Assembly: GCA_041690395.1 (NCBI GenBank)
Contig: JAWLHJ010000005.1
Location: 384,001-448,000 of the forward strand
DNA length: 64,000 nucleotides
Reading direction: 5' to 3'
DNA from: Longimicrobiales bacterium
GTDB lineage: Bacteria; Gemmatimonadota; Gemmatimonadetes; Longimicrobiales; Gaopeijiaceae
The position numbers and the translations under genes are program-made. Within the stretch, counting starts at the first letter, position 1; every line of letters starts with the position of its first letter. Positions 1 to 64,000 of the stretch are shown one piece after another. Under the pieces are notes generated by a model. That model ran no database searches and was not told where the DNA came from. It was given only the letters and a program-made list of their open reading frames with translations.

Positions 1-89
1 AGGATCACGCCCCAACGCACGCCCCAAGAACTCAGGTTGCGTCAGGAGCACTCGAGGCGCAACGTGGCGGACGGGCGTTCCCGGCATGT

Positions 90-118
90 CGGGAACTCCG
101 AGTTATATGACACACGCC
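90..118 (+). mobile_element. Integron-type recombination point (attI-like simple site or end of an upstream attC); 5' boundary of cassette 1
   Basis: CGGGAAC-TCCGA-GTTATATG has inverted AAC/GTT cores with a 5-nt spacer. 102-118 GTTATATGACACACGCC is 16/17 complementary to 1172-1188 GGCGTGCGTCATATAAC after ORF1. Direct repeat CACGCCCCAA at 6-15 and 18-27. Confidence 0.5.
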
Positions 119-136
119 TCGAACGAACGGTTCTGA

Positions 137-1162
137 ATGGCCGATCTACACGCTTGGTGGAAAGGCCGCGAAGGCGAATCGTATTGGCTAGAAGTAACCG
201 ACCGTGAGGATCTCGGAACGAACCTGAAGGCGCCCCAAGAGAACGAGGCAGGTGGGGACTTCTGGAGCTACTCCCTCGTTCGAGAGGTCTCGTCGGGTGA
301 CAGAGTCTTCCACTACGACAGGCCGTCTCAACGCATCATGGCTCGGTCCCGGGCCACTGGTGACGTTTGGGATGACCAGCTCGTGTGGGGCGCACGCGGT
401 ACGTACGCGCGCCAAGCCGGAGTCGAGCCTTATCCGCGGCCAGGATGGTACGCTGGCCTTGAGGGCTTCGAGCATCTCGCGCAGCCACTCGAGCTGGAGG
501 GGATTCGCTCGAAGATGGCTGAGATCCGTCAGGCGTATAGGAACCTGGTCCATCAGGTAGGGTCGCCGCTGTACTTCCCGTTTGAGACCGGGACGAAGCG
601 TCCCACCCGCCCGATGCAGGGCTACCTCTTCAAGCTGCCCCGATTCTTTGTGGAGCTCTTTCCTGAGCTGCACATGGGCATGGACTTGGGAGAGGTCACA
701 ATGGGAAAGAGCGAGGACCAGTTTGGAGCCAGCTACAGACGGGCAGACGAAGAGACATCCGTGGGAGCCTTCGATCCGATGGAGGTTGACCCGGCTGTAG
801 TCGAACGCGGCACTCGGGGTCATGCGATGACCCAGAACGCCTTGGCAGATTATGTCGAGTCTCTCGGCCTCACACCCCGCTCACCCCAACCCGACGAACC
901 GAACTTCGATCTGGCCTGGGAGGCTGGAGACCGAGTCTTTGTTGCGGAAGTGAAGAGCGTGACGAATCGTAACGAAGAGCGGCAGCTTCGGATGGGACTC
1001 GGTCAAGTCCTCCAGTACCGCCACCATTTAGAGATCAAGCTCGGCCGGCCCGTCGTCGCGGTATTGGCTTCAGAGCGACGACCTCCGGCAGGGTGGGTCA
1101 GCCTCTTTGGCTCACTCGGAGTTCTAATCGTTTGGCCCGCAGACTTCACCAAGCTGGGGTGA
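137..1162 (+). CDS. EVE/PUA-like domain fused to PD-(D/E)XK nuclease; candidate modification-dependent (type IV) restriction enzyme
   Basis: N-terminal YW..W-SY-SLVREVSSGDRVFHY...QGYLF resembles the EVE domains of EVE-HNH nucleases. C-terminal PNFDLAW..VAEVKS..GQVLQY gives PD-(D/E)XK plus QxxxY motifs. Confidence 0.65.
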   Translation: MADLHAWWKGREGESYWLEVTDREDLGTNLKAPQENEAGGDFWSYSLVREVSSGDRVFHYDRPSQRIMARSRATGDVWDDQLVWGARGTYARQAGVEPYPRPGWYAGLEGFEHLAQPLELEGIRSKMAEIRQAYRNLVHQVGSPLYFPFETGTKRPTRPMQGYLFKLPRFFVELFPELHMGMDLGEVTMGKSEDQFGASYRRADEETSVGAFDPMEVDPAVVERGTRGHAMTQNALADYVESLGLTPRSPQPDEPNFDLAWEAGDRVFVAEVKSVTNRNEERQLRMGLGQVLQYRHHLEIKLGRPVVAVLASERRPPAGWVSLFGSLGVLIVWPADFTKLG

Positions 1163-1181
1163 TTGGGCATCGGCGTGCGTC

Positions 1182-1266
1182 ATATAACAAGTATGTTTCC
1201 GGCTCCGCTCACTTCGTTCGCTCCGACCTATATGGCCTCGACCGGGTGGACTCTGTACTGTTATCC
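1182..1266 (+). mobile_element. attC-like site 1
   Basis: Starts 19 nt after the ORF1 stop with ATATAAC and ends at GTTATCC. Core TAACAAG..ATG..TTTCCGGCTC..CTC.CTTCGTTCGCTCCGAC.TATATGG is shared with 2845-2900. Arm pairing is imperfect. Confidence 0.55.
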
Positions 1267-1363
1267 ACACTTCGTAGGTTTCAGGAAGACCGACGCGTCT
1301 GGTGGGGCCACTGCCGACGCATCTGAACGCTAGGGAGCCCCTGGACAGGATAGGCCGGCCGGA

Positions 1364-2821
1364 ATGACCGACGGAGAGGAGGCGAAGGGCTGGCGGGTCC
1401 GGGTTCAGCCCACAGAGCTCCCTGTCCCTGATGAAGATCCATTTCGACATGACCTATTGGGACGTCGAGAAGCAGTTGAGGTCCTTTCTGAGCTGCTTTC
1501 CCACATCGAAGGCCCGTGTGTGTTCGCCTTGGACGCACCCTGGGGAACCGGGAAGACCTCTTTCCTGCGCATGTGGTCTGCCCATTTGCGGCAGCTCGGA
1601 TTTGCGGTAGCTGAGTTCAACGCCTGGGAGACTGACTTCACGGGCGAACCCTTTGCGGCATTGACGGCAGAACTCGGACGCTCCCTCACCCGCGATTCCG
1701 GCTCTCGGCTCGAAAAGGCTCTGTCAGGCACGCGGGCGGCGGCGATCCAAGTGCTCAAGTATACCCTACCTGGTGCTATCCGGCTTGCCACGGCGGGTGC
1801 TCTGGATCTCAACCCACTGATCGAGGGCGAGCTAGGATCTGGTTTGGCCGCCTTGGCCGAAGAACAACTACAGCGCTATGAGCAGGCGCGGGATTCCATC
1901 GCGTCCTTTCGAACGGAATTGTCCGGACTTGCTGCAGAAGTCAACAAGGACAGCGCCGGGCATCCACTTGTGATCTTTGTGGACGAACTCGACCGGTGCC
2001 GGCCATCCTATGCGGTAGAGCTTCTTGAGGTCGCAAAGCACCTCTTCTCCGTCGATAACATCATCTTTGTGGTAAGCATCGATCGGCGAGAGTTGGGCCA
2101 CTCGATTCGGGCCATCTACGGCTCAGATTTTGATGCATCTGGGTACCTCCGGCGCTTCTTTGATGTGGACTACGCCCTTCCGGTTCCGGACCGCACAAGG
2201 TTCGTGGAGAGCTTGCTCCAGGGAGGCTCAATCGAGGCGTACTTCGGTCGCACCAAGGACGAAGATGCACGGAGGCTTCGAGAGGTCATCACGAAGATGC
2301 TTTCGTTGCTGCTGGGGGAGTCTTCGGTCGGTCTCCGGCCAATCGCTCAAGGGGTCAACCGGCTCGCACTAGTTCTGGGGTCCTTGCCAGCCGACAAGCG
2401 CATGTTTGCAGTGACAGCAGCCACCTTGGTCATCCTCCGAACTCTGGACCCGATGCTGTACCAAGACCTGGTCTTGGGGAGGAGGTCGGACGCGGAGATC
2501 CTTGACCGGATCTTTGAAGACCCTGCCTTGGAGTTGGTTCGCGGAAAGCATGTGGCGAACCTCTTTGAGGCAACGATCATGGCCGGTGTCACGGAGCTCG
2601 ACCGCCCATCAGCGTTGAAAGAGCGGCTGAAGAAACTTGCCGATCAGGATAAGCCTCCGGGAGGAGAAGACCCGCCCGAGGTGGTTCAGGCCAGAAAGTC
2701 ACTTGGTTACCTGTCGCAGCTTGCTCGGGATGGATTCGACGGGAGTGTCGGATTCCGATACTCGATACGTCGATTGGAACTCCTCTCGCCTGCATTTATT
2801 GGGGCTCGAGAAGACCTGTAG
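1364..2821 (+). CDS. KAP-family P-loop NTPase
   Basis: Walker A APWGTGKTS, FNAWE, Walker B VIFVDELDRCRP and YLRRFFD; no obvious transmembrane insert. Confidence 0.9.
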   Translation: MTDGEEAKGWRVRVQPTELPVPDEDPFRHDLLGRREAVEVLSELLSHIEGPCVFALDAPWGTGKTSFLRMWSAHLRQLGFAVAEFNAWETDFTGEPFAALTAELGRSLTRDSGSRLEKALSGTRAAAIQVLKYTLPGAIRLATAGALDLNPLIEGELGSGLAALAEEQLQRYEQARDSIASFRTELSGLAAEVNKDSAGHPLVIFVDELDRCRPSYAVELLEVAKHLFSVDNIIFVVSIDRRELGHSIRAIYGSDFDASGYLRRFFDVDYALPVPDRTRFVESLLQGGSIEAYFGRTKDEDARRLREVITKMLSLLLGESSVGLRPIAQGVNRLALVLGSLPADKRMFAVTAATLVILRTLDPMLYQDLVLGRRSDAEILDRIFEDPALELVRGKHVANLFEATIMAGVTELDRPSALKERLKKLADQDKPPGGEDPPEVVQARKSLGYLSQLARDGFDGSVGFRYSIRRLELLSPAFIGAREDL

Positions 2822-2844
2822 CGTGTGGATGCGGCGGTTCAACC

Positions 2845-2917
2845 GGATAACAAGGATGTGTTTCCGGCTCTACTCGCTTCGTTCGCTCCGACGTATATGG
2901 TCGAAGCATTGTTGTGG
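2845..2917 (+). mobile_element. attC-like site 2 (possibly damaged on its right side)
   Basis: GGATAAC, 23 nt after the KAP stop, is the exact complement of GTTATCC at 1260 upstream of the KAP gene. It carries the second copy of the ~55-bp core. The next GTT is at 2911. Confidence 0.55.
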
Positions 2918-2919
2918 CT

Positions 2920-3003
2920 GAGAGACGGATCGCAGCGTATTCTGAGCTAGGTCGACAGGAGTCTGCCAGCGGCGCCAGAGCTGACGTGTTCGACTACATC
3001 GAC
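2920..3003 (+). pseudogene. IS3-family transposase C-terminal remnant
   Basis: Translates ..ERRIAAY..GARADVFDYID, resembling the IS3 OrfB C-terminal motif EARADVFDYIE.FYN; the rest of the transposase is absent. Confidence 0.5.
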
Positions 3004-3092
3004 TCCCGCAACGAAGGGGGCAGTGCCATCAACCGTCAGCGAGAACGGGGTAGAGCCCGGTGGCGGCTGAGTCCGGAAAAGGTGAGTATCCC

Positions 3093-4646
3093 CTAGTCGT
3101 CTTGAGCCGCTTTCTTCTTCGGAGGGGCCTTCTTCCTTCGCGCCACTTTCTCCTTCGGAGCGGCCTTCTTACTCGGCGGCGCTTTCTTCTTTGAAGCGAC
3201 CTTCTTCTTCGGAGCGACCTTCTTCTTCGGAGCGGCCTTCTTCTTTGGAGCGGCCTTCTTCCTTGGCTCTTTGTCTCCGTCAGGGGACGCACCAGCCCCG
3301 GAGCGGATATGCCCGCCGGACTGCGAGCTGCTGTCGGCCGGGGCGAACCTGTCAGCCAGGGCGTGGAACCGTGAATCCTTGCGTATCTCGCGGAACACCG
3401 GCCATTCGTAACACGCCTGATAGTCCAGGTCTCGACCTTCAGTGGCCTCAACGAGGTTCAAGAACGCGTCCGTTTCGTCCAAGAGTGCCAGCCGCACCAG
3501 CTTGAAGGGGGTACTTAACGCCGAATCGTCGAATTCTTCGATTTCCGCTCGGACTTCGTCGAGCCGCCCCTGCCATTTCTTGCACTGCCAGGCGTTCAAG
3601 CGACACACAAGCTTCGTAGCTGCGCTGAGCCGTTTGCTATCCATGCCTTCGCCTGCAACCATCAACGCGTGCGACCACCGCTCCTTCACGAGTAGATCAT
3701 AGACGTGCTCTAACAACATGTTCTCGAACGCCGCGAGGTCTTCCCTCTGGAGCGAGACCCAGGCCGTGAAGTACGCCATAGTACCAAGAAGTTCAAAATG
3801 GTCGAGGGCGTTTTCCACGTACGGCCTATCAATGTCTGCAGGTTGACCGACATCAGCGTCACCGAAGTACCGGGTCACGACCGTCGGGTGCACGTTCTCC
3901 AAGTACCGCCGGGTGATGCGGCCACCAGCGTGCACGACGATATGACGTCGCTGGACAAACTCTTTGAACTCCTCCCAATCTGGTGACAGCCGTTTGAGAT
4001 CGACCCTCACAGAGCTTCCGAGGAACTTCGCCCACTCATCGACAGACTTCATGAGCAAGTCATCTGTCCGTTTCTCAACCAAGAAGTCGATCGCGCCCTC
4101 TACGCTTCCAATCTGCTGGAGATCGGCGAGCGTCAGCGTCGCCTGGGCGGCGCCGAGCGCCTCTGGAGTGCGTGCGTAGTACTGGTGAGCGATGTCAGCG
4201 ATCAATACCTCGAACTGTCCGACGAGCCCAGTCAGCACTGCGCGATAGAGCAACTTCCGCTGGGTTGGACTACCGACCTCAACGCGTCGCCTTACCCGCT
4301 CGAGGATGTCGTGGAAGGCAGTGGCGGACGGACCGGTAAGACGGAGAGACACAGCCTTTGAGGGGCCCACACCATCGTCCCTCTCTTCGTCAGCCTTGTC
4401 TTCGTCCTCGACCTCTCGCCCGGCTAAGGAGCGGAGAGCTCGGATCAGTGCCCCGCGGTCCTCATGGGACAACCCCCCTACGATCTCTGATAGGTGACTG
4501 CTGAACTCGTCAGCCTCACCGGCCTCGAGCTCCTCAATCGACCCGTGGAGGTGTTCGAGGAAGAGGCGAAATGCCTCGATAGAGTATGTGTAGTTGGTGA
4601 ACGCGTTTCTAAAGGACTGGTCAACGGAGGCTAGATCTTCACTCAT
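3093..4646 (-). CDS. HEPN-like (RxxxxH) protein with C-terminal histone-H1-like Lys/Ala/Pro tail
   Basis: LVGQFEVLIADI helix and EFVQRRHIVVHAGG (R-x4-H, 3930-3950); tail KKAAPKKKAAPKKKVAPKKKVASKKK. Confidence 0.6.
   Translation of the reverse strand: MSEDLASVDQSFRNAFTNYTYSIEAFRLFLEHLHGSIEELEAGEADEFSSHLSEIVGGLSHEDRGALIRALRSLAGREVEDEDKADEERDDGVGPSKAVSLRLTGPSATAFHDILERVRRRVEVGSPTQRKLLYRAVLTGLVGQFEVLIADIAHQYYARTPEALGAAQATLTLADLQQIGSVEGAIDFLVEKRTDDLLMKSVDEWAKFLGSSVRVDLKRLSPDWEEFKEFVQRRHIVVHAGGRITRRYLENVHPTVVTRYFGDADVGQPADIDRPYVENALDHFELLGTMAYFTAWVSLQREDLAAFENMLLEHVYDLLVKERWSHALMVAGEGMDSKRLSAATKLVCRLNAWQCKKWQGRLDEVRAEIEEFDDSALSTPFKLVRLALLDETDAFLNLVEATEGRDLDYQACYEWPVFREIRKDSRFHALADRFAPADSSSQSGGHIRSGAGASPDGDKEPRKKAAPKKKAAPKKKVAPKKKVASKKKAPPSKKAAPKEKVARRKKAPPKKKAAQDD
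3105..3260 (-). repeat. Coding tandem repeat (~18-bp unit, KKKAAP)
   Basis: Repeated cttcttcttcggagcg-type units on the plus strand. Confidence 0.85.
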
Positions 4647-4783
4647 CTGTGTGGGTTTCCCGATTACGGATATCTAGGTTGAGGTCCTAACAGACAGAGA
4701 ATGAGTTTGTCGCAACCTATCAGCTCCACAGCCAGTGCGACACAGGAGCCTGAACTGGATCGAACGGTATCACTGGGGTACTC

Positions 4784-5770
4784 ATGCGGTGGAGCCGTTC
4801 GGCTCCTACAGACTCCACTTGCTGGGCCGAGGGGGGCGAGCCGGACGAGCTCACCAGGGACGACCGTGGCCGTCGTCGGGCGATCGGATTCTGGATGATG
4901 CTGTCTGCAGATCCGCTGCACGAGGCATGTGAGCGGGTTCGGGAATGGGTGGACGAGCGACGGGAGGGGAGGACGATGGGGGCGATGTTCGAGGATGTGG
5001 GCCTCGCGTGGCGCGGGCTCAGGCGGCCGGGGTTCGCGATGATGGCACTGGTGATTCTCGCCGTGGGATTCGGGTCGGTGATCGCCGTGCACAGCGTGGT
5101 GAAGGGCGTCCTTCTGGACCCACTGCCGGTCCCGGAGCCGGACCGGGTGACGACGCTCTGGCTCGCCGACGGGAGGGGGAGCGGCGCGCGCCTGACCCGG
5201 GGACATCTGCGTGACGCGGAAGGCCTGTCGGAGATCGTCAGCGGCGTGGCGGCGTTCCAGAACGCGAGGGGCGCCCTCGAGGATCCGGCCACCGGTGCGA
5301 CGACCATCCTTTACGGTGCCGCGGTCACGCCGGCCTACATGCGGACCCTCGGCGTCTCGCCCGTCATGGGGCGTGACTTCGATGCCGACGGCTTCGACAT
5401 CGACGCGGAGTCCGCGGTCCTGTTGTCCCACCGCGCTTGGCGTCAGATGTACGGTGAGGATCCGGACGTGGTGGGAGGCCACGTCGTCATGGACAGCACG
5501 TCCGCCGATGAGCAGCAGACGCACCCGGCCCTGCCGGCGACTCGTCGTGACGCGCGAGCGCACCGTGTAGTCCTCCGGCCCACCACCGCGACGGTTGGGC
5601 AGCACGCCCAGGAGCACCGTCAGGCCCAGGGCAAGCGCGCCGAGGGCGGCCACCGGGTCCACCGCCACGTCGGCCAGACGCGGAATCTGGTACGGGTCGT
5701 ATGTCAGCGATGCCGACACCACGCCCGGTACCTCCCGGGCGCATCCACGATGGCCAGACGGTCCTCCCAT
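4784..5770 (+). pseudogene. Truncated and scrambled duplicated ABC permease (MacB/FtsX type)
   Basis: Plus strand gives MFEDVGLAWRGLRRPGFA..LLDPLPVPEPDRV..AVLLSHRAWRQMYGEDPDVVG, breaking at ~5500. Minus strand 5500-5740 encodes internal permease-like pieces (EVPGVVSASLT; IPRLADVAVD..LLGVLP..RVRLLLIGG). Confidence 0.7.
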
Positions 5771-5873
5771 GCCCCGTCCCTACGGGCCGACTGAGCGGGC
5801 CTCCCTTGCCCCTCCCCACCCCCCCGCCCACCTTGGCCGCCTTCCCGCCCAGCCCAAGGAGCTTCGTTCCATC

Positions 5874-7832
5874 ATGAGACTGCCCCTTCCCGCCCTGACG
5901 CTCGCCGGAAGCCTCCTCTTGCTGCTTCCGGCGTGTCAAACCGGGTCGGAGCAGGGGCCGTTTCAAATCGAGGAAGCGACCATCGCGGGGATCCAGGCGG
6001 CCATCCTCGACGGCCGGCTCACTTCGACCCAGCTGGTGGAGGGCTACCTGGCCCGCATCGCCGCCTACAACGGACCCTGCGTCGAGGAGCCCCAGGGGAT
6101 CCTGGGGCCGGTCACGACCATCCCCGATGCCGGGAAGATCAACGCGCTCATCACCCTGAACCTGCGTCCGTCGGAGCGCGAGGCCCGCGGCTTCGATGCG
6201 CGGAAGGCCCGCAGCATGACCGATTCCGTCGACGCGGATCCGGGTATGCCCGACGCCCTGGAGGTGGCGGCCGAGCAGGACGCCCATTTCGCCTCCACCG
6301 GCGAGCTCGTGGGGCCGCTCCACGGCGTGGTGCTGGCCATCAAGGACCAGTTCGACACGTACGACATGCGGACCACCTCCGGGGCCGACGCCTTCTACGC
6401 CAACGACCGCCCGCCGAACGACGCGGAGTTCGTGCAGCGCCTGAGGGACGCCGGCGCCATCATCCTCGCCAAGGCGAACATGGGGGAGTACGCGGCGGGA
6501 GGCGTCACGGGGACCCGGAGCTCGTTCGGCGGCACCAACTGCAACGCCTACGACACCGAGCGTGATCCGGGCGCCTCCAGCGGAGGCTCGGGCAACTCGG
6601 TTGCGGCGAACCTCGTCACGTGCGCCATCGCCGAGGAGACGGGCACCTCCGTGCGCGAGCCGGCCAAGAACGCCGCCGCCGTGGGCCTCGCCCCCACCCG
6701 CGAGCTGGTGAGCGCCGACGGGATGATGCAGCGGGGGATCACCACCAGGGTCGGGCCCATCTGCCGGACCGTGGAGGACGTGGCCCGGATCCTCGATGCC
6801 TACGCGGGCTTCGACCCAAAGGACGAGCTCACGGCCTACAGCGTGGGGCGGATGCCCGACCGGCCCTACCAGAGCTTCGCGAGCGAGGAGCGCCTCGACG
6901 GCATCCGCATCGGGGTGGTGCGGGAGTACATGGACCGGGAGATCTTCCCCGAGGCCGACCAGGAGACCATCACCATCATCGAGCAGGCCATCGAGGACCT
7001 GCGGGCGCTGGGCGCCACCATCGTCGATCCAGGCCCCGGGGGCGCGCTGTTCCAGGACGCTGTCGACCGCTTCACCCCGGTCTGGAGCGCCGAGCTGTTC
7101 CTCGATCAGTTCCCGGAGGTTTTCGTCGAAGGGTCGGACGAGCTCGCGGCCGTGCTGGACATGTCCTTCGATCCGACGCTGGTCCCCGAGGACTCCATCG
7201 GGCGGCCGAGCATGCGGAACCTGGGCGGCGGGGGCGACGACGAGGGTGGCACGCGCTACAACATGAATACGTACCTGCGGGAGCGCGGCGACGCCGAGAT
7301 CCGGAGCCTCACGGACCTCGTGGAGAAGGCGAACCACTGGGAGGACCCGAACATGCCGAGTCGGCTCGGGAGCCTCCAGCGAGCCGACTCTGCGAGGACG
7401 CTGGCCACGGAATCCACGCTCCAGACCCGGTTCGCCGTGCGGACCATCGTCATGCAGACGTTCGCGGAGCTGGAGCTCGACGCCGTGATCTATCCCTCGG
7501 GCAACGTCCCACCGGCCATTCTCACGAATCCGCCGGAGCCGTTCGTGTACAACCGGAGCAACGGGGTCTGGACATACATCAACAGCAAGGGCTTCCCGGC
7601 CATGACGGTCCCGGCGGGATTCACCACCGAGGTCTGGGACCGGGTGCGCGACGACACCCAGCCGGACAGCACGCGCCTGGTCGGTCCGGTGCCGGCCCGG
7701 CTCCCCGTGGGCATCGACTTCCTCGCGAGACCCTTCGACGAGCCCATGCTCTTCCGCATCGCGTCGGCCTATGAGGCGAGCACGAGGCACCGGGTGCCGC
7801 CGCCGGACTTCGGGCCGCTGCCGGAGCGGTAG
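5874..7832 (+). CDS. Amidase-signature family lipoprotein
   Basis: Lipobox LLPAC; catalytic motifs AIKDQFD, PGASSGGSG and EETGTSVREPA. Start moved to the ATG at 5874. Confidence 0.9.
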   Translation: MRLPLPALTLAGSLLLLLPACQTGSEQGPFQIEEATIAGIQAAILDGRLTSTQLVEGYLARIAAYNGPCVEEPQGILGPVTTIPDAGKINALITLNLRPSEREARGFDARKARSMTDSVDADPGMPDALEVAAEQDAHFASTGELVGPLHGVVLAIKDQFDTYDMRTTSGADAFYANDRPPNDAEFVQRLRDAGAIILAKANMGEYAAGGVTGTRSSFGGTNCNAYDTERDPGASSGGSGNSVAANLVTCAIAEETGTSVREPAKNAAAVGLAPTRELVSADGMMQRGITTRVGPICRTVEDVARILDAYAGFDPKDELTAYSVGRMPDRPYQSFASEERLDGIRIGVVREYMDREIFPEADQETITIIEQAIEDLRALGATIVDPGPGGALFQDAVDRFTPVWSAELFLDQFPEVFVEGSDELAAVLDMSFDPTLVPEDSIGRPSMRNLGGGGDDEGGTRYNMNTYLRERGDAEIRSLTDLVEKANHWEDPNMPSRLGSLQRADSARTLATESTLQTRFAVRTIVMQTFAELELDAVIYPSGNVPPAILTNPPEPFVYNRSNGVWTYINSKGFPAMTVPAGFTTEVWDRVRDDTQPDSTRLVGPVPARLPVGIDFLARPFDEPMLFRIASAYEASTRHRVPPPDFGPLPER

Positions 7833-7959
7833 GCTTCGAGGCACCTGGGGTCGGCGCGCGGATGGCACGTCGGCCCCGGGTCGCCGGGCGAAACCCGGAC
7901 GCCCCCGTCCCCGTCCGGTCCTGTGAGACCCCGACGTCCCCTGGTCCCACAGGCACCCC

Positions 7960-10434
7960 ATGCACGACCTCATCCGCGACGTTCGCCAGAGTCTGAGGAT
8001 CCTCCGCAAGGAGCGGACCTTCAGCGTCACGGTCCTCCTGACCCTGGCCATCTGCATCGGCGCCAACGTCGCCATCTTCAGCGTCATCCACACGGTGCTG
8101 CTGAAGCCCCTCCCGTTCCCGCAGCCCGACCGGCTCGTCACGGTCTACAACAGCTATCCGGGTGCCGGCTCCCCGCGTGGGGGCAACGGGACGGTGGACT
8201 TCTTCCAGCGGCGGGAGAACATCGACGCCTTCCAGGAGGTCGCGCTCTACACCGGATCGGGGAACACCATCGGGGAGGCCGGAGCCACCGAGCGCGTGAG
8301 CTCCATGCGGGTCACGCCCTCCTTCTTCCCCCTCCTGGGGATCCAGCCCGCCCTGGGCCGCGGCTTCACCGAGGAGGAGATGGAGGAAGGCAACCATCAG
8401 CAGGTGATCCTCACGCACGGCTACTGGCAGGAGCAGTTCGGCGGCGCCCCGGACGTGGTGGGCAGGGAGCTCCGGGTGGACGGGCGTCCCTTCACGGTGG
8501 TGGGCGTCCTGGGTGAGGACTTCCCGCGTCTGTTCCAGCAGGAAGCGCGGCTGGTGCTGCCCGTCGCCTTCTCGCCGGAGGATCGGGATCTGGACAACTG
8601 GCACAGCAACAACTTCTCCATGATCGCCCGGCTCGGCTCCGGAGCCACCGTCGAGCAGGCCAACGCCCAGAACGCCGCGCTGAACGATGCCCTCATCGAT
8701 TCCTGGCCGCTGCCCAACGCCCGGCAGCTGCTCACGGACGTCGGGTACGGCACCGTGGTGGTGTCCACGCAGGAGGACCTGGTGCGGGACGTCCGCCCCC
8801 TCCTCTACATGCTCTGGTCGGGGGTGGTGTTCGTCCTCCTCATCGGCTGCGTGAACATCGCCAACCTCATGCTCGCCCGCGCCCAGACCCGTCGGACCGA
8901 GGTCGCCACGCAGCTCGCCCTCGGCGCGGGACGGTCGCGGGTCGCCCGTCAGGTGCTCACCGAGGCCGTGGTCATGGGGCTGGTGGGAGGCGTGCTCGGC
9001 GTAGGGCTCGGGTCCGCCGGCCTCGGGCTGCTCCGGACCTTCGGCACGGAGGCGCTCCCTCGTGGCACCGACATCGCCATCGACGGGCCGGTCCTCCTTT
9101 TCACGGCGGTCCTGGCCGTGGCGGCGGGCGCCATCTTCGGAGCCATTCCCATGGCGCAGATCATGCGCGGCGACCTGTCGACGGTCTTCCGCTCCGGGGG
9201 GCGCACGGGGACGGCGAATCGCCGGGCGGTGCTCCTCAGGAACGCCCTCGTCACGGGCCAGGTGGCCCTCGCGTTCGTCATGCTCATCGGGGCGGGACTC
9301 ATGCTCGCCAGCTTCCGGGCCGCCCTCTCCGTGGATCCGGGCTTCCGGCCCGACGGCGTGTTCACCGCGTTCGTGTCGTTGCCGAGCGCGCGCTACGAGG
9401 GACCCGAGGAGCGGCGGCAGCTCTGGGACGGCCTGCTGGCCGAGGTCAGGGCGATCCCCTCGGTGGACGCGGCGTCCATCACAACGCAGCTCCCGTTCAC
9501 GAACAACAACTCCAACAGCGTCATCTTCCCCGAGGGCCACGAGATCCCACCCGGAGAGTCGCTCCTGTCACCCGTCCAGACCATCGCGGGCCCGGGCTAC
9601 TTCGAATCCATGGGGATCGAGGTGGTGGAGGGAAGGGCCTTCGGACCCCAGGACGGGCCGGACGACGTCCAGGTCATCGTCCTCGACGAGTGGCTGGCGC
9701 GCCGGTACTGGCCGGACGGGGGCGCCGTGGGCTCGCGCATGGTCTACGGCTCGATTCCCGGCCAGGACTCCATTCCCGAGGACAACTTCTACACCATCGT
9801 CGGCGTGGTGAGCACCATCAAGCACAACGATCTCACGGCTCCGGAATCCGAGCACGTGGGTGCGTACTACTTCGACTACCGGCAGCTCACACCCGGGTCC
9901 GCCGTGCTGACGGCCCGCGTCGACGGAGACGCCTCCTCCATCACCCAGCCGGTGCGGGAGGCGCTTCAGGAGTTGGACGCCGAGCTCCCGCTCTTCGGGG
10001 TGGAGACCATGCGGCAGAGGGTCGACGACTCGCTGATCCAGCGGCGTGTGCCCCTGGTGCTGCTGGGCGTGTTCGCCGGCGTGGCCCTCTTCCTGGCGAT
10101 GGTGGGCATCTATGGTGCGCTGGCCTACTCGGTGACTCAGCGGCGTCGGGAGATCGGGATCCGCATGGCGGTGGGCTCGGCGCCGGGGGACATGTTCCGC
10201 TCGGTGGTGGGCCAGGGACTCCGCGTCACGGTCTTCGGGCTCGTCGTGGGCGTCGGCGCCGCGCTCTTTCTCACCCGCCTCATCCAGTCCCTGCTGTTCG
10301 ACGTGGAGGCCACGGACCCGATGATCCTCGCCTCCGCGGCGGCCGTGCTGGCGGTGGTCGGGCTGGTGGCGTGCATGATCCCCGCCCGGCGGGCGACGAG
10401 CGTGGACCCGGTGGAGGCGCTGGCGGGGGAGTAG
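7960..10434 (+). CDS. Duplicated ABC transporter permease (ADOP/MacB-FtsX family)
   Basis: LTLAICIGANVAIFSV, LLIGCVNIANL..R..E, GIYGALAYSVTQRRREIGIRMAVG, PARRATSVDPVEAL. Confidence 0.92.
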   Translation: MHDLIRDVRQSLRILRKERTFSVTVLLTLAICIGANVAIFSVIHTVLLKPLPFPQPDRLVTVYNSYPGAGSPRGGNGTVDFFQRRENIDAFQEVALYTGSGNTIGEAGATERVSSMRVTPSFFPLLGIQPALGRGFTEEEMEEGNHQQVILTHGYWQEQFGGAPDVVGRELRVDGRPFTVVGVLGEDFPRLFQQEARLVLPVAFSPEDRDLDNWHSNNFSMIARLGSGATVEQANAQNAALNDALIDSWPLPNARQLLTDVGYGTVVVSTQEDLVRDVRPLLYMLWSGVVFVLLIGCVNIANLMLARAQTRRTEVATQLALGAGRSRVARQVLTEAVVMGLVGGVLGVGLGSAGLGLLRTFGTEALPRGTDIAIDGPVLLFTAVLAVAAGAIFGAIPMAQIMRGDLSTVFRSGGRTGTANRRAVLLRNALVTGQVALAFVMLIGAGLMLASFRAALSVDPGFRPDGVFTAFVSLPSARYEGPEERRQLWDGLLAEVRAIPSVDAASITTQLPFTNNNSNSVIFPEGHEIPPGESLLSPVQTIAGPGYFESMGIEVVEGRAFGPQDGPDDVQVIVLDEWLARRYWPDGGAVGSRMVYGSIPGQDSIPEDNFYTIVGVVSTIKHNDLTAPESEHVGAYYFDYRQLTPGSAVLTARVDGDASSITQPVREALQELDAELPLFGVETMRQRVDDSLIQRRVPLVLLGVFAGVALFLAMVGIYGALAYSVTQRRREIGIRMAVGSAPGDMFRSVVGQGLRVTVFGLVVGVGAALFLTRLIQSLLFDVEATDPMILASAAAVLAVVGLVACMIPARRATSVDPVEALAGE

Positions 10435-10524
10435 GCTCCACATCCCGCGACGCGTCACGTGGCCTCCGGTCCGCTCGTTGCCATGGAGGCGAGAAGCGGA
10501 TCCATGGAGCGGAGGAGAGCAGGG

Positions 10525-11367
10525 ATGATCCCCGGGCGTGCCACCACGACGGCGTGGCTCTGTGTCACAGCCCTTCTGGGCTGCGGATCCAGCGGGCCGC
10601 TGGGCCCCATCGTCAGCGAGGACGTCTCCATCACGCTGGCGGTGTCCGGAGGCCTCATCGGCCAGTCGTTCGAGTTCCTCGTCGACGGGGAGACGCGGGA
10701 GATCGTCGGTGTCCGGTGTGACGCGCACTGCGACTTCGAGGCGGGGGACGTCATCCTCCCGGTCTCGGAGGCTCAGGTCGCCGATCTGGCCCGGCGGCTG
10801 GAGGAAGCCGGCGTCTTCGAGAACGCGGGGGACTACGAGTTCCCGTGCTGCGATCAGATCGGCTACGACCTGCGGTACCGGAGGGGGGAGCGCACCGCAC
10901 GGGTCCAGGGTAGCGACCAGGCCATCCCCCGGGAGCTGGCCACGGCCATCGCGCACGTTGTCGCCCTCGGCCACGGACGGGTCCCCATGCTGGTGGCACA
11001 CGACACCGAGCCCTCGGACTGGCCCCGCGATGCCTACACCCTCGGAGCTGTGGAGGCGGACGGACGCACGCTCCGCGCCGAGGTGAGCTACGGCGGAGGC
11101 TGCAGGGCCCACCGGATGGACCTGGTAGCCTACGGTGGATGGCTCGAGTCCCACCCGGTCCAGGTCAACGCCCTCATCACCCACGACGACGGCGACGACC
11201 CCTGCGACGCCTACCTCACGGAGGAGCGCGCCTTCGATCTGACGCCTCTCGCTCGTGCGTGGGTCGACGCGTACGGCGCCCCGTCCGGTCCCATCCGCAT
11301 CAACCTCAGGCTGTGGGATCCCGTGAGTGGCAGCCCCGTGGGACGCCTCATCGAGCTGGAGCTCTGA
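10525..11367 (+). CDS. Lipoprotein, hypothetical (C-terminal VSYGGGC..H domain, NigD-C-like)
   Basis: GGAGGAG RBS at 10511; lipobox ALLGC; Cys pairs. Confidence 0.65.
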   Translation: MIPGRATTTAWLCVTALLGCGSSGPLGPIVSEDVSITLAVSGGLIGQSFEFLVDGETREIVGVRCDAHCDFEAGDVILPVSEAQVADLARRLEEAGVFENAGDYEFPCCDQIGYDLRYRRGERTARVQGSDQAIPRELATAIAHVVALGHGRVPMLVAHDTEPSDWPRDAYTLGAVEADGRTLRAEVSYGGGCRAHRMDLVAYGGWLESHPVQVNALITHDDGDDPCDAYLTEERAFDLTPLARAWVDAYGAPSGPIRINLRLWDPVSGSPVGRLIELEL

Positions 11368-11382
11368 GCGGCCTTTCCCCGC

Positions 11383-13812
11383 TCAGGAGACCGGCGGTGG
11401 CCTCTTCTTCAGGATGAAGAACCCCTCCTGCATGCTCGTCACGAGAATGGCGCCGCTCTCGAAGAACGGGTACGTGCTCCACGCGCCGCCGAACCCCGGC
11501 CCGTCACCGTACGGTGAGGTGTCGAACATCCCGACCTCCACCGGATTCAGGGGGTCCGAGGTGTCGAGGATGTGCAGCCCGTACTTGTAGTTCGCCTGGT
11601 AGGTGAAGTCGCCCTTCACGTAGAGGTTGTGCGCGCTGGCCGGAAGCGAGCCGAAGAACTCCAGGGCGAGGACCGGATCCTCGAGGTCGGCCACGTCCCA
11701 CATGAGGGTGCGCGTGGTCTCGACGTTTCCGGCGATGACGTCGCTCTCGTCGTTCATGATGAAGTACCGGTGATCCTCGGTCAGCCAACCCTGGTGCATG
11801 TACGCCGGGTTCGGGTGCGAGGCCGTGGAGAGCTCGACCGGGTCGGCCTTGTCCGTGACGTCCGAGATCTGGAAGCGACTCCCCGACATGCGGAGGCAGA
11901 TCTCGCGGCCGCGGTATCCCTCGTCCGGCCCCTGGTAGAGCACGCACTGCGCGTCGTGGGAGTCCCCGGGGTCGGAGCACCCGACGAAGGTCGGGTCGAG
12001 GGGATCGCTGATGTCCACCATGTGGAGTCCGGCGCATCCTCGGCTGGTGAGGTAGGCGAACCCGGTATCCTCGTTGATGATGACGTTGTGGGTGCTCTCG
12101 ACGACGTTGAGTCCGTCGCCCCGGTAGAGGAGGTCTGGCTCGAAGATGACGGGTGGGTCCGTGACGTCCCTCAGTCGCGTCAGATCGAAGACCTGCATCC
12201 CGTGGGCCCCCGCGCCGTCCGCGACGATGAACGCGTGGTCCTTGAACGTCTTGATGTCACGCCACAGCTGGGATCGCGGCGTATCGGGCGTCTTCGGAAG
12301 GTCGCCCACGAGAACGGGGTTGGTCGGGTCGGTGATGTCGATGAAGGACGTCCCGTCGTTGCGACCGACCAGGGCGTACTCCCGCCCCGTCGCGGCATCG
12401 GTCCATCCCCAGTTGTCGTTGGCCCGAACCCCACGCGCGTGCTCGGGCGCGGTGAGCATCGCGGCCGGAACGTACGCATACAACTCGACGTCGGTGCAGT
12501 CGAACTGCTCCACCGAGCCGTCGACGCACCGGCGCTCCTCCCCGGTCACCGCCCCCATCGCGTCGGGCGGGCTCAGAAGAAGATCGACCTGTTGCCACGC
12601 CCCGCCGCCGTCCCGCTCGTACACGAAGACGCCCCCGGCCTGATGGTCGAGACCCGAGGCGGTGACGGCGACGACTTCGCCGTCCGAGACCACGCGGTGA
12701 CCGAAGGAGTCTTCCGTATTGGTCTCCTCTTCGGTGAACCGGAAGGTGCGCACCTCGGCGTCCGAGAAGACGAAGGTCATCCCGGTTTCGATGCCTCGAG
12801 CGACGGGGGCGCCGATCCAGACGTCCGCCCCGGCGAGCGCCACGGCGTTGCCGAAGATGTCGCGCTCCAGCGGCTCCGGTGCGTCGATTCGGGTCGGTCG
12901 CGACCAGCTGCTCCCGTCCTCTCGGGCCCGGTACATGTACGCCGTGCCGATACCGGAGCCGGCGTTGGGTGCGCCGACGAGCACCCGGTCGTCGGTCATC
13001 GTGATGGCGGAGCCGAACGACGCCTGCGCCTCGGCCTCCACGGGGAGCTCGCCGGACGCCTGCCACGTCCCGTTCCGCAGCCGGTACTCGAAGACCCGAC
13101 CCGCGGCCTCGGCCGCACCGTCGTCCCCGGCCGCGAACGGTGCTCCCACGAGCGCGCGATCCCCGCTCATCGCGATGGCGGCGCCGAACGCGTCGCCGCT
13201 CGCCGAAGCCGGCGCCCGGAAGCGCTGGGCCTCGGACCAGCGGCCATCCGGTCCGCGCCGGTAGGCGTAGACCATACCCGCCGGCGCCGCTTCGCCGGCC
13301 TCGTCGTTCCCGCGACGAAGCGCCAGTCGGCTCTGCTCCGTCTGGACCCCACTCTGGCCGACGAGGAGCCAGTCACCCGCGGCCGCCATCGAGAGCCCGA
13401 AATCGACCCCGCAATACCCGTTGTAGTTGCACCCCGGGTCCAGCGTCTCGAGTGCCTCCGTGTCGAGCACGGAGGCGTGCGCCCAGTCATCGCCCGAGCG
13501 CTCGAAGGCGTCGATGCGACCGTCGCGGCTCGCCACGAAGAGGGTGGTGCCGGTCGACGCGAGGAGGGCCCCGAAGCCGTCCGCCCGCTCCGCATCCGGT
13601 GCCGTCAGCCGACCGGTCTCCATCCAGGCCCCGCCCTGTTTCCGGTAGAGGTAGACGGTGCCGGGGCGGAAGGTGTTGTTCGGCTCTCCGACGATGAGCG
13701 CGTCGCCGTCGACCAGGACCGCGTTGCCGAAGGAGCCGGATTGAGCGGTGGCGGGTGCGACGAGCACGCCGAAGAGGAGGATCGAGAGGGCGAGACGGGC
13801 GAGGGGCGCCAT
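11383..13812 (-). CDS. Choice-of-anchor B family protein with N-terminal FG-GAP repeats
   Basis: Signal peptide; repeated FG.A.A..GD..LVGAP; ANDNWGWTD..GREYALVG, WRDIKT, YMHQGW, GAWSTYPFF. Confidence 0.88.
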   Translation of the reverse strand: MAPLARLALSILLFGVLVAPATAQSGSFGNAVLVDGDALIVGEPNNTFRPGTVYLYRKQGGAWMETGRLTAPDAERADGFGALLASTGTTLFVASRDGRIDAFERSGDDWAHASVLDTEALETLDPGCNYNGYCGVDFGLSMAAAGDWLLVGQSGVQTEQSRLALRRGNDEAGEAAPAGMVYAYRRGPDGRWSEAQRFRAPASASGDAFGAAIAMSGDRALVGAPFAAGDDGAAEAAGRVFEYRLRNGTWQASGELPVEAEAQASFGSAITMTDDRVLVGAPNAGSGIGTAYMYRAREDGSSWSRPTRIDAPEPLERDIFGNAVALAGADVWIGAPVARGIETGMTFVFSDAEVRTFRFTEEETNTEDSFGHRVVSDGEVVAVTASGLDHQAGGVFVYERDGGGAWQQVDLLLSPPDAMGAVTGEERRCVDGSVEQFDCTDVELYAYVPAAMLTAPEHARGVRANDNWGWTDAATGREYALVGRNDGTSFIDITDPTNPVLVGDLPKTPDTPRSQLWRDIKTFKDHAFIVADGAGAHGMQVFDLTRLRDVTDPPVIFEPDLLYRGDGLNVVESTHNVIINEDTGFAYLTSRGCAGLHMVDISDPLDPTFVGCSDPGDSHDAQCVLYQGPDEGYRGREICLRMSGSRFQISDVTDKADPVELSTASHPNPAYMHQGWLTEDHRYFIMNDESDVIAGNVETTRTLMWDVADLEDPVLALEFFGSLPASAHNLYVKGDFTYQANYKYGLHILDTSDPLNPVEVGMFDTSPYGDGPGFGGAWSTYPFFESGAILVTSMQEGFFILKKRPPPVS

Positions 13813-13972
13813 GGGGCCTCCGGAGCGGGCGATATCGCGAGGATGCTGGCCGAAAGAATACGCCCCCTCGACCCCGGAGGCGAGCTTGCGCCGCCCGCTG
13901 ACGCCCCGGTAACCTCCCGCCGCGCTATTCGGGATCCACCCGGAACGCCGCCGAGCTCCAGGAGACCTTGAA

Positions 13973-15037
13973 ATGGCAGGACCAGCCGGACTGACCGTAG
14001 GTGAGATCGCGGAGCGCCTGGAGGCCACCGTGGAGGGGGATCCGGAGCGGGTCGTCTCGGGGGTGTCCACCCTCGACGAGGCGACTCCGAGCGACATCGC
14101 GTGGGTCGGCTCCGAGGCCTTCCTCCGAAAAGCGGCCACGTCCTCCGCGGGAGCGATCGTGTTGCCCCAGGCCGGCGCGCTCTCGACCTCGGCCTCACTG
14201 ATCCGCGTGGCGGATCCCGACCTGGCCATCGTGGCCGTTCAGGGGTGGCTGGCACCGCCCGCCCATTCCGTCGACGAAGGCGTCGATCCCACGGCCTCCA
14301 TCGGCGAGGGCGCGGTCGTGACCGGCGCCCGCATCGGCCCCCACGTGTCCGTCGGTAAGGGCGCCGTGATCGGACGCGGGACCCAGCTGCATGCCGGCGT
14401 GCGCGTCGGCGACGGCACCACCATCGGCGAGGACTGCGTGCTCTGGCCGAACGTGGTCGTCCGGGAGCGGATCCGGATCGGGGACCGGGTGATCATCCAC
14501 CCCAACAGCACCATCGGGGCCGACGGCTTCGGGTTCCTGTTCCGTGGGGGGCGGCACGTGAAGATCCCGCAGACCGGGTGGGTCGAGATCGGGAACGACG
14601 TGGAGATGGGCGCGAACAACACCATCGACCGGGGGCGCACCGGGGCCACGCGCGTGGGCGACGGCGTGAAGACGGACAACCAGGTGCACATCGGTCACAA
14701 CGTGGTGATCGGCGATCACAGCATGTTGATCGCCATGACCGCCATCGGCGGATCGTCGGTGCTCGGTCATCACGTCATCATCTCCGGTCACTGCGGGGTG
14801 ACGGATCACGTGCGCATCGGCGACGGCGTGCAGTGCGGCGCGTTCAGCATGATCACGAACGACGTGCCCGACGGCGCGGTGCTCAAGGGCGATCCGGCCA
14901 CCGGTCTCATGACCGAGCAGCGCCAGAGAGCCTCCGTGCGACGGCTGCCGAAGCTGCGTGCGACGATCGACGCGCTCGAGAGCCGGGTTCGGGAGCTGGA
15001 GGCGGCGCTCCCCGACCGTCCCCCACCGACGGAATAG
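13973..15037 (+). CDS. lpxD: UDP-3-O-(3-hydroxymyristoyl)glucosamine N-acyltransferase
   Basis: Hexapeptide repeats; IGADGFGF, KIPQTG, IDRG, DNQVHIGHNV. Confidence 0.95.
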   Translation: MAGPAGLTVGEIAERLEATVEGDPERVVSGVSTLDEATPSDIAWVGSEAFLRKAATSSAGAIVLPQAGALSTSASLIRVADPDLAIVAVQGWLAPPAHSVDEGVDPTASIGEGAVVTGARIGPHVSVGKGAVIGRGTQLHAGVRVGDGTTIGEDCVLWPNVVVRERIRIGDRVIIHPNSTIGADGFGFLFRGGRHVKIPQTGWVEIGNDVEMGANNTIDRGRTGATRVGDGVKTDNQVHIGHNVVIGDHSMLIAMTAIGGSSVLGHHVIISGHCGVTDHVRIGDGVQCGAFSMITNDVPDGAVLKGDPATGLMTEQRQRASVRRLPKLRATIDALESRVRELEAALPDRPPPTE

Positions 15038-15055
15038 GCATCCAACGGAGCACCC

Positions 15056-16264
15056 ATGAACGTGATGGTCAGCGAGCTCGACGGTACGTCCGTCGCGGCG
15101 GGGCCGGTCGAGGTGGTGGAGCGTAAGGGGCTCGGCCATCCGGACACGATATGCGACGCGCTCGCCGAAGAAGTGAGCCTCGCGCTCTCGCGGTTCTACC
15201 GGGAGCGGTTCGGGTTCGTGCTGCACCACAACGTCGACAAGGTGATGCTACGCGGCGGCTCGGCGCGGCCGGCCTTCGGGGGCGGTGAGGTGCTCGAGCC
15301 GATCGAGCTCTACATCGCGGGCCGCGCGACGCGGGAGTACCGTGGCGTCAAGGTCCCCGTGGACGAGCTCGCCATCGAGGCCTCCCGGTCGTGGCTGTCC
15401 GCCAACCTGCGCGGGCTCGACGTGGACCGTCATGTACGTGTGCACTGTCTCGTCCGACCGGGCTCCGTGGAGCTCGTGGAGCTGTTCGAGCGGCAGCGCA
15501 CGGGCCTCGCCCCACGACTGGCGAACGACACGTCGGTGGGCGTGGGCTTCGCACCTCTGACCCCGTTGGAGCGCGCGGTGCTCGCGGCGGACGTGAGCCT
15601 GCGGAGTCCGGCCGTGCCCGAGCGCGGCGAGGACGTGAAGCTGATGGGCGTGCGTGTCGGCGCCCACACGTCTCTGACCGTGGCGTGCGCGTTCGTCGGC
15701 GGGCACATTCGCGATCTGGATGCCTATCTCGCGGCACGGTCCCGTGCCGCCGGGGACGTTCGGGCCGCGGCCACGGAAGTCCTCGGCGTCGAGCCGGCGG
15801 TGGACGTCAACACCGCCGACGACCCGGCCGCCGGGAGCGTGTACCTGACGGTCACCGGGACGTCCGCGGAGGCCGGCGACGACGGCCAGACGGGTAGGGG
15901 CAACCGCGCGAACGGATTGATCACGCCCGCGCGGCCGATGACCATCGAATCGTACGCGGGCAAGAACCCGATCACGCACGTGGGGAAGCTCTACAACGTC
16001 GCGGCGACGCGGATCGCCGAGGAGATCGTATCGGGCGTCGAAGGCGCGGAGGAGGCCCTGGTCTTCGTCGTCAGCCGGATCGGCACCCCGATCGGGGAGC
16101 CATGGATCGTGCACGTGCGGGTGCGTGCCGAGACCACGGCGCGGGTGGCGGAGCTCGCGCCTCACGCGGACGAGATCGCGCGCCGTCACCTCGCGGATAT
16201 CGGCTCGTTGTGGGAGCTGCTGCTCTCGCACAACCTCGCGACGGACCGGGTGGGTAGCTTCTGA
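15056..16264 (+). CDS. mat: Archaeal-type S-adenosylmethionine synthetase
   Basis: [64 protein letters not shown]. Confidence 0.92.
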
Positions 16265-16310
16265 CCCGGCACGTGGGCACGGCGCGCCACCCGGCGCGGT
16301 GAGCCTGTGG

Positions 16311-17054
16311 CTACGGAGCGTCGTAGATGACGGGCGTCTGCCCCTTCCAGCGTGCCCAGAGATCCGGGTCGGTCAGAAGCGAGGCCATGAAGTGCGCCAC
16401 GTTGATCCGACTCGTCCGGCCGGCATCGAAGATCGCGCTCCGCGTCGGCGATGGGTGGAGCTCGTAGCTCGAGACGTCGTCTTGATCGACCAGGCTGTCG
16501 GGGCGCACGGCGACCCACTCGAGGTCCGGATGCGACGGCCCGACCTCCGTTCGTAGGTATCGGGCGGCGCCTTCATTGTCGGCGTGTGGAGGAAGTAGAG
16601 CACGGAGCGCGAGGATGACGAGCCTCTCGGAGAGAGGGACTCGGTCGTCTACTTCGGGGTTTCGCACCCCGGTGGTGTTCATCAGGACGAAGCGACGGGG
16701 CTCGTCACCCTTCTCCGCCCGAAGAGCCTCGCAGATCCGGCGAGTCACGTCGGTCACCAGGCGGTAGGGCGGACCGAACAGGCCTTTGAAGGTCAGGTTG
16801 TGCCCGAGGCACGATGCGGCAGCCTCGCAGCCGGCGACCAGCGCCCGGATGGCGTCGTCATTCACCTCCGATAGGTTCGCCTCGACCACCGAGAGCTCGG
16901 GCCTGCCGCGCAGCGACTCGTCGAGCCGAGCCGCATCCCGCACGACGATCCGGACGGATGCACCACGATAGAGGAGCTCCTTCACGAGGAGGCGGCCGGT
17001 TGCTCCGGTGGCTCCGAGAACGAGGTACGTTGGGCGAGCTTCGGGACTCGACAC
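16311..17054 (-). CDS. NAD(P)H-binding Rossmann protein (atypical SDR)
   Basis: VLGATGATGR, W.AVRP. Confidence 0.85.
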   Translation of the reverse strand: MSSPEARPTYLVLGATGATGRLLVKELLYRGASVRIVVRDAARLDESLRGRPELSVVEANLSEVNDDAIRALVAGCEAAASCLGHNLTFKGLFGPPYRLVTDVTRRICEALRAEKGDEPRRFVLMNTTGVRNPEVDDRVPLSERLVILALRALLPPHADNEGAARYLRTEVGPSHPDLEWVAVRPDSLVDQDDVSSYELHPSPTRSAIFDAGRTSRINVAHFMASLLTDPDLWARWKGQTPVIYDAP

Positions 17055-17197
17055 GGTGCGACTCCGTCGGGAAGGTATCGGATATCATCATCAGATCATG
17101 GCGAGACAGGATGAAAAGCACTCCCGCCACACGCGCCGGGGATGAGGGTATGTGGTCGAAGAACAGTGGCCACGTGGGCGAATGCGGGAGACGGTCG

Positions 17198-18181
17198 ATG
17201 CAGAACCAAATATCGAAGGTGGTGGTTGTGGGTGCGTCGGCAGGAGGGATGGAGGCGCTCACGGGCCTGGTAGCGCAACTGCCCGCGGACTTTCCGGCGC
17301 CTGTACTCATCGTCAATCACATGGGAGCGGAAACCACCGGCGACCCGCTGGTGAGGGCGCTGAACGAGGCAGGGAGCATGCCGTGCGGCCATGCCAGGGA
17401 CGAGGAGCCCTTCGAGCGTGGGCATGTCTATCTGGCGCCCTCCGACCAGCACCTTCTGGTTGTCAGGGGCAAGATGCTCGTGACCAAGGGAGCGCGTGAG
17501 AATCGCTACCGACCCGCCATCGATCCCTTGTTCCGCAGTGCTGCGGTGGCGTACGGCAAGGGGGTGATCGGTGTCATCCTCACCGGCTATCTCGACGACG
17601 GCACCAGCGGCATGATGGCCGTGAAGCGCTGCGGCGGCATTTCGGTTGTCCAGGACCCGGCCGACGCGGCGCATCCGGATATGCCGCAGTCCGTCATCAC
17701 GCATGTGGGTGCTGACTACTGCGTGCCGCTCGCGCGAATGGGTTCGCTGCTCGAGAAGCTGGTGGCGCGCGTGGAGGGAGTCAGCGACGAGCCGCCCGAG
17801 GATCTCGTCATCGAGGCGGAGATCGCGCAACGCGTGGTAAGCGACCTGAAGTCGGTGGATCGGCTGGGACATCAGGTACCCTTCAACTGCCCCGACTGCG
17901 GCGGCGTGCTGTGGCAGATGAAGCACGGCAATGTGCCGAGGTTCCGCTGTCATACCGGGCATGCATTCTCATCGGCCGCCTTGCTCGCAGAACAGAGCGA
18001 AAAGGTCGAGGAAACCCTGTGGGTGGCGCTGCGCATGTTCGAGGAGCGCCAGAACCTGATATCCACGATGGGCAGCAGCCAGAAGGATCTGCCTTCATCG
18101 GTGGTCGAGCGGGTCAAGGACTCCCAGGTCCACATCGACAGGATTCGCGCCATGCTCCACGCTACCGACGGAGATGCCTGA
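17198..18181 (+). CDS. CheB-like methylesterase with C-terminal Cys/His extension
   Basis: VVGASAGG, H-MG, RPAIDPLFRSAA, ILTGYLDDG; C-terminal CPDCGG..FRCHTGH; no receiver domain. Confidence 0.9.
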   Translation: MQNQISKVVVVGASAGGMEALTGLVAQLPADFPAPVLIVNHMGAETTGDPLVRALNEAGSMPCGHARDEEPFERGHVYLAPSDQHLLVVRGKMLVTKGARENRYRPAIDPLFRSAAVAYGKGVIGVILTGYLDDGTSGMMAVKRCGGISVVQDPADAAHPDMPQSVITHVGADYCVPLARMGSLLEKLVARVEGVSDEPPEDLVIEAEIAQRVVSDLKSVDRLGHQVPFNCPDCGGVLWQMKHGNVPRFRCHTGHAFSSAALLAEQSEKVEETLWVALRMFEERQNLISTMGSSQKDLPSSVVERVKDSQVHIDRIRAMLHATDGDA

Positions 18182-18231
18182 TTGCGCCGCCTCCGCTCAC
18201 CCGGTAGCGTCCGATCAGACCATGGAGACCG

Positions 18232-18909
18232 ATGAAAGCTGCTCTCGTGTTGTTCGCCGGCGTCTCTTCCTTGGCCGTCGTGTGTGCCTCCGCGCTGGGA
18301 GCACAGGACGATCTGGCGAGCTACTACGAGGTCCCCCCCGTCGCCCTACCCGACACGTTGTGCGAGTCCCATGTGGGAGGAGACTTCAGGTTGACGGTCC
18401 TCCGTACCGCGGATTCCGAGCGTGATCGAGAGTTGCTTCAACGAGCCGAGAGCCTCTTCCCTCCTCGGGAGTCGATCGAAGCAGAGAGAGCCGACTATCT
18501 GAGGGCCCGGGGTGAGCGCGGCATGGCGGTTCAGATGGAGGACGTCGCCTCGATGGACGGTCCCCGGTGGTGGTGGCACAGCTTCGACGAGACGCTGCTA
18601 CCCTATGCGCTGACCGGTCCTGCTGTTGCGTACTATCTCGAGCGCATGCGGGACCTGGCAGCGGGCCCGAACCCGCTGGCGGAGTATACCGGGACGGATT
18701 GGCATAGCGGTGAAGTGGACTACCGCGCGGGGGTCCAGTGCCGCGGCGATCAGGGTCATTGCGTCGTGGAGATGCGGCTGCGTTGGAAGTACACCTGCGG
18801 CTCCCTATGCGCGATCGGTCTCATCGAGGAACGCTCGGTCACGTTCGATGCCTCGGGCGAGATCATCTCGGTCGAGGGTGACGGACCCCCGAGGTATGGG
18901 GTCAGCTAG
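18232..18909 (+). CDS. Secreted hypothetical protein
   Basis: GGAG RBS, signal peptide, YTCGSLC motif. Confidence 0.65.
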   Translation: MKAALVLFAGVSSLAVVCASALGAQDDLASYYEVPPVALPDTLCESHVGGDFRLTVLRTADSERDRELLQRAESLFPPRESIEAERADYLRARGERGMAVQMEDVASMDGPRWWWHSFDETLLPYALTGPAVAYYLERMRDLAAGPNPLAEYTGTDWHSGEVDYRAGVQCRGDQGHCVVEMRLRWKYTCGSLCAIGLIEERSVTFDASGEIISVEGDGPPRYGVS

Positions 18910-18911
18910 TA

Positions 18912-19445
18912 GTGCCCAGGACAAACCATCTCACGATCCGCCTTGGGACCGTCGCGGATGCCGAGGAGGTCGAGGCCGTTCACTGGGCTGGCCTCGAGGG
19001 GGCGTACCTGGGACGCGTGCCGGGTTGGCCCGAGGAGCCGCGCGTGGTCCCTCACCGTGTCGCGCGTTGGACAAACTGGCTCGCGAATCCGAGCATCGAC
19101 ACCGTGGTGGGCGAGTCTCACGGGAGTCTCGTAGGGTTCTCCACGCTGCGGCCCTGCACCGAACCGGACCTGGATGACACCCGTTATGGTGAGATGCCCA
19201 CGCTCTACGTTCATCCCAGATACTGGCGTCTGGGCTACGGCCGCCGACTCTGCCTGGAAACGCTACAACGGGCGGAGGTGAGAGGCTTTTCGTCGGTCGT
19301 ACTTTGGGTCGTCGACGTGAACGAGCGAGCTCGCCGCTTTTACGAGAGTCTGGGCTTCAGATTCGACGGGACCAGCCGGCCCGTCGAAGAGTCGAAGGCC
19401 TCGTTGACCGCCCATCGATACTTCATCGAGATGAAGGGCACGTGA
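18912..19445 (+). CDS. GNAT acetyltransferase
   Basis: LYVHPRYWRLGYG; LWV...NERARRFYESLGF. Confidence 0.9.
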   Translation: MPRTNHLTIRLGTVADAEEVEAVHWAGLEGAYLGRVPGWPEEPRVVPHRVARWTNWLANPSIDTVVGESHGSLVGFSTLRPCTEPDLDDTRYGEMPTLYVHPRYWRLGYGRRLCLETLQRAEVRGFSSVVLWVVDVNERARRFYESLGFRFDGTSRPVEESKASLTAHRYFIEMKGT

Positions 19446-19481
19446 CGCACCTCATGAGACCCGGAGCATCATGGCACGGCA

Positions 19482-19529
19482 GATGAGCTGGCTCGTGGGA
19501 AAGCCATGGAGAAGATCCTGAGGAAGTAG
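19482..19529 (+). pseudogene. Remnant C-terminus of a DUF2200-like gene
   Basis: Translates DELARGKAMEKILRK*, matching the recalled DUF2200 C-terminus; the upstream part is missing. Confidence 0.55.
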
Positions 19530-19588
19530 GGTCCTGCCAGCCCTGTCGCGGGGGCTGGCCGAGCCTACGCTGGATGCGCGGTCGTCCG

Positions 19589-20542
19589 CTACTGAGGGAC
19601 GCTCACCTCGCCGGCCGACAACCGGATCGCGCGGCCGTCCACTTCGATGATGCCCATCAAGTGGTACCGGCCGGGCCCCGCGATGCCCGCCACCTGCTCG
19701 GGGTCGAGTCGACGCTCGAAGCTGCGTGACTCTCCCGGGTTCAGGGTCACGGATTCATCTCCGGGAGGGCAGCTCTCCGGCCACGACCAGACCGGCTCGG
19801 GGACCGGAATGGTCGTCACCTCCGTGGCCTCCCGGAACGCGAGCAGACGCACGGGACACTCCGACACGAGCTCCCTCTCCAACGCCCTGGTGAGGGAGCT
19901 GGCCGAGTACGCGACATGCAGCTTCACGATGGCCTCATCGGTGCTCCCCGCGCCGATATCCTCGATCTCGACCTCGTATCGGAATCCGTCGCGATGCGCC
20001 ACACGATCCGGGAGTGGGTGGCGGCTTGTCGGCACTGTTATGGTTCCGAAATCGAGATGTACGGGGCCCGGATCCACGCCGAGGGTTGCCCGGAAGTCGT
20101 ACGAGCCGGCCGGAAGCGAGTCGGCGAGGATCCCGGCCAGGGGCTGCGTCGTCGCCAGGATGCTGAGGGTGTCCCCGGGTCCGATGTGGTAGGAGTTATC
20201 CGCCAACGTGCACGCGATATGGGTGCTCATTGGCCAGGACGTGTGGGTCGGGCTTCGCCAAACCGGAAGCTCCGCAGCATCCGTGGCGAAGGCTTCGAGG
20301 TGGAAGTCACAAAGCGAGAAGCCGGTAGTCGTTGATTCGCTACCGGTATTGACGATCCCGATCTCCGCAATCAGGTAGGCGATCGGAATCGGCGACCAGT
20401 CCACGTCCTCCTGAATGACCTCGAAGCGCTCGACCACGTACTCGAGTGCTCGGTCGGAGTCCGGTCCGAAGATGCCATCGCAGCCGGACAGCCAAGTCGC
20501 GACGGCCAGAACGAGTGCATAGGTTCGGATGTGGCGTGACAT
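19589..20542 (-). CDS. Lipoprotein, hypothetical
   Basis: Lipobox WLSGC; two Ig-like, Cys-containing halves. Confidence 0.7.
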   Translation of the reverse strand: MSRHIRTYALVLAVATWLSGCDGIFGPDSDRALEYVVERFEVIQEDVDWSPIPIAYLIAEIGIVNTGSESTTTGFSLCDFHLEAFATDAAELPVWRSPTHTSWPMSTHIACTLADNSYHIGPGDTLSILATTQPLAGILADSLPAGSYDFRATLGVDPGPVHLDFGTITVPTSRHPLPDRVAHRDGFRYEVEIEDIGAGSTDEAIVKLHVAYSASSLTRALERELVSECPVRLLAFREATEVTTIPVPEPVWSWPESCPPGDESVTLNPGESRSFERRLDPEQVAGIAGPGRYHLMGIIEVDGRAIRLSAGEVSVPQ

Positions 20543-20654
20543 GGCTTCGTGAGGATGGTGGCGTCGGGATGCGTAGCTTCAACCTGGAACGAGCCGGTGG
20601 CCGTGGATATGACGGGCAGCCGGGACTCGCTCGTCGAGAGCTTCGGCTGTCGTC

Positions 20655-21405
20655 GTGAGGAAGCTGGTGATTGCGTCTACGATGCTGGCGATGGCGTGCG
20701 CCGGCGGACGGGCCGCCGCGCCCGCGTCGAACGCATCACCGGGCGATCTTGGACTTAAGGTCCCTTAAGGTCCGGCAGGCCCGGATACCGACCGAGATGG
20801 CGTTTCCGATCGCTGCGAGCTCGAGCTGGCCGCTGCGTTCGCTCCCAGCCTCAGGGTGGCCCCGGGCGGATGCAACTGGGATACGTCGGTCGCCCCCGCC
20901 CGGTTGGGCGGCGAATACCTGTTTGCCGTCCAGAGCACGGGCGCAGATCGTGCGCGCGTCGCGTACCTTCCCCGCCCATTGCTTCGGTTCGGGTGACGAC
21001 TGCCGCTGGTATGAAGGGGCTGAGGTGGAGCGGTTTACCTGGGTCGATGGCTCGGTAGGTGGCGCGCCGATCGTCTGGGTGTCCGAGGGTCGGCAGGCCA
21101 ACTACCCGAGCCGTTCGGCCTGCGACGGAGGGCACTCGTCGATCGATACCTGTGACCGGAACGACGTGGAGTATCGATACCCGATCCGAGACGAGCGGCA
21201 GAACATTGGATCGCGGAGCGTGCCCATCGGCTCGGACGGCTGCGTCACGGCCTGGGCCGTGGGCTCGAACAGCTCGATGCCGGCACCGGATGCAGAGGAG
21301 TGCTTCTGGACCGCCGACGTCCTTTTCGGCGGGTGGCAGCGAGCGGGGAGGGGCGAAGGTGTGACGCCGTACGATCGGTACTTGGCCGAGATCGCGCGGT
21401 TCTGA
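20655..21405 (+). pseudogene. Disrupted Cys-rich lipoprotein
   Basis: GTG 20655 frame reads (M)RKLVIASTMLAMAC (lipobox) and hits in-frame TAA 20766-20768 inside a 10-bp tandem duplication. The same frame continues PDTDRDGVSDRCELELAAAFAP..VAYLP, then shifts +1 at CCCC 20970-20973 into AHCFG..GRQANYPS.. Confidence 0.65.
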
Positions 21406-21451
21406 CGACGTACGAAGTGGTCTGTGGGGGAATATCCAACCAGGAGTAGGC

Positions 21452-22000
21452 GTGGAACTGAAAGTCGATGAACAGCTCCTCCGCAGCGTACTCGGAGTCT
21501 TGCCGGAGTTCGTCGTGGTCGTCGACCGGGGGCGCTCCATACGATTCGTCAGTCGCGTCGCCCCCGAGTACGACCCTGCGGATTTCCTGGGGAAGAGCGC
21601 AGAAGAGACGCTCTTCCTGGAATCTCGGGATGTTCTGAGGCAGGCTCTGGATCTCGTCTTCGAGAGCGGAGAGGCGCAGAGCTACGAAGTGGAGGCTCTG
21701 CTTCCCGACGGGACCGTGGCCTGGTACCACGGCGAGGCCAAGCCTCTCGTGGAGAGCGGGGAAGTCGTCGGTGCCGTGATCCGCGTCGATGACATCACTG
21801 AGCTCAAGGACGTGCAGGAGGAGCTTGCCCAGATTCGCCGCCTCCTTCCGATGTGCGCATGGTGTGGCCGCATCCAGACCGAGGACGGCTCGTGGGAAGG
21901 CATCAGTGCCTACCTGAAAAGGGTGGAGGGCACCGACGTCTCCCATGGACTCTGTCCCGAGTGCGAGCGCGGCCAGTTGGAGCAGGCCGGGGGAACGTAG
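21452..22000 (+). CDS. PAS-domain protein with C-terminal Cys4 zinc-ribbon-like module
   Basis: PAS fold ending DITELK; LLPMCAWCGRI..SHGLCPEC. Confidence 0.85.
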   Translation: MELKVDEQLLRSVLGVLPEFVVVVDRGRSIRFVSRVAPEYDPADFLGKSAEETLFLESRDVLRQALDLVFESGEAQSYEVEALLPDGTVAWYHGEAKPLVESGEVVGAVIRVDDITELKDVQEELAQIRRLLPMCAWCGRIQTEDGSWEGISAYLKRVEGTDVSHGLCPECERGQLEQAGGT

Positions 22001-22106
22001 CGGGGAGACCGCGGCAGTTTCACCCGCCGGCGTGGCGATTCGGCTGGCCCCGGAAGCACTCGCGACGTAACGTGGAGTCAAGGAGCTTTCACAGGGGAGG
22101 TGTGGA

Positions 22107-22541
22107 ATGAACCGTAGCTGCTTGGGGATGGCTGCTTCCGTGTTGCTTGTCGGCTGTGCGACGACTCCTCCGGCCGTCGTGGAGACCGCGCCCGCTGGTG
22201 GTGATGCGATGACATGCGCCGCCGGCGTGCTTGCCGACAGGGGCTACGACGTGCGCGGAGCGGACCGGGCCGCGCTCACCCTCGAGGCGGAAGTGCGGCG
22301 AGATTATTCACCGATCGGGGCCGTTCGGGAGATCATCACCACCTCCCTCGATCCAGCATCGACGCCCGCGGCGCTCACGGTGGCGGCCCGCGCCTGGGAG
22401 TACCAGGCGGCGCAGCATAGCCTGCCGGTGAACCGACAGTCGATCACGGAGGTTCGTCCCTCCGGCGAGGTGGCCGCGGATGCGCGATTGGTTCTCGAGA
22501 CCTGCGGCCTTGGGAACGGCATGAGGGGCGCCGAGCGGTAG
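22107..22541 (+). CDS. Lipoprotein, hypothetical
   Basis: GGAGG RBS; lipobox LLVGC. Confidence 0.75.
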   Translation: MNRSCLGMAASVLLVGCATTPPAVVETAPAGGDAMTCAAGVLADRGYDVRGADRAALTLEAEVRRDYSPIGAVREIITTSLDPASTPAALTVAARAWEYQAAQHSLPVNRQSITEVRPSGEVAADARLVLETCGLGNGMRGAER

Positions 22542-22567
22542 CATGACGAAGTAGTTGGGCTCGGCTC

Positions 22568-23695
22568 GTGTTCGCGTGTAGGCCACGCGGTGGTGGTCGC
22601 CTCGGTGGTCGCCACGGGATCCTGATGCTTCTTCTAGCCAGTGCGGGCGTGCAGGCGCAGGAGACCGTGTCGGTCCCGGAGGAACCGGCATGCTCTTGCT
22701 GGCTCGAAGCAGAGCTCGTTGCGACCCTCGTGGACGACGATGGCCGAGCCGGGCTATCGAATCCGCTCGTTGTCGAACGGACTGCGGGCGGTCAATACCT
22801 TGTCGTGCCGGCCAACCGTCAGGGCGCGGTCCTCTTGTTCGATTCCCTGGGGACTTTCGTACGCCCGGTTGGCCGACCCGGGGACGGGCCGCAGGAGTTC
22901 CGAGGCGTGATCGCCATACAGCCGGGGTTGGGCGACAGCATCCTGATCATGGACGCAGGTGCGGGGCGGATCGCGGTACTCGATCCCAGACTCAGGGTCG
23001 CGCGAACCGCGCGTATCCCCGTTTTCAGCGCGTGGTTCGGCACGACCGAGGTGGGCGACATCGTGGTCCAGACCGCGATTCCTCGCGGGGCGGCGCAGGA
23101 TCGCATACGTGTCTTCGATACGGCCATGACACCCGTCCGCTCGTTCATGCCCAGCGATCCCGTTGGACCCCGTGCTCCCGTGGCGTCACTTCGCCGGCGC
23201 CTCACGGTCTCCATGGACGGTCAACTGGCCGTTGCTCACAACGACCGCTATGCGGTGGAGCTTTGGAGCCTGTCGGGTGAGCACATCAAGACGCTGACGC
23301 GAAGTCCCGATTGGTTCCAATCTGCAACGATGCCAGCAGACGCCCGGCAAGCTCCGCCGCCCCGGCTGGAGACGCCTCGCATCGATGCCGAGGGAAGGAT
23401 CTGGACGGTAGCGCACGTCCCGGACCCGGCATGGGAGGATGCGCTCGAGAATGTCAGAGACCGCTCCGGTCGGGCGGCTCCCGGACTTCGCGAGGGCGCC
23501 CAGAGCAGCCTATTGGACTCGGTGGTGGAGATCCTCGACCCCGAGACCGCGACGCTCCTCGCGTCCCTGCGCATCGATGCGCATGTCGTCTTCATTTCAC
23601 CCGACGGCTTCGCGGCCAGCTACCGGCAGGACGATCTTGGACAGCCATACATCGACATATGGAAGTTCACGTTGGTCTCGCCGGGTGTCCTTTGA
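22568..23695 (+). CDS. Secreted 6-bladed beta-propeller protein (start may be ~22625)
   Basis: FDSLGTFVRPVGRPGDGPQEF; IDAEGRIW. Confidence 0.8.
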   Translation: MFACRPRGGGRLGGRHGILMLLLASAGVQAQETVSVPEEPACSCWLEAELVATLVDDDGRAGLSNPLVVERTAGGQYLVVPANRQGAVLLFDSLGTFVRPVGRPGDGPQEFRGVIAIQPGLGDSILIMDAGAGRIAVLDPRLRVARTARIPVFSAWFGTTEVGDIVVQTAIPRGAAQDRIRVFDTAMTPVRSFMPSDPVGPRAPVASLRRRLTVSMDGQLAVAHNDRYAVELWSLSGEHIKTLTRSPDWFQSATMPADARQAPPPRLETPRIDAEGRIWTVAHVPDPAWEDALENVRDRSGRAAPGLREGAQSSLLDSVVEILDPETATLLASLRIDAHVVFISPDGFAASYRQDDLGQPYIDIWKFTLVSPGVL

Positions 23696-24602
23696 CCACA
23701 GGCTCCAGAATGCGAGATCCGGACCTGGATAGGTCTGCTCGGTTCTCCCCTGACCGGTAAACGTGCCGCAGTGCCCGGGTCAACGCCACCGGCACCACCG
23801 AGGTGTGCGACTCGCCTTCGGCGATGAAGGTGGCGAGGTCCAACGACGGGTAGCCCCGCTGCCGGAGCCGGGTGCTCAGCTCCCGGACGTTCGAGATCAT
23901 TCGGAATGAGGCCAGGGAGGGGATGTCGTCCCGCTCCTCCTCGGCGCCGACGGCCAGGAACAGCGTGGCTGGCAGGTCGTCAGGAGACTCGGCGACGGCG
24001 GCCTCCCGCTTCATCAGGACCTGGTCGTCCCACCACAGTGCGGGACTGACCGCAACGTACGCGTCGAACGCTTCGGGTCGTTCCAGCAACGCGTACAACG
24101 TGAACAGCCCACCGAGCGACGAGCCGAACAAGGTCGCGCCGCGGGCCGCGACGTCGTAGCGCTCTTCGATGAACGGCCTCACCTCCTCGGTCAGGAAAGC
24201 GAGGAACTCGCTGGCGCGTCCGAGTCTCCGGCCTTCGGGGAGGGTAGGCGCCGGCGCGCCCGGGAGTGATCCGTACAGGGCTTCCATCCGCGCATCGACC
24301 GAAGGAGTGAAGTCGCGGGCTCGTAGCTCGGCCTGTATGGCCGGGCTCTCGGTGTCGTATGCGATCCCGACGATGAGCAGCGGGGGAAGCTCCCCGTAGA
24401 GCTGGCTCATGAGTCGCGTCATCTCGACGGCCGTGCCGAAGAAGAGGTTCGCGTCGAGAACGTAGAGGACCTGTCGCGGCCCCGGTGCCATGGGCATCAC
24501 CCCGGCCATGGGTGTGGCGACCCAAAGCTGGAAGTCGGCGTCCGCATGGCGCGAACGCAGGTCGAACACTTCGGTCCGTGGGATCGTGACGGGCGTGGTC
24601 AT
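23667..24602 (-). CDS. IroE/BesA-like alpha/beta esterase
   Basis: VLYVLDAN, RARDFTP, GSSLGG, SPALWW, GESH. Confidence 0.88.
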   Translation of the reverse strand: MTTPVTIPRTEVFDLRSRHADADFQLWVATPMAGVMPMAPGPRQVLYVLDANLFFGTAVEMTRLMSQLYGELPPLLIVGIAYDTESPAIQAELRARDFTPSVDARMEALYGSLPGAPAPTLPEGRRLGRASEFLAFLTEEVRPFIEERYDVAARGATLFGSSLGGLFTLYALLERPEAFDAYVAVSPALWWDDQVLMKREAAVAESPDDLPATLFLAVGAEEERDDIPSLASFRMISNVRELSTRLRQRGYPSLDLATFIAEGESHTSVVPVALTRALRHVYRSGENRADLSRSGSRILEPVVKGHPARPT

Positions 24603-24728
24603 GGCGGGAGCCTCCTGGGCGGCGCGTGAGAGGAGACGCTACGGCCTCACGCAGCGTGAGGGTCAAGGGGCGCCGACGCAGGTGCCGCGCTGCGGATCAC
24701 TCGACGGATTGCGCTCCGTCACCCTATC

Positions 24729-25514
24729 GTGGTTCCGATGGTCGGTATTCCCGACGGACTCGGAGGGCATATGGTCGATTTTCTGGTGCCCGACTCCTGG
24801 GCATCATCGGACCTGTTGCCGGGACGCACCGTCTCTTGCCCGCGGACGTCCACGCTCGGACCGACCCCCGTTCAGGGATACGGAGTGCGGCTTGTGTCCG
24901 TCGGCCCGGCGAAGCTCGCCTCGGATCCCATCCGTGATGAGCGGACAGGTCGCGCCGCACCGCGGGTATGGCGCAGGACGGTGCGGCTCGGCAAGATCGA
25001 GTTCGACGTTCCGGACTCCCTCTTGTCGGAACTCCGGACCGGCGACCGGATTCGCGTTCACCTCGGGGAAGGGCGCGCGGCGGTGTCGCTGTTTCGGGAG
25101 GGTCGGGTGACGCTCGCCTATGGCGCGTTGGTGGGGGCCGACCTGGGCGATCTCGTACGGATCAAGGCCGGCTTCGACAGCCGTACGGACGATGCCAGCA
25201 CCATGCTCCTTCCCTGGATCATCGGTGGGGTGCCCGCGCCCCTGGACGACAGGTCCCTCATCATTGCCATCGGTGCGGACGTCGTTGGCGTAACCGCCAG
25301 TGGGTCGGGAAGGCACGACCGCTACGCTATCTGGGTGGGCAATCGCCCTGGCAACGACTCCGAGCGGCCGGAGTGCCTTGCTTTGACGCTTCGAGGAGTC
25401 GTCTCAGAAGGGACGGTGATCCGGGCCGCACAGATGCTGGATGTGATGGGGGTGCGCCGAACGGGCTCGCCCGCTATCGGTTCCTCTGGCCCGCCCCTAG
25501 ATTTCAAGGAGTAG
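24729..25514 (+). CDS. Hypothetical protein, possibly 5'-truncated
   Basis: 261-aa ORF filling the gap between genes; no recognised motif or RBS. Confidence 0.45.
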   Translation: MVPMVGIPDGLGGHMVDFLVPDSWASSDLLPGRTVSCPRTSTLGPTPVQGYGVRLVSVGPAKLASDPIRDERTGRAAPRVWRRTVRLGKIEFDVPDSLLSELRTGDRIRVHLGEGRAAVSLFREGRVTLAYGALVGADLGDLVRIKAGFDSRTDDASTMLLPWIIGGVPAPLDDRSLIIAIGADVVGVTASGSGRHDRYAIWVGNRPGNDSERPECLALTLRGVVSEGTVIRAAQMLDVMGVRRTGSPAIGSSGPPLDFKE

Positions 25515-25542
25515 GTAGGCGCCACCTTTCGAGGAGCGTGGG

Positions 25543-25968
25543 ATGCGACGGGTCCTGAAGTGGTCCGGTGTGGTTCTGGTGGTGTCCTTCGCGCTCATCC
25601 AGTTCTTTCCGGTGGACCGGTCCAACCCTCCCGTGGAGAGCGAGGTCCCCGCCTCACCAGAGGTCCGGGAAGTCCTTCGGCGAGCCTGTTACGACTGCCA
25701 TTCGAACGAGACCGTCTGGCCCTGGTACTCCCGGGTCGCCCCGGTATCGTGGCTGGTTGCCCGCGACGTACACGAAGGCCGGGAGCACCTCAACTTCTCG
25801 ACCTGGAATCGGCTCTCGACCCAGGACCAGGTCGAAGCCATGCACGAGAGTTGGGAAGAGGTGGCCGAGGGCGAGATGCCCCTGTGGTTCTACCTGCCGC
25901 CTCATCCCGAGGCTCGCCTGAGCGACCAGGATCGGGCATTGCTCAGGCGCTGGGCAGAAGCGTCATAG
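25543..25968 (+). CDS. Haem-binding domain (c-type) protein
   Basis: RRACYDCHSNET.WPWYS..PVSW; GEMP..Y...HPEA. Confidence 0.9.
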   Translation: MRRVLKWSGVVLVVSFALIQFFPVDRSNPPVESEVPASPEVREVLRRACYDCHSNETVWPWYSRVAPVSWLVARDVHEGREHLNFSTWNRLSTQDQVEAMHESWEEVAEGEMPLWFYLPPHPEARLSDQDRALLRRWAEAS

Positions 25969-25981
25969 AGGGGGGTTCATC

Positions 25982-26254
25982 ATGTCAGCCATGAAGCAGT
26001 TCACGGCCGCACAGGCACTCGAGATCGGCAACGCGCTCGGAATCGACTGGAGCAAGTTCGATGTCGAGCAGTTCCGCATGGGCCTCAACGTGGAGCTCGA
26101 GCACGGCCGTCAGGATCCAGCGACCGACGTGACCGGGGACGACCCCATGACCACGGGGAAGATCGCGTTGGCCCACCTGAACGAGTTCCCCGACTACTAC
26201 ACCAGGTTGGCTCGCATGGAGAGGGAGGCGGCCGGGGAGCAGGACCGTCCGTAG
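25982..26254 (+). CDS. DUF5661-like protein
   Basis: FRMGLNVELEHG..DVTGDDP..TGKIALAHLNEFPDYYTRL. Confidence 0.8.
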   Translation: MSAMKQFTAAQALEIGNALGIDWSKFDVEQFRMGLNVELEHGRQDPATDVTGDDPMTTGKIALAHLNEFPDYYTRLARMEREAAGEQDRP

Positions 26255-26282
26255 GTCGACCAATCCTTTTCACGAGGGCGGT

Positions 26283-26942
26283 ATGGACGCGAATGAGTCC
26301 GTTGTGACCTGGAGCGTGGGCTTCTGGGCGGCCGTCTTTTCTGCTCTCTTCAGCCTGCTCTACATCCTCTTTCAGCTGGCGGAATGGGTGGGACTACTCG
26401 GGTCGGCGGGCGGACCCGAGAGCGCGAGCACGCCGTTGGGCATCGCGCTCCTGCTCACACCCTCCGTGCTCCTGGCCCCGGCGTTCGTCGTCATGATGAT
26501 CGGTGTGCGCTACCTCGTGCCCGAACATCGCCAGATCTGGGCCCAGGCGGGTGTCGCGTTCGCGACGGTGTACGCGACCCTCATCGGCATCGTGTACTAC
26601 GTGCAGCTCACCCTGGTCATGCCGCGTATGCTGCAGGGCAGGACCGAGGATATCGAGGTCCTGCTGTTCCGGCCGTTCGACTCGTTCCTGTATTCCGTGG
26701 ATCTCCTCGGATACAGCTCCATGAGCCTAGCCACCCTGTTCGCGGCATTCGGCCTGGTTGGCGTCGGCTCGACCCGCACCGCTCGCCTGTTCCTGTTGGC
26801 GAACGGACTGCTCCTGCCCTTCCTACTCTTCCAGATCTACGTTCCTTCGCTCATCTGGATCGCAGCCCTCTGGGCCGTGACGTTCCCCGGGGCGGCGATC
26901 GCTCTGGCCATCGTGTTCCGGCGTAGGATGCGGCTCGCGTAG
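26283..26942 (+). CDS. Integral membrane protein
   Basis: About six hydrophobic segments. Confidence 0.8.
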   Translation: MDANESVVTWSVGFWAAVFSALFSLLYILFQLAEWVGLLGSAGGPESASTPLGIALLLTPSVLLAPAFVVMMIGVRYLVPEHRQIWAQAGVAFATVYATLIGIVYYVQLTLVMPRMLQGRTEDIEVLLFRPFDSFLYSVDLLGYSSMSLATLFAAFGLVGVGSTRTARLFLLANGLLLPFLLFQIYVPSLIWIAALWAVTFPGAAIALAIVFRRRMRLA

Positions 26943-27119
26943 CGTCAGGACCAGGTCCGCAACACCAGGGACGCACCGGCTCTCTGCACGAGCCCGCGCA
27001 GCGCCGCGCCCGCCCACCGGCTCCGACTCCGCCACCAACCGGAGGTCGGCGACCGGGAAGCTGGAAAGGCCCTCGGTCGAGGAGGTTCGGGCGCGGCAGT
27101 GCTACGCACGTTCAACGTC

Positions 27120-27608
27120 TCAGCGCGTGGGCGGGGCGAGATTGCCGCACGCGACGACCGTCCGGTCGTTCGCTGCCGAGGCGTGGACCACCGCCGAGTA
27201 GCGACCGGTCGTGGGGATCCGGGCATCGATCGTAGCCGTCGAGTTGGCGCGTCCGTCGGAGTCCACTTCGAGGGGCTCGTAGTCGTCTCGCGATCCGAAG
27301 GTCGTCGAGCTCGATGTCGAGCCACACTCCCCGCTGCGGACCTCCCAGGGATGAACGCCGCCCGGTGATGCGTTCGCGAGGTTGATCGTGATGACCGTGC
27401 GCGTGCTGTCGGCACTCGGAGCCATCGACACCGTGCCGGTCATCTGGACGACCCCGGCCATCGCCGCCGGTGAGGCGAGCGTGGCGTTCCACTGGGAACC
27501 CGCCGCCGCACCCGCGGTCCCCAGCTCCACGGCGCTACCTCCTCCGAAGGCACCGCAGGCGGCGGATGCGAGAACGAGAAACGGGACCGTGATACGGATG
27601 ACCGACAT
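27120..27608 (-). CDS. Lipoprotein with Cu/Zn-SOD-like fold (degenerate metal site)
   Basis: ASAAC lipobox; HPWEVRSGECG, VVHAS, VVACGNL. Confidence 0.65.
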   Translation of the reverse strand: MSVIRITVPFLVLASAACGAFGGGSAVELGTAGAAAGSQWNATLASPAAMAGVVQMTGTVSMAPSADSTRTVITINLANASPGGVHPWEVRSGECGSTSSSTTFGSRDDYEPLEVDSDGRANSTATIDARIPTTGRYSAVVHASAANDRTVVACGNLAPPTR

Positions 27609-27743
27609 ACGACCTCCACGATGTGAGCAGCGGCACTCTGCCTCTAAGCAGCGCAACGTCCGTGCCTGGGCGGAAACGGCGTAGTGACGGGGTTTTCGGG
27701 GCTACCTTAGGCATCCCTTCTGTCGCTCCGAGGCGACATGACG

Positions 27744-27947
27744 CTACCGGTCGACGACGAACGTCACCTTCATGGCCACGCGGAACGTCTTCACCTTCCC
27801 GTTCTCGACGAGCCCGGTCATCTCCTTGACCCAGATGCTCCTGACGTTCTTGACGGTCTTGGATGCGTCAGTGACGCCTTTGTTGACGGCGTCGTCGAAG
27901 GACGTGTCGGATTCGGCGATAACTTCGATCACTTTGGCGATGGACAT
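27744..27947 (-). CDS. Dodecin family protein
   Basis: MSIAKVIEVIAES..SFDDAV..ASKTVKN..FRV.MKVTF. Confidence 0.9.
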   Translation of the reverse strand: MSIAKVIEVIAESDTSFDDAVNKGVTDASKTVKNVRSIWVKEMTGLVENGKVKTFRVAMKVTFVVDR

Positions 27948-28050
27948 GCAGAGTGCTCCTGTCTTTTGAGATTGGGCCCGTGTGATGGGCCGGGATCGCC
28001 CCGGGGCGGCGCTTCGGCTCGTCCCGGGGCGGGTCGCTCATTCCCCCGGA

Positions 28051-28551
28051 CTACTCGACGGATACCGACCCGTCGGCGGCCTCGAGGACATCCTCGGCCG
28101 TCTCTTTCCGTGCGTCGCTCGAGCAATGGACGGCGACGAGGATTCGTCCGTCTTCGAGCTCGCTCGCGAAGAGCTTCGCCTCGTGCTCGGTCATCCCGGC
28201 GCCCGTCAGGCCGCCGATGATTCCGCCGACACCTGCGCCCGCTCCACCACCTGCGAGAATGGCGACCAGGGGCCCGGCGATGAGCAGCCCGCCCCCCGTG
28301 GCGATCGTACCGACCGCGGTGAGACCCGCGAGTAGAGCCCCGATCACGCCGCCGGCCGTCGCGCCGGCAGCGATCCCTTCGGGCATCTTGGACGAGTCCT
28401 TGATCTGGAAGTCCTTGCCCACCGAGTCGGACATCAGCAGGCTGATTTCGTTATCCCGGAACCCCTTTTCTTCCAGCATCTGAATGGCCCGGGTGGCGTC
28501 GACCCGAGTCTTGAATACTCCTGTCACCAGCGTTTCGTCTTTCGTGGTCAT
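28051..28551 (-). CDS. General stress protein (YflT/17M-like) with Gly-rich hairpin
   Basis: VTGVF..AI..L...GF..ISLL; GATAGGVIG..AGP; GRILVAVH. Confidence 0.75.
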   Translation of the reverse strand: MTTKDETLVTGVFKTRVDATRAIQMLEEKGFRDNEISLLMSDSVGKDFQIKDSSKMPEGIAAGATAGGVIGALLAGLTAVGTIATGGGLLIAGPLVAILAGGGAGAGVGGIIGGLTGAGMTEHEAKLFASELEDGRILVAVHCSSDARKETAEDVLEAADGSVSVE

Positions 28552-28765
28552 GTCTATTCTCCTGCCGAGTGTGTAATCCTGCCTGGTAGGAGAAAAAGGC
28601 AACTTCCATACCTCCCTCGAGGAGCGGGGCGGAGGCGCCGGAAACGACCGTATGAAGCCGTTTTCCCGTCGGCCGACAGGAGTAGGACCGCCTAGGAGTC
28701 GCGTCACGTGTCGCGGCCGTCGACCTCTCCTTATCTTGATCTCGTACCGTACAGGGAGGTCGGGA

Positions 28766-29392
28766 ATGGCAGAGAACGTCGGGGCGACTGTCGAGGTCCT
28801 GGGCGCCGCTGACACGGCCGATGTGGTCTCGGTCCTGTGTGAGACGTTCGCCGACGATCCGGTGATGGGCTTCGTGCTGGGCTCTCCCACGGGATTCGCG
28901 GCGCGTCTCGAGAAGCTCGTAACCTTCTTCGTGATGGCGCGTGTGCTGCGGGACGAGTTGGTCCTCGGAGTCCGGTCGTCTGAGGGACTCGAGGCCGCAG
29001 CCCTGGTGTCGTATCCCGGCGCCCGGCGTAGCCCACCGGAGCTCGGAGATCGTCGTGAAGAGCTCTGGGCCGAGCTCGGAGACCGGGCACGTGCCCGCTA
29101 CGAAGGCTTCGGTCGGGCAGCCGATCCGCTGACGGTGGCCCATCCACATCTCCACCTCAACATGATCGGGGTGAGGGCGGCGGCTCGGGGCACGGGATTG
29201 GGTCGCGCGGTCCTCGAGGCCGTGCATGATCTCTCCAAGCACGACTCGGGCTCGACAGGTGTCAGCCTGGTGACGAGCCGCGCCTCGAACGTCTCGCTCT
29301 ACCGGCACTTCGGCTACGACCTCCTGGGTCGGGCCGACCTCGAGGAAGGCTTCTCGGTGTGGGGCTTCTTTCGCCCGGACGGTGAGCGATGA
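28766..29392 (+). CDS. GNAT acetyltransferase
   Basis: HLHLNMIGV..ARGTGLG; NVSLYRHFGY. Confidence 0.88.
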   Translation: MAENVGATVEVLGAADTADVVSVLCETFADDPVMGFVLGSPTGFAARLEKLVTFFVMARVLRDELVLGVRSSEGLEAAALVSYPGARRSPPELGDRREELWAELGDRARARYEGFGRAADPLTVAHPHLHLNMIGVRAAARGTGLGRAVLEAVHDLSKHDSGSTGVSLVTSRASNVSLYRHFGYDLLGRADLEEGFSVWGFFRPDGER

Positions 29393-30495
29393 AACGCGGG
29401 CTCGTCGTCCACGCGCTGCTCCTCGGGCTCCTCGTCACGGGCTGCGGCGATGGGCCGGCCCCGCTCGAGCCGGACCCCGATCCGCGCCCGGACGTCGACG
29501 CACTCTTCGCGCCGGCCACTTCGGAGGAGATCGCGGCGGTCCGGGCGGATTGGGACTCCCGTGACGTGGCGCCCGTCGAGGCCAGCGTCGAAGCGACGGA
29601 GCTGGGCCTCCTCGGGGGGACCCTGGCGACGGTGCGGGTGGTCTCGCACGCCATCGAGGGTGGGCGTCACTACGGAGCCGTGATCACGCCCGACGGTGCG
29701 GCGCCGGGGAGCCTCCCGGTGCTGGTGGTCGCGCACGGGGGAGATCAGGGCGTGCGGATCTCGGACCTTGCGGCGCTCACGTTCTCCCTCGGAAGCGTCG
29801 CGGCCGACTTCGTCTGGGTGGTCCCGTCGTTTCGCGCCGAGCCGCTCGAGACGGGCGGCGGGGTCTGGCGGTCGGACGGTCAGGCGAGCCCGTGGGACCG
29901 GGACGTGGACGATGCCCTGGCCCTCCTGGGTGCCGCGGTGGAGCTCACGCCCGCGGCCGACGAAGATCGCGTCGGCGTGCTGGGCCTCTCACGGGGCGCG
30001 GGCGTCGCGCTCCTCATGGGGATCCGCGACCCGCGTATCGACCGGATCGTGGCGTTCTCCGGGCCCACCGACTTCTTCGGGCCGTTCATCAGGGATGTCG
30101 TCGAGGATGCGCTCGACGGAAGCGCGACCGACCTGCCGGGGCTGTCCACGCTGACCACCCGCTTCGTACGACCGTTCGCCGACGGCTCCATGTCCGTCGC
30201 CGACCTGCGCGCGGAGCTGGTTCGTCGTTCGGCCGTCCTGTTCGCCGCCGATCTGCCACCCCTCCAGATCCATCATGGATCGCTCGACGACGTCGTCCCG
30301 GTCGGGGAGGCGCATGCGCTTATCGAGGCTCTGGAGTCGTTGGGTCGGGGCGCGCCGGACGACGGGTTCTTCATCTACGCGGGCGGCGGGCACGACCCGC
30401 TCACCATGGCGGGCAGCGTGCCCCTGGCCGTCGCCTTCCTGCAGGAGCTGACCAGCTCGGCGGTGGCCACCCACGCGGCGGGGAGCCACCGATGA
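29389..30495 (+). CDS. Lipoprotein alpha/beta hydrolase (S9-like)
   Basis: LVTGC lipobox; triad motifs GLSRG, HGSLDDVVP, GGGHD. Confidence 0.85.
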   Translation: MKRGLVVHALLLGLLVTGCGDGPAPLEPDPDPRPDVDALFAPATSEEIAAVRADWDSRDVAPVEASVEATELGLLGGTLATVRVVSHAIEGGRHYGAVITPDGAAPGSLPVLVVAHGGDQGVRISDLAALTFSLGSVAADFVWVVPSFRAEPLETGGGVWRSDGQASPWDRDVDDALALLGAAVELTPAADEDRVGVLGLSRGAGVALLMGIRDPRIDRIVAFSGPTDFFGPFIRDVVEDALDGSATDLPGLSTLTTRFVRPFADGSMSVADLRAELVRRSAVLFAADLPPLQIHHGSLDDVVPVGEAHALIEALESLGRGAPDDGFFIYAGGGHDPLTMAGSVPLAVAFLQELTSSAVATHAAGSHR

Positions 30496-30646
30496 GCACC
30501 GAGACCAGGGTGTCCGCGTGAACGCGCTCGGAGCGTCCTCCGCCGGCTGAGCGGGTCGGCTGGCGCCCAGCACCCTCCGGCCCGCATACTGACTGCCATG
30601 CCGGGCCCGCGGGCCCACGGCGACCCCCCAGACGCAGGATCCGACC

Positions 30647-31069
30647 ATGAGCTCCATCAAGGACACCGCCGCCGCATTCTTCGACGCCTGCGAGACCGGG
30701 AAAGGCTGGGCGGCCTGCGCCCAGCACTGCCATCCGGACGCTTCGTTCTCCGTGCAGGCCGACACCTTCGCGGCCCTCGACACCATCGAGGCCTATACCG
30801 ATGCCATGGCCGGATTCATCGCCGGACCCGTGCCCGACGCCGAGTACGAGTTGAAGTCGTTCGCCGTGGACGAGGATCGCAGCACGGTATGCGGCTTCGC
30901 CGTCTTCAAAGGGACGCACACCGGCGAGGGCGGGCCTGTGCCGCCGACGGGGAAGCGGACCGAGAGCGACTACGTCTACGTCATGGAGTTCGACGGCGAC
31001 CGCATTCGCCACATGACGAAGATCTGGAACGATGTGTGGGCGATGCGTGAGATCGGATGGAGCGCGTGA
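30647..31069 (+). CDS. SnoaL-like ester/polyketide cyclase
   Basis: FKGTHTGEGGPVPPTGKR..YVYVM.F. Confidence 0.88.
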   Translation: MSSIKDTAAAFFDACETGKGWAACAQHCHPDASFSVQADTFAALDTIEAYTDAMAGFIAGPVPDAEYELKSFAVDEDRSTVCGFAVFKGTHTGEGGPVPPTGKRTESDYVYVMEFDGDRIRHMTKIWNDVWAMREIGWSA

Positions 31070-31602
31070 TGGATCCGAGAATCGATATCGTACGTGAGCT
31101 CCTCGACCGACACCGTCGCCGCCTGGCCGAGGTGTTCGAGAGCATACCCGCGGATGCCAGGGGCACCAGGCCCGACTCCGGCGGCTGGTCCCCGGCGAAT
31201 CTGGTCGAGCATCTGGCCACCTCGGAGCAGAGAATCACCGCCCTGATTTCGGGGATGGTCGATGGGGCCGAGCCCCGCGACGACGACGAGGACTTCGACC
31301 GGGCGGCGTTCGAGCGCTCCATCAGCATGCCGTTCATCCTCGACCGGTCACGGAGAGTCGAGGGCACGCAGCCGAGTGGGGAGCTGGGCGCGTCGGAGGC
31401 CTGGGAGGCGTTGGAGGCCAGTCGCCGGGACCTGTTGGAGGTCCTCGACCGGGGCCAGGGGATGCGGCTCGAAGACCACACGCACGACTCTCCCGTGACC
31501 GGGGAGCCGATGAACGCCTACCAGTGGCTCGCGTTCGCGAGTCTTCACGAGGGACGCCACGCCCTGCAGCTCGAGGAGATCGCGGCGGCGGTGGCGGAGT
31601 AG
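31069..31602 (+). CDS. DinB family protein
   Basis: WSPANLVEHL..E; HEGRHALQ; TGATG overlap with the upstream stop. Confidence 0.85.
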   Translation: MDPRIDIVRELLDRHRRRLAEVFESIPADARGTRPDSGGWSPANLVEHLATSEQRITALISGMVDGAEPRDDDEDFDRAAFERSISMPFILDRSRRVEGTQPSGELGASEAWEALEASRRDLLEVLDRGQGMRLEDHTHDSPVTGEPMNAYQWLAFASLHEGRHALQLEEIAAAVAE

Positions 31603-31614
31603 GCGAGGCCAGGC

Positions 31615-31662
31615 TTGCGTGAGACGGGTCTGCGGCCCAGTATGTAATCATATGGTTAAATA
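31615..31662 (+). promoter_or_regulatory. Putative promoter with palindromic ArsR operator overlapping the start codon
   Basis: TTGCGT-N17-CAGTAT; near-palindrome TATGTAATCATATGGTTAAATA at 31641-31662. Confidence 0.65.
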
Positions 31663-31972
31663 CGAACGGAGCGACGTCTTCGACGCGCTCGCCGACCCGA
31701 CCCGAAGGGCGATCCTCGACCTGCTGGCGGTGCAGGAGCGCACCGCGGGCGACGTGGCCGAGCGGTTCGACGTGAGCCGGCCGGCGATCTCCAGGCATCT
31801 GAGGGTGCTGCTCGACGCCGGGCTGGTGGAGCGGCGCACCGAGGCCCAGTGGCGCATCTACAGCCTGAATCCCGAGGCGCTGAAGGAGGTCGACCGGTGG
31901 ATGGCGAAGTACCGGACGTTCTGGGCGGCACGGATGCACGATCTCAAACGTTTCGTCGAGGAGACGCCATGA
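31652..31972 (+). CDS. ArsR/SmtB family regulator
   Basis: VFDALADPTRRAIL..SRPAISRHLRVL..AGLV. Confidence 0.93.
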   Translation: MVKYERSDVFDALADPTRRAILDLLAVQERTAGDVAERFDVSRPAISRHLRVLLDAGLVERRTEAQWRIYSLNPEALKEVDRWMAKYRTFWAARMHDLKRFVEETP

Positions 31973-32862
31973 GCGAGCGCTGGACGCACGAATACGCCTA
32001 CCCGATCCACGCTCCGGCCGAGCGGATCTTCGCGGCCCTGACGGAGTCGGAGGACCTGGAGGCATGGTTCGCCGAGCACGCACGGGTCGAGCCGCGGGAG
32101 GGCGGGCGCTACGCCTTCTGGGGAAAGCACACCCTGGGGACACCGTCGGAGGACGAGGCCGACGGACGCATCGAGTCGCTCGAGCGCGACCGGCGGCTCG
32201 TCTTCACCTGGACGGTCCAGGGTGTGCCGTCGACGGTGACGATCGACCTGACTCCGGAGGAGCGTTCGGGTGGCTCGGAAGCGACGGAGCACGGTCCGGC
32301 GACCCGGGTCGCGATCCGGCACGAGCTCGAGGGTCTCTTCGACATGCCGCGGCCGAAGGAGATGATCGACGACTGGTGGCGCTTCTGCCTCGGCAACCTG
32401 ATGGCTCACGCGGCGGAGCATGGTGACGTGCTACGGGTGGATTTCGACGACCCGAGCCCCGAGATCCGGCTCTCGATGGAGATGGACGCGCCCCCGGACA
32501 AGGTGTTCCGGGCGCTGACCGAGCCCGAGGCGCTCGACCGCTGGATGGCCAACGGGGCCAAGGTCGAGCTCCGTGAAGGCGGGCGGTACGACCTCGGTTT
32601 CACCCCGGAGGGGTACGATGGGCCGCCCATGCGGATCCTGGAGCTCGTCCCGAACGAGAGGCTGATGATCTCCTGGCCCGACTGGCGCGGCGACACGTCC
32701 GTGCCCGAACAGTCCGTCACGTGGCTGCTCGAGCCCTCCGGGGACGGGACCCGCGTGACGGTGATCCACAGCGGCTTCGTCCGGGCTGTGGATCTGAGCG
32801 ACTATCCGTTCGGGTGGGGCTACTTCCTGGGCCGGCTGCGGGACGTATCGACCGAGCTCTAG
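31969..32862 (+). CDS. Tandem SRPBCC (AHSA1-like) domain protein
   Basis: Two AP.ER/KVF.ALT....L..W repeats; ATGA overlap with the ArsR gene. Confidence 0.9.
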   Translation: MSERWTHEYAYPIHAPAERIFAALTESEDLEAWFAEHARVEPREGGRYAFWGKHTLGTPSEDEADGRIESLERDRRLVFTWTVQGVPSTVTIDLTPEERSGGSEATEHGPATRVAIRHELEGLFDMPRPKEMIDDWWRFCLGNLMAHAAEHGDVLRVDFDDPSPEIRLSMEMDAPPDKVFRALTEPEALDRWMANGAKVELREGGRYDLGFTPEGYDGPPMRILELVPNERLMISWPDWRGDTSVPEQSVTWLLEPSGDGTRVTVIHSGFVRAVDLSDYPFGWGYFLGRLRDVSTEL

Positions 32863-32980
32863 CGATCGGGGGTCTCCCTACAACGGAGCGGGACGTCCTC
32901 CCGACAGACCCGACACGACGCGGACGCGAGCTTATCGTACGGGAGCAGTCCAGGAGTCCCATGTTCCGGAGGTCGCGGCT

Positions 32981-34105
32981 ATGAGATGGCTCTTTGCGGC
33001 GTTCGTCGTCGTGCACGGTCTGATTCACTTCATGGGTCCCGCCAAGGCGTTCGGACTCGCGGATCTCCCCCAGCTCACGCAGTCGATCGCGCGTGGGATG
33101 GGCGTGGTGTGGCTCGCGGCCGGCGTTGCGATGCTGCTGGCCAGCGGCGCCTTCCTCCTGGGGCAGCGCGTCTGGTGGCTCGTCGCCGTGGTCGCCGTCG
33201 TGCTGTCCCAGGCGGCCATCATGGCGTCGTGGACGGATGCGAAGGTCGGAACGATCGCGAATCTCGTGATCCTCCTGGGAGCCATCTACGGCTTCGCGTC
33301 CCAGGGGCCGTGGAGCTTCCGGGCCGCCTACGAGCGGCAGGTGGACGCCCGCCTGGCCGAAGGTGAGGAGGTAGAGCCGCCGGCGCTCACAGAAGCCGAT
33401 ATCGTGCACCTGCCGGAGCTCGTACAGCGATACCTGCGCGTGACCGGAGCGATCGGGCAGCCCCGCGTCGAACATTTCCGCGCGGCCTGGCGTGGCCGCA
33501 TTCGCGAATCCCCCGAGGATGCCTGGATGACGTTCACGGCCGAGCAGGTCAACTTCATCCGGGACCCCGCTCGCTTCTTCCTCATGGACGCGCGGCGGAG
33601 CCGCCTGCCCGTCGACGTGTTCCACGCCTTCGCGGACGGCGCCGCGAGTATGCGTGTGCGCGTCCTGTCGCTCGTCCCGGTAGTCGACGAGCAGGGCCCG
33701 GAGCTCACGCGGGCCGAGACGGTCACCCTGTTCAACGATCTGTGCTTGCTGGCGCCGGCCGCCCTGATCGATCCCGGCATCGAATGGGACGCCGTCGATG
33801 ACCGCTCGGTCCGGGCGCGCTACACGCTCGGCGAGAACACCATCTCCGCCGTCCTGGAATTCAATGACGCGGGCGAGCTCGTGGACTTCGTCTCGGACGA
33901 CCGGTCCGCGGTCTCCGAGGGCGGGCGCATGACTCCGTTGCGGTTCTCCACGCCGGTTCGAGATTACAGGACCTTCGGCGATCGCCGGGTGATGACGCGA
34001 GGGGAGGGGCGGTGGCATCCGCGGGAGGGGGCGTTCGCATACGTCGAGCTCGAGCTGGTGGATTTCGAGGTGAATGGAGGGCGACAGAGAGTGAGAGACC
34101 CATGA
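32981..34105 (+). CDS. DUF6544-like membrane-anchored protein
   Basis: HGLIH N-terminal TMs; LPELVQRYL; ETVTLFNDLCLLAP; FVSDDR. Confidence 0.75.
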   Translation: MRWLFAAFVVVHGLIHFMGPAKAFGLADLPQLTQSIARGMGVVWLAAGVAMLLASGAFLLGQRVWWLVAVVAVVLSQAAIMASWTDAKVGTIANLVILLGAIYGFASQGPWSFRAAYERQVDARLAEGEEVEPPALTEADIVHLPELVQRYLRVTGAIGQPRVEHFRAAWRGRIRESPEDAWMTFTAEQVNFIRDPARFFLMDARRSRLPVDVFHAFADGAASMRVRVLSLVPVVDEQGPELTRAETVTLFNDLCLLAPAALIDPGIEWDAVDDRSVRARYTLGENTISAVLEFNDAGELVDFVSDDRSAVSEGGRMTPLRFSTPVRDYRTFGDRRVMTRGEGRWHPREGAFAYVELELVDFEVNGGRQRVRDP

Positions 34106-34746
34106 CTCGACCCCCGATTCCTCGCGGCCCCGACCAGCTGCTCGCGACCTTCGGCCGGATCGACATCTACGTCTTCGACCAGCTCCTGCGCGGCCGGATC
34201 ACGCCCGGCATGCGGGTCCTGGACGCGGGCTGCGGTGGCGGGCGCAACACCGAGTACCTCATGCGCTGCGGAGCGGAGGTCCACGGCGTGGACGCGGAGC
34301 CCGCCCAGATCGCCCGGATTCGCAAGGTCGCCGCGGCCGCCGCGCCCGATCTGCCCGCCGGGAACTTCGTGGCCGGACACCTCGGCGATCTGCCTTTCGA
34401 GGACGGGTTCTTCGATGTGGTCCTCTGCAGCGCGGTCCTCCACTTCGCCGAGACCTCGACGGAGTTCGAGGAGATGATGGCCGAGATGTGGCGCGTCCTG
34501 GAGCCCGGCGGGCTCTGGTTCGCCCGCCTCGCGTCCTCCATCGGTATCGAGGACGACGTCGTCCACCTCCGCGACCGATGGCACCGGTTACCGGACGGGA
34601 GCGACCGGTTCCTCGTCGACGAGGACTATCTCATGCATGTCGGTGGTGAGCTCGGGGGCGAGCTGATCGACCCGCTCAAGACCACCGTCGTCCAGGGCAT
34701 GCGGTCGATGACGACGTGGGTCTTGCGGAAGCCCCAGGGGCGCTAA
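34102..34746 (+). CDS. Class I SAM-dependent methyltransferase
   Basis: VLDAGCGGGRN; FDVVLCSAVLHF; VLEPGG. Confidence 0.92.
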   Translation: MTRPPIPRGPDQLLATFGRIDIYVFDQLLRGRITPGMRVLDAGCGGGRNTEYLMRCGAEVHGVDAEPAQIARIRKVAAAAAPDLPAGNFVAGHLGDLPFEDGFFDVVLCSAVLHFAETSTEFEEMMAEMWRVLEPGGLWFARLASSIGIEDDVVHLRDRWHRLPDGSDRFLVDEDYLMHVGGELGGELIDPLKTTVVQGMRSMTTWVLRKPQGR

Positions 34747-35381
34747 CCGCCCAGCTTCCGGATTTCCTCCGACTCGACCACGCGGACCCCGGCGGCTTCC
34801 TCGCGGGCGAGGAGGGCCATGGTCGCGGCGACGGCCCGGGCATGCACCGGATGGTACCGGCCGGGCACCAGGCGTAGAAGCAGGCGACCCAACGCCTCCA
34901 TCGGCCGCCGCTCCGTACGCTCCCCGGCGAGAACCGAGGGACGGAGGATGACCAGGCTGGGGTAGCCGAGCGCCCGGATGTCCCGCTCGACCTCGCCTTT
35001 CACCCGGTTGTAGAAGACGCGCGAATCGGGGTCGGCGCCTACGGCGCTCACCAGGGAGAAGTGCCGCGCCCCGTTCTCCAGCGCCACCCGCGCGATCGTC
35101 AGCGGAAGGTCGTAGTCCACCTCGCGAAACCGCTCCTTCGAGCCCGCCTTCCCGATCGTCGTGCCCAGAGCACAGAACACGTGATCCCCCCGGATATCGG
35201 CACGGTGCTCCTCCAGCCGGTCGAACGAGACGAGTCGCTGGGTCACGTTCGTGGGCACCGGATCCGGCAACGGCCGGCGGGTGAGCGCGACGACGGGCCG
35301 GTGGTCTGCATCCTCGGACAGCACCCGGAGGCACTCGGTCCCGACGAGACCCGTGGAGCCGACGACCAGGGCGCTGCTCAT
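34743..35381 (-). CDS. NAD(P)-binding oxidoreductase (YraR/TIP30-like)
   Basis: VVGSTGLVG; FCALGTT; FYNRVKGEVE; LRPS. Confidence 0.9.
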   Translation of the reverse strand: MSSALVVGSTGLVGTECLRVLSEDADHRPVVALTRRPLPDPVPTNVTQRLVSFDRLEEHRADIRGDHVFCALGTTIGKAGSKERFREVDYDLPLTIARVALENGARHFSLVSAVGADPDSRVFYNRVKGEVERDIRALGYPSLVILRPSVLAGERTERRPMEALGRLLLRLVPGRYHPVHARAVAATMALLAREEAAGVRVVESEEIRKLGG

Positions 35382-35418
35382 CGGGGCCCCGTCTGCCGGG
35401 TGGGCTCGCTCTCCGGCC

Positions 35419-35919
35419 TCACCAACCCGCGCTGCCCGGCCCGCCCTTGAACGGCCCCTTGATCTCCGGCGTGATCCAGCCGCCGTAGAATCCACCGGGC
35501 TGCGGCACGACCTCCACCCCGTCCACCGTGCACGCGTCCATCGGCCCCGCGTAGAACGCGACATGGTCGCGGATCGGCTCGAAGGTGGGCGTCGGGTCCG
35601 GGTAGCTCCACCCGACGCGCTCCGCCGCTCGATCGCCGACGCGCACGGTCCAGTAGCGGGCCCGTCCCTTCCATTCGCACCACGATCCACCTCCCGCTTC
35701 GCTGAGCACTTCGTCACGGATGTCCGTGCGCGGAATGTAGTAGACCGGAGGGTGGCTGGTCTCGAGCACCCGATACGCGGCCGTGGAGTCGGCGATGACC
35801 TCGCCGTTGAAGCGGATCTCGATGCGCTTCGAGACGGCCTCCAGGGCCGGAGGGCGCGGATAGCTCCAGACGGACTCTTCGCCCGGACCGGTGGGGTCGG
35901 GCGGTGGATGGTGTCGCAT
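35419..35919 (-). CDS. DUF427 domain protein
   Basis: ESVWSYPRPP; VLETSHPPVYY; CEWKG.A.Y; FYGGWIT. Confidence 0.9.
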   Translation of the reverse strand: MRHHPPPDPTGPGEESVWSYPRPPALEAVSKRIEIRFNGEVIADSTAAYRVLETSHPPVYYIPRTDIRDEVLSEAGGGSWCEWKGRARYWTVRVGDRAAERVGWSYPDPTPTFEPIRDHVAFYAGPMDACTVDGVEVVPQPGGFYGGWITPEIKGPFKGGPGSAGW

Positions 35920-35937
35920 CGTTGTCTTTTCGCCTTA

Positions 35938-36083
35938 TCGAAAGTCGTTCGAAAGTCGAACGAGTGCCTCCGGCCCGCCGACCAGGACGTACGCTCCGGA
36001 GGCCTTGCGTGGCAAGGAGATCCTCACGGGTGCCCGCCACAAGAGCCCACGTCCAGATCGTTCGACTTTCGAACGACTTTCGA
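35938..36083. repeat. 146-bp MITE-like or structured element with perfect 26-bp terminal inverted repeats
   Basis: TCGAAAGTCGTTCGAAAGTCGAACGA (35938-35963) and its exact reverse complement (36058-36083); internal hairpins. Confidence 0.85.
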
Positions 36084-36147
36084 AGCTCGCGCAGACGCCT
36101 ACCTGTCCACCCCGCCGGCCGCCGAATCACCCCCGTTGATCCCGTAA

Positions 36148-36193
36148 TGATGACATTGTATACTTGCGCTCATCGAGTATTGATGACGATGTA
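36148..36193 (+). promoter_or_regulatory. Repeated AT-rich motif upstream of padR (candidate operator)
   Basis: TGATGACATTGTA (36148-36160) and TGATGACGATGTA (36181-36193), 33 bp apart. Confidence 0.5.
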
Positions 36194-36230
36194 ATCTTTA
36201 TGGCGCGTGCGCCGGGACCGGGAGGTGGGG

Positions 36231-36563
36231 ATGGGTCAGGGAAGCCTCGGGGAATTCGAGCAGATGGTGTTGCTCGCGATCCTGCATCTGGGAGACGACG
36301 TCTACGGCGTGCCGATCGTGGACGAGATCGAGCAGCGCACGGGCCGCAGCGTGGCACGGGCCGCCGTGTACGTGACGCTCCGCCGGCTCGAGAAGAAGGG
36401 ACTCGTCGAGTCGTGGATGAGCGACCCGATCGAAGAGCGTGGCGGCAAGCCGAGGCGCATGGTCCGGGTGCGGGCCGAGGGACGGCGCATGCTCGCGGAC
36501 TCGCGCCGGGCGATGGAGGCCATGTGGGACGGCCTCGAGCCCGTGGCCGGAGAGGGGCGATGA
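36231..36563 (+). CDS. PadR family regulator
   Basis: LGEFEQMVLLAI..YGVPI..AVYVTLRRLEKKGLV..ERGGKPRR; GGAGG RBS. Confidence 0.93.
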   Translation: MGQGSLGEFEQMVLLAILHLGDDVYGVPIVDEIEQRTGRSVARAAVYVTLRRLEKKGLVESWMSDPIEERGGKPRRMVRVRAEGRRMLADSRRAMEAMWDGLEPVAGEGR

Positions 36564-39373
36564 GCCGCGGCCGCCCGCCGCGCCTCGCGTGTTGGCTGCT
36601 GAGCCGCTTCGTGCCGGCCGATGCCCGGGATACCGTCCTGGGAGATCTCGAGGAGGTGTATGCGCGCCGGGTCGCCGAGGGAGGGCGGCTCCGCGCCGAC
36701 GTCTGGTACGTCCTGGAGGCGGGTTCCTTCTCGGCCCGTTTCGCATGGGAGCGGCTCAGGGAGCTGAAGGGGTCGGCCACACCCTCGCTCCTGGACTTCC
36801 GCCTCGGCGCCCGCATGCTCCGCAAGAGCCCGCTCCTGACCGTGACGGGGTGCGTGGCGATCGCGACGGCGATCGGCATCAACGCGGGCTTCAACGAGTT
36901 CACGGGCGACCTGCTCGGGGAAGCCAGGTGGGCCGAGGTCGATGACCGGGTGGTGGGGCTCGCGAACTTCGACACCGAGTCCGGGGATCGGGATGCCCGG
37001 GTCCTGGCCGACCTCCGGCGGTGGCGCGAGGGGCTCCAGACAGTCGAGGACATCGGTGCCGCCCTCCGTATGGACATGAGCCTGGTCGCGTCCGACGGCA
37101 GCACGGCGCCCGTGGACGTGGCGGAGATGAGCGCCAGTGGCTTCTCCATGGTCGAGGCCACGCCCGCCCTCGGGCGGTTGCTCCTGTCCAGCGACGACGG
37201 GCCCGCCGCCGAGCCGGTGGCGGTGCTGGCCTACGAGGCATGGGACCGGATCCTGGGAGCGAACCCGGACGTGGTCGGATCGGTGGTCCGCCTGGGTGAC
37301 ACGTCGTACACGGTCGTGGGCGTGGCGGCCGCCGAGACCTACTTCCCCGGCCCCGTGGACGTCTGGGTGAACTTCCGCCGCGACGACGCCACGGCGGCCT
37401 CCCGGGCGGGTCCACCGCTCGTTGCGTTCGGACGTTTGGCGCCGGAGCGGTCGCTCCAGGAGGCCCAGCTCGAGATGGAGCAGCTCGGCGCGCGGTTGGC
37501 TCAGGACCTCCCGGATCTCTACGAGCGGGTGCGACCGGCCGTGCTGCCCTATCAGGAAGTGGCGTCGGGGAACCCCGAGATGATCCGGTGGGCGCTGAGG
37601 ATCGCCCGGACCGTGCTCGTGCTGCTTCTGGTCGTGGCATGCGCCAACGTGGCGACGCTGGTGTTCGCACGGAACGTGGGCCGGACGTCCGAGATCGCCG
37701 TCCGCTCCGCGCTCGGGGCGCGCCGCGGCCGCATCGTCGCGCAGCTCTTCGCGGAGGCGTTGGTGCTCGCGTGGCTCTCGGCAGGCGTGGGCCTCCTGGC
37801 GGCGGATTGGATGCTGAAGTGGGGCGGGGACATCTTCTGGGAAGCTCAGCGCGTTCCGCCGCCCTTCTGGTGGGACCCGGGCATGTCCTGGCCCACCATC
37901 GCGTACAGCCTCGCCCTGGCCACGTTCGCCGCCGCCGTGGTGGGCATCCTTCCCGCGCTGCGTGCCACGGGCAGCAGGCTCGCGGCTACCCTGCAGACCA
38001 CGGGGAGCGGCGGCTCCGCGTTGGCGTTCGGCCGACTCCCCACGATGGTCATCGTGTTCCAGATCGCCGTCTCCGTGGCCCTCTTCCCGATCGTCTTCAC
38101 GATGGCCGTGCAGACGTACCGCGACGAGGTCGCCGTCACCGAGTTCCCCACGGAGCGGTATCTCACGGCCCGCATCCTCGTCGACTCCAACGTGGAGCTC
38201 ACCTCGGCCGCGACGGACCAGTCCGCGGGCGAGGAGCTCCGGCGGGTGTCTGTGACCGGCGTGACGGACGGGTTCATGATGGGCCCCACGCTCCTCCAGC
38301 GGTACGGGGAGATGCGGGACGACGTGGCCCGGCGCGTGCGGAACGAGCCCGGGGTGAGGAGCGTGTCGCTCACCACGCGTCTTCCGGGCATCATCGCGGA
38401 GTCGATTCCGTCCATGCGGCTCGAGGTGGCGGGCGAAGAGCCGCCACCGAACGGATGGTGGGCCAGGACGGCCACCGCCGAGGCCGACTTCTTCCAGGTC
38501 GTGGCGCCCCGTGTCCGGTCCGGCCGAACGCTCACTCAGGTGGACTTCGCCGAAGATCAGCACGTGGCCATGGTGAACGAGGCGTTCGTGACGGAGGTCC
38601 TGAGGGGGCAGGACGCGGTGGGGCGTCAGATCCGCGGCTTCAGCGCGCCCGTTCCGGCCAGACGAGTCTCGGTCGGAACTGGCGGCGGCACACTCGAGCA
38701 GGGAACGGTCGCCTCACAGGAGGCCGATCCCGGGCGGCCGTGGACCGAGATTGTGGGCGTCATCCCCGACGAGCTCACGGGTGCGGCCGGCGCCGATCCG
38801 CAGGTGTACTTCCCCTTGTCGGGGGCCGGGACCTACCCGATCCGGCTCCTCATCGAGGTGGACGGCGATCCGGAGACGCTGGCGCCCCGACTCCAGGCGA
38901 TCGCGGCGGAAGCCGAGCCGGGCGTCATCCTCGACGAGATCCTCCCGCTGGCGGATCTGCGGCGGAACGAAGTCCTGCAGGTGCACTTCCGGGTGGGGAT
39001 CATCGGATTCGTCGCCCTGGTCACGGCCCTCCTGGCGACCGCCGGGGTGTACGCGCTCCTCTCCTTCATCGTGTCCCAGCGCACCCGGGAGATCGGCATC
39101 CGGACGGCGCTGGGCGCGGCGCCCGCCCTGGTGCTTCGCGGGGTCTTCCTGAAGACGTTCGTGCAGCTCGGGCTGGGCGTGTTGATCGGCCTCGTCATCG
39201 TGGGTGCCGTCGGGGTGCCGGGCGCCGGGGAGGGCGCCGACCTGCGGACCCTGTGGCTCACGGGAGCGGGGGTCTCCGCCGTGCTGCTCATCGTCGGGCT
39301 GTTGGGCGGCCTGATACCGGTCCGCCGGGCCCTGAGCATCCAGCCGACGGAGGCGCTGCGCGCCGACGGTTGA
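36560..39373 (+). CDS. Duplicated ABC transporter permease (ADOP family) with N-terminal PPRLA..GDLEE prefix
   Basis: LVVACANVATL..R..EIAVRSALGA; VSQRTREIGIRTALGA; P.RRALSIQPTEALR. Confidence 0.9.
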   Translation: MSRGRPPRLACWLLSRFVPADARDTVLGDLEEVYARRVAEGGRLRADVWYVLEAGSFSARFAWERLRELKGSATPSLLDFRLGARMLRKSPLLTVTGCVAIATAIGINAGFNEFTGDLLGEARWAEVDDRVVGLANFDTESGDRDARVLADLRRWREGLQTVEDIGAALRMDMSLVASDGSTAPVDVAEMSASGFSMVEATPALGRLLLSSDDGPAAEPVAVLAYEAWDRILGANPDVVGSVVRLGDTSYTVVGVAAAETYFPGPVDVWVNFRRDDATAASRAGPPLVAFGRLAPERSLQEAQLEMEQLGARLAQDLPDLYERVRPAVLPYQEVASGNPEMIRWALRIARTVLVLLLVVACANVATLVFARNVGRTSEIAVRSALGARRGRIVAQLFAEALVLAWLSAGVGLLAADWMLKWGGDIFWEAQRVPPPFWWDPGMSWPTIAYSLALATFAAAVVGILPALRATGSRLAATLQTTGSGGSALAFGRLPTMVIVFQIAVSVALFPIVFTMAVQTYRDEVAVTEFPTERYLTARILVDSNVELTSAATDQSAGEELRRVSVTGVTDGFMMGPTLLQRYGEMRDDVARRVRNEPGVRSVSLTTRLPGIIAESIPSMRLEVAGEEPPPNGWWARTATAEADFFQVVAPRVRSGRTLTQVDFAEDQHVAMVNEAFVTEVLRGQDAVGRQIRGFSAPVPARRVSVGTGGGTLEQGTVASQEADPGRPWTEIVGVIPDELTGAAGADPQVYFPLSGAGTYPIRLLIEVDGDPETLAPRLQAIAAEAEPGVILDEILPLADLRRNEVLQVHFRVGIIGFVALVTALLATAGVYALLSFIVSQRTREIGIRTALGAAPALVLRGVFLKTFVQLGLGVLIGLVIVGAVGVPGAGEGADLRTLWLTGAGVSAVLLIVGLLGGLIPVRRALSIQPTEALRADG

Positions 39374-39454
39374 AGGAGCGGGGTGGCATGCGGGTTGGCC
39401 TGATCCTTGCGCCTCCCTCCGGTCGATTACGATCGCCCTCGACCGGAGACCCGC

Positions 39455-39982
39455 ATGACCCCTCGCAAGATGACCTTCCTGCTTCTGATGGTCGCGGCGA
39501 CGTTGTCGCCACGCACCGCTCACGCCCAGGCGACCGACCCCCAGTGGTACGATGGCCATGTGAGCCTCCAGGCCGGGGTCTCGATCTTCGATCGGTCGGG
39601 TGTGGGCACGACCGGCGTGTACGCGCTGCGCGCCGACCTCCCGATCTATCCGAGTCTGCTGATCGAGGGAGGACTGAGCTACGCCCGCCCCGGCGGGGAG
39701 TCCGGCGTCGGCGACGTCTTCATGCCCGGGTTCCAGGTCCAGCTCCAGGGCACGTCCGGGCAGTTCAGCCCCTACGTCGGGCTGGGAGCGGGGCTCACGG
39801 TCGAGGTCCCCGAGGCCGAGGGCGCGACCGACGTGTCGTTCTCGCCCTCGTTCGCGACCGGGGTCCGGGTCGCGGTCTCCGAAGGAGCCGCACTCCGCCT
39901 GGAGGGTCGTCTGAACGCGGTCGGTGCCGATTTCCGGGGTGTGTACTCCGAGATCACGGCGGGGCTGGTCGTGTCCTGGTGA
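39455..39982 (+). CDS. Outer-membrane beta-barrel protein
   Basis: Signal peptide AHA; SPYVGLGAG; alternating strands; terminal W. Confidence 0.8.
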   Translation: MTPRKMTFLLLMVAATLSPRTAHAQATDPQWYDGHVSLQAGVSIFDRSGVGTTGVYALRADLPIYPSLLIEGGLSYARPGGESGVGDVFMPGFQVQLQGTSGQFSPYVGLGAGLTVEVPEAEGATDVSFSPSFATGVRVAVSEGAALRLEGRLNAVGADFRGVYSEITAGLVVSW

Positions 39983-40007
39983 GTCCGGCCTTCCGTTAGC
40001 TTCCTCC

Positions 40008-41111
40008 ATGATACAAGGCACCCTGCGGACCCTCCGCTACGCGCGCAGCTGGAACACCGGCGCCGACGTGAAGGTGGAGGAGACGGTGATCCGGCGGGAC
40101 GGCGAGGAGGTGCCGGCCACGCTCGTGCTGCCGGCGCGAGGACGAGGTCCCTGGCCGGCCTGGATCGCGCTCGGGGGTATCTCTCGCATGGGACGTCACC
40201 ACCCACAGCTCGTGCGGTTCTCCGGCGCGCTCGCGACGAGTGGCGCTGCGGTGGTCGTCCCGGAGATCCCGGAGTGGCGACGCCTCGAGCTGGCGCCGAG
40301 ACCGACCGCGCCGACCATCCGCGGATGCGTCGACATGCTCTCCACACGGCCCGACGTACGGCCCGGAAAGGCGGGGCTGATCGGCTTCTCGTTCGGGGCG
40401 CCGCAGCTCGCCATCGCGGCGGCGCGCGAGGACCTCGAGCCACACATCGCGGGCATCGCGCTCTTCGGAGGCTACTGCAGTCTCGAGCGGACGCTCGGCT
40501 GCATGTTCACGGGCGATCATGAGTGGGAGGGGACGCGGCACGACGTCGAGCCCGACCCGTACGGCCGCTGGGTCGTGGGAGCGAACCACCTCACCGACAT
40601 TCCCGGTTGCGACGACGCTGGGGACGTGGCCGACGCCCTGCTCACGCTCGCCCGTGCCGCCAGCGGAGACCGGGTTGCCGCTTGGGAGCCCCATCACGAC
40701 GCGCTGATCGAGGATCTCCGGAGCGCGCTGCCGGAGCGCAGGCGGGCGATGTTCGACCTGTTCGCGACCGCCTCCGGAAAGGAGCGTCCGGAGCGGGACG
40801 AGCGGCTGGACATGGCCCATCGCCTGGCCGAGGCGTGTAGGCGGGCCGAGCCACTCCTCGAGCCGGCGCCTTACCTCTCTGGCGTGCGCGTCCCGACCCG
40901 GCTCATCCACGGACGTGGGGATCGCCTGATTCCCTTCACGGAGTGCTTCCGACTGTCCGAGAGCCTTCCCGCGGAGGCCCGGAACGGGCGCACGGTCACG
41001 GGGCTGTTCAGCCACACGGCGGACCGGCGCGAGGGCTCCTCGCTCGGACGGACGTGGGAGAAGGTCTCGTTTCTCGGCACGCTGCACGGGCTGATCAACA
41101 CGGTGGGCTGA
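40008..41111 (+). CDS. Alpha/beta hydrolase
   Basis: GFSFG, IHGRGDRLIP, LFSH. Confidence 0.8.
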   Translation: MIQGTLRTLRYARSWNTGADVKVEETVIRRDGEEVPATLVLPARGRGPWPAWIALGGISRMGRHHPQLVRFSGALATSGAAVVVPEIPEWRRLELAPRPTAPTIRGCVDMLSTRPDVRPGKAGLIGFSFGAPQLAIAAAREDLEPHIAGIALFGGYCSLERTLGCMFTGDHEWEGTRHDVEPDPYGRWVVGANHLTDIPGCDDAGDVADALLTLARAASGDRVAAWEPHHDALIEDLRSALPERRRAMFDLFATASGKERPERDERLDMAHRLAEACRRAEPLLEPAPYLSGVRVPTRLIHGRGDRLIPFTECFRLSESLPAEARNGRTVTGLFSHTADRREGSSLGRTWEKVSFLGTLHGLINTVG

Positions 41112-41208
41112 GCCTCGGCTCCGCCGCACCCACGCGCGCTTCGGCCCTCCGTGATGCGGCTCACACCGGCGCGGATGCGCCGCGCGCCCGCGCGAGCGAG
41201 CTTGCATC

Positions 41209-42243
41209 ATGATCACACTCACCGCCGCCGCCCTCGCGGCATCGCTCCTGGCCGCGCAGGACGCGGAGACGTTCCGGGTCGAGACGCTCCATCCGGGCGT
41301 GCACGCGGCCCTCGTGGTTCCGAACCCTCCCGACTACGCGTTCGCGAACTCGTTGGTCATCGCAGGTGACAGCGCCGTGATGATCGTCGACACCCAGCAG
41401 TCGCCCGGCGCGGCGGAGGCTCTCCTCCGGATGCTGCCGTCGCTGACCGACCGACCCGTCCGCTGGATCGTGAACACGCACTGGCACGCCGACCACGTAT
41501 TCGGCAACCAGGCGTGGCGCGACGCCTTCCCGGACGCGCGCATCGTCGGGCATCGTTCGCTCCTGGACGACGTGCCGGAGCGCACGCGCGCGTACAGGGA
41601 CGAGCTGCTCGAAGCGCTGCCCCGGGAGATCGAGGAGCGCGAGGGATGGCTGGCGAATGGGGAGGCGGCCGGACGCCCGCTGACCGACGACGACCGGTCC
41701 GCGGTCGAGCGAGGGCTCGCGCTGAGGCGGCGCTATCTCGCGCAACTCGCGGAACTCCGCGTGCTTCCCCCCGACATGGTCGTCGACGATTCGCTCACGC
41801 TCGACCTGGGGGGGCTCGCGGTGCGCATGGAGCACGTCGGACCGTCCCACACCAGAGGCGACATGATCGTGCATGTCCCGGACGCCGGTGTGACGGCGGT
41901 CGGCGATCTCCTGGAGTGGGGGACGCCGTGGCTCGACGGTGCGTGCGTGCCGGGATGGGTGGACGCCCTCGTGCGCGTGCGACGGCTGGTAATGGGCCGC
42001 GGGGACGGGGCCAGGCTGCTCCCGAGCCATGGGCCGGTGGTCGGGCCGGACTTCCTCGCCCTGTACGAGGAGCTCCTGGCCGCGGTCGCGGACGGAGCCG
42101 ACCTGGAGCCGTTCCGGTCGCGGCTGGATGCCGCTGGTGTGGACGTGTCGGGCTTCGACGGGTTCGTGCGGGCGGCGCGCGCTGCGCGGGAGGGCACGTC
42201 GGGCGGTAGCCTGGGCACCCGGGACGTCTGCGGGGAGCCGTAG
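41209..42243 (+). CDS. MBL-fold metallo-hydrolase (cyclase-like), secreted
   Basis: VNTHWHADHVFGN; SHTRGD; GDL; PSHG. Confidence 0.9.
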   Translation: MITLTAAALAASLLAAQDAETFRVETLHPGVHAALVVPNPPDYAFANSLVIAGDSAVMIVDTQQSPGAAEALLRMLPSLTDRPVRWIVNTHWHADHVFGNQAWRDAFPDARIVGHRSLLDDVPERTRAYRDELLEALPREIEEREGWLANGEAAGRPLTDDDRSAVERGLALRRRYLAQLAELRVLPPDMVVDDSLTLDLGGLAVRMEHVGPSHTRGDMIVHVPDAGVTAVGDLLEWGTPWLDGACVPGWVDALVRVRRLVMGRGDGARLLPSHGPVVGPDFLALYEELLAAVADGADLEPFRSRLDAAGVDVSGFDGFVRAARAAREGTSGGSLGTRDVCGEP

Positions 42244-42277
42244 GGGAGCGGGCGGGGCGATCCCCTGGAACCGTCCC

Positions 42278-43450
42278 TCAGGCAGGTGGCGCAGAGTCGC
42301 CGTTCCGAAACGGAAGGGTGATCTCGGCCCGGGTCGCCGGCCCCGTCGGGTCGATCCCCAACACGACGGACGCTTCGTCACCGTACAACGTCTCCAGCCG
42401 AGCGCGGACGTTCGAGAGGCCGGTGCCCTCGGCCGGAGGAGCGCTCGGCGGCCAGCCGGGCCCATCGTCCTCCACGGCGACGCGGAGGGTCCGGTCGTCG
42501 CACCCTACACGGACCCGGATGCCGACGGGGCCGCGCGCCTTCGCGGCGCCGTGCCGGACGGCGTTCTCGACGAGCGGCTGCAGGATCATCGGTGGGACGC
42601 GGGCGGCCAGGACATCGTCGTGGGGCGCGTCGATCTCGACACCGAGCCGCGGGCCGAAGCGGACGCGCTCCATGTCGAGGTAGAGGGCGACGAGCGAGAG
42701 CTCCTCCTCCAGGGTGATCTCTCGCTGGTCACCGCGTCGGAGCGTCGTGCGGAGGAGCTCGCCGAGCCTCGCGATGACGGTCGTCGCCTCGGAGCTCCGC
42801 CCTTCCTCGACCAATCCTGACACGGCGTTCAGGGCGTTGAACAGGAAGTGCGGGTTGAGCTCCATCTGAAGCGCCCGGAGCTTGGCGCCGACGGCTTCGG
42901 CTTCGAGGCGCATGGCGAGTGCCCGGGCTTCGGACTCGCGCAGGGCTCCTTCTACCCACCGCCGGTGGTAGAGCAGTGCGTAGTACGCGCCCAGCACCAT
43001 CCAGTACACGAAGAAGTCGAGCACCACGTACCCCTGGACCCAGAACTGGACCTGGGCGCCGAGGTCCCTGCCGCCGCCCCGCGCGACGGTGAAGAACACG
43101 AGGACCCCGACGAGGGTCAGGTGCACGACCGAGAGGGCCGCGGCGGTGAGCGCGTGCGCGGCGATGGCTCGAATCCGCCCCGGCCGGTCGATCGGCCAGC
43201 GCTCCGCCAGTGTCACGACGAGAAGCGTGCCGGCGACCCAGAAGAACCACCACGGGAAGTTCACGAGGATGGCCTCGCCGACGGTCCGCTCGATGCCCTG
43301 GAGGCGGGCGGTCGTCACCTCTTTCGCGGTCTCCATGGCCCCCATCACGATCCAGAATGCGAGGAGGAGGAAGCGCACGCGGAGTGAGGCGAGCGCCTCG
43401 GGAGGCGGCACGAGGGGGCGAAGCAGCGGGTGGGTGCGGTCGGAGGCCAT
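42278..43450 (-). CDS. LytS/YehU-type sensor histidine kinase
   Basis: TM region; LNPHFLFNALN; LQPLVENAVRHG; GTGLSNVRARL. Confidence 0.92.
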   Translation of the reverse strand: MASDRTHPLLRPLVPPPEALASLRVRFLLLAFWIVMGAMETAKEVTTARLQGIERTVGEAILVNFPWWFFWVAGTLLVVTLAERWPIDRPGRIRAIAAHALTAAALSVVHLTLVGVLVFFTVARGGGRDLGAQVQFWVQGYVVLDFFVYWMVLGAYYALLYHRRWVEGALRESEARALAMRLEAEAVGAKLRALQMELNPHFLFNALNAVSGLVEEGRSSEATTVIARLGELLRTTLRRGDQREITLEEELSLVALYLDMERVRFGPRLGVEIDAPHDDVLAARVPPMILQPLVENAVRHGAAKARGPVGIRVRVGCDDRTLRVAVEDDGPGWPPSAPPAEGTGLSNVRARLETLYGDEASVVLGIDPTGPATRAEITLPFRNGDSAPPA

Positions 43451-43626
43451 GAAGCGTCTTAACCGGACCGCGATGCGTGGGTCAAGCGTGGTCGGGAACG
43501 AGGGCGCACGTCCCTCCGTGGTGCGTCCGGACCCCGGCCAATTGGGACTCGCACCACCGCCGCCGCGAGACGACCGGCGGCGAGGTAGCGTTCAAGCTCC
43601 TCGCAGCCCCGACCGGAGGGTCGATC

Positions 43627-44388
43627 ATGCGATCGCGGACGAAGACGGTGTTCCCGGCTCGACGACGAGCCTTGCTGCTTGCGGTGCTCGCCCTCCTCGG
43701 GTGCGGGCGCGGCTCGCTCGAGCCCGACCCGGGTTTGGATCCGAGCGCCCGTGACGGCGCCGTGGGGATCCTTTTCGTCGGCAACTCGCTGACCTACACG
43801 CACGACGTGCCGGGCCTGGTGCACCGGCTCGCCGAGAAAGACGGGCGATCCGTCGCCACGGCCTCGATCGCCTTCCCGAACTACAGCCTCGAAGACCACT
43901 GGCGGACCGGTCTCGCGGACCGCATCCGGCAGCTCGAGCCCGACGTCGTGGTCATGCAGCAGGGGCCCTCGTCGCTCGACGAGAGCCGGGAGCACCTCGT
44001 GCTGTGGGCGGGGCGCATCGCCGAAGTGGCGAGGGAGGTGGGCGCCGAGCCGGCCATGTACATGGTGTGGCCGGACGTCTCGCGGCGGTTCGCCTTCGGA
44101 GCGGTCGAGGCATCCTACGCGGCGGCCGCGACCGCCATCGAAGGGCGCCTGCTCCCGGCCGGGACGACATGGCTGGAGGTCTGGTCGAGGGACGAGGCGC
44201 TTCCGCTCTACGGGGGTGACGGATTCCACCCCGGCTATCTGGGCGCGCTCGCGGCGGCGCACACCATCTATGCGGGTCTCTTCGACGTCGACCCCTCGGG
44301 CCTCCCCGGCCTCGACGACGCGGTGGACGAAGGGACGCTCGAGCTCCTCCGGAGCGCGGTGTCGGCTAGCCTCGACCGATGGCGGTGA
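43627..44388 (+). CDS. SGNH/GDSL-type hydrolase lipoprotein
   Basis: LLGC lipobox; ILFVGNSLT; DGFHP. Confidence 0.85.
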   Translation: MRSRTKTVFPARRRALLLAVLALLGCGRGSLEPDPGLDPSARDGAVGILFVGNSLTYTHDVPGLVHRLAEKDGRSVATASIAFPNYSLEDHWRTGLADRIRQLEPDVVVMQQGPSSLDESREHLVLWAGRIAEVAREVGAEPAMYMVWPDVSRRFAFGAVEASYAAAATAIEGRLLPAGTTWLEVWSRDEALPLYGGDGFHPGYLGALAAAHTIYAGLFDVDPSGLPGLDDAVDEGTLELLRSAVSASLDRWR

Positions 44389-44403
44389 CCGAGCCTCGGG
44401 CTG

Positions 44404-45165
44404 CTAAGAGGTCAGCTTGAGGACGTCGTCCCGGTAGGTCCGGCTGATCTTGAGCTGCTTACCGTCGTCCATGATCGCGATGTACGCCCCCGAGAACCAC
44501 GGCTGGATCTCGCGCACGCGGTCGAGGTTCAGCACCGTCCCGCGGTGCACGCGCGCGAAGATCGAGGGGTCGAGGCGCCCGTGTAGCTCCGCGAGGCCGA
44601 CGCGGACCCTGTGGGTGTCGCCGTCCGTGTGGATGACCACGTAGTTCCCGTCCGACTCCAGGTAGCGGATCGCGTCGACCGGCACGAAGCGGGTACGGCT
44701 CCCTTCGGTGACGCGGATACGGCGCGCCCAGCTGGTCCGTGGGCCGAGCTCGTCGAGCAGCGCGTCCAGGTCCGGCGCGGGCATCGGGTTCCGCGAGCGC
44801 AGCCGCTCCCGAACGGCCCCGAGCGCGTCGTCGAACCGGGCGTCGTCGAAGGGCTTCACGAGGTAGTCCGCCGCATGGACCTCGAACGCCTCGAGCGCGT
44901 GCTCGTCGTATGCCGTCACGAAGACGATCGCGGGTCTGAAGCCGGAAGGGAGCGCGGCGACGACGTCGAACCCGTCGCGCCCGGGCATGCGGATGTCCAG
45001 GAAGACGACGTCGGGGGACAGCTCGCGAATACGCGCCACGGCCTCGTCCCCGTCCGCCGCTTCCGCGACGAGCTCCACGTCGGGGTGTCGCTCGAGTGCC
45101 TTACGGATGCGGGTCAGGCCGAGGGGCTCGTCGTCGACCGCGATCGCGCGCATGGTTCTCGTCAT
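44404..45165 (-). CDS. LytTR-family response regulator
   Basis: VDDEP, FLDIRMP, FVTAYDEHA, DYLVKP; FARVHR; ISRTY. Confidence 0.95.
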   Translation of the reverse strand: MTRTMRAIAVDDEPLGLTRIRKALERHPDVELVAEAADGDEAVARIRELSPDVVFLDIRMPGRDGFDVVAALPSGFRPAIVFVTAYDEHALEAFEVHAADYLVKPFDDARFDDALGAVRERLRSRNPMPAPDLDALLDELGPRTSWARRIRVTEGSRTRFVPVDAIRYLESDGNYVVIHTDGDTHRVRVGLAELHGRLDPSIFARVHRGTVLNLDRVREIQPWFSGAYIAIMDDGKQLKISRTYRDDVLKLTS

Positions 45166-45378
45166 CGGTGTACCGCCGCCGAGGGTTCGCGTAGATCACG
45201 AAAGAGAAAGGAAGGCGATCGTGGTCGAAAGAGGAACGGATGTGGCGCGGGCCGCGCTCCGGAGGGACGAGCCGCGATCGGACGGGATGGGCCTCGCCAC
45301 GTCTTGCCGGCCGGAGGGCGCCTCGCCACGCTTCAGGACCGCCGCGACGGCGGATCCATTCCACGGGAGGGAGGGACG

Positions 45379-45840
45379 ATGGGCGGCGAAAGGGGATCGG
45401 GTCGGCGCAGCCGATGGCTGGGTGGGGCGGGGGTGTGCGTTCTGTGGATGGTCGTCCCGGTGACGGTGGCCGCGCAGGCCGATTCCGGCGTGCTGGCGTC
45501 GACCGTGGAGGCGCGGGAGATCGCGTTCGCGCGTACCATGGCCGACCGTGACCTCGAGGCGTTCCGTTCGTTCGTGTCCGAGGAGGCCGTCTTCTTCAAC
45601 GGGAACACGCCGATCCGCGGGCGCGACGCCGTCGTGGAGGCATGGGCCCCGTTCTTCGAGGGTCCGGAGGCGCCGTTCAGCTGGCACCCCGACGTGGTGC
45701 AGGTGCTCGAGTCCGGGACGCTGGCGTTGAGCTCGGGTGTGGTCCACACGCCGGGCGGGGAGCCAGCGGGCCGCTTCAACTCGGTGTGGAGACTCGAGGC
45801 CGACGGGGTCTGGCGCGTGGTGTTCGACAAGGGATCCTGA
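45379..45840 (+). CDS. NTF2-like (DUF4440) secreted protein
   Basis: EIAFARTMADRD..F; FSWHP; FNSVWR..W.VVFDKG. Confidence 0.85.
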   Translation: MGGERGSGRRSRWLGGAGVCVLWMVVPVTVAAQADSGVLASTVEAREIAFARTMADRDLEAFRSFVSEEAVFFNGNTPIRGRDAVVEAWAPFFEGPEAPFSWHPDVVQVLESGTLALSSGVVHTPGGEPAGRFNSVWRLEADGVWRVVFDKGS

Positions 45841-45885
45841 CGACGCGGGACGCGCCCGAAACACGCGTTCGTGCGCGGTGCTTCT

Positions 45886-47097
45886 CTACCGCGTGAAGCC
45901 GGCCCTCGGCAGCCCCGGCATCAGCCTGAGCGCGTTCTCGTAGTAGAGCTTCCGGAGCACTTCGTCCGGTAGGTCCATACCGTACATCTTCCAGAACGCA
46001 TGGTAGTCGCGGTAGTAGTCGAAGTACTCGTCCGTGGTCTCGAACACGCGCCAGAAGTAGGGATACTCGGGCGGCTGGAAGCTGTCCTTGCCGAACAGGA
46101 TCCGGTCCTGGTACTCGATGAAGAACTCGCGCGCGGCGCGAGGCTGCCGGCCGAACTCGTAGAGAACGGCGCCGACCTCGTAGTGCACGTTCGGGAACTC
46201 GTCGAGGAGCTGGCCCGCCCGCTCGAGGTCGTTGCCGTGCCACCCGAAGTGCGCCGCGATGAATGTGGTGTTCGGGTGCTTGCGGAAGACGTTGTCCCGC
46301 TCGGTCATGAGCTGCTCGAAGCCGATCTTGTCGTCCCCGTAGTTCCGGCGGTCGGGGAAGAGCGCGAGCTCCAGCCACCGCTCGTTCTCCATGGTCGGCG
46401 GCTCGAAGAACGCGGGCGGCTCGGCGGTGTGGATCAGTACCGGGATGCCCAGCCGGCCGGCCGCCTCCCACACGGGATCGAGCTCCGGGTCGTCGATGGC
46501 GAGGCGTGAGCCGTCGGACTTGCGGGTGGTCATGCCAAAGCTCTTCGAGATTTCCCCGATGCCGACGGCGCCCATGGCGATATCCTCCTCGAGCCGGCGC
46601 ACGGCCCTCTCGGCCCATCCCGGCGTACCGACCCCGTCGAAGTCGATGCCCGTCATGACGCGGAAGCGGTCCTCATGCCCGCTCGCGCGGATGTTCGCCA
46701 TCGCCTGCCGGAGCCGGTCGCCCGACACGTTGTCCGAGGCGATGTACACCTGGATGTTGAGGTCGTCGAGGTGCCCGATCATGTCCGCGATCGTGCCCTC
46801 CCCCGTCAGCCCGCGTGCGTGCCCGTGGACGTCCACGACCGGGAACTTCGCCCGCGGGGTGGGCGTCTCCTCGTTCACGAGCATCGACTTCGGGTCGTAG
46901 TCCGTGATGGCCGGCGGCGGGAACTCCGGAGCCATGCAGGTCTGCGGCCGGATCTCGGTCATGCCGCTCGGGCACCGCTCGCCCGGCTCGATCTGAACCG
47001 TCTCCCGGAACTGCGCGGACGACGGGGTGCACGCGACCGCGAAAGCGAGCGTGAGGCCAAGGATTCCTAGGGGGATCGGCAGACGGAATTCACCCAT
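45886..47097 (-). CDS. Amidohydrolase (Amidohydro_2) lipoprotein
   Basis: VDVHGH; PVLIHT; AAHFG; RILFGKD. Confidence 0.9.
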   Translation of the reverse strand: MGEFRLPIPLGILGLTLAFAVACTPSSAQFRETVQIEPGERCPSGMTEIRPQTCMAPEFPPPAITDYDPKSMLVNEETPTPRAKFPVVDVHGHARGLTGEGTIADMIGHLDDLNIQVYIASDNVSGDRLRQAMANIRASGHEDRFRVMTGIDFDGVGTPGWAERAVRRLEEDIAMGAVGIGEISKSFGMTTRKSDGSRLAIDDPELDPVWEAAGRLGIPVLIHTAEPPAFFEPPTMENERWLELALFPDRRNYGDDKIGFEQLMTERDNVFRKHPNTTFIAAHFGWHGNDLERAGQLLDEFPNVHYEVGAVLYEFGRQPRAAREFFIEYQDRILFGKDSFQPPEYPYFWRVFETTDEYFDYYRDYHAFWKMYGMDLPDEVLRKLYYENALRLMPGLPRAGFTR

Positions 47098-47328
47098 GTG
47101 AGCGTCTCTCGGGTTCGTGGCACGACGGTTTCGGCTTGATCGGACCGCCTCCTACCCCCGCACCGGCGGTCGCGATCCCGTTCCGGTGAGCCTTGGGGGA
47201 CGCGTTTCCGGTGGATATCTTGAGGAGCGTGCGCGCACCCGGCGCGCACCGTCCCCGGACGTGAGGAAGATCATGCGGAGCCACCGGACTGGAATCAGCA
47301 GCCTGTCCATCCAGCTCGGGAGCATCGC

Positions 47329-48975
47329 ATGCCACATCCTACTTCCCCGTTCGTATCGGCCGACCGCCTCGGCCTGACCCTTTCCGACGGCCGTCGGCTC
47401 TTCGACGGTCTGACTCTCGCGTTCGCGGACGAGCGCACCGGCCTCGTCGGCGCTAACGGCGTCGGTAAGTCGCTCCTGCTCGACCTCCTGGTGGGCGCGC
47501 GCCCTCCGACGGCCGGGAGCGTGACCCGGAGCGGCCGCGTGGCGTACGTTCGCCAGGGTGGGGGTGGCGGGCGCGGGGTCGAGCTCGGGCTCGCGGATGC
47601 GGGTACGGTGGCCGATCGACTCGGTGTCCGAGAGCGACTCGATGCCCTCGAGCGCGTGCTGGCGGGCGGTACCGACCCGGCCGACTACGAACGGATCGGC
47701 GTCGACGGTTGGGACCTTCCCGAGCGGACCCGGGCGCAGCTCGCGCGCCTCGGGCTCGGCCGCCTCGGGCTCGATCGACCGGTCGGGACTCTCAGTGGTG
47801 GGGAGCGCACCAGGGTCGCGCTGGCCGGCGCGCTCCTCGCGACGCCGGACCTCCTGGTGCTCGACGAGCCCACCAACGACCTCGACGCGCAGAGCCGCGC
47901 CGCCCTCCTGGAGGCGATCGAGACGCACCGGGGCGGCCTCCTGGTCGTCTCCCACGACCGCGACGTCCTCCGGCGCGTGGACCGGATGCTCGAGCTGTCG
48001 CCGGCCGGCATCCGCGAGTACGGCGGGAATTACGACGAGTACCGGCGCATCCGCGATGCCGAAGCCAGAGCCGCCGAGCTCGAGCTCGGTGCCGCCGAGG
48101 CGGCCAGGCGGCGCGCCACCGAGGAAGCGCGGACGGTGCGTGAGCGGCAGGCTCGGAGGGCGGCCCGCGGAAAGCGGGCGCGCGCGGACGGGGGCGTCCC
48201 GAAGGTTCTGCTGAACAGCATGCGGAACCGGAGCCAGAACAGCACGGGCCGCATCGGGAAGGTGATGGACGAGTCCGAGCAGGATGCCGCCGAGCGGGTA
48301 GCCGCGGCGCGGGCACGCATGGAGGAGGTCACGCCGCTGCGCATGGACGTGACCCCGAGCGGCCTGCCGAGCGGGAAGGACGTCGTGGTGCTGGAGGACG
48401 TGGCGTATACGCCCCCCGGCGGAAGAGATCGCTTGCTGGGCGGTGTCGATCTCGTGATCCGAGGGGCGGAGCGGGTCGCGCTCACGGGGCCGAACGGGAG
48501 TGGAAAGACGACCCTGCTCCGGATCGTCATGGGCGAACTCGAGTCGGACGCCGGGGTGGTCCGGATCGGTGTCCCGCGCGCGTCGGTCGCCTGGCTCGAC
48601 CAGTCGGTGCGGACGCTCGAGCCGGGGCGGACGGTGCTGGAGTGCTTCCGAGCCGCGCATCCCGAATGGGACGAGGGACACGCCCGTCACGTGCTCGCGC
48701 GCTATCTATTTCCCGGTGAGGCGGCGCTCGTTCCGGTCGATCGGCTGAGCGGCGGCGAGCGGATGCGCGCCGGCCTCGCCAGCGTCCTCGGCGGTCCGAG
48801 CACCCCCTGGCTCCTCGTGCTCGACGAGCCCACGAACCACCTGGACATCCGCAGCCTGGAAACGGTCGAGCGTGCGGTGTCCGAGTACGACGGGGCACTC
48901 CTGGTGGTGTCCCACGACGCGGACTTCCTCGAAGCCGTGGGGGTGGAGCGGCGGGTCAGCCTCCGATTTGCCTGA
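47329..48975 (+). CDS. ABC-F family ATPase
   Basis: Two NBDs (GANGVGKS/LSGGE/LDEPTNDLD and GPNGSGKT/LSGGE/LDEPTNHLD), helical linker, no TMs. Confidence 0.93.
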   Translation: MPHPTSPFVSADRLGLTLSDGRRLFDGLTLAFADERTGLVGANGVGKSLLLDLLVGARPPTAGSVTRSGRVAYVRQGGGGGRGVELGLADAGTVADRLGVRERLDALERVLAGGTDPADYERIGVDGWDLPERTRAQLARLGLGRLGLDRPVGTLSGGERTRVALAGALLATPDLLVLDEPTNDLDAQSRAALLEAIETHRGGLLVVSHDRDVLRRVDRMLELSPAGIREYGGNYDEYRRIRDAEARAAELELGAAEAARRRATEEARTVRERQARRAARGKRARADGGVPKVLLNSMRNRSQNSTGRIGKVMDESEQDAAERVAAARARMEEVTPLRMDVTPSGLPSGKDVVVLEDVAYTPPGGRDRLLGGVDLVIRGAERVALTGPNGSGKTTLLRIVMGELESDAGVVRIGVPRASVAWLDQSVRTLEPGRTVLECFRAAHPEWDEGHARHVLARYLFPGEAALVPVDRLSGGERMRAGLASVLGGPSTPWLLVLDEPTNHLDIRSLETVERAVSEYDGALLVVSHDADFLEAVGVERRVSLRFA

Positions 48976-51031
48976 GGAGGCCCAGGACATCCTCGTTGCC
49001 CGGGTCGATCCCGAGCGCGCGCTCCAGGGCGGCCCGCGCGGCAGGCGTGTCTCCGCGGCGGAGGTGGAGGAGCGCCAGGCTACCGTAGCCGGCCACCGAC
49101 TCCTCGTCCGCTGCGATGGCGGCCCGGAAGCGGAGCTCCGCTTCGTCGAGCCGTCCCTCCTCCATGCGGATCGAGCCCAGCAGGACGTGTGCGTCCACGA
49201 GATCCGGATCGCCCCGCACGGCCTGCTCCAGCGCCCGTGCCGCCCCCGCCGCGTCTCCTTCCGACACGAGGAGCACGGCGATGTTGTACCAGGAGCGGGG
49301 TGCGTGGACGGGGTCCAGAGAAACGACGCGCTCGAGCTGAGCGAGCGCCTCGGCGGCGCGTCCGGCCGAGAACAGCGCGTCGCCCAGCTTCACCTGCGCC
49401 TCGATGAGGTACGGCTGAATCTCGATGGCGCGTCGTAGCGGCGGGATGGCGTCGGCGCGTCCTTGCTCCTCACGTAGGGAGCCGAGCCAGAAGTGGGCCC
49501 AGGGGTCGTCCGGGTACGCCTCGGTGGCGTCCAGGAAGACCTGCTCGGCCTCGGCCGTCGACCCGATGTCGGCGAGCGCTCGGCCGAGCGCGATGCGGGC
49601 CTCGACATGGTCCGCTCCCTCGGCGAGGCCACGGCGAGCGAAGTCGACCACGGTGCGCACGTACGTGGGCACCCGGTGCATCGTCTCGTAGAACGCCATG
49701 TATGCCGCTGCGGTCTCGAGGGCGTCGAGAGGCGTCGAGGTGCTCCGCGCGGCCATGATGTGCGCGCTGCGTCCCGCCTCCTGCAGGGCGACCAGCCGGA
49801 TCGGGTCCGGAGACTCGAACGCGGGGCGCCCCTCCGAGGGATCCAGCGGAGGACCGGGGTCGCGTCGGATCCAGTGGTCGGTGAAGCGAACGTGGGGGAC
49901 GTCGCTCGTGCCGCCGCGGCTCATGTGGCAGTCGACGCAGTCGCCGGTGGTGTCCGCCCCGACGCCCGGGTGATCCGGCGCATCGTGGCACGAGGCGCAC
50001 GCCTGGTCGTACTGCTCCGATGTCACGGCCCGCCCCGCCGTGTGCGGCGCGTGGCATGTCGTGCACGTCATCTCGGATGCCTGGTAGCAGGCGCTCCGCG
50101 CCAACCGCAACGGGTGGGAGTCGATCCCGACCCAGTCCGGGTCGGTGAGCTGCTGTTCCGGCACGAAGACCGTTCGGTGCTCCCAGAGCGATTGGCCCGA
50201 CCGGAACGTGGTCGGGTCCTCCCCCTCCTTGAAGACGGTCACTCCGGCCAGGTGGCACTGCTGGCAGTTGGAGAGCTGGGCGCTCCGGTCGAGGCGGCCC
50301 GGGTGGACGATGGTCGGGTCGGGCTCGCCCGTCGCCGGTCCTTCGCCGGCCTCGCGCAGGGCGACGTGGTCGCCGCCGGGTCCGTGGCAGCGTTCACAGC
50401 CGATGCCGGTGGGCAGCTCGGGATAGTGATTCTGAGCGTACCGACTGTGTTCCGGGAAGTCGGTGTGACAGGTCGCACACTCGAGGTTGATCTTCCGGCT
50501 GAAGCGGTCGTTCGCCTCCTCGTAGCCGGGGCTCATGTCCCACCGGCCCCGCTCCGCGTACCAGGTGAGCGGCATCTCCGTGACGTAGCCGTCCACCCGC
50601 ATGAGGTACGAGCGGGTGGCCGCGCCCGACCCGATGACGTAGGCGGCGGGGTAGGTGACGTCGTGCACCACCGCTCCGCCGCCGGCGATCCTGAACTCGC
50701 GCTGGAACAGCGTGTCACCGCGGGCGAACGCCTCGTAGCTGAGGTCCGTGGCGGCGTTGTACACGACCGCGCCGGGAAGCCGCTCGGGGGCGCTGGCCGC
50801 CTCGAAACGGCTGATCGAGCCGCTCTTGGCCGTCGCCGCGTAGTCGGTCGCGATGTCCTGGTGGCAGGCCACGCACGTCTCGCTTCCGACGAAGGCGGCC
50901 GCCGCGGAAGGCACCAAAGAGGCGGTGGGCCCGGACGAGGCGTCGGGCGCGCTCCCGGCCTGGGAGTCGCGCCCGCACCCCGTGGCGGCGAGCGTGACGA
51001 GAAGAATCGAGAGGAAGTGCCGCTGGTTCAC
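48956..51031 (-). CDS. Multiheme c-type cytochrome lipoprotein with C-terminal TPRs
   Basis: Seven CxxCH (CVACH, CATCH, CERCH, CQQCH, CTTCH, CASCH, CVDCH); FTDHWIR; TPR helices; lipobox ATGC. Confidence 0.9.
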   Translation of the reverse strand: MNQRHFLSILLVTLAATGCGRDSQAGSAPDASSGPTASLVPSAAAAFVGSETCVACHQDIATDYAATAKSGSISRFEAASAPERLPGAVVYNAATDLSYEAFARGDTLFQREFRIAGGGAVVHDVTYPAAYVIGSGAATRSYLMRVDGYVTEMPLTWYAERGRWDMSPGYEEANDRFSRKINLECATCHTDFPEHSRYAQNHYPELPTGIGCERCHGPGGDHVALREAGEGPATGEPDPTIVHPGRLDRSAQLSNCQQCHLAGVTVFKEGEDPTTFRSGQSLWEHRTVFVPEQQLTDPDWVGIDSHPLRLARSACYQASEMTCTTCHAPHTAGRAVTSEQYDQACASCHDAPDHPGVGADTTGDCVDCHMSRGGTSDVPHVRFTDHWIRRDPGPPLDPSEGRPAFESPDPIRLVALQEAGRSAHIMAARSTSTPLDALETAAAYMAFYETMHRVPTYVRTVVDFARRGLAEGADHVEARIALGRALADIGSTAEAEQVFLDATEAYPDDPWAHFWLGSLREEQGRADAIPPLRRAIEIQPYLIEAQVKLGDALFSAGRAAEALAQLERVVSLDPVHAPRSWYNIAVLLVSEGDAAGAARALEQAVRGDPDLVDAHVLLGSIRMEEGRLDEAELRFRAAIAADEESVAGYGSLALLHLRRGDTPAARAALERALGIDPGNEDVLGLLRQIGG

Positions 51032-51053
51032 GCTCGCGCGGAGTTCGTGGTGT

Positions 51054-51524
51054 CTACCGACCCGGGATCACGATCAAGGGTGGGTCGGTCGGATCGTCTC
51101 CGCCACCCTGGCCTCCCAGGTTGATCGACTTGAAGAACACGACGATCGCCGTCGTCAGCGCCGCGGCGACGACGCCCGTGCGAACCCGGGAGAACTCCCG
51201 GCGATCGACCTCCAGCACCTCCGATCGGTGGAACTGGAGCGTGTCCTGCCGCCCTTCGAACATCGTGCCTGCGTAGAAGGCGCCCCATCCCACGCTCAAG
51301 CGGAGGGAGTCGGGCGTGACCCTCACCAGCGGGCCCTCGACGCTCCGGACGGTACTCCCCATCCGATCCGAGAGCCGTTGTGACGGCTCCGCGGCCAGCC
51401 TCAAGCGGACGGGATCTCCGGGTGCGAGATCGTTCCCCAGCACCGCCTGGTAGGAGTAGCAGCCACCGAGCGACGCCAGGAGAAGAAGCGCCAGCCCGGT
51501 CCGACGGACCGGGCTGGCGACCAT
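51054..51524 (-). CDS. Lipoprotein, hypothetical (SusCD-associated)
   Basis: LGGC lipobox; C-terminal hydrophobic segment. Confidence 0.7.
   Translation of the reverse strand: MVASPVRRTGLALLLLASLGGCYSYQAVLGNDLAPGDPVRLRLAAEPSQRLSDRMGSTVRSVEGPLVRVTPDSLRLSVGWGAFYAGTMFEGRQDTLQFHRSEVLEVDRREFSRVRTGVVAAALTTAIVVFFKSINLGGQGGGDDPTDPPLIVIPGR
51481..51519 (-). terminator. Perfect GC hairpin with pyrimidine tail downstream of susD
   Basis: CGCCAGCCCGGTCCG-A-CGGACCGGGCTGGCG (51489-51519), followed on the minus strand by CTTCTTCT. Confidence 0.5.
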
Positions 51525-51544
51525 GGAAAGTGAAAGGGAGCGTC

Positions 51545-52906
51545 TCAACACGTCCCCACGATGTAGCAGTTCGACGTCCGCTCGATCTGGGCCACCGGGA
51601 ACAACGTGCCGGGCCGTGTCGACGCCGACGCGTTCGGGTTCCAGAGGCTCGACGTGGTGCCCCAACGGTAGTGGTCGTTGAGGCGTCGGCCGGTGAAGTA
51701 CAGCCCGCCCATGCGGTGGTGGCGGAGGAGATCCTCCGGGTCGACCTGGCCCGTGTAGTCCGTCAGGCCGTCGAGGTCGCGGATCCGGTTGATGTAGCCC
51801 CGGAACGTTCCGGTGTCCCCGTTCGCGGCCAGCTCGGCTTCCGCCAGGATCAGCAGAAGCTCGCGCGCCGACACGATGGTCAGCGGCGGCCAGTCACGTG
51901 CGTCGATCGCCTCGAGGATGATGTCCTCGAGCGCCGGATCGACGACGTTGTCGATGGGGTCCATCAACGCCACGCTCTCGACCTCCTTGTTGTTGTCCGT
52001 CGCGTCGACGTAGTCGTCGGACGGCCGGAGCTCCAGCCGCTCGTTCACCCATCCGCCCCAAGCGTTGTCCACCGTCGAGGAGCTGTAGGTGAAGCGGTAC
52101 CGCCAGGAGTCCTCGACCAACGCCAGCGCCGCCAGGGCGTCCGCGTTGGCGCCCGCGTCGTTCACGAGCGGGTCCGCCGGCGTGTTTCCGGCCGGCGTGA
52201 TCTTCTCACGTACCGCCCTCGCGTGGCGCGTGCGTGCCCGCTGCGCCAGGAGCTGCGCCTCGAGCGCTTCGGTGCTCGTGAGGGCCAACGCCTCGGTGAG
52301 CTGCGTCTCGGCGTAGTCGTAGAAGTCGAGCATGTTCGCCGGCCCGACGGGAGGCTGCGTGTCCCGTCGATCCGAGAGCACGAAGTCCTCCCAGAGGTCC
52401 GCGATCATGGTGCGCATGATCGCGGAATACAGCTTCGCCCTGGCCAGGTAGTCCGGCTCATCGAGGTTGCCCTCGGCGTCGAACTGCTCGAGAAGCCTGA
52501 CGGCTTCGTCCGCCATCCAACGCCCTTCCGTCACGAAGGGCCAAGCGGCGTCCGAGAACTCGTTCGCCGCGTCCTGGAGGTCTCCGGACTGGATCTGGAT
52601 CCAGGCGTCTCGCGAGCCCGTGAACACCAGCTCGTCCGATGCCGCCGAGTGCAGCATGATGGCCTGGCCCGCGGCCTGAGCGACCGTGGACAGCGCACCG
52701 TTCGCCAACGCTCCCGCGGACGACGGCGTTTCGAGGTCCTCCTGGAGGAGCGAGTTCGGGTTCTCCACGTCGAGCAACCCGCTGCATGCCGTCAGGGTGA
52801 GGACGCCTACCAGCGCCCCCAGCCCCGCCGGCACCCGGCGGATGTTTCTTGCGGTGGCTCCGGAGTTGGATTCCCTCCGGCCCCGCTTGTCATCCGTTCT
52901 CATCAT
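51545..52906 (-). CDS. SusD/RagB family outer-membrane lipoprotein
   Basis: LTAC lipobox, LLDVENPN; ELLLILAEA; INRIR; GRRLND..R; FPV..ER..N. Confidence 0.88.
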   Translation of the reverse strand: MMRTDDKRGRRESNSGATARNIRRVPAGLGALVGVLTLTACSGLLDVENPNSLLQEDLETPSSAGALANGALSTVAQAAGQAIMLHSAASDELVFTGSRDAWIQIQSGDLQDAANEFSDAAWPFVTEGRWMADEAVRLLEQFDAEGNLDEPDYLARAKLYSAIMRTMIADLWEDFVLSDRRDTQPPVGPANMLDFYDYAETQLTEALALTSTEALEAQLLAQRARTRHARAVREKITPAGNTPADPLVNDAGANADALAALALVEDSWRYRFTYSSSTVDNAWGGWVNERLELRPSDDYVDATDNNKEVESVALMDPIDNVVDPALEDIILEAIDARDWPPLTIVSARELLLILAEAELAANGDTGTFRGYINRIRDLDGLTDYTGQVDPEDLLRHHRMGGLYFTGRRLNDHYRWGTTSSLWNPNASASTRPGTLFPVAQIERTSNCYIVGTC

Positions 52907-52949
52907 ATCCTTCCTTGTCTCGAGATCGAAGATCGCGGTTCACGGGGGC

Positions 52950-55900
52950 TCAGAAGCCAGCCCGGATCGTGACGGTGAATCGACGCGGGAGCGGTACACC
53001 CCATCCCACGGTGCCCACGTTGAAGTTGCTCGTGAGGCCACCTTCCCCGTCACCGGACGCCGTATTCAGCTCCGGATCCGTACCGGGGAACTTCGTCCAC
53101 AGCGCGAGGTTGCGCGCGGCCGCGGACAGCGACAGGGACGACGCTCCGAACCGCTCCGCGGTCGAGACCGGCAGCCGGTACGTCAGGCTCACCTCACGGA
53201 GGCGGAGCCAGTCGGCGTCGTGGATCTCGTTCAGTCCGTCGTACGGCGACAGGGCCGCGAGCTCGCGAACCCATTTGTCGGCCGCCGCCGCGCGCTCCGC
53301 CGTGGTGCTCGCGGGGTTGAGCAGAATCGACTCGACCTCCGCGGACTCCCGGGTGTTGCGCCCGATGAGCGGATGCGAGCGACGGAACGCACCATCCAGA
53401 TCGTGGATCTGGAAGTTGCCGAACCGGTACTCGAACAGCGTGTTGAGCGACACGTCGCCGAAGAACGTCAGGTTCGTGCCGAAGCTGCCCTGCCAGTCCG
53501 GAACCGGCTTGCCCAGATAGTGCTCGAGCGACTCGGGCGTGCCGCAGTTCAGTACGTACGGCTGCAGGTCGCCCGGGCTCCGGGGCGTCGACACGTACGC
53601 GTCGAGCTCCGCCTGCGTGAGCGGGTTACAATCGCCGAGGTGCACTGCGGTCTCTGCGCTGTTGTCGATCATCGGGCCGAAGAAGGCGCCCGGGTGGTAG
53701 TCTTCGCGCGTGAACTGACGGTAGCGCGGATAGGATCCGCCGACCTTGAGCGGCGGGGCGCCACCGAGGTCCGTGATTCGCTCCCGCAGGAACGAAGCGT
53801 TCGCGAAGACGTTCGCCGAGAAGTCCGGCGAAGCGACCGCCACCGCGTTGGCCCCGACTTCCACGCCCCACGACTTCATCTCACCGATGTTGTCGAGCTG
53901 CGTGGAGCGGAAGCCACCGGAGGGCGCGAACTGCCGGTCGACGAGCACGTCGTTGACCGTGCGGTTCCAGTAGGTGGCCTCGACCGAGACACGGTCGTCG
54001 AAGACGCCGAGCTCCGTGCCGACCTCCCACTCCACGGACGTCTCGGGCTTGAGGTCCGGGTTACCGAGGTTGTCCGGCGCAACGCCGGGTCCGAGCTCCG
54101 ATGCCAGCGCCGCGAAGGTCGTGAACTGGTCGAACGCCCCCGGCTGCAGCCCGGAGGTTCCGTAGGCGCCGCGGATGCGGAACGTCGAGAAGACGTTGTC
54201 CCACCCGGGAAGGTCGCTCGGAACAATCGACATGCTCACCTTCGGATACAGCGCGCCACCGGCCGTCTCACCGAACGCGGAGTGCTCGTCGTACCGCGCG
54301 CCGACCGTGAAGAACGCGAAGTTCTGGTAGCCGATCTGCGCCTGACCGAGGATACCGGCGCTGGCCTCTTCCAGGAACTCCTCTCCCACCGTCTGGAGCG
54401 CGCCGGCCTCCGTGACTTCGAGACCGGGAGCGGGGAACTCCTCACCCTGGCCGTCCTGGCTGAGCGTACGGGTCAGGAAGCCCTGGCCGCCGAACACGAA
54501 GTCGGCCGTCCAGTCGTCACCGAACGTGGTTCCCCAGTTGGCCTTGAGGTCGAGCGTGACCTCACGGTGGTTCCGGTCACCGACCGTCCGGTTACCGGCC
54601 ACGTTGGAGCTCGTGTAGTTGTCGACGTCCCACCCGAACGGAATGAAGCGGACGCCGCGCTGGTTCACGAAGTCGACACCGACGGTCGCGTCGACCGAGA
54701 TGTTCGAGGCGGCCTGCCAGATCGTCGTGAAGGCGCCGCCGAAGCGCTGGACGTCCTGGCTGGTGCGGCGGTGCCAGTTCTCACGCGTGGTGGCGAAGGC
54801 CGGCGAGCCGAACAGGTTGTCGGACGTCGCGAGATCGGGCTGGCTGTTGATGATGCTGGACAGCACGCCGTAGATGTTGTTGTTCGTGTCCGGGACCTCG
54901 TGGTCCATCTCGGTATAGTTGGAGGAGACGCGGACACGGAGGTTGTCGAGCGGGAAGATCTCGACGTTGGCGTTGAACTGCATCCGCTCGCTCTTGTCGT
55001 TCGAGACCGTCAGTCCGGGGCCTGCATACTGCTCCCCGTCGTACGGACCGTCCTCCGTCGCGAAGCGGCCGGACAGGAAGTAGGTGACGGCCTGCGATCC
55101 GCCGGTCACGGACGCCGTGTACGTCTGCATGGTGCCGGTTCCGAACTGCGGTCCGATCATGTCCGCTTCGAAGACCTCCCACGGATTCACGCTGATGCCC
55201 CAGCGCTCCTGGATGCCGGTGGCACCGACGTCGAGGAGGGCGCCGCCGGAGGTGAAGCTCGGACCCTGCGCCCGCACGAAGCCCGCGTGCATGTCGAAGC
55301 GATCGAGCGGGTACTGCGTGAAGCCCTGCTCGATGCTCACGTCGTAACGTGGCGTTCCGGCCTGCCCACGCTTCGTGAAGATCTGGATGACGCCGTTCGA
55401 GGCCTGCGTTCCGTAGAGCGTCGCCGCGGCGGCGCCCTTCAGGATCTCGATGCGCTCGATGGCGTCGGGGTTGAGGTCGTCGAGGCGCGACGGCGATCCG
55501 CCGGGTGATCCCACGCCCGGGCCGAAGCCCTGTGAGTTGTCCGCCCGGACGCCGTCGATGTAGATGACCGGCTCGTTCGACTGAGAGAGAGACGCGGAGC
55601 CACGGATCCTGATCCGGGTTCCTTCACCAGCGACACCACCACTCGGCAATCCCATCACCCCCGGTTCCCGTGCCGTCAGAATCTCCGACATGTTGGTCAC
55701 CGGCGCTGCTTCCATCTCTCTCAGGTCGACCGTTGCGATCTGGTTCCCCAGTCGCCGCCGCTCCGTCGCGGCACCGGCGCCCGTGACCACGATCTGGTCG
55801 AGTGCGAGCGCCGTCTGGCGGAGCTCGAAGTTGGCCGTGGCGGTCTGCCCGGCCTGTACCGTCACCGTCGCCTCGGCGGCCGCGAAGCCGATGAGCTCGG

Positions 55901-56159
55901 CCCGGACGACGTGCTCGCCAGCCGGGACGTTGAGGATGAGGAACTGGCCTCTCGCGTTGGATAGCGAGCCGAAGCTCGTTCCTTCGATATAGACCTGTGC
56001 GTTCCCCAGCGGTCGCTGCGTTCCCGCCTCGGTGACCGTACCCGTGACGGTGCCCTGCGCGGCCGCGTGCAATGGCATCGCGACCAGGGCGAGGACGGCG
56101 AGCCAGGTGCCCGTCATGGGCAGGCTCCACCGTCGAATTCGAACCTGAGAGTCCGACAT
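52950..56159 (-). CDS. SusC/RagA TonB-dependent receptor
   Basis: Carboxypeptidase-reg-like N-terminus; IRIRG..S..NEP.IYIDG; LNPDAIERIEILKGAAAATLYG..ASNGVI.I.TK; GNPDLKPE; terminal F. Confidence 0.95.
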   Translation of the reverse strand: MSDSQVRIRRWSLPMTGTWLAVLALVAMPLHAAAQGTVTGTVTEAGTQRPLGNAQVYIEGTSFGSLSNARGQFLILNVPAGEHVVRAELIGFAAAEATVTVQAGQTATANFELRQTALALDQIVVTGAGAATERRRLGNQIATVDLREMEAAPVTNMSEILTAREPGVMGLPSGGVAGEGTRIRIRGSASLSQSNEPVIYIDGVRADNSQGFGPGVGSPGGSPSRLDDLNPDAIERIEILKGAAAATLYGTQASNGVIQIFTKRGQAGTPRYDVSIEQGFTQYPLDRFDMHAGFVRAQGPSFTSGGALLDVGATGIQERWGISVNPWEVFEADMIGPQFGTGTMQTYTASVTGGSQAVTYFLSGRFATEDGPYDGEQYAGPGLTVSNDKSERMQFNANVEIFPLDNLRVRVSSNYTEMDHEVPDTNNNIYGVLSSIINSQPDLATSDNLFGSPAFATTRENWHRRTSQDVQRFGGAFTTIWQAASNISVDATVGVDFVNQRGVRFIPFGWDVDNYTSSNVAGNRTVGDRNHREVTLDLKANWGTTFGDDWTADFVFGGQGFLTRTLSQDGQGEEFPAPGLEVTEAGALQTVGEEFLEEASAGILGQAQIGYQNFAFFTVGARYDEHSAFGETAGGALYPKVSMSIVPSDLPGWDNVFSTFRIRGAYGTSGLQPGAFDQFTTFAALASELGPGVAPDNLGNPDLKPETSVEWEVGTELGVFDDRVSVEATYWNRTVNDVLVDRQFAPSGGFRSTQLDNIGEMKSWGVEVGANAVAVASPDFSANVFANASFLRERITDLGGAPPLKVGGSYPRYRQFTREDYHPGAFFGPMIDNSAETAVHLGDCNPLTQAELDAYVSTPRSPGDLQPYVLNCGTPESLEHYLGKPVPDWQGSFGTNLTFFGDVSLNTLFEYRFGNFQIHDLDGAFRRSHPLIGRNTRESAEVESILLNPASTTAERAAAADKWVRELAALSPYDGLNEIHDADWLRLREVSLTYRLPVSTAERFGASSLSLSAAARNLALWTKFPGTDPELNTASGDGEGGLTSNFNVGTVGWGVPLPRRFTVTIRAGF

Positions 56160-56271
56160 ACCTAGACCCTCCTTCACCCGGAGGTGAAAAGGTCCTCGAA
56201 TCGCCCGATCCTCCGACGAGGCGGGGCGCCCGAGGAATTCGTCTGTGCTCCAGATACGCTGCGAGACACCC

Positions 56272-56291
56272 GTTGTCAACAAAATGTCAAC
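56272..56291 (-). promoter_or_regulatory. Tandem TTGACA motifs upstream of susC
   Basis: Minus strand GTTGACATTTTGTTGACAAC, 11-bp period, AT-rich in a high-GC background. Confidence 0.5.
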
Positions 56292-56441
56292 GCCATGTGT
56301 GTTATATGTTCGAGCCTTCTTGTACGACGACGCCTGGGTGGCCGCGTACGTAGGCGGTGAACCGTGGATGGCGGGGTGGCGCGTCGTCGATGCGGCGGAA
56401 AGCCAGCCGTCGCCGCCGACGCGCCGTGCGTCAGGTCGCGG

Positions 56442-58919
56442 TCACTCCCCTCCGGGTGCCAGCCGAATCCGCTCGGCGGTGACGGCCTCGATCTTCTCGC
56501 GCGAGAAGTACGCCGGGAACACCCGGTCCGCGGCCCAGAGCCGGAAGAGGTTGTCGTAGAACGGGCTGTCCGGGTCGCCGACCTGCCCGGGGGTATTCAT
56601 CCCCAGGGTGGCGTCCCAGTCCCGTGTATCGACGAAGATCCGGAACGACGCCCCGGAGGTCTGGTTGTCCCCATACCCGTTGGCGCCCACCGTGAAGCTG
56701 TAGCCGCCGCGTGGCGCAGGACCCACGTCGAGCCGCTGGCGGACGCTCGGAGATACGGCTGGGGAGAGGGGGTGCCGGAGCAGCGCGTGCTTGTACTCCT
56801 CCTGCCCGTACCGCCACCCGGCCATGTCGGTACCGAGCCGTTCCGTGAGGTCTGCCACCCCTGCCTCCAGGCTCTCGACCAGCAGGGCGTCCCGGCCGTC
56901 GATCGGCGTCGGTCCGAGCGCCCGGAACTCGGGCGTGGGCCCCACGACCCGTTCGAGCACCTCGTTCATCGAGACTCCGATGTGCTCCCGGGCCGCCTCG
57001 GGAACCAACAGCTCCTCGACCCGCTCGCGCAGCCTCCGCTCGAACGCGACGTAGATCCCCGCTTCGATCGACTCGGCGTCGAGGACGTGATCCCAGCCGA
57101 GGAGACGCCGCCGCGCCTCCTCGGCGCGCGTGTCGTCCGACGAGACGTGCCGAAGCAGGGGGACGAGCGTGCGCGCGGGGATCGACAGATAGTCGTGCTG
57201 GAGCGCGACCATGTCGGCGAGGCTGAACCGGCGGCCGCTGCTCAGCACTTCCTTGACCCGGTTCTGGCGGAACGGATCGGCCCAGAAGAACGACGTCGCT
57301 TCCTCGAGGTGCGGATAGTCGAACGGGGAGACCAGGTTCGCGTTGGCGGTCGCGATGAAGCCCCCGGGTGGGTTGTAGGCACTCGGCAGGGCATCGATGG
57401 GCAGGAAGCCGTCCCACTCGAAGCGGCCGTCTCCCGGCACGGGCACCACCCCGCTGAAGTTCCTGCGGATGGGCGCGATGCCCACGGCCTGCCAGCCGAT
57501 GTTTCCCTCCCGGTCGGCCCAGACCATGTTCTCGCCCGGGATGTGGCTGTAGGTGCAAGCCTCCTGGAATTCCTCCCAGTCGGTGGCCTGGTTCATCCGG
57601 AGCGACGCGAGGTAGGGCGCGCCGCCGACCTCCATCCAGGCCGCGCCCACCGCGTAGGCGATCCCGCGCGCCTCGTCCTGATAGACGACGGGTCCGTGCC
57701 GGGTGTAGCGCAACTCGACGTCGACCGGATCACCCCCCTCCACGCCGATCGTCTCGGTGACCGTCTCCATGGCGACCCAGCGGTCCTGATACCGATATCG
57801 CGTCGGGTCGTCGGGGTGGGTCTCGTAGACGAAGACGTCCTCGTGGTTGATGGCGAACACGGTGAGGCCCCAGGCTCCGTGGTCGTTGTGCCCGATGGAC
57901 ACGCCGGGAATGGTCGGCTCGCCGGCGCCCTGGACGTTCCACCCGGGCCCGTTCAGGTGCACCCAGTAGCGGAGCGACGGGGCGGCCTGCGCCCGATGCG
58001 GGTCGTTGGCCATCATCGGATAGTCGTTCGCGGCCAGGCGGCCACTCACGACCCAGTTATTGCTGCCGAGGCTCTCCCGCTCCCGGCGCTCGAGGGCGTG
58101 CGCTTCCGTGGCGAGCGCCGCATCGAGCCGCTCGAAGTCGTCTTCCTCGGCGCGGAACTCGGGCGCCACGTCCTCGGGCCGGAACGACGTCGTGCTGCGA
58201 AACGCCCGATAGAGCTCGAGGATGTCGTGATCGACCAGGTGCTGGCCGTCGATCGATGGGTCGAGCTCGATGTCGGGCTGATGGGGGTGGAACGACGCGA
58301 TCTCGCGTACACGCTCGGCGCCGAGCACATGGACGGCGCGCCCGTACGAGAGCGACGTGCCGGCGTCGCCCAGCAGCCCGCGGTGGCGGGTGATCACGAC
58401 CTCCGGCGTCCAGTGCCCGGGCTCGATGCCGAGCATCTCGAACTCGATGGGCAGCAGGTCGGGGTCCCGCCGCGTCTCGTCGATATACGCGTTGACGCCC
58501 GCGACGAACGCGGGGATGATCTCGTGCCCCCGCGGATGGTAGTGCCGCATCTCGGTGTCGAGATCGCCGCGGAACTTGAAGAGCCGGATCCCGTGGTCAC
58601 GCGTGATGGCCCGCGGTCCGAGAATCTCGGCCATGGTCCCGGTGGCTTCACGCCTCCAGATCTCGAGCTGGAAGAGCCGGTCGCGGGCTGCGTTCCATCC
58701 CTGCGCGAAGAAGAGGTCGTGCTCGGTCTCCGCGTAGATGTGCGAGATGCCCCACTGGTCCTTGAGGATCTCCACGGGCTGGTCGAGCCCCGGCGCGTCG
58801 AGGCGTATCTCCTCGGGCGCGGTGGCCTGCGCCTCGGCGGACCCCGCGTAGGCCGCGAGGAGCGCGGCGGTGAGCAGTGCGGCGGCGAGCAGCGGTCGAG
58901 CGGCGACGGGCGGCTTCAA
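56442..58919 (-). CDS. Penicillin acylase family Ntn-hydrolase
   Basis: TTG start after GGAGGA; DQWGISHIYA, QG...ARDRLFQLE, GSNNWVV, ANDPH, WGLT. Confidence 0.93.
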   Translation of the reverse strand: MKPPVAARPLLAAALLTAALLAAYAGSAEAQATAPEEIRLDAPGLDQPVEILKDQWGISHIYAETEHDLFFAQGWNAARDRLFQLEIWRREATGTMAEILGPRAITRDHGIRLFKFRGDLDTEMRHYHPRGHEIIPAFVAGVNAYIDETRRDPDLLPIEFEMLGIEPGHWTPEVVITRHRGLLGDAGTSLSYGRAVHVLGAERVREIASFHPHQPDIELDPSIDGQHLVDHDILELYRAFRSTTSFRPEDVAPEFRAEEDDFERLDAALATEAHALERRERESLGSNNWVVSGRLAANDYPMMANDPHRAQAAPSLRYWVHLNGPGWNVQGAGEPTIPGVSIGHNDHGAWGLTVFAINHEDVFVYETHPDDPTRYRYQDRWVAMETVTETIGVEGGDPVDVELRYTRHGPVVYQDEARGIAYAVGAAWMEVGGAPYLASLRMNQATDWEEFQEACTYSHIPGENMVWADREGNIGWQAVGIAPIRRNFSGVVPVPGDGRFEWDGFLPIDALPSAYNPPGGFIATANANLVSPFDYPHLEEATSFFWADPFRQNRVKEVLSSGRRFSLADMVALQHDYLSIPARTLVPLLRHVSSDDTRAEEARRRLLGWDHVLDAESIEAGIYVAFERRLRERVEELLVPEAAREHIGVSMNEVLERVVGPTPEFRALGPTPIDGRDALLVESLEAGVADLTERLGTDMAGWRYGQEEYKHALLRHPLSPAVSPSVRQRLDVGPAPRGGYSFTVGANGYGDNQTSGASFRIFVDTRDWDATLGMNTPGQVGDPDSPFYDNLFRLWAADRVFPAYFSREKIEAVTAERIRLAPGGE

Positions 58920-59002
58920 GGTGTGTCCTCCTGTTCGTCCCTGGCTGAGCGAGGGGAACATGTAGTGCCCCGCCATGCCGGCGCGCCAGCCGGTCCGGGT
59001 GG

Positions 59003-60880
59003 TCATCCCCCCCCGAGCGTGACCTCCCCGTACCGGTTGAAGCCGCTTCCGCCGTAGGACCCCGCGTCGTAGACGAACCCGTACGCGGCGGAGCCGTCCG
59101 GGCGCCTCACCCTCGCTCCCCGAACCCAGTGCGCGCGGATCCCGCCATGGACGAGCCTTGCCGGGCTCCAGGAGCCCGGCGCATCGCTCTCGGTGTGGTA
59201 GATCCCTCCATAGTCCGCGTCGATGAAGAGCAGGTGCACCCGTTCCCCGTCGGAGATCGCGTCCGCGCCGACCTGGTCCGAGTCGATGGCGCTCTGGACG
59301 ACGCTCCGCTCGCTGATCATGGCGGGTGGTGTGACGGACGGCGTGGCCTGGCCGCCGTCCACGATGCGCCGCTCCCAGAGCTCGCCCTCGGCCAGCCGGT
59401 AGAGGACGACCACCGTGTTGCTCTCGGCGAGGTGGACCAGCGGGACGACCGCACCCACGTCCTCTTCGCCGACACCCACACCTTCGGCGATTCGCACGCG
59501 GGGGCCGAGCGAGCCGTCGCGCTCGATGCGACGGTACCAGATGGTGCCGCTCTCCGGCGCGGTGGCCTCGGACAGGGGTTTGGCCGTGTAGGCGAGGTGC
59601 ACGACGTCGTTCCGGCCGAGCACGGTCTGGGGTCCCGACAGCCGGAACGGAAGCCCGGCGTCGACCACGGTTTCGGCGCCCCAAACGCCTTCGACGTCAC
59701 GGACCTTCATGTGGATGCGCTCGGGACCGCCGTAGACGCCGACCAGGCTGCCGTCGGATCGCGCCTGGAGCGCGGCCACCTGCGTCGGGGGCTCCGGAGG
59801 CTCGGCCACGAGCTCGTCCCGCGCGACCCACCGGTCCCGGGCTTCCGGGTCGTCAGATGTGCCGAAAGCGTGGTGGAAGACGGCGTCGGACGTCTGGTGC
59901 AGCATGTGGATCCGGCCGTTCCGGAAGGCCGTCGCGAAGCCCTCGAGGTCCCCTGTCGCGGGGCGGCCCGGCCCGTCGACCTCGGCCCACGTGCGGCCGC
60001 CGTCCGCCGACCGGACCACCATGAGGACATTGTCCGACTCGGCGGGCTCCATGACGAAGTAGAGGTCGCCGTTCGTGGTCTGCCATGGGCCGAGACGCTC
60101 CGGGGTCTCCACGAAGGTGCCCGCGAGCAGGCCGTCCGGCACCGTTACGGTGACCCGCGGGTGCCTATCCGCGGCCAGGGCTCGCCCCTCGGCGTCCGTC
60201 AGCCGGAACTCGAAGGCGTCGCCGTCCTCGTTCGTCACGGCGCCGTCCGCGAAGCGCCGGATCACGAGCGGCCACTCCCATTCCGAGTGCAGTGGAGCGT
60301 CGGGACCGGCGTCGGGCCCGGCCGGCCAGGGTGCCGTCAGTGTGTCGAGGACCACGCCGACGCCGCCCGGAGCGAAGGCCGACGTCGCGCCCACTAGGAG
60401 ATCGGTCGTGGTCGCGCCCGTCGGATACCCGGCCGGCGACACGATGCTGACGCGGGGCGTCGCCGTCTCGGGATAGGGAAAGTCCTCCGCGGCGATGTTC
60501 GTCCACGCTCCTCCGTTTCGCCGGACCTGGAGTCGCAGTCGGATCGGCTCCGTGAGGCTGCCGTCCCGCTCGACCTCGAAGCGGACCCGGAACGGGCGCT
60601 CGACGAAGAGCGTGGCGCCCTCCCCGGCCGGGGCCGCCCACCCGGCGTCGGCGTTGAGGGGGGCGGAGGCGTCGGACCGGAGGCGGAAAGTGGCCTGGCG
60701 GAGGTCGGAACGCGCTTCCGCGGTGCCCGGGGCGCCTTGCGGTGTGGAGTCGCACCCCGGGAGTGCGAAAGCGGCGAGGAGGACGAAGGAGAACAGGTGG
60801 AGACGTGGCGTCTGCAAGGCGCTACACCGGGACGGAGGACCAGGTCGTGATGATTCCGGACGGTACTCCACTCGCGTCAC
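59003..60880 (-). CDS. Lipoprotein with Asp-box (BNR) beta-propeller, sialidase-like
   Basis: LPGC lipobox; RSADGGRTW Asp-box; start uncertain. Confidence 0.7.
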   Translation of the reverse strand: MTRVEYRPESSRPGPPSRCSALQTPRLHLFSFVLLAAFALPGCDSTPQGAPGTAEARSDLRQATFRLRSDASAPLNADAGWAAPAGEGATLFVERPFRVRFEVERDGSLTEPIRLRLQVRRNGGAWTNIAAEDFPYPETATPRVSIVSPAGYPTGATTTDLLVGATSAFAPGGVGVVLDTLTAPWPAGPDAGPDAPLHSEWEWPLVIRRFADGAVTNEDGDAFEFRLTDAEGRALAADRHPRVTVTVPDGLLAGTFVETPERLGPWQTTNGDLYFVMEPAESDNVLMVVRSADGGRTWAEVDGPGRPATGDLEGFATAFRNGRIHMLHQTSDAVFHHAFGTSDDPEARDRWVARDELVAEPPEPPTQVAALQARSDGSLVGVYGGPERIHMKVRDVEGVWGAETVVDAGLPFRLSGPQTVLGRNDVVHLAYTAKPLSEATAPESGTIWYRRIERDGSLGPRVRIAEGVGVGEEDVGAVVPLVHLAESNTVVVLYRLAEGELWERRIVDGGQATPSVTPPAMISERSVVQSAIDSDQVGADAISDGERVHLLFIDADYGGIYHTESDAPGSWSPARLVHGGIRAHWVRGARVRRPDGSAAYGFVYDAGSYGGSGFNRYGEVTLGGG

Positions 60881-60940
60881 CGACCGGTCATGGTCGGGTC
60901 ACGGGTCCATGACGAGGCGCGGCGAATCGATGGCTTCGGG

Positions 60941-61510
60941 CTATCCCGGGGGCGTGGCGGGGTCGTACGCTTCCGGCAGCCCGGGCGTCGGCGCGCTCCA
61001 CCAGGTCGTCGGCAGACGGGGGTCGTAGAGCCAGACGAACTCGGACGGATCGCCCTGGTGCTTCCATCGGAACGTGCATCGCAGCAGGGCCGGCGTCGGA
61101 AGCCTCTCGATGTAGCAGCGGAGCGGAAAGATGCTCCGTTCGCCCGCCCCGACCCTGAACCAGGAGGATCCGGCGTCCGTTCGGAAATCACGGGTCGCGA
61201 TCGGACGGGCTTCGTCCGAAACGATGAGGTCACCGGTCCGGGCGGGCTCGAGCAGCTCGAGCGTCACGCGGGAGATCAAGAGCGGGCGGCTGCCGGTGTT
61301 GTGGATGACGTAGTTCCCGACGAACAGGATCGAGCGGGCCCCCGCCTCGCCCGTCGGAGTCGAGGTGCACCAGACCTCGGACCGGTACCGATGCCCGAGG
61401 ACGTCGAAGACGCGGAACTTGTACGCGGCGGCCAGGCCGCCCAGCAGCACGGTCAGGTTGACCAGGACTCCGAGCCAGTCGGCCGCCACGCCGGAGCTCA
61501 GTCCGGCCAT
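60941..61510 (-). CDS. Hypothetical protein with N-terminal TM
   Basis: Hydrophobic N-terminus; Ig-like NTGSRPL.I. Confidence 0.6.
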   Translation of the reverse strand: MAGLSSGVAADWLGVLVNLTVLLGGLAAAYKFRVFDVLGHRYRSEVWCTSTPTGEAGARSILFVGNYVIHNTGSRPLLISRVTLELLEPARTGDLIVSDEARPIATRDFRTDAGSSWFRVGAGERSIFPLRCYIERLPTPALLRCTFRWKHQGDPSEFVWLYDPRLPTTWWSAPTPGLPEAYDPATPPG

Positions 61511-61625
61511 CGAGCGTGGATAGGGACCACGGGGCTAAACTCGTCCAGGGGTACGTCCAGCGAGATTCGAATCGTCCTAGCATCGGAGGGTCGGGGTGGG
61601 CAACGCAACCCGTCCCTGTCTCGCG

Positions 61626-62468
61626 TCAGCCGTCGACCCGTTCCCCCGTCCCGGAGAACGGGCCGTCGGTGACGTCGAGCCGCGTCGTGCGCCCGTCGCG
61701 GACGTGGAACGTCAGGCGCACGGCCGGCGACCCGGTGGGGTGGAACACGTCGTCCTCCCCGTCGACCGGGAGCATCCTCCCGGTGGGGTCGGCGCCGGCA
61801 CCGACCATCAGCCACCCGTTCCGCACACCCACCACGAGCTCCACGGGCGGCTCCGCGTCGAAGCGGAAGCGACCACCGTACCGGGCCGCCTCTCGCTCAC
61901 CCGCCTCGAATCCGAAGGGGACGGGGTCCGGCCCGAACCGCTCGTGCAGGTACCCCACCACGTCGGCGGCGTCGGCACCTCCGGCCTCCGCGTGCCGCGT
62001 GAGCGAGATCCCGTGGGGGCCGTGCAGCAGGAAGAGGTCCGGGTCGGCCTCGAGGTATGCACGCACCGTATCGATCTGGCCGAGCATGGCCGCCGAGAAG
62101 ATGGTCGGACGGGCGCCGTGCGCGATCAGCAGCTCCGCGATGTCGCGACGCCCCACGTGGGAGGCCGCGCCCAGCGGCGTCTCCCAATCCCCGAGCTGCC
62201 AGTCCCACGACGCCTTGGCCAGGGACGGTTGCTCCGTGACGAGCGTGCGTACGAGATCTATGTTGCCGTGCGACGCTCCCACCACCGTCCGGACGCGGTC
62301 GGGGTCGGTGCGTGGAAACGCGACGGGCGACGTGCCGGGCGTGTGGGTCCCGGTCCCGCCGCGATCTCCGGTACGCTGCACGGCGAGGAGGGGGAAGGCG
62401 CCGAGGACGGCGGCTTGCCGGAGGAAGCTTCTGCGCGACGGTTGGACCTGGGCTTCACGGCCGATCAT
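61626..62468 (-). CDS. Tat-exported ankyrin-repeat-like protein
   Basis: SRRSFL Tat motif; WETPLGAASHVGRRDIAELLIAHGA; AAMLGQIDTV. Confidence 0.75.
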   Translation of the reverse strand: MIGREAQVQPSRRSFLRQAAVLGAFPLLAVQRTGDRGGTGTHTPGTSPVAFPRTDPDRVRTVVGASHGNIDLVRTLVTEQPSLAKASWDWQLGDWETPLGAASHVGRRDIAELLIAHGARPTIFSAAMLGQIDTVRAYLEADPDLFLLHGPHGISLTRHAEAGGADAADVVGYLHERFGPDPVPFGFEAGEREAARYGGRFRFDAEPPVELVVGVRNGWLMVGAGADPTGRMLPVDGEDDVFHPTGSPAVRLTFHVRDGRTTRLDVTDGPFSGTGERVDG

Positions 62469-62598
62469 GCTCGTATGACCTCCGATGAGGGATCGTTCAG
62501 CGGCGTTCGTTGCGTCGTCGAGTCCCACGCTGTCGAGGGCTTCGGGCGGACGCCATGCGCGAGCGATGAGGAGGGGGCGAGGAAGCGATGAGGAAATC

Positions 62599-63567
62599 AT
62601 GAGCGAGCGTGCCGAGCGAGCGCTGTCCGCCGCGGGAATCGCCTTCGATCCGGATAGCGGCGACCTCCGGGGGCCGGGCGGTGCCGCGCGTCTCGCGCCC
62701 CAGCCCGCGGCCCTGCTGGAGCTCTTGTCACGGCAGGCCGGGGAGATCGTGACCCGCGACGAGTTGAAGGACCACCTGTGGCCGGGCGGTAGGGTGGAGT
62801 TCGACCAGGGGATCGCGTTCGCGCTCCGAGAGGTCCGGAAGACGCTCGAGGAAGTGGGTGTGGACCCGGCCGTCATCGAGACGCTCCCGCGGCGAGGCCT
62901 GCGGCTGAAGGGACCGGTGGGCAGGAACCCGGCTTCCGCGGGTGCGGCGTTCCGATCCGGCGCGTCGGGCTCCGTCGCGTCGGACTCCCTCCGCGGACCC
63001 GGTCCCTCCCGCCCGACCGAAGAGGGAGGCACGTCGAGATCGACGATGAGCGCGGCCTGGCTCGTCGTGGCCCTCGCCTCGGTCGTCGTGGCGATCGCCG
63101 GCGGGCTTCGATGGGCGACGGGGGCCGCCGGTCCGCCGGTGCTGGTCGTGTTTCCGTACGAGTTCGCCGACACGGGAGGGAACGGGGACGAGGCTGCCGC
63201 CTTGCGGGATGCCGACGTCGGAGCACTGACGGAGGCCGTCGTCGCCGCGCTGACATCTTCTCTGGGGGGTGACGCGGGCGTGGTCGGACCGGCCGGAGTC
63301 GCCGGCCTCCGGGGGCCGGACGACGTGGAGGGCGCGCGCTCCGCGCTCGGCGCGTGTCTGCTGTTGAGCGGATCCGTGCGGTTCCTCTCGCGAGATACCC
63401 TCGTCGTCTTCAGCCAGATCGTCAGAGCGTCCGACCGTGTGCATCTCTGGGCGGAGCGGGACACCCTCCTCGCCGGGACGGCGGCCAGCGTCCTCGCCGA
63501 CCGGATCGTCGAAGGAGCGAGAGGAGCCGTCTCGCGCTGTCGAGCGGGAGCGCGGGTGTCCCGATGA
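62599..63567 (+). CDS. CadC-like winged-helix regulator with TM and TolB-N-like C-terminal domain
   Basis: LAPQP..LL.LL...GEIVTRDEL...LWP; IETLPRRG; TM; LLSGSVR..QIVRASD..HLWAE. Confidence 0.8.
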   Translation: MSERAERALSAAGIAFDPDSGDLRGPGGAARLAPQPAALLELLSRQAGEIVTRDELKDHLWPGGRVEFDQGIAFALREVRKTLEEVGVDPAVIETLPRRGLRLKGPVGRNPASAGAAFRSGASGSVASDSLRGPGPSRPTEEGGTSRSTMSAAWLVVALASVVVAIAGGLRWATGAAGPPVLVVFPYEFADTGGNGDEAAALRDADVGALTEAVVAALTSSLGGDAGVVGPAGVAGLRGPDDVEGARSALGACLLLSGSVRFLSRDTLVVFSQIVRASDRVHLWAERDTLLAGTAASVLADRIVEGARGAVSRCRAGARVSR

Positions 63568-63624
63568 CTCGGGACACTCGCCGCCGGCTTGCGTCCGGGC
63601 CGCGGCGGTCCGCATGATCGGCCG

Positions 63625-64000
63625 ATGACCTTCAACGAACGTGATGCCCGGCCCGAGCGCTCGGACCCGTCGTCCAGGCGCGACGCTCCCACGGGTGAGG
63701 CCCCCTCTCCCGTCGTGCTCGACGGCGGGGCGCTCACCGTGTCCGACGTGGTCGCCGTCGCGCGCGCCGGGGCGGAGGTGCGGCTCGGTCCTGCGGCCCG
63801 GGAGCGCCTCGCCCGTTCCCGCTCCCGCCTGGAAGGGGCGCTTTCCCGCCATGAGGCGATCTACGGGGTGAACACGGGCTTCGGCTCGCTCTCCCGCCAG
63901 CGCATCGCCGAGCACGAGCTCGGCGAGGTGCAGCACAACCTGCTCCGCTCGCACGCGGCCGGTGTCGGCGACGCGCTCGCGGCCGACGTGGTCCGCGCGA
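63625..64000 (+). CDS. hutH: Histidine ammonia-lyase family (partial, runs off the window)
   Basis: LDGGALTVSDVVAVAR..IYGVNTGFGSL..QHNLLRSHAAGVG; absent from the ORF track because there is no stop in the window. Confidence 0.85.
   Translation, partial: MTFNERDARPERSDPSSRRDAPTGEAPSPVVLDGGALTVSDVVAVARAGAEVRLGPAARERLARSRSRLEGALSRHEAIYGVNTGFGSLSRQRIAEHELGEVQHNLLRSHAAGVGDALAADVVRA

Follow-up and report, generated by a model that had tools for sequence, protein, structure and literature searches.

The window, by which we mean the whole 64,000-nt stretch of DNA that was analysed, carries an attI-like head, a cassette with ORF1, predicted to encode an EVE–PD-(D/E)xK protein, and a cassette with a KAP-NTPase gene, which together are a decayed satellite of an array found elsewhere in the same genome. 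The features are as follows (positions of the window):

77..113, + strand: attI-like head; the right half of an inverted repeat (77-96) forms the left binding arm and is separated by 5 nt from the crossover G102|T103, which the right arm follows
102..118, + strand: start arm of the ORF1 cassette, 16/17 complementary to 1172-1188, the mismatch being the position-11 A/G of the site family
137..1162, + strand: ORF1, predicted EVE–PD-(D/E)xK protein (AlphaFold model and Foldseek)
1172..1188, + strand: end arm (R'') of the ORF1 cassette, complement of 102-118
1186..1331, + strand: site 1, a decayed 146-nt attC-like site (family covariance model and end-to-end alignment to array sites)
1260..1266, + strand: GTTATCC, within the variable middle of site 1; no cassette start
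1364..2821, + strand: KAP P-loop NTPase of 485 aa (PF07693, E 1.4e-34; PADLOC candidate system PDC-S20, E 1e-115)
2845..2984, + strand: site 2, an attC-like site in advanced decay, of which the end arm and the 5' portion are recognised (partial model match, 23.8 bits, E 3e-4)

The head has the register TCGG-N-AAY, 5 nt, GTT, as in the genome's own attI and in the attI of two other genomes (G004 and G006), and this attI-like pattern, drawn post hoc, occurs at three places genome-wide, each heading a cassette cluster. A search upstream of the head for the 5' half of an attC found none, a tblastn search for an integrase remnant near it (contig C5, 375-389 kb) was likewise negative, and a tRNA was the only Rfam match in the C5 region upstream of the window cassettes. 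The motifs quoted in an earlier note on this DNA lie at 102, 1172, 1260 and 2845, with their shared core at 1208 and 2873, and the 16/17 bracket around ORF1 is, as claimed there, beyond chance, with one such GTT..AAC pair in 1.7 Mb of non-array genome. The ~55-bp core, which had been read as the site itself, is only the 5' third of an attC-like site of 146-154 nt. Site 1 comprises L'' (1193-1201), a side hairpin (1202-1228), a variable middle, an eroded L' (1306-1322) and GCT at 1329, and it scored 79 bits (E 3.6e-19) against a family covariance model built without it. Alignment to the array sites identifies this GCT, a mutated crossover, as the right boundary, and the KAP cassette does not start at GTTATCC 1260, as had been proposed; from the 1329 boundary only 4 of the first 11 positions match the KAP cassette end. 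The decayed KAP start might be a relic of a 255-nt non-coding cassette. In site 2, R' and a recognisable crossover were sought and neither was found. Neither window site folds better than shuffled sequence (z 0.39 for site 1 and 0.27 for site 2), in agreement with the poor L''/L' pairing described before, whereas the array copies pair well. The note had offered decay or a divergent class as alternatives; decay and divergence both hold, these being decayed copies of a divergent class. Because the crossover and the L' arm are mutated, the window cassettes, which may have arrived in trans at an attI-like secondary site, are likely now fixed. CALINs are groups of clustered attC sites without an integron integrase (PMC4889954), and the proposal of integron-type cassettes in a CALIN-like cluster stands: C5 has four attC-type sites, 1.4-2.7 kb apart and with no recombinase nearby, the enzyme being elsewhere in the genome. 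Two things set it apart from a CALIN: its sites do not belong to the canonical class, and the window pair has an attI-like head of its own. In itself the window is a minor outpost in decay; it is of value because it leads to the intact system as well as to a candidate EVE–PD-(D/E)xK defence enzyme.

The whole genome has 56 strong copies of the ~150-nt (146-154-nt) attC-like site, 36 on contig C1 and 13 on contig C2 of this seven-contig draft (98% complete). The two contigs each break off within a 420-nt cassette that is present in duplicate, and these 49 sites therefore likely form a single array. The array sites are co-oriented, cassettes are duplicated at distant array positions, and only 3/45 array cassettes have any match in the part read of the G004 array; the main array is thus one of co-oriented, shuffled gene cassettes. 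A few isolated partial site copies lie on C1 (93 kb), C2 (383 kb) and C7. Cassettes match their own ends at 11.1 of 13 positions compared with 5.4, and none of 20,000 permutations reached 11.1. This end complementarity is cassette-specific and extends over 16-17 nt, with an A/G mismatch at position 11 (a T·G wobble) in 38/38 family sites against 5/148 in canonical arrays, where end matching, 0.91 at position 9, has dropped to 0.35 by position 14; the wobble of the inner arm was observed in this genus alone. Additionally, the L'' arm has no extrahelical bulge at positions 7-10 in any of 44 family sites, whereas all 137 canonical sites have a single bulge there. The L stem is 99% paired, compensatory changes occur in both L stem and side hairpin, and the covariation of the fold was matched in 0/500 shuffles. 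The bottom-strand loops of the side hairpin are GAA or GCA in 43/44 sites, and a tandem G·A is present in 31/44, the other 13 having G-C pairs instead. Family sites therefore form the imperfect hairpin of an attC, with AAC/GTT, a central spacer and an L stem, the window copies being decayed. The circle form is more stable than the array form in 41/42 cases, and in the array form the energy favours the bottom strand weakly (28/44, mean -0.4 kcal/mol). A proxy attC model built from 44 canonical same-phylum sites, which found canonical sites outside its training set but missed those of two loci (L145 and L159), gave no match to the family sites of this genome. The attI has its G|TT 227 nt past the recombinase end, with a conserved left arm, without an attC 5' half and with a right arm that may resemble the XerD arm of dif. 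The spacing of attI arms ranges from 5 to 7 nt across loci, so that a fixed 11-6-11 Xer-like geometry is not general. A search near attI gave no sigma-70-type promoter, and no excised circles were seen, the joints in contigs that span sites with other flanks being explained by repeats. Sequencing runs contained at most 0.14 of the sequence words sought, and no RNA run was among the matches listed.

The array is headed on C2, outside the window, by a tyrosine recombinase that is co-oriented with the cassettes, matches PF00589 (E 2e-40) and has intact catalytic motifs (residues 300, 326, 392, 415 and 426). Against TIGR02249 it scored 213 bits in two stretches (cut-off 265), and at the I2 position it has 22 residues compared with 64 in VchIntIA, that is, the I2 insertion, whose deletion abolishes IntI1 activity (PMC7790495), is missing. 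In a quick tree of 91 rows with an open root region it falls outside the IntI clade (23 rows, support 100). It resembles XerA/XerC/XerD in the equal length of its catalytic domain, colinear with that of archaeal XerA (PDB 4A8E), but differs in that the genome's separate Xer-type genes group apart from it in the same tree and 0/8 Xer loci head cassettes. The array enzyme carries an N-terminal domain, and a profile of that domain's family matches the HARP domain of SMARCAL1 (PDB 4O66, E 5e-5), a match that is under the Pfam cut-off and missing for this genome's own recombinase. Such a HARP-like domain is present in the N-termini of 14/16 short enzymes, 0/14 sister-clade and 0/16 canonical enzymes; array-heading enzymes without it exist (L094 and L088). 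An IntI with its specific insertion had been expected, and a search of this genome found no canonical IntI above the cut-off. The view that integrons are little described in this lineage holds for the family, in which 0/16 other genomes have a canonical IntI above the cut-off, but not for the phylum (59/151 genomes). Atlas searches returned only unnamed clusters.

The association of short enzyme and cassettes recurs in other genomes and in other phyla. A first cassette follows the short enzyme at 4/6 same-phylum loci and 10/26 other loci (the remaining 16 yielded no cassette and two of the ten positives look spurious), against 0/26 sister-clade loci and 0/8 Xer loci as controls. In seven same-phylum genomes the short enzyme lies 108-256 nt before the first cassette, and the site model alone led to three arrays, each headed by a short enzyme. 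IntI is absent in four of the five relatives with such arrays. One relative (G207) carries both systems; in the stretches read the site types are unmixed, and its canonical arrays hold canonical sites only. On their divergent side, 20 canonical intI genes showed no arrays; the arrays lie downstream instead. Three generic cassette detectors performed poorly (one was strand-symmetric, which voided its control, one was too strict and one found chains of two in 53/399 shuffles), so the conclusions draw on sites defined by homology, on long chains or on the stricter first-cassette test.

The closest known systems are the sedentary chromosomal integrons, above all those of the co-oriented 'inverted integrase' type known from Treponema (PMC3607928) and from this phylum. 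They share with the present system a Phage_int_SAM_4 domain, a C-terminal SPLD end, a recombinase transcribed toward attI, the G|TT crossover, AAC..GTT sites with a 5/7-nt spacer and an L stem, and co-oriented, mostly one- or two-gene cassettes with toxin-antitoxin, GNAT, GyrI/Cass2 and defence genes. In contrast, the array enzyme lacks I2, lies outside the IntI clade and belongs to a family with an N-terminal HARP-like domain, while the family L stem has a side hairpin instead of an extrahelical base and the ends are complementary over 16-17 nt, position 11 being a constant wobble. We put at roughly 80% the probability that the window holds two decayed cassettes of an integron-like system run, on folded bottom-strand hairpins, by its adjacent I2-less recombinase with a HARP-like domain. 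The system probably represents a second kind of integron, distinct from the canonical kind.

Among other explanations, the one with most in its favour, still unlikely in our judgement, is that the short enzyme recombines double-stranded arms in a Xer- or Cre-like manner and that end complementarity is a by-product of cassette making and not a substrate. The colinearity with XerA, the many attI in which two arms seem to flank a 5-7-nt spacer and the weak strand bias of the array form would fit this, but the compensatory changes in L stem and side hairpin, the purine-only features of the bottom strand used by that hairpin and the asymmetric 5/7-nt spacer, as in canonical attC, argue for a folded substrate. 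Markedly less probable is a bystander role for the short recombinase, with a canonical IntI, lost or unassembled, serving the array now or in the past. A draft in seven contigs, 98% complete, could hide such a gene, and canonical IntI is common in the phylum, but its absence here and in most relatives with such arrays, the constant place of the short enzyme before the first cassette, the lack of extrahelical bases and the unmixed canonical arrays of G207 all speak against it.

Two readings of the repeats themselves can be given very little weight. Short sites of ~55-75 nt, with a KAP cassette from GTTATCC 1260, have for them an exact 7-nt complement (0.001 expected from genome frequency, about 0.01 estimated at local GC); yet 1184-1335 aligns as a single full-length family site, and the match at 1260 ends at 7 nt and, at positions 8 and 11, departs from the family rule. 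Least credible of all is the adverse case named in the earlier note, an intergenic repeat of REP-like or regulatory type that plays no part in recombination: the side hairpin, being palindromic, small and stable, would suit it, as would the few isolated partial copies, but cassette-specific end complementarity already refutes it, 49 of the 56 copies lie in one co-oriented array, and cassettes are duplicated at distant positions with scarcely any counterpart in the G004 array part read.

Under the preferred reading, hairpin recombination by the I2-less enzyme, the right arm of the excised circle would fold into a long stem, and this would favour integration at G|TT. The enzyme may read T at arm position 11. 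Both the double-stranded attI arm and the bottom-strand hairpin (T·G) would offer this T, whereas the top-strand hairpin (A·C) would lack it, so that the strand could be chosen without I2. The HARP-like domain could grip the branched left arm, and this branch might block an abortive second cleavage. At odds slightly above even, we propose that these arrays form an orthogonal integron class in Gemmatimonadota, Ignavibacteriota and Bacteroidota, with recombination of single-stranded hairpins without I2 or extrahelical bases, strand choice by the fixed T·G of a long, cassette-specific right stem, HARP-like junction recognition, its own cassette pool beside canonical integrons and a possible likeness to a pre-I2 Xer–IntI intermediate. 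We found no paper describing this class of site and recombinase. The definition and detection of integrons rest on the I2 insertion and on attC sites with flipped-out bases, and I2 is the element assumed to make single-strand recombination possible (PMC7790495, PMC4889954); a class that works without either would overturn that assumption. If true, it would also supply the evolutionary intermediates said to be lacking (PMC7790495) and expose cassette pools, anti-phage genes included, that IntI-based detection likely misses. Furthermore, the mode of cassette making is an open question (PMC8618304), to which a cassette-specific complementarity of 16-17 nt with one fixed mismatch gives a sharp clue.

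Lastly, the proposal that the cassettes carry defence-type genes agrees with the KAP match to PDC-S20 and with the prediction for ORF1, which had no match in Pfam, NCBIfam or PADLOC, nor in a PDB sequence search with its profile. Its AlphaFold model (pLDDT 87) gave VcaM4I as best Foldseek match (E 1.3e-7), then EVE/ASCH and then the nuclease domains of Card1, Can2 and BspD6I, and residues D258, E271 and K273 are invariant across 53 aligned sequences. The model suggests an EVE fold with a nuclease domain, making ORF1 a candidate modification-dependent defence enzyme. Its predicted N-terminal EVE and C-terminal nuclease recall the EVE-fused modification-dependent endonucleases VcaM4I and YenY4I (PMC6765204), which differ in having an HNH nuclease, whereas that of ORF1 is predicted to be PD-(D/E)xK, with no DUF3427 match. 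ORF1 is present in 1/150 other genomes of the order.

The source genome (4.33 Mb in 7 contigs, GC ~69% overall) contains 72 nhmmer hits to the core of the attC-like sites, 56 of them strong, and the latter were distributed over its contigs as follows.

Strong copies of the family core by contig (nhmmer)
C1 end: 36
C2 end: 13
C5 (contig of the window, which spans 384,001-448,000): 4
C6: 2
C7: 1

Of the 56 strong copies, 50 finish with a right half that is conserved, its G|TT-type crossover falling 146-154 nt from the AAC. The attC-like site is ~150 nt long, compared with the 55-bp core that the earlier note took for the whole site, and site 1, that of the ORF1 cassette in the window, aligns end to end with these longer sites. 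The sequence of C2 breaks off within the first part of a 420-nt cassette, that of C1 within the site of the same cassette type; because both contig ends break in this type, the two clusters are likely a single array of 49 sites. This main array (loci L196-L198) also holds 10 occurrences of a ~255-nt cassette that has no consistent ORF, most copies being 77-100% alike, and the ~420-nt cassette is present at its attI, in mid-array and at the contig break. Beyond C5, satellites were found as a site pair that begins at an attI-like head (L199, C6 27-30 kb) and as partial single sites (L201, C1 93 kb; L200, C7; L202, C2 383 kb).

Cassette ends in the array are specific to each cassette. In 44 consecutive cassettes (one, at a contig end, being misregistered), comparing each start with the end of its own cassette over positions 5-17 after G|TT gave 11.1 matches out of 13, versus 5.4 for other pairings; 0 of 20,000 permutations scored as high. 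Position 11 is always a mismatch: 38/38 distinct cassettes have A in the start and G in the reversed end, which on the bottom strand corresponds to a T·G wobble and on the top strand to A·C. The control set, selected on positions 1-8 and an L stem, comprised 148 cassettes provided by 12 of 20 same-phylum loci with canonical IntI; the position-11 A/G occurred in 5/148, and positions 12-17 matched at a mean of 2.2/6, versus 5.8 in family cassettes. In canonical attC, G:T and purine skews are known to aid strand choice, the portion of the source available describing no fixed position there (PMC5027507). Canonical intI genes of the phylum (L166-L185) are co-oriented with their arrays, with chains of at least 5 in 12/20 downstream loci, and the first extrahelical base of the phylum's canonical sites is G on the top strand (137/137), in contrast to C at L148 and L151.

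On the bottom strand, 44 family sites retain the 5/7-nt spacer of canonical attC and fold into a 9-bp L stem; 99% of the stem is paired, and in 4 of its pairs both bases have changed. As a whole, the structure scored better than 500/500 shuffles on paired cells and covariation (slid controls at most 41%), with a bias in its favour, as it was drawn from the same 44 sequences. A single L''-arm bulge at positions 7-10 was found in 137/137 canonical sites and 0/44 family sites, where six bulge calls at positions 12-13 fall at the branch point. This bulge is replaced in family sites by a side hairpin, its loop being GAA or GCA in 43/44; tandem G·A pairs occur in 31 of 44 sites and G-C instead in 13, and one pair covaries (C-G/G-C/T-A). 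Purine motifs of this kind stabilise DNA hairpins. The inner arm has another invariant G·T at the corresponding position, seen only in the source genus. Furthermore, in modelled circles the bottom strand was stabler than the array form in 41/42 cases and than the top strand in 40/42, while in the array form the bottom-strand bias was weak (28/44).

The source genome has six PF00589 genes, one of which, encoding a short tyrosine recombinase on C2, is co-oriented with the first cassette and stops 227 nt short of it; co-orientation of integrase and array alone is already known (PMC3607928, in part). This short enzyme reached 213 bits with TIGR02249 against a cut-off of 265, split into two stretches; the segment that spans 64 residues in VchIntIA has 22 here, and the alignment with XerA is colinear. 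Its AlphaFold model (mean pLDDT 82) had XerA and VchIntIA as best structural matches. Canonical IntI above the cut-off was found neither in the source genome nor in 16 other genomes of the family (0/16), and was present in 59/151 genomes of the phylum; Gemmatimonadota is counted among integron-bearing phyla (PMC8618304, in part). In a quick tree of 91 proteins, the IntI clade (support 100) did not include the short enzyme, which fell into an unresolved part of the tree together with short enzymes of Bacteroidota and a cassette-less sister clade. The latter (L023 of genome G015 and 27 further loci), which we take to be IS91-associated, lacks cassettes and the HARP-like domain, and G015 holds seven equally scoring copies. 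Additionally, a 17-sequence profile of the N-terminal extension matched SMARCAL1 HARP (PDB 4O66, E 5e-5); Pfam HARP was the top match for 7/8 such domains, every one below cut-off, and gave no match for the source genome's own. The profile was found in 14/16 short-enzyme N-termini (7 of the 14 being in the profile itself), 0/14 sister-clade and 0/16 canonical ones. HARP binds DNA junctions.

The association recurs in other genomes. When position 11 was left out of the test, the short enzyme was followed by a first cassette at 4/6 same-phylum loci of sufficient length and at 10/26 other short-enzyme loci, two of the ten looking spurious, and at 0/26 sister-clade and 0/8 Xer loci; the position-11 A/G was present in 4/4 and 7/10 of the positives, respectively. 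A site-model search gave matches in 11/61 genomes of the order, source genome included. At 3 of 10 such loci read, a co-oriented short enzyme stands at the head, 108-245 nt upstream; the remaining seven show none in the stretch read, several of these starting at attI-like heads; 33/35 chained cassettes from these loci have the position-11 A/G. Canonical IntI occurs in one of five genomes with family arrays, G207, which carries both systems and is a natural experiment: its two canonical arrays gave 10 matches to a canonical proxy model and 0 to the family model, and its short-enzyme array with satellite gave 0 proxy matches and the position-11 A/G in 13/13 chained cassettes. At L101 (Calditrichales), position-11-type cassettes lie on the divergent side of a short-type enzyme and not downstream; enzyme-to-array orientation may vary within the class.

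We infer an integron-like system run by the short enzyme (probability about 0.8). It would work like an integron, yet it is not filed as a canonical one because it fails three defining tests: I2, IntI clade and extrahelical bases. As stated in passages of the sources, canonical integrons cut the bottom strand of the folded attC, extrahelical bases stopping an abortive second exchange (PMC4792948), and I2 is held necessary for this recombination (PMC7790495); family sites keep the canonical geometry while both are absent. The proposed details stand at slightly better than even odds: the long own-end stem, forming only in the circle, would favour integration; the position-11 T, present in the attI duplex and bottom hairpin and absent from the top hairpin, would set strand choice; and the branch together with the HARP-like domain may stand in for the bulge-I2 contact. 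The window cluster fits the definition of a CALIN except for its site class. For recombinases that lie near attC sites and lack the IntI region, the judgement of Cury et al. was that they are not IntI (PMC4889954, in part); the supplementary list of that study may include members of this class. The literature searched, with most subscription papers outside its reach, held no published description of the class, and the intact variant is apparently undescribed.

The window feature is real and was partly misread: it is a decayed satellite of this intact variant. Genes in this part of the window are:

137..1162: ORF1, cassette gene
1364..2821: KAP gene, cassette gene
3093-4646 (-): 517-aa protein
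4784-5794: start of a MacB-type permease

GC is 57-61% in the first 4.7 kb, against ~69% genome-wide. The motifs quoted in the earlier note are all in place, and the sole mismatch between the ORF1 cassette ends is the family's position-11 A/G. GTTATCC, proposed as the KAP cassette start, falls in the variable middle of site 1, the true boundary being a mutated GCT at 1329. A covariance model from 44 array sites gave 79 bits for site 1 and a partial 24 bits for site 2 (that of the KAP cassette), and both fold no better than shuffles (z 0.39 and 0.27; array site -2.3); these copies are decayed. Upstream of the G at position 102 there is no attC half or integrase remnant. An inverted repeat lies there, its right half 5 nt from G|TT, in the register of the attI of the source genome and of genomes G004 and G006, and its 11-nt arm is the same as the arm of the G028 attI; within the source genome, a pattern derived post hoc from three heads had no matches besides these three. 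We read this head as a secondary attI-like site just past a tRNA-Lys repeat.

ORF1 is a predicted EVE–PD-(D/E)xK nuclease; among comparable PUA-family fusions are modification-dependent restriction enzymes (PMC6765204, in part). The KAP gene matches the PADLOC candidate system PDC-S20, its defence role being putative; anti-phage genes in integron cassettes are in print (10.1101/2024.07.02.601719, 10.1101/2024.07.02.601686, both in part). Immediately left of the window, an island of 58-63% GC (L001:7114-15929, C5 375,114-383,929) is bounded by a tRNA-Lys and a 50-nt repeat of the 3' end of this tRNA; it encodes McrB, McrC, a Dcm-type methyltransferase and Vsr, along with two more cassettes that match PADLOC PDC-S08 and PDC-S19. 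Candidate defence matches were found for 3/4 C5 cassette genes versus 2 SoFic among 52 main array and tail proteins. The 517-aa protein has a lysine-rich repeat tail and an RxxxxH motif at residue 234, presumably HEPN-like; it had no Pfam match, fell into unnamed Atlas clusters at 0.97, and no cassette ends were found for it. Lastly, the start of the MacB-type permease is cut short at the border of the low-GC island.

Follow-up and report, generated by a model that had tools for sequence, protein, structure and literature searches.

Locus organization and gene content

The window, that is, the whole 64,000-nucleotide stretch of DNA analysed, carries at its left end a compact gene, designated P0001, followed by a second gene and bounded by cassette-end and attC sequences. 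The features of this region, all on the plus strand, are as follows.

102..118, plus strand: start of the P0001 cassette, core site GTTRRRY and the next bases, complementary to 1172-1188
137..1162, plus strand: gene P0001, encoding an EVE-PD-(D/E)XK protein of 341 amino acid residues, from ATG to TGA with no internal stops
176..676, plus strand: EVE (PUA-superfamily) domain, residues 14-180, assigned by fold match; candidate pocket P33, W84 and Y163, candidate wedge Q161
722..1159, plus strand: nuclease module, residues 196-341, assigned by fold matches and conservation
908..910, 947..949, 953..955 and 1004..1018, plus strand: codons of the conserved nuclease core, D258, E271, K273 and Q290xxxY294, respectively
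1185..1332, plus strand: attC of the P0001 cassette, 148 bp, decayed, with R' GCTA instead of GTTA and an L box pairing at 6/9
1364..2821, plus strand: KAP P-loop NTPase gene, next cassette (Pfam KAP_NTPase E 1e-34; PADLOC PDC-S20 E 1e-115)
2848..2995, plus strand: attC-family repeat closing the KAP cassette, more decayed (direct repeat D3, 90% over 42 nt; similar to the array repeats by blastn, right end approximate)

The open reading frame picked out by the sequence-only reading proved intact, and all motifs quoted there were located in the deduced protein, namely SYSLVREVSSGDRVFHY at residues 44-60, QGYLF at 161-165, D258, E271-V-K273 and Q290-V-L-Q-Y294. The gene has a GC content of 0.606, compared with 0.60 in the host cassette arrays and approximately 0.69 genome-wide.

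The cassette ends, at 102 and 1188, form an inverted repeat (I3, 94% over 17 nt) in which 16 of 17 bases are complementary, against at most 14 in 1400 shuffled flanks. Their end grammar scored 12 of 13, against host array means of 11.5 and 10.6. The 148-bp site downstream belongs to a repeat family of 43 attC sites, about 150 bp long, in terminal arrays on contigs C1 and C2; in these arrays the L box pairs at 9/9 in 40 sites, and GTTA was recorded for all 43 in the scoring. The copy at 1185-1332 does not possess the intact R and L boxes of a recombination-competent attC, and its bottom-strand folding z was -0.42, versus -2.23 for one array copy. A shorter attC of about 80 bp ending at GTTATCC near 1261 was also considered and dropped, its folding being unremarkable and the array comparison having yielded a site of about 150 bp. 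The P0001 gene is a single-gene integron cassette; the mobilisation as a cassette proposed from the letters alone was right and, with the matched ends and the host-family attC, can be made specific. No attC, attI-like sequence or integrase was found just upstream of it and, because its attC is also decayed, the cassette is probably fixed at its site.

The decayed attC, the lack of an attC or attI-like sequence upstream and of an adjacent integrase would also fit a stranded, unexpressed copy, whatever the function of the family. No promoter was found upstream of P0001 by a sigma-70 consensus scan, and a terminator-like hairpin lies approximately 170-200 nt upstream of the gene, so that this copy may be silent. 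That the locus amounts to such a stranded cassette nevertheless seems hardly likely at all, given that the reading frame and every conserved residue are intact and that the promoter scan covered the sigma-70 consensus only. The preservation of the reading frame while the adjacent attC gathered several changes suggests selection on the protein.

The host arrays lie at 764.9-775.8 kb of C2 and 983.8-1018 kb of C1 and together hold at least 43 attC sites, with cargo typical of cassettes (toxin-antitoxin pairs, Fic, GNAT and GyrI-like proteins). A tyrosine recombinase heads the C2 array on the cassette strand (L051:519-1796; approximately 763.0-764.3 kb of C2 in G000). It was the best match to TIGR02249 (107 + 103 bits, below the cut-off of 265) and lacks model positions 176-230, which we take to be, probably, the IntI-specific insertion. 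Its N-terminal extension of about 150 amino acids has no Pfam match and presumably resembles a HARP-like domain.

Neighbouring genes and defence context

The KAP NTPase stands alone in its cassette, with decayed attC sites on both flanks. An operon comprising P0001 and this NTPase was considered and rejected, as the two genes occupy separate cassettes and the pairing is not conserved among relatives. The low-GC region is closed by a gene at 3093-4646 on the minus strand, whose 517-amino acid product contains the sequence RRHIVVH (HEPN-like RxxxxH; weak PADLOC HEPN match, E 0.009) and C-terminal lysine-rich repeats of six residues, encoded by an 18-nt DNA repeat at 3105-3285.

Upstream of the window, another low-GC island (L001:7115-15932) lies between a tRNA-Lys gene and its 3' repeat, and contains genes for McrB, McrC, a C5-cytosine methyltransferase and Vsr (convergent), a 5'-nucleotidase and a DUF3644 protein, together with two further attC-family repeats. 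The McrBC genes next to the methyltransferase may constitute an LlaJI-like system that restricts unmodified DNA. The methyltransferase (PF00145, E 4e-48), the only PF00145 match in the host genome, lies 5.2 kb upstream of the P0001 start, on the opposite strand and outside the window. Consequently, the earlier statement that no methyltransferase is nearby holds for the window itself and up to 3 kb from the gene, and not at this larger distance. A cognate pair of P0001 and this enzyme was rejected in view of the opposite strand, the distance of 5.2 kb, the methyltransferase's own Vsr and McrBC partners, and its position beyond the tRNA-Lys repeat. No cognate methyltransferase was found in the P0001 cassette or within 3 kb, and the C5 methyltransferase belongs to another island. 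With the McrBC island upstream and PDC-S20 downstream, P0001 is located in a defence context, which counts in favour of reading it as a restriction enzyme of type IV, which depends on DNA modification.

Annotation and distribution of P0001

P0001 had no significant match in Pfam, NCBIfam or PADLOC, its best Pfam score being a weak one to XisH (E 0.096), and the PADLOC search that the sequence-only reading had suggested left the family undetected. Searches of PDB sequences with P0001 and with profile A1 returned nothing meaningful. In the ESM Atlas, unnamed clusters ranked first, followed by clusters partly annotated as DUF8426, NucS_C, ScoMcrA_N and EVE + NucS_C, which may serve as leads. Among 4622 candidates of similar length, 369 homologues were recovered at E ≤ 1e-3, and none of the 120 homologues listed carries a precomputed Pfam domain. 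A profile built from 109 homologues matched 2577 representatives with a cut-off of E ≤ 1e-3, and 798 when this was tightened to E ≤ 1e-30, single-domain matches being counted. None of 50,697 phage records was matched, plasmid records gave three matches, all partial, and the search of 60 related genomes revealed no full-length P0001 gene and two short weak matches. This sporadic occurrence, together with the absence of a partner gene, counts in favour of the type IV reading.

The AlphaFold2 model of P0001 consists of two confident domains joined by a short, flexible linker, within the total of 341 residues (mean pLDDT 88, below 50 at residues 185-192). The combination of AlphaFold and Foldseek put forward in the sequence-only reading returned an EVE fold for the N-terminal domain, and structural comparison of the model gave a PD-(D/E)XK fold for the C-terminal half.

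The N-terminal EVE domain and its candidate base pocket

Modelled alone, the EVE domain gave a pLDDT of 89 and a pTM of 0.86. In a comparison with 48,161 chains, the best structural match to residues 14-180 was VcaM4I (6yex; Z 14.2, rmsd 2.7 Å, 142 aligned residues), with other EVE domains ranking behind it (about 10, the next one at 10.7), then ASCH (9.1), YTH (7.3 or less) and SRA (about 3); Foldseek gave an E value of 5e-8 for the match to VcaM4I. The EVE/PUA-like fold first suspected from a W/Y-rich segment is therefore supported. Pfam EVE (PF01878) did not match P0001 at E ≤ 1 and matched 17 of 109 family members at E ≤ 0.1 (best 7e-4), while two more distant homologues of the domain, P0129 and P0265, passed its curated cut-off.

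According to the excerpts available of PMC7897488, VcaM4I flips 5mC or 5hmC into a pocket between Y130 and W82/P24, with Q128 filling the gap; the edge of the base is read by Q10, T11, E15 and the main chain of W22. HMMER profiles of the P0001 family aligned to VcaM4I weakly (E 1.2, and E 0.074 as top match), alignments that are not significant by themselves; in their register, W22-S23-P24 of VcaM4I fall on K31-A32-P33 of P0001, and Q128, Y130 and F132 on Q161, Y163 and F165. A homologue in which a P0001-type EVE domain is fused to HNH (P0215) aligned to VcaM4I with E 0.0011. Of 100 distant representatives, 98 have P33, 97 have W84, 89 have Q161 and 99 have Y163. Judging from this conservation, W84 is the probable equivalent of VcaM4I W82, although the alignments obtained with P0247 and A4 did not extend across W82.

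The base-edge loop, which carries Q10, T11 and E15 in VcaM4I, is four residues shorter in P0001 and is marked by invariant residues of its own, E19, T21, R23 and D25, accompanied by Y45 and H59. An equivalence of VcaM4I T11 and E15 with P0001 T21 and D25, deduced from spacing, was dropped once the alignment register was seen; D25 may still stand for E15. The position of W22 is variable in the family (N in 27, K in 25, H in 21, R in 16 and W in 5 of 100), although VcaM4I uses only the main chain of this residue. In summary, analogy gives good support to base flipping by the P0001 EVE domain and weaker support to the identity of the base.

The shorter, unmapped base-edge loop, the replaced W22 and the weak Pfam EVE scores count against a reader of C5-modified cytosine, and the loop with its private invariant set would suit a type IV enzyme that reads another mark, such as hypermodified T or U, 6mA, N4-modified cytosine or deazapurine. 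Some EVE domains are indeed expected to bind modified T, U or A (PMC7641849, as excerpted), enzymes of the VcaM4I group also cut 5hmU DNA (PMC6765204, as excerpted), and a mark of this kind would remove the conflict with the host C5 methyltransferase. Against this stand the clear position of VcaM4I as the nearest structure, with the 6mA-binding YTH fold at Z of about 7, and the agreement of the P0001 stacking and wedge residues with those of VcaM4I, so that we grant this alternative a modest but real chance and retain C5-modified cytosine as the preferred target.

The C-terminal nuclease module

The module starts with a conserved leader (Y200, D213, D218, R224), continues with a helix bearing H229 and Q233, and ends with the PD-(D/E)XK core. 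Many PD-(D/E)XK chains matched the C-terminal domain with Z values of 8 to 10.4, the highest being NucS (2vld, 10.4), AF1548 (10.2), Cdn1 (10.2), Can2 (9.4) and the XisH-family protein 2okf (9.3), a near tie that does not identify the substrate; NucS 2vld aligned to residues 228-336 only. In the alignment of 109 close homologues, D258, E271 and K273 are present in all, Q290 in 108 and Y294 in 107. The corresponding numbers among 112 distant representatives are 112, 110, 111, 110 and 111, with H229 present in all 112. The QxxxY motif that follows the ExK strand (Q290xxxY294) places the core among RecB-type PD-(D/E)XK nucleases as described in the accessible part of PMC2475608. The fold matches and these near-invariant residues agree with the PD-(D/E)XK-QxxxY nuclease that the sequence-only reading had called. 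Weak matches to Pfam XisH were obtained for 33 of the 109 family members, whereas Pfam NucS_C, Mrr_cat and NOV_C gave no significant match in P0001.

Since the C-terminal half matches the catalytic domain of NucS best and a base-flipping pocket could also read a damaged base, P0001 might act independently of DNA modification, as a NucS-like repair nuclease or as a sequence-specific endonuclease with a separate methyltransferase, some relatives being encoded near such genes. This we consider very improbable: the N-terminal domain matches EVE and not the NucS N-terminal domain, the gene is sporadic, unlike a repair gene, no methyltransferase type recurs beside it in the loci examined, and the single-gene cassette has none.

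The C-terminal fold is as close to the CRISPR ancillary nucleases Cdn1, Can2 and Card1 (Z 8.5-10.2) as to NucS, which leaves room for defence by tight binding to modified DNA, or by killing of the infected cell through a DNA or RNA nuclease of low specificity. In the excerpted text of PMC6765204, PD-(D/E)XK fusions of the McaZI group and YenY4I restrict T4gt in vivo and barely cut in vitro. Moreover, out of 51 dereplicated relatives 19 are disrupted, as might be expected of a gene that is costly, assembly error being another possible cause. However, no CARF or other signal-binding domain was detected in P0001, its complete catalytic motif is strongly conserved, and the fold scores concerned are ties; we therefore judge this explanation improbable and continue to favour a nuclease that cleaves modified DNA.

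Domain swapping and genomic loci of relatives

The best 150 representatives comprised 69 with both domains, 19 with the EVE domain and another tail, 17 with the nuclease and another head, and 45 fragments or partial proteins; among the 69, 23 had an N-terminal extension and one an insert. Sixty-seven proteins, picked by eye as swapped or extended, were scanned against Pfam and PADLOC. Other tails in this set included HNH (seven) and NOV_C (three), and other heads included Pfam EVE (two), most proteins being without a Pfam match; five EVE-HNH forms matched PADLOC type IV models, and three extended family members matched the first 90 positions of one such model. Both halves of the P0001 family thus exchange partners as type IV modules do, which counts for the type IV reading; shuffling of sensors and effectors among modification-dependent enzymes is described in the sections available of PMC6765204 and PMC7641849.

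Six extended members (P0151, P0134, P0139, P0154, P0133 and P0165) carry a possible second sensor or regulator; the head of P0133 is PDC-S02-like and P0165 has an HTH domain. The insert between the EVE domain and the nuclease of P0151 may resemble a sulfur-binding domain. Furthermore, in loci L037-L044 (Arthrobacter and relatives), similarity to P0237 and P0217 indicates a compact version of the P0001-type EVE domain joined to a NOV_C/DUF3883-like nuclease, and in the two loci inspected this fusion lies directly 3' of a helicase-like gene of about 750 amino acids.

Neighbour genes were compared in 61 near-full-length loci, 51 after dereplication, 3 kb being available on both sides in 19 only; within these limits no neighbour was common to more than two of the 51 loci. 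The absence of a conserved partner gene accords with the stand-alone status claimed earlier. In a survey of 15 genome loci, based on 95 neighbour reading frames selected from a crude ORF caller, defence genes occurred within about 5 kb in seven, and DNA methyltransferases within about 4 kb in four, directly upstream and on the same strand in L023. The latter count against the type IV reading, though the types differ, and no recurring methyltransferase type was found beside P0001 relatives among the loci examined. One relative (L027:3361-9147) is located among genes for dCTP deaminase, RelA/SpoT-like and GmrSD_N/NsnA-like proteins.

The broken relatives (L016-L131) are disrupted by stops, frameshifts or interruption, with an IS element in L021, and may reflect either a cost to the host or assembly error. 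Cassette ends were recognized in two of 55 testable loci, the P0001 locus and L069 (63% identical), in which the attC is intact.

Predicted function and proposed mechanism

Taken together, and by analogy with characterized EVE enzymes, P0001 is predicted with moderate confidence to be a stand-alone type IV restriction enzyme acting on DNA that contains C5-modified cytosine. The EVE domain would flip the modified base into a pocket formed by P33, Y163 and probably W84, with Q161 filling the gap left in the helix. D258, E271 and K273 would then coordinate Mg2+ or Mn2+ and cleave the backbone close to the mark, as expected from PD-(D/E)XK chemistry, Q290xxxY294 serving as an auxiliary motif. Because each chain has one active site, double-strand breaks would imply dimers of P0001.

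The target would likely be phage DNA that bears 5hmC or a similar modification, and not the ordinary 5mC of the host. The host possesses a C5 methyltransferase, which would conflict with a promiscuous 5mC cutter and counts against a 5mC target; a 5hmC-like phage mark or a narrow sequence context would accordingly be preferred. A bolder proposal, to which we assign a small chance, is that the remodelled EVE loop reads a mark outside those of characterized EVE, SRA and YTH domains, that the nuclease is an undescribed plug-in effector of many unrelated sensors, and that the family constitutes a new type IV specificity class spread in part by integrons.

If the prediction of a type IV enzyme is true, a widespread family missed by defence inventories, to which Pfam, NCBIfam and PADLOC are blind, would join the type IV arsenal; and if the protein is specific for 5hmC or another mark, it might also serve as a reagent with which DNA modifications are mapped.

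Comparison with known systems

Recognition of modified cytosine by EVE domains has been described for EVE-HNH enzymes such as VcaM4I (PMC7897488, as excerpted). Like VcaM4I, TspA15I and CmeDI (PDB 6yex; excerpts of PMC7897488 and PMC6765204), P0001 has an N-terminal EVE domain, a sensor-then-nuclease order, a similar size and no partner methyltransferase. VcaM4I P24, Q128 and Y130 have equivalents in P33, Q161 and Y163 in a weak alignment, and the P0001-type EVE domain occurs in homologues fused to a VcaM4I-like HNH domain. It differs in that its EVE domain is longer (14-180 in the model against 1-151 in the chain), with a shorter base-edge loop and an identity of about 18-20%, and in that its nuclease is of the PD-(D/E)XK-QxxxY type instead of HNH, which places P0001 outside the EVE-HNH group. 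In the portion available of PMC6765204, enzymes of the VcaM4I group favour 5hmC.

The closest tested fusion is YenY4I, composed of an EVE-like domain, DUF3427 and a DUF3883 PD-(D/E)XK domain, whose N-terminal domain clusters with that of VcaM4I and which, in the 2019 experiments reported in the accessible text, was weakly 5mC/5hmC-dependent and restricted T4gt (PMC6765204). P0001 shares with it the combination of a VcaM4I-clade reader and a PD-(D/E)XK nuclease. However, YenY4I has about 600 residues and DUF3427 as a second sensor, which the 341-residue P0001 lacks, and the two do not form one group; moreover, its DUF3883/NOV_C nuclease is unmatched by P0001, and the NOV_C-tailed homologues are without H229 and QxxxY in the alignment. 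Several such reader-nuclease fusions showed weak or inconclusive activity according to the same excerpts (PMC6765204).

NucS/EndoMS, the Mrr-like AF1548 and XisH share with P0001 the PD-(D/E)XK core and a QxxxY-type helix (Z 9.3-10.4); P0001 differs from them by an additional leader, conserved in the family over residues 196-234, and by its N-terminal domain, which is EVE and not that of NucS. Anti-phage integron cassettes (excerpts of 10.1101/2024.07.02.601686 and 10.1101/2024.07.02.601719) resemble P0001 as compact, single-gene, attC-bounded defence candidates; unlike them, the P0001 cassette sits outside the main array and has a decayed attC.

The nearest precedent is computational. In 2020, Bell, Wolf and Koonin (PMC7641849, as excerpted) listed EVE-PD(D/E)XK among the core architectures that putative type IV enzymes display. 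Theirs is a bioinformatic class predicted from sequences, in which the architecture and the predicted function are identical to those of P0001. Three motifs of the P0001 family were not found in the part available of supplement 2 of that article, no two-domain EVE-PD(D/E)XK enzyme is named in the accessible text of a 2025 review (PMC12707154), and a search of open-access literature by literal words yielded no experimental report on the family or on two-domain EVE-PD(D/E)XK proteins. The family that P0001 represents is uncharacterised and unannotated; its kind was known and had been predicted before, and its novelty is modest: with the architecture and function predicted in 2020 (PMC7641849, as excerpted), it would not surprise a specialist. 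The designation of a new type IV enzyme in the sequence-only reading was hence overstated, the architecture being on record in PMC7641849 and YenY4I having been tested (PMC6765204), both as excerpted, while the unannotated two-domain family is itself new. As a cofactor-free protein of small size with two domains, P0001 would, if the prediction is correct, be suited to testing the EVE-PD(D/E)XK class.
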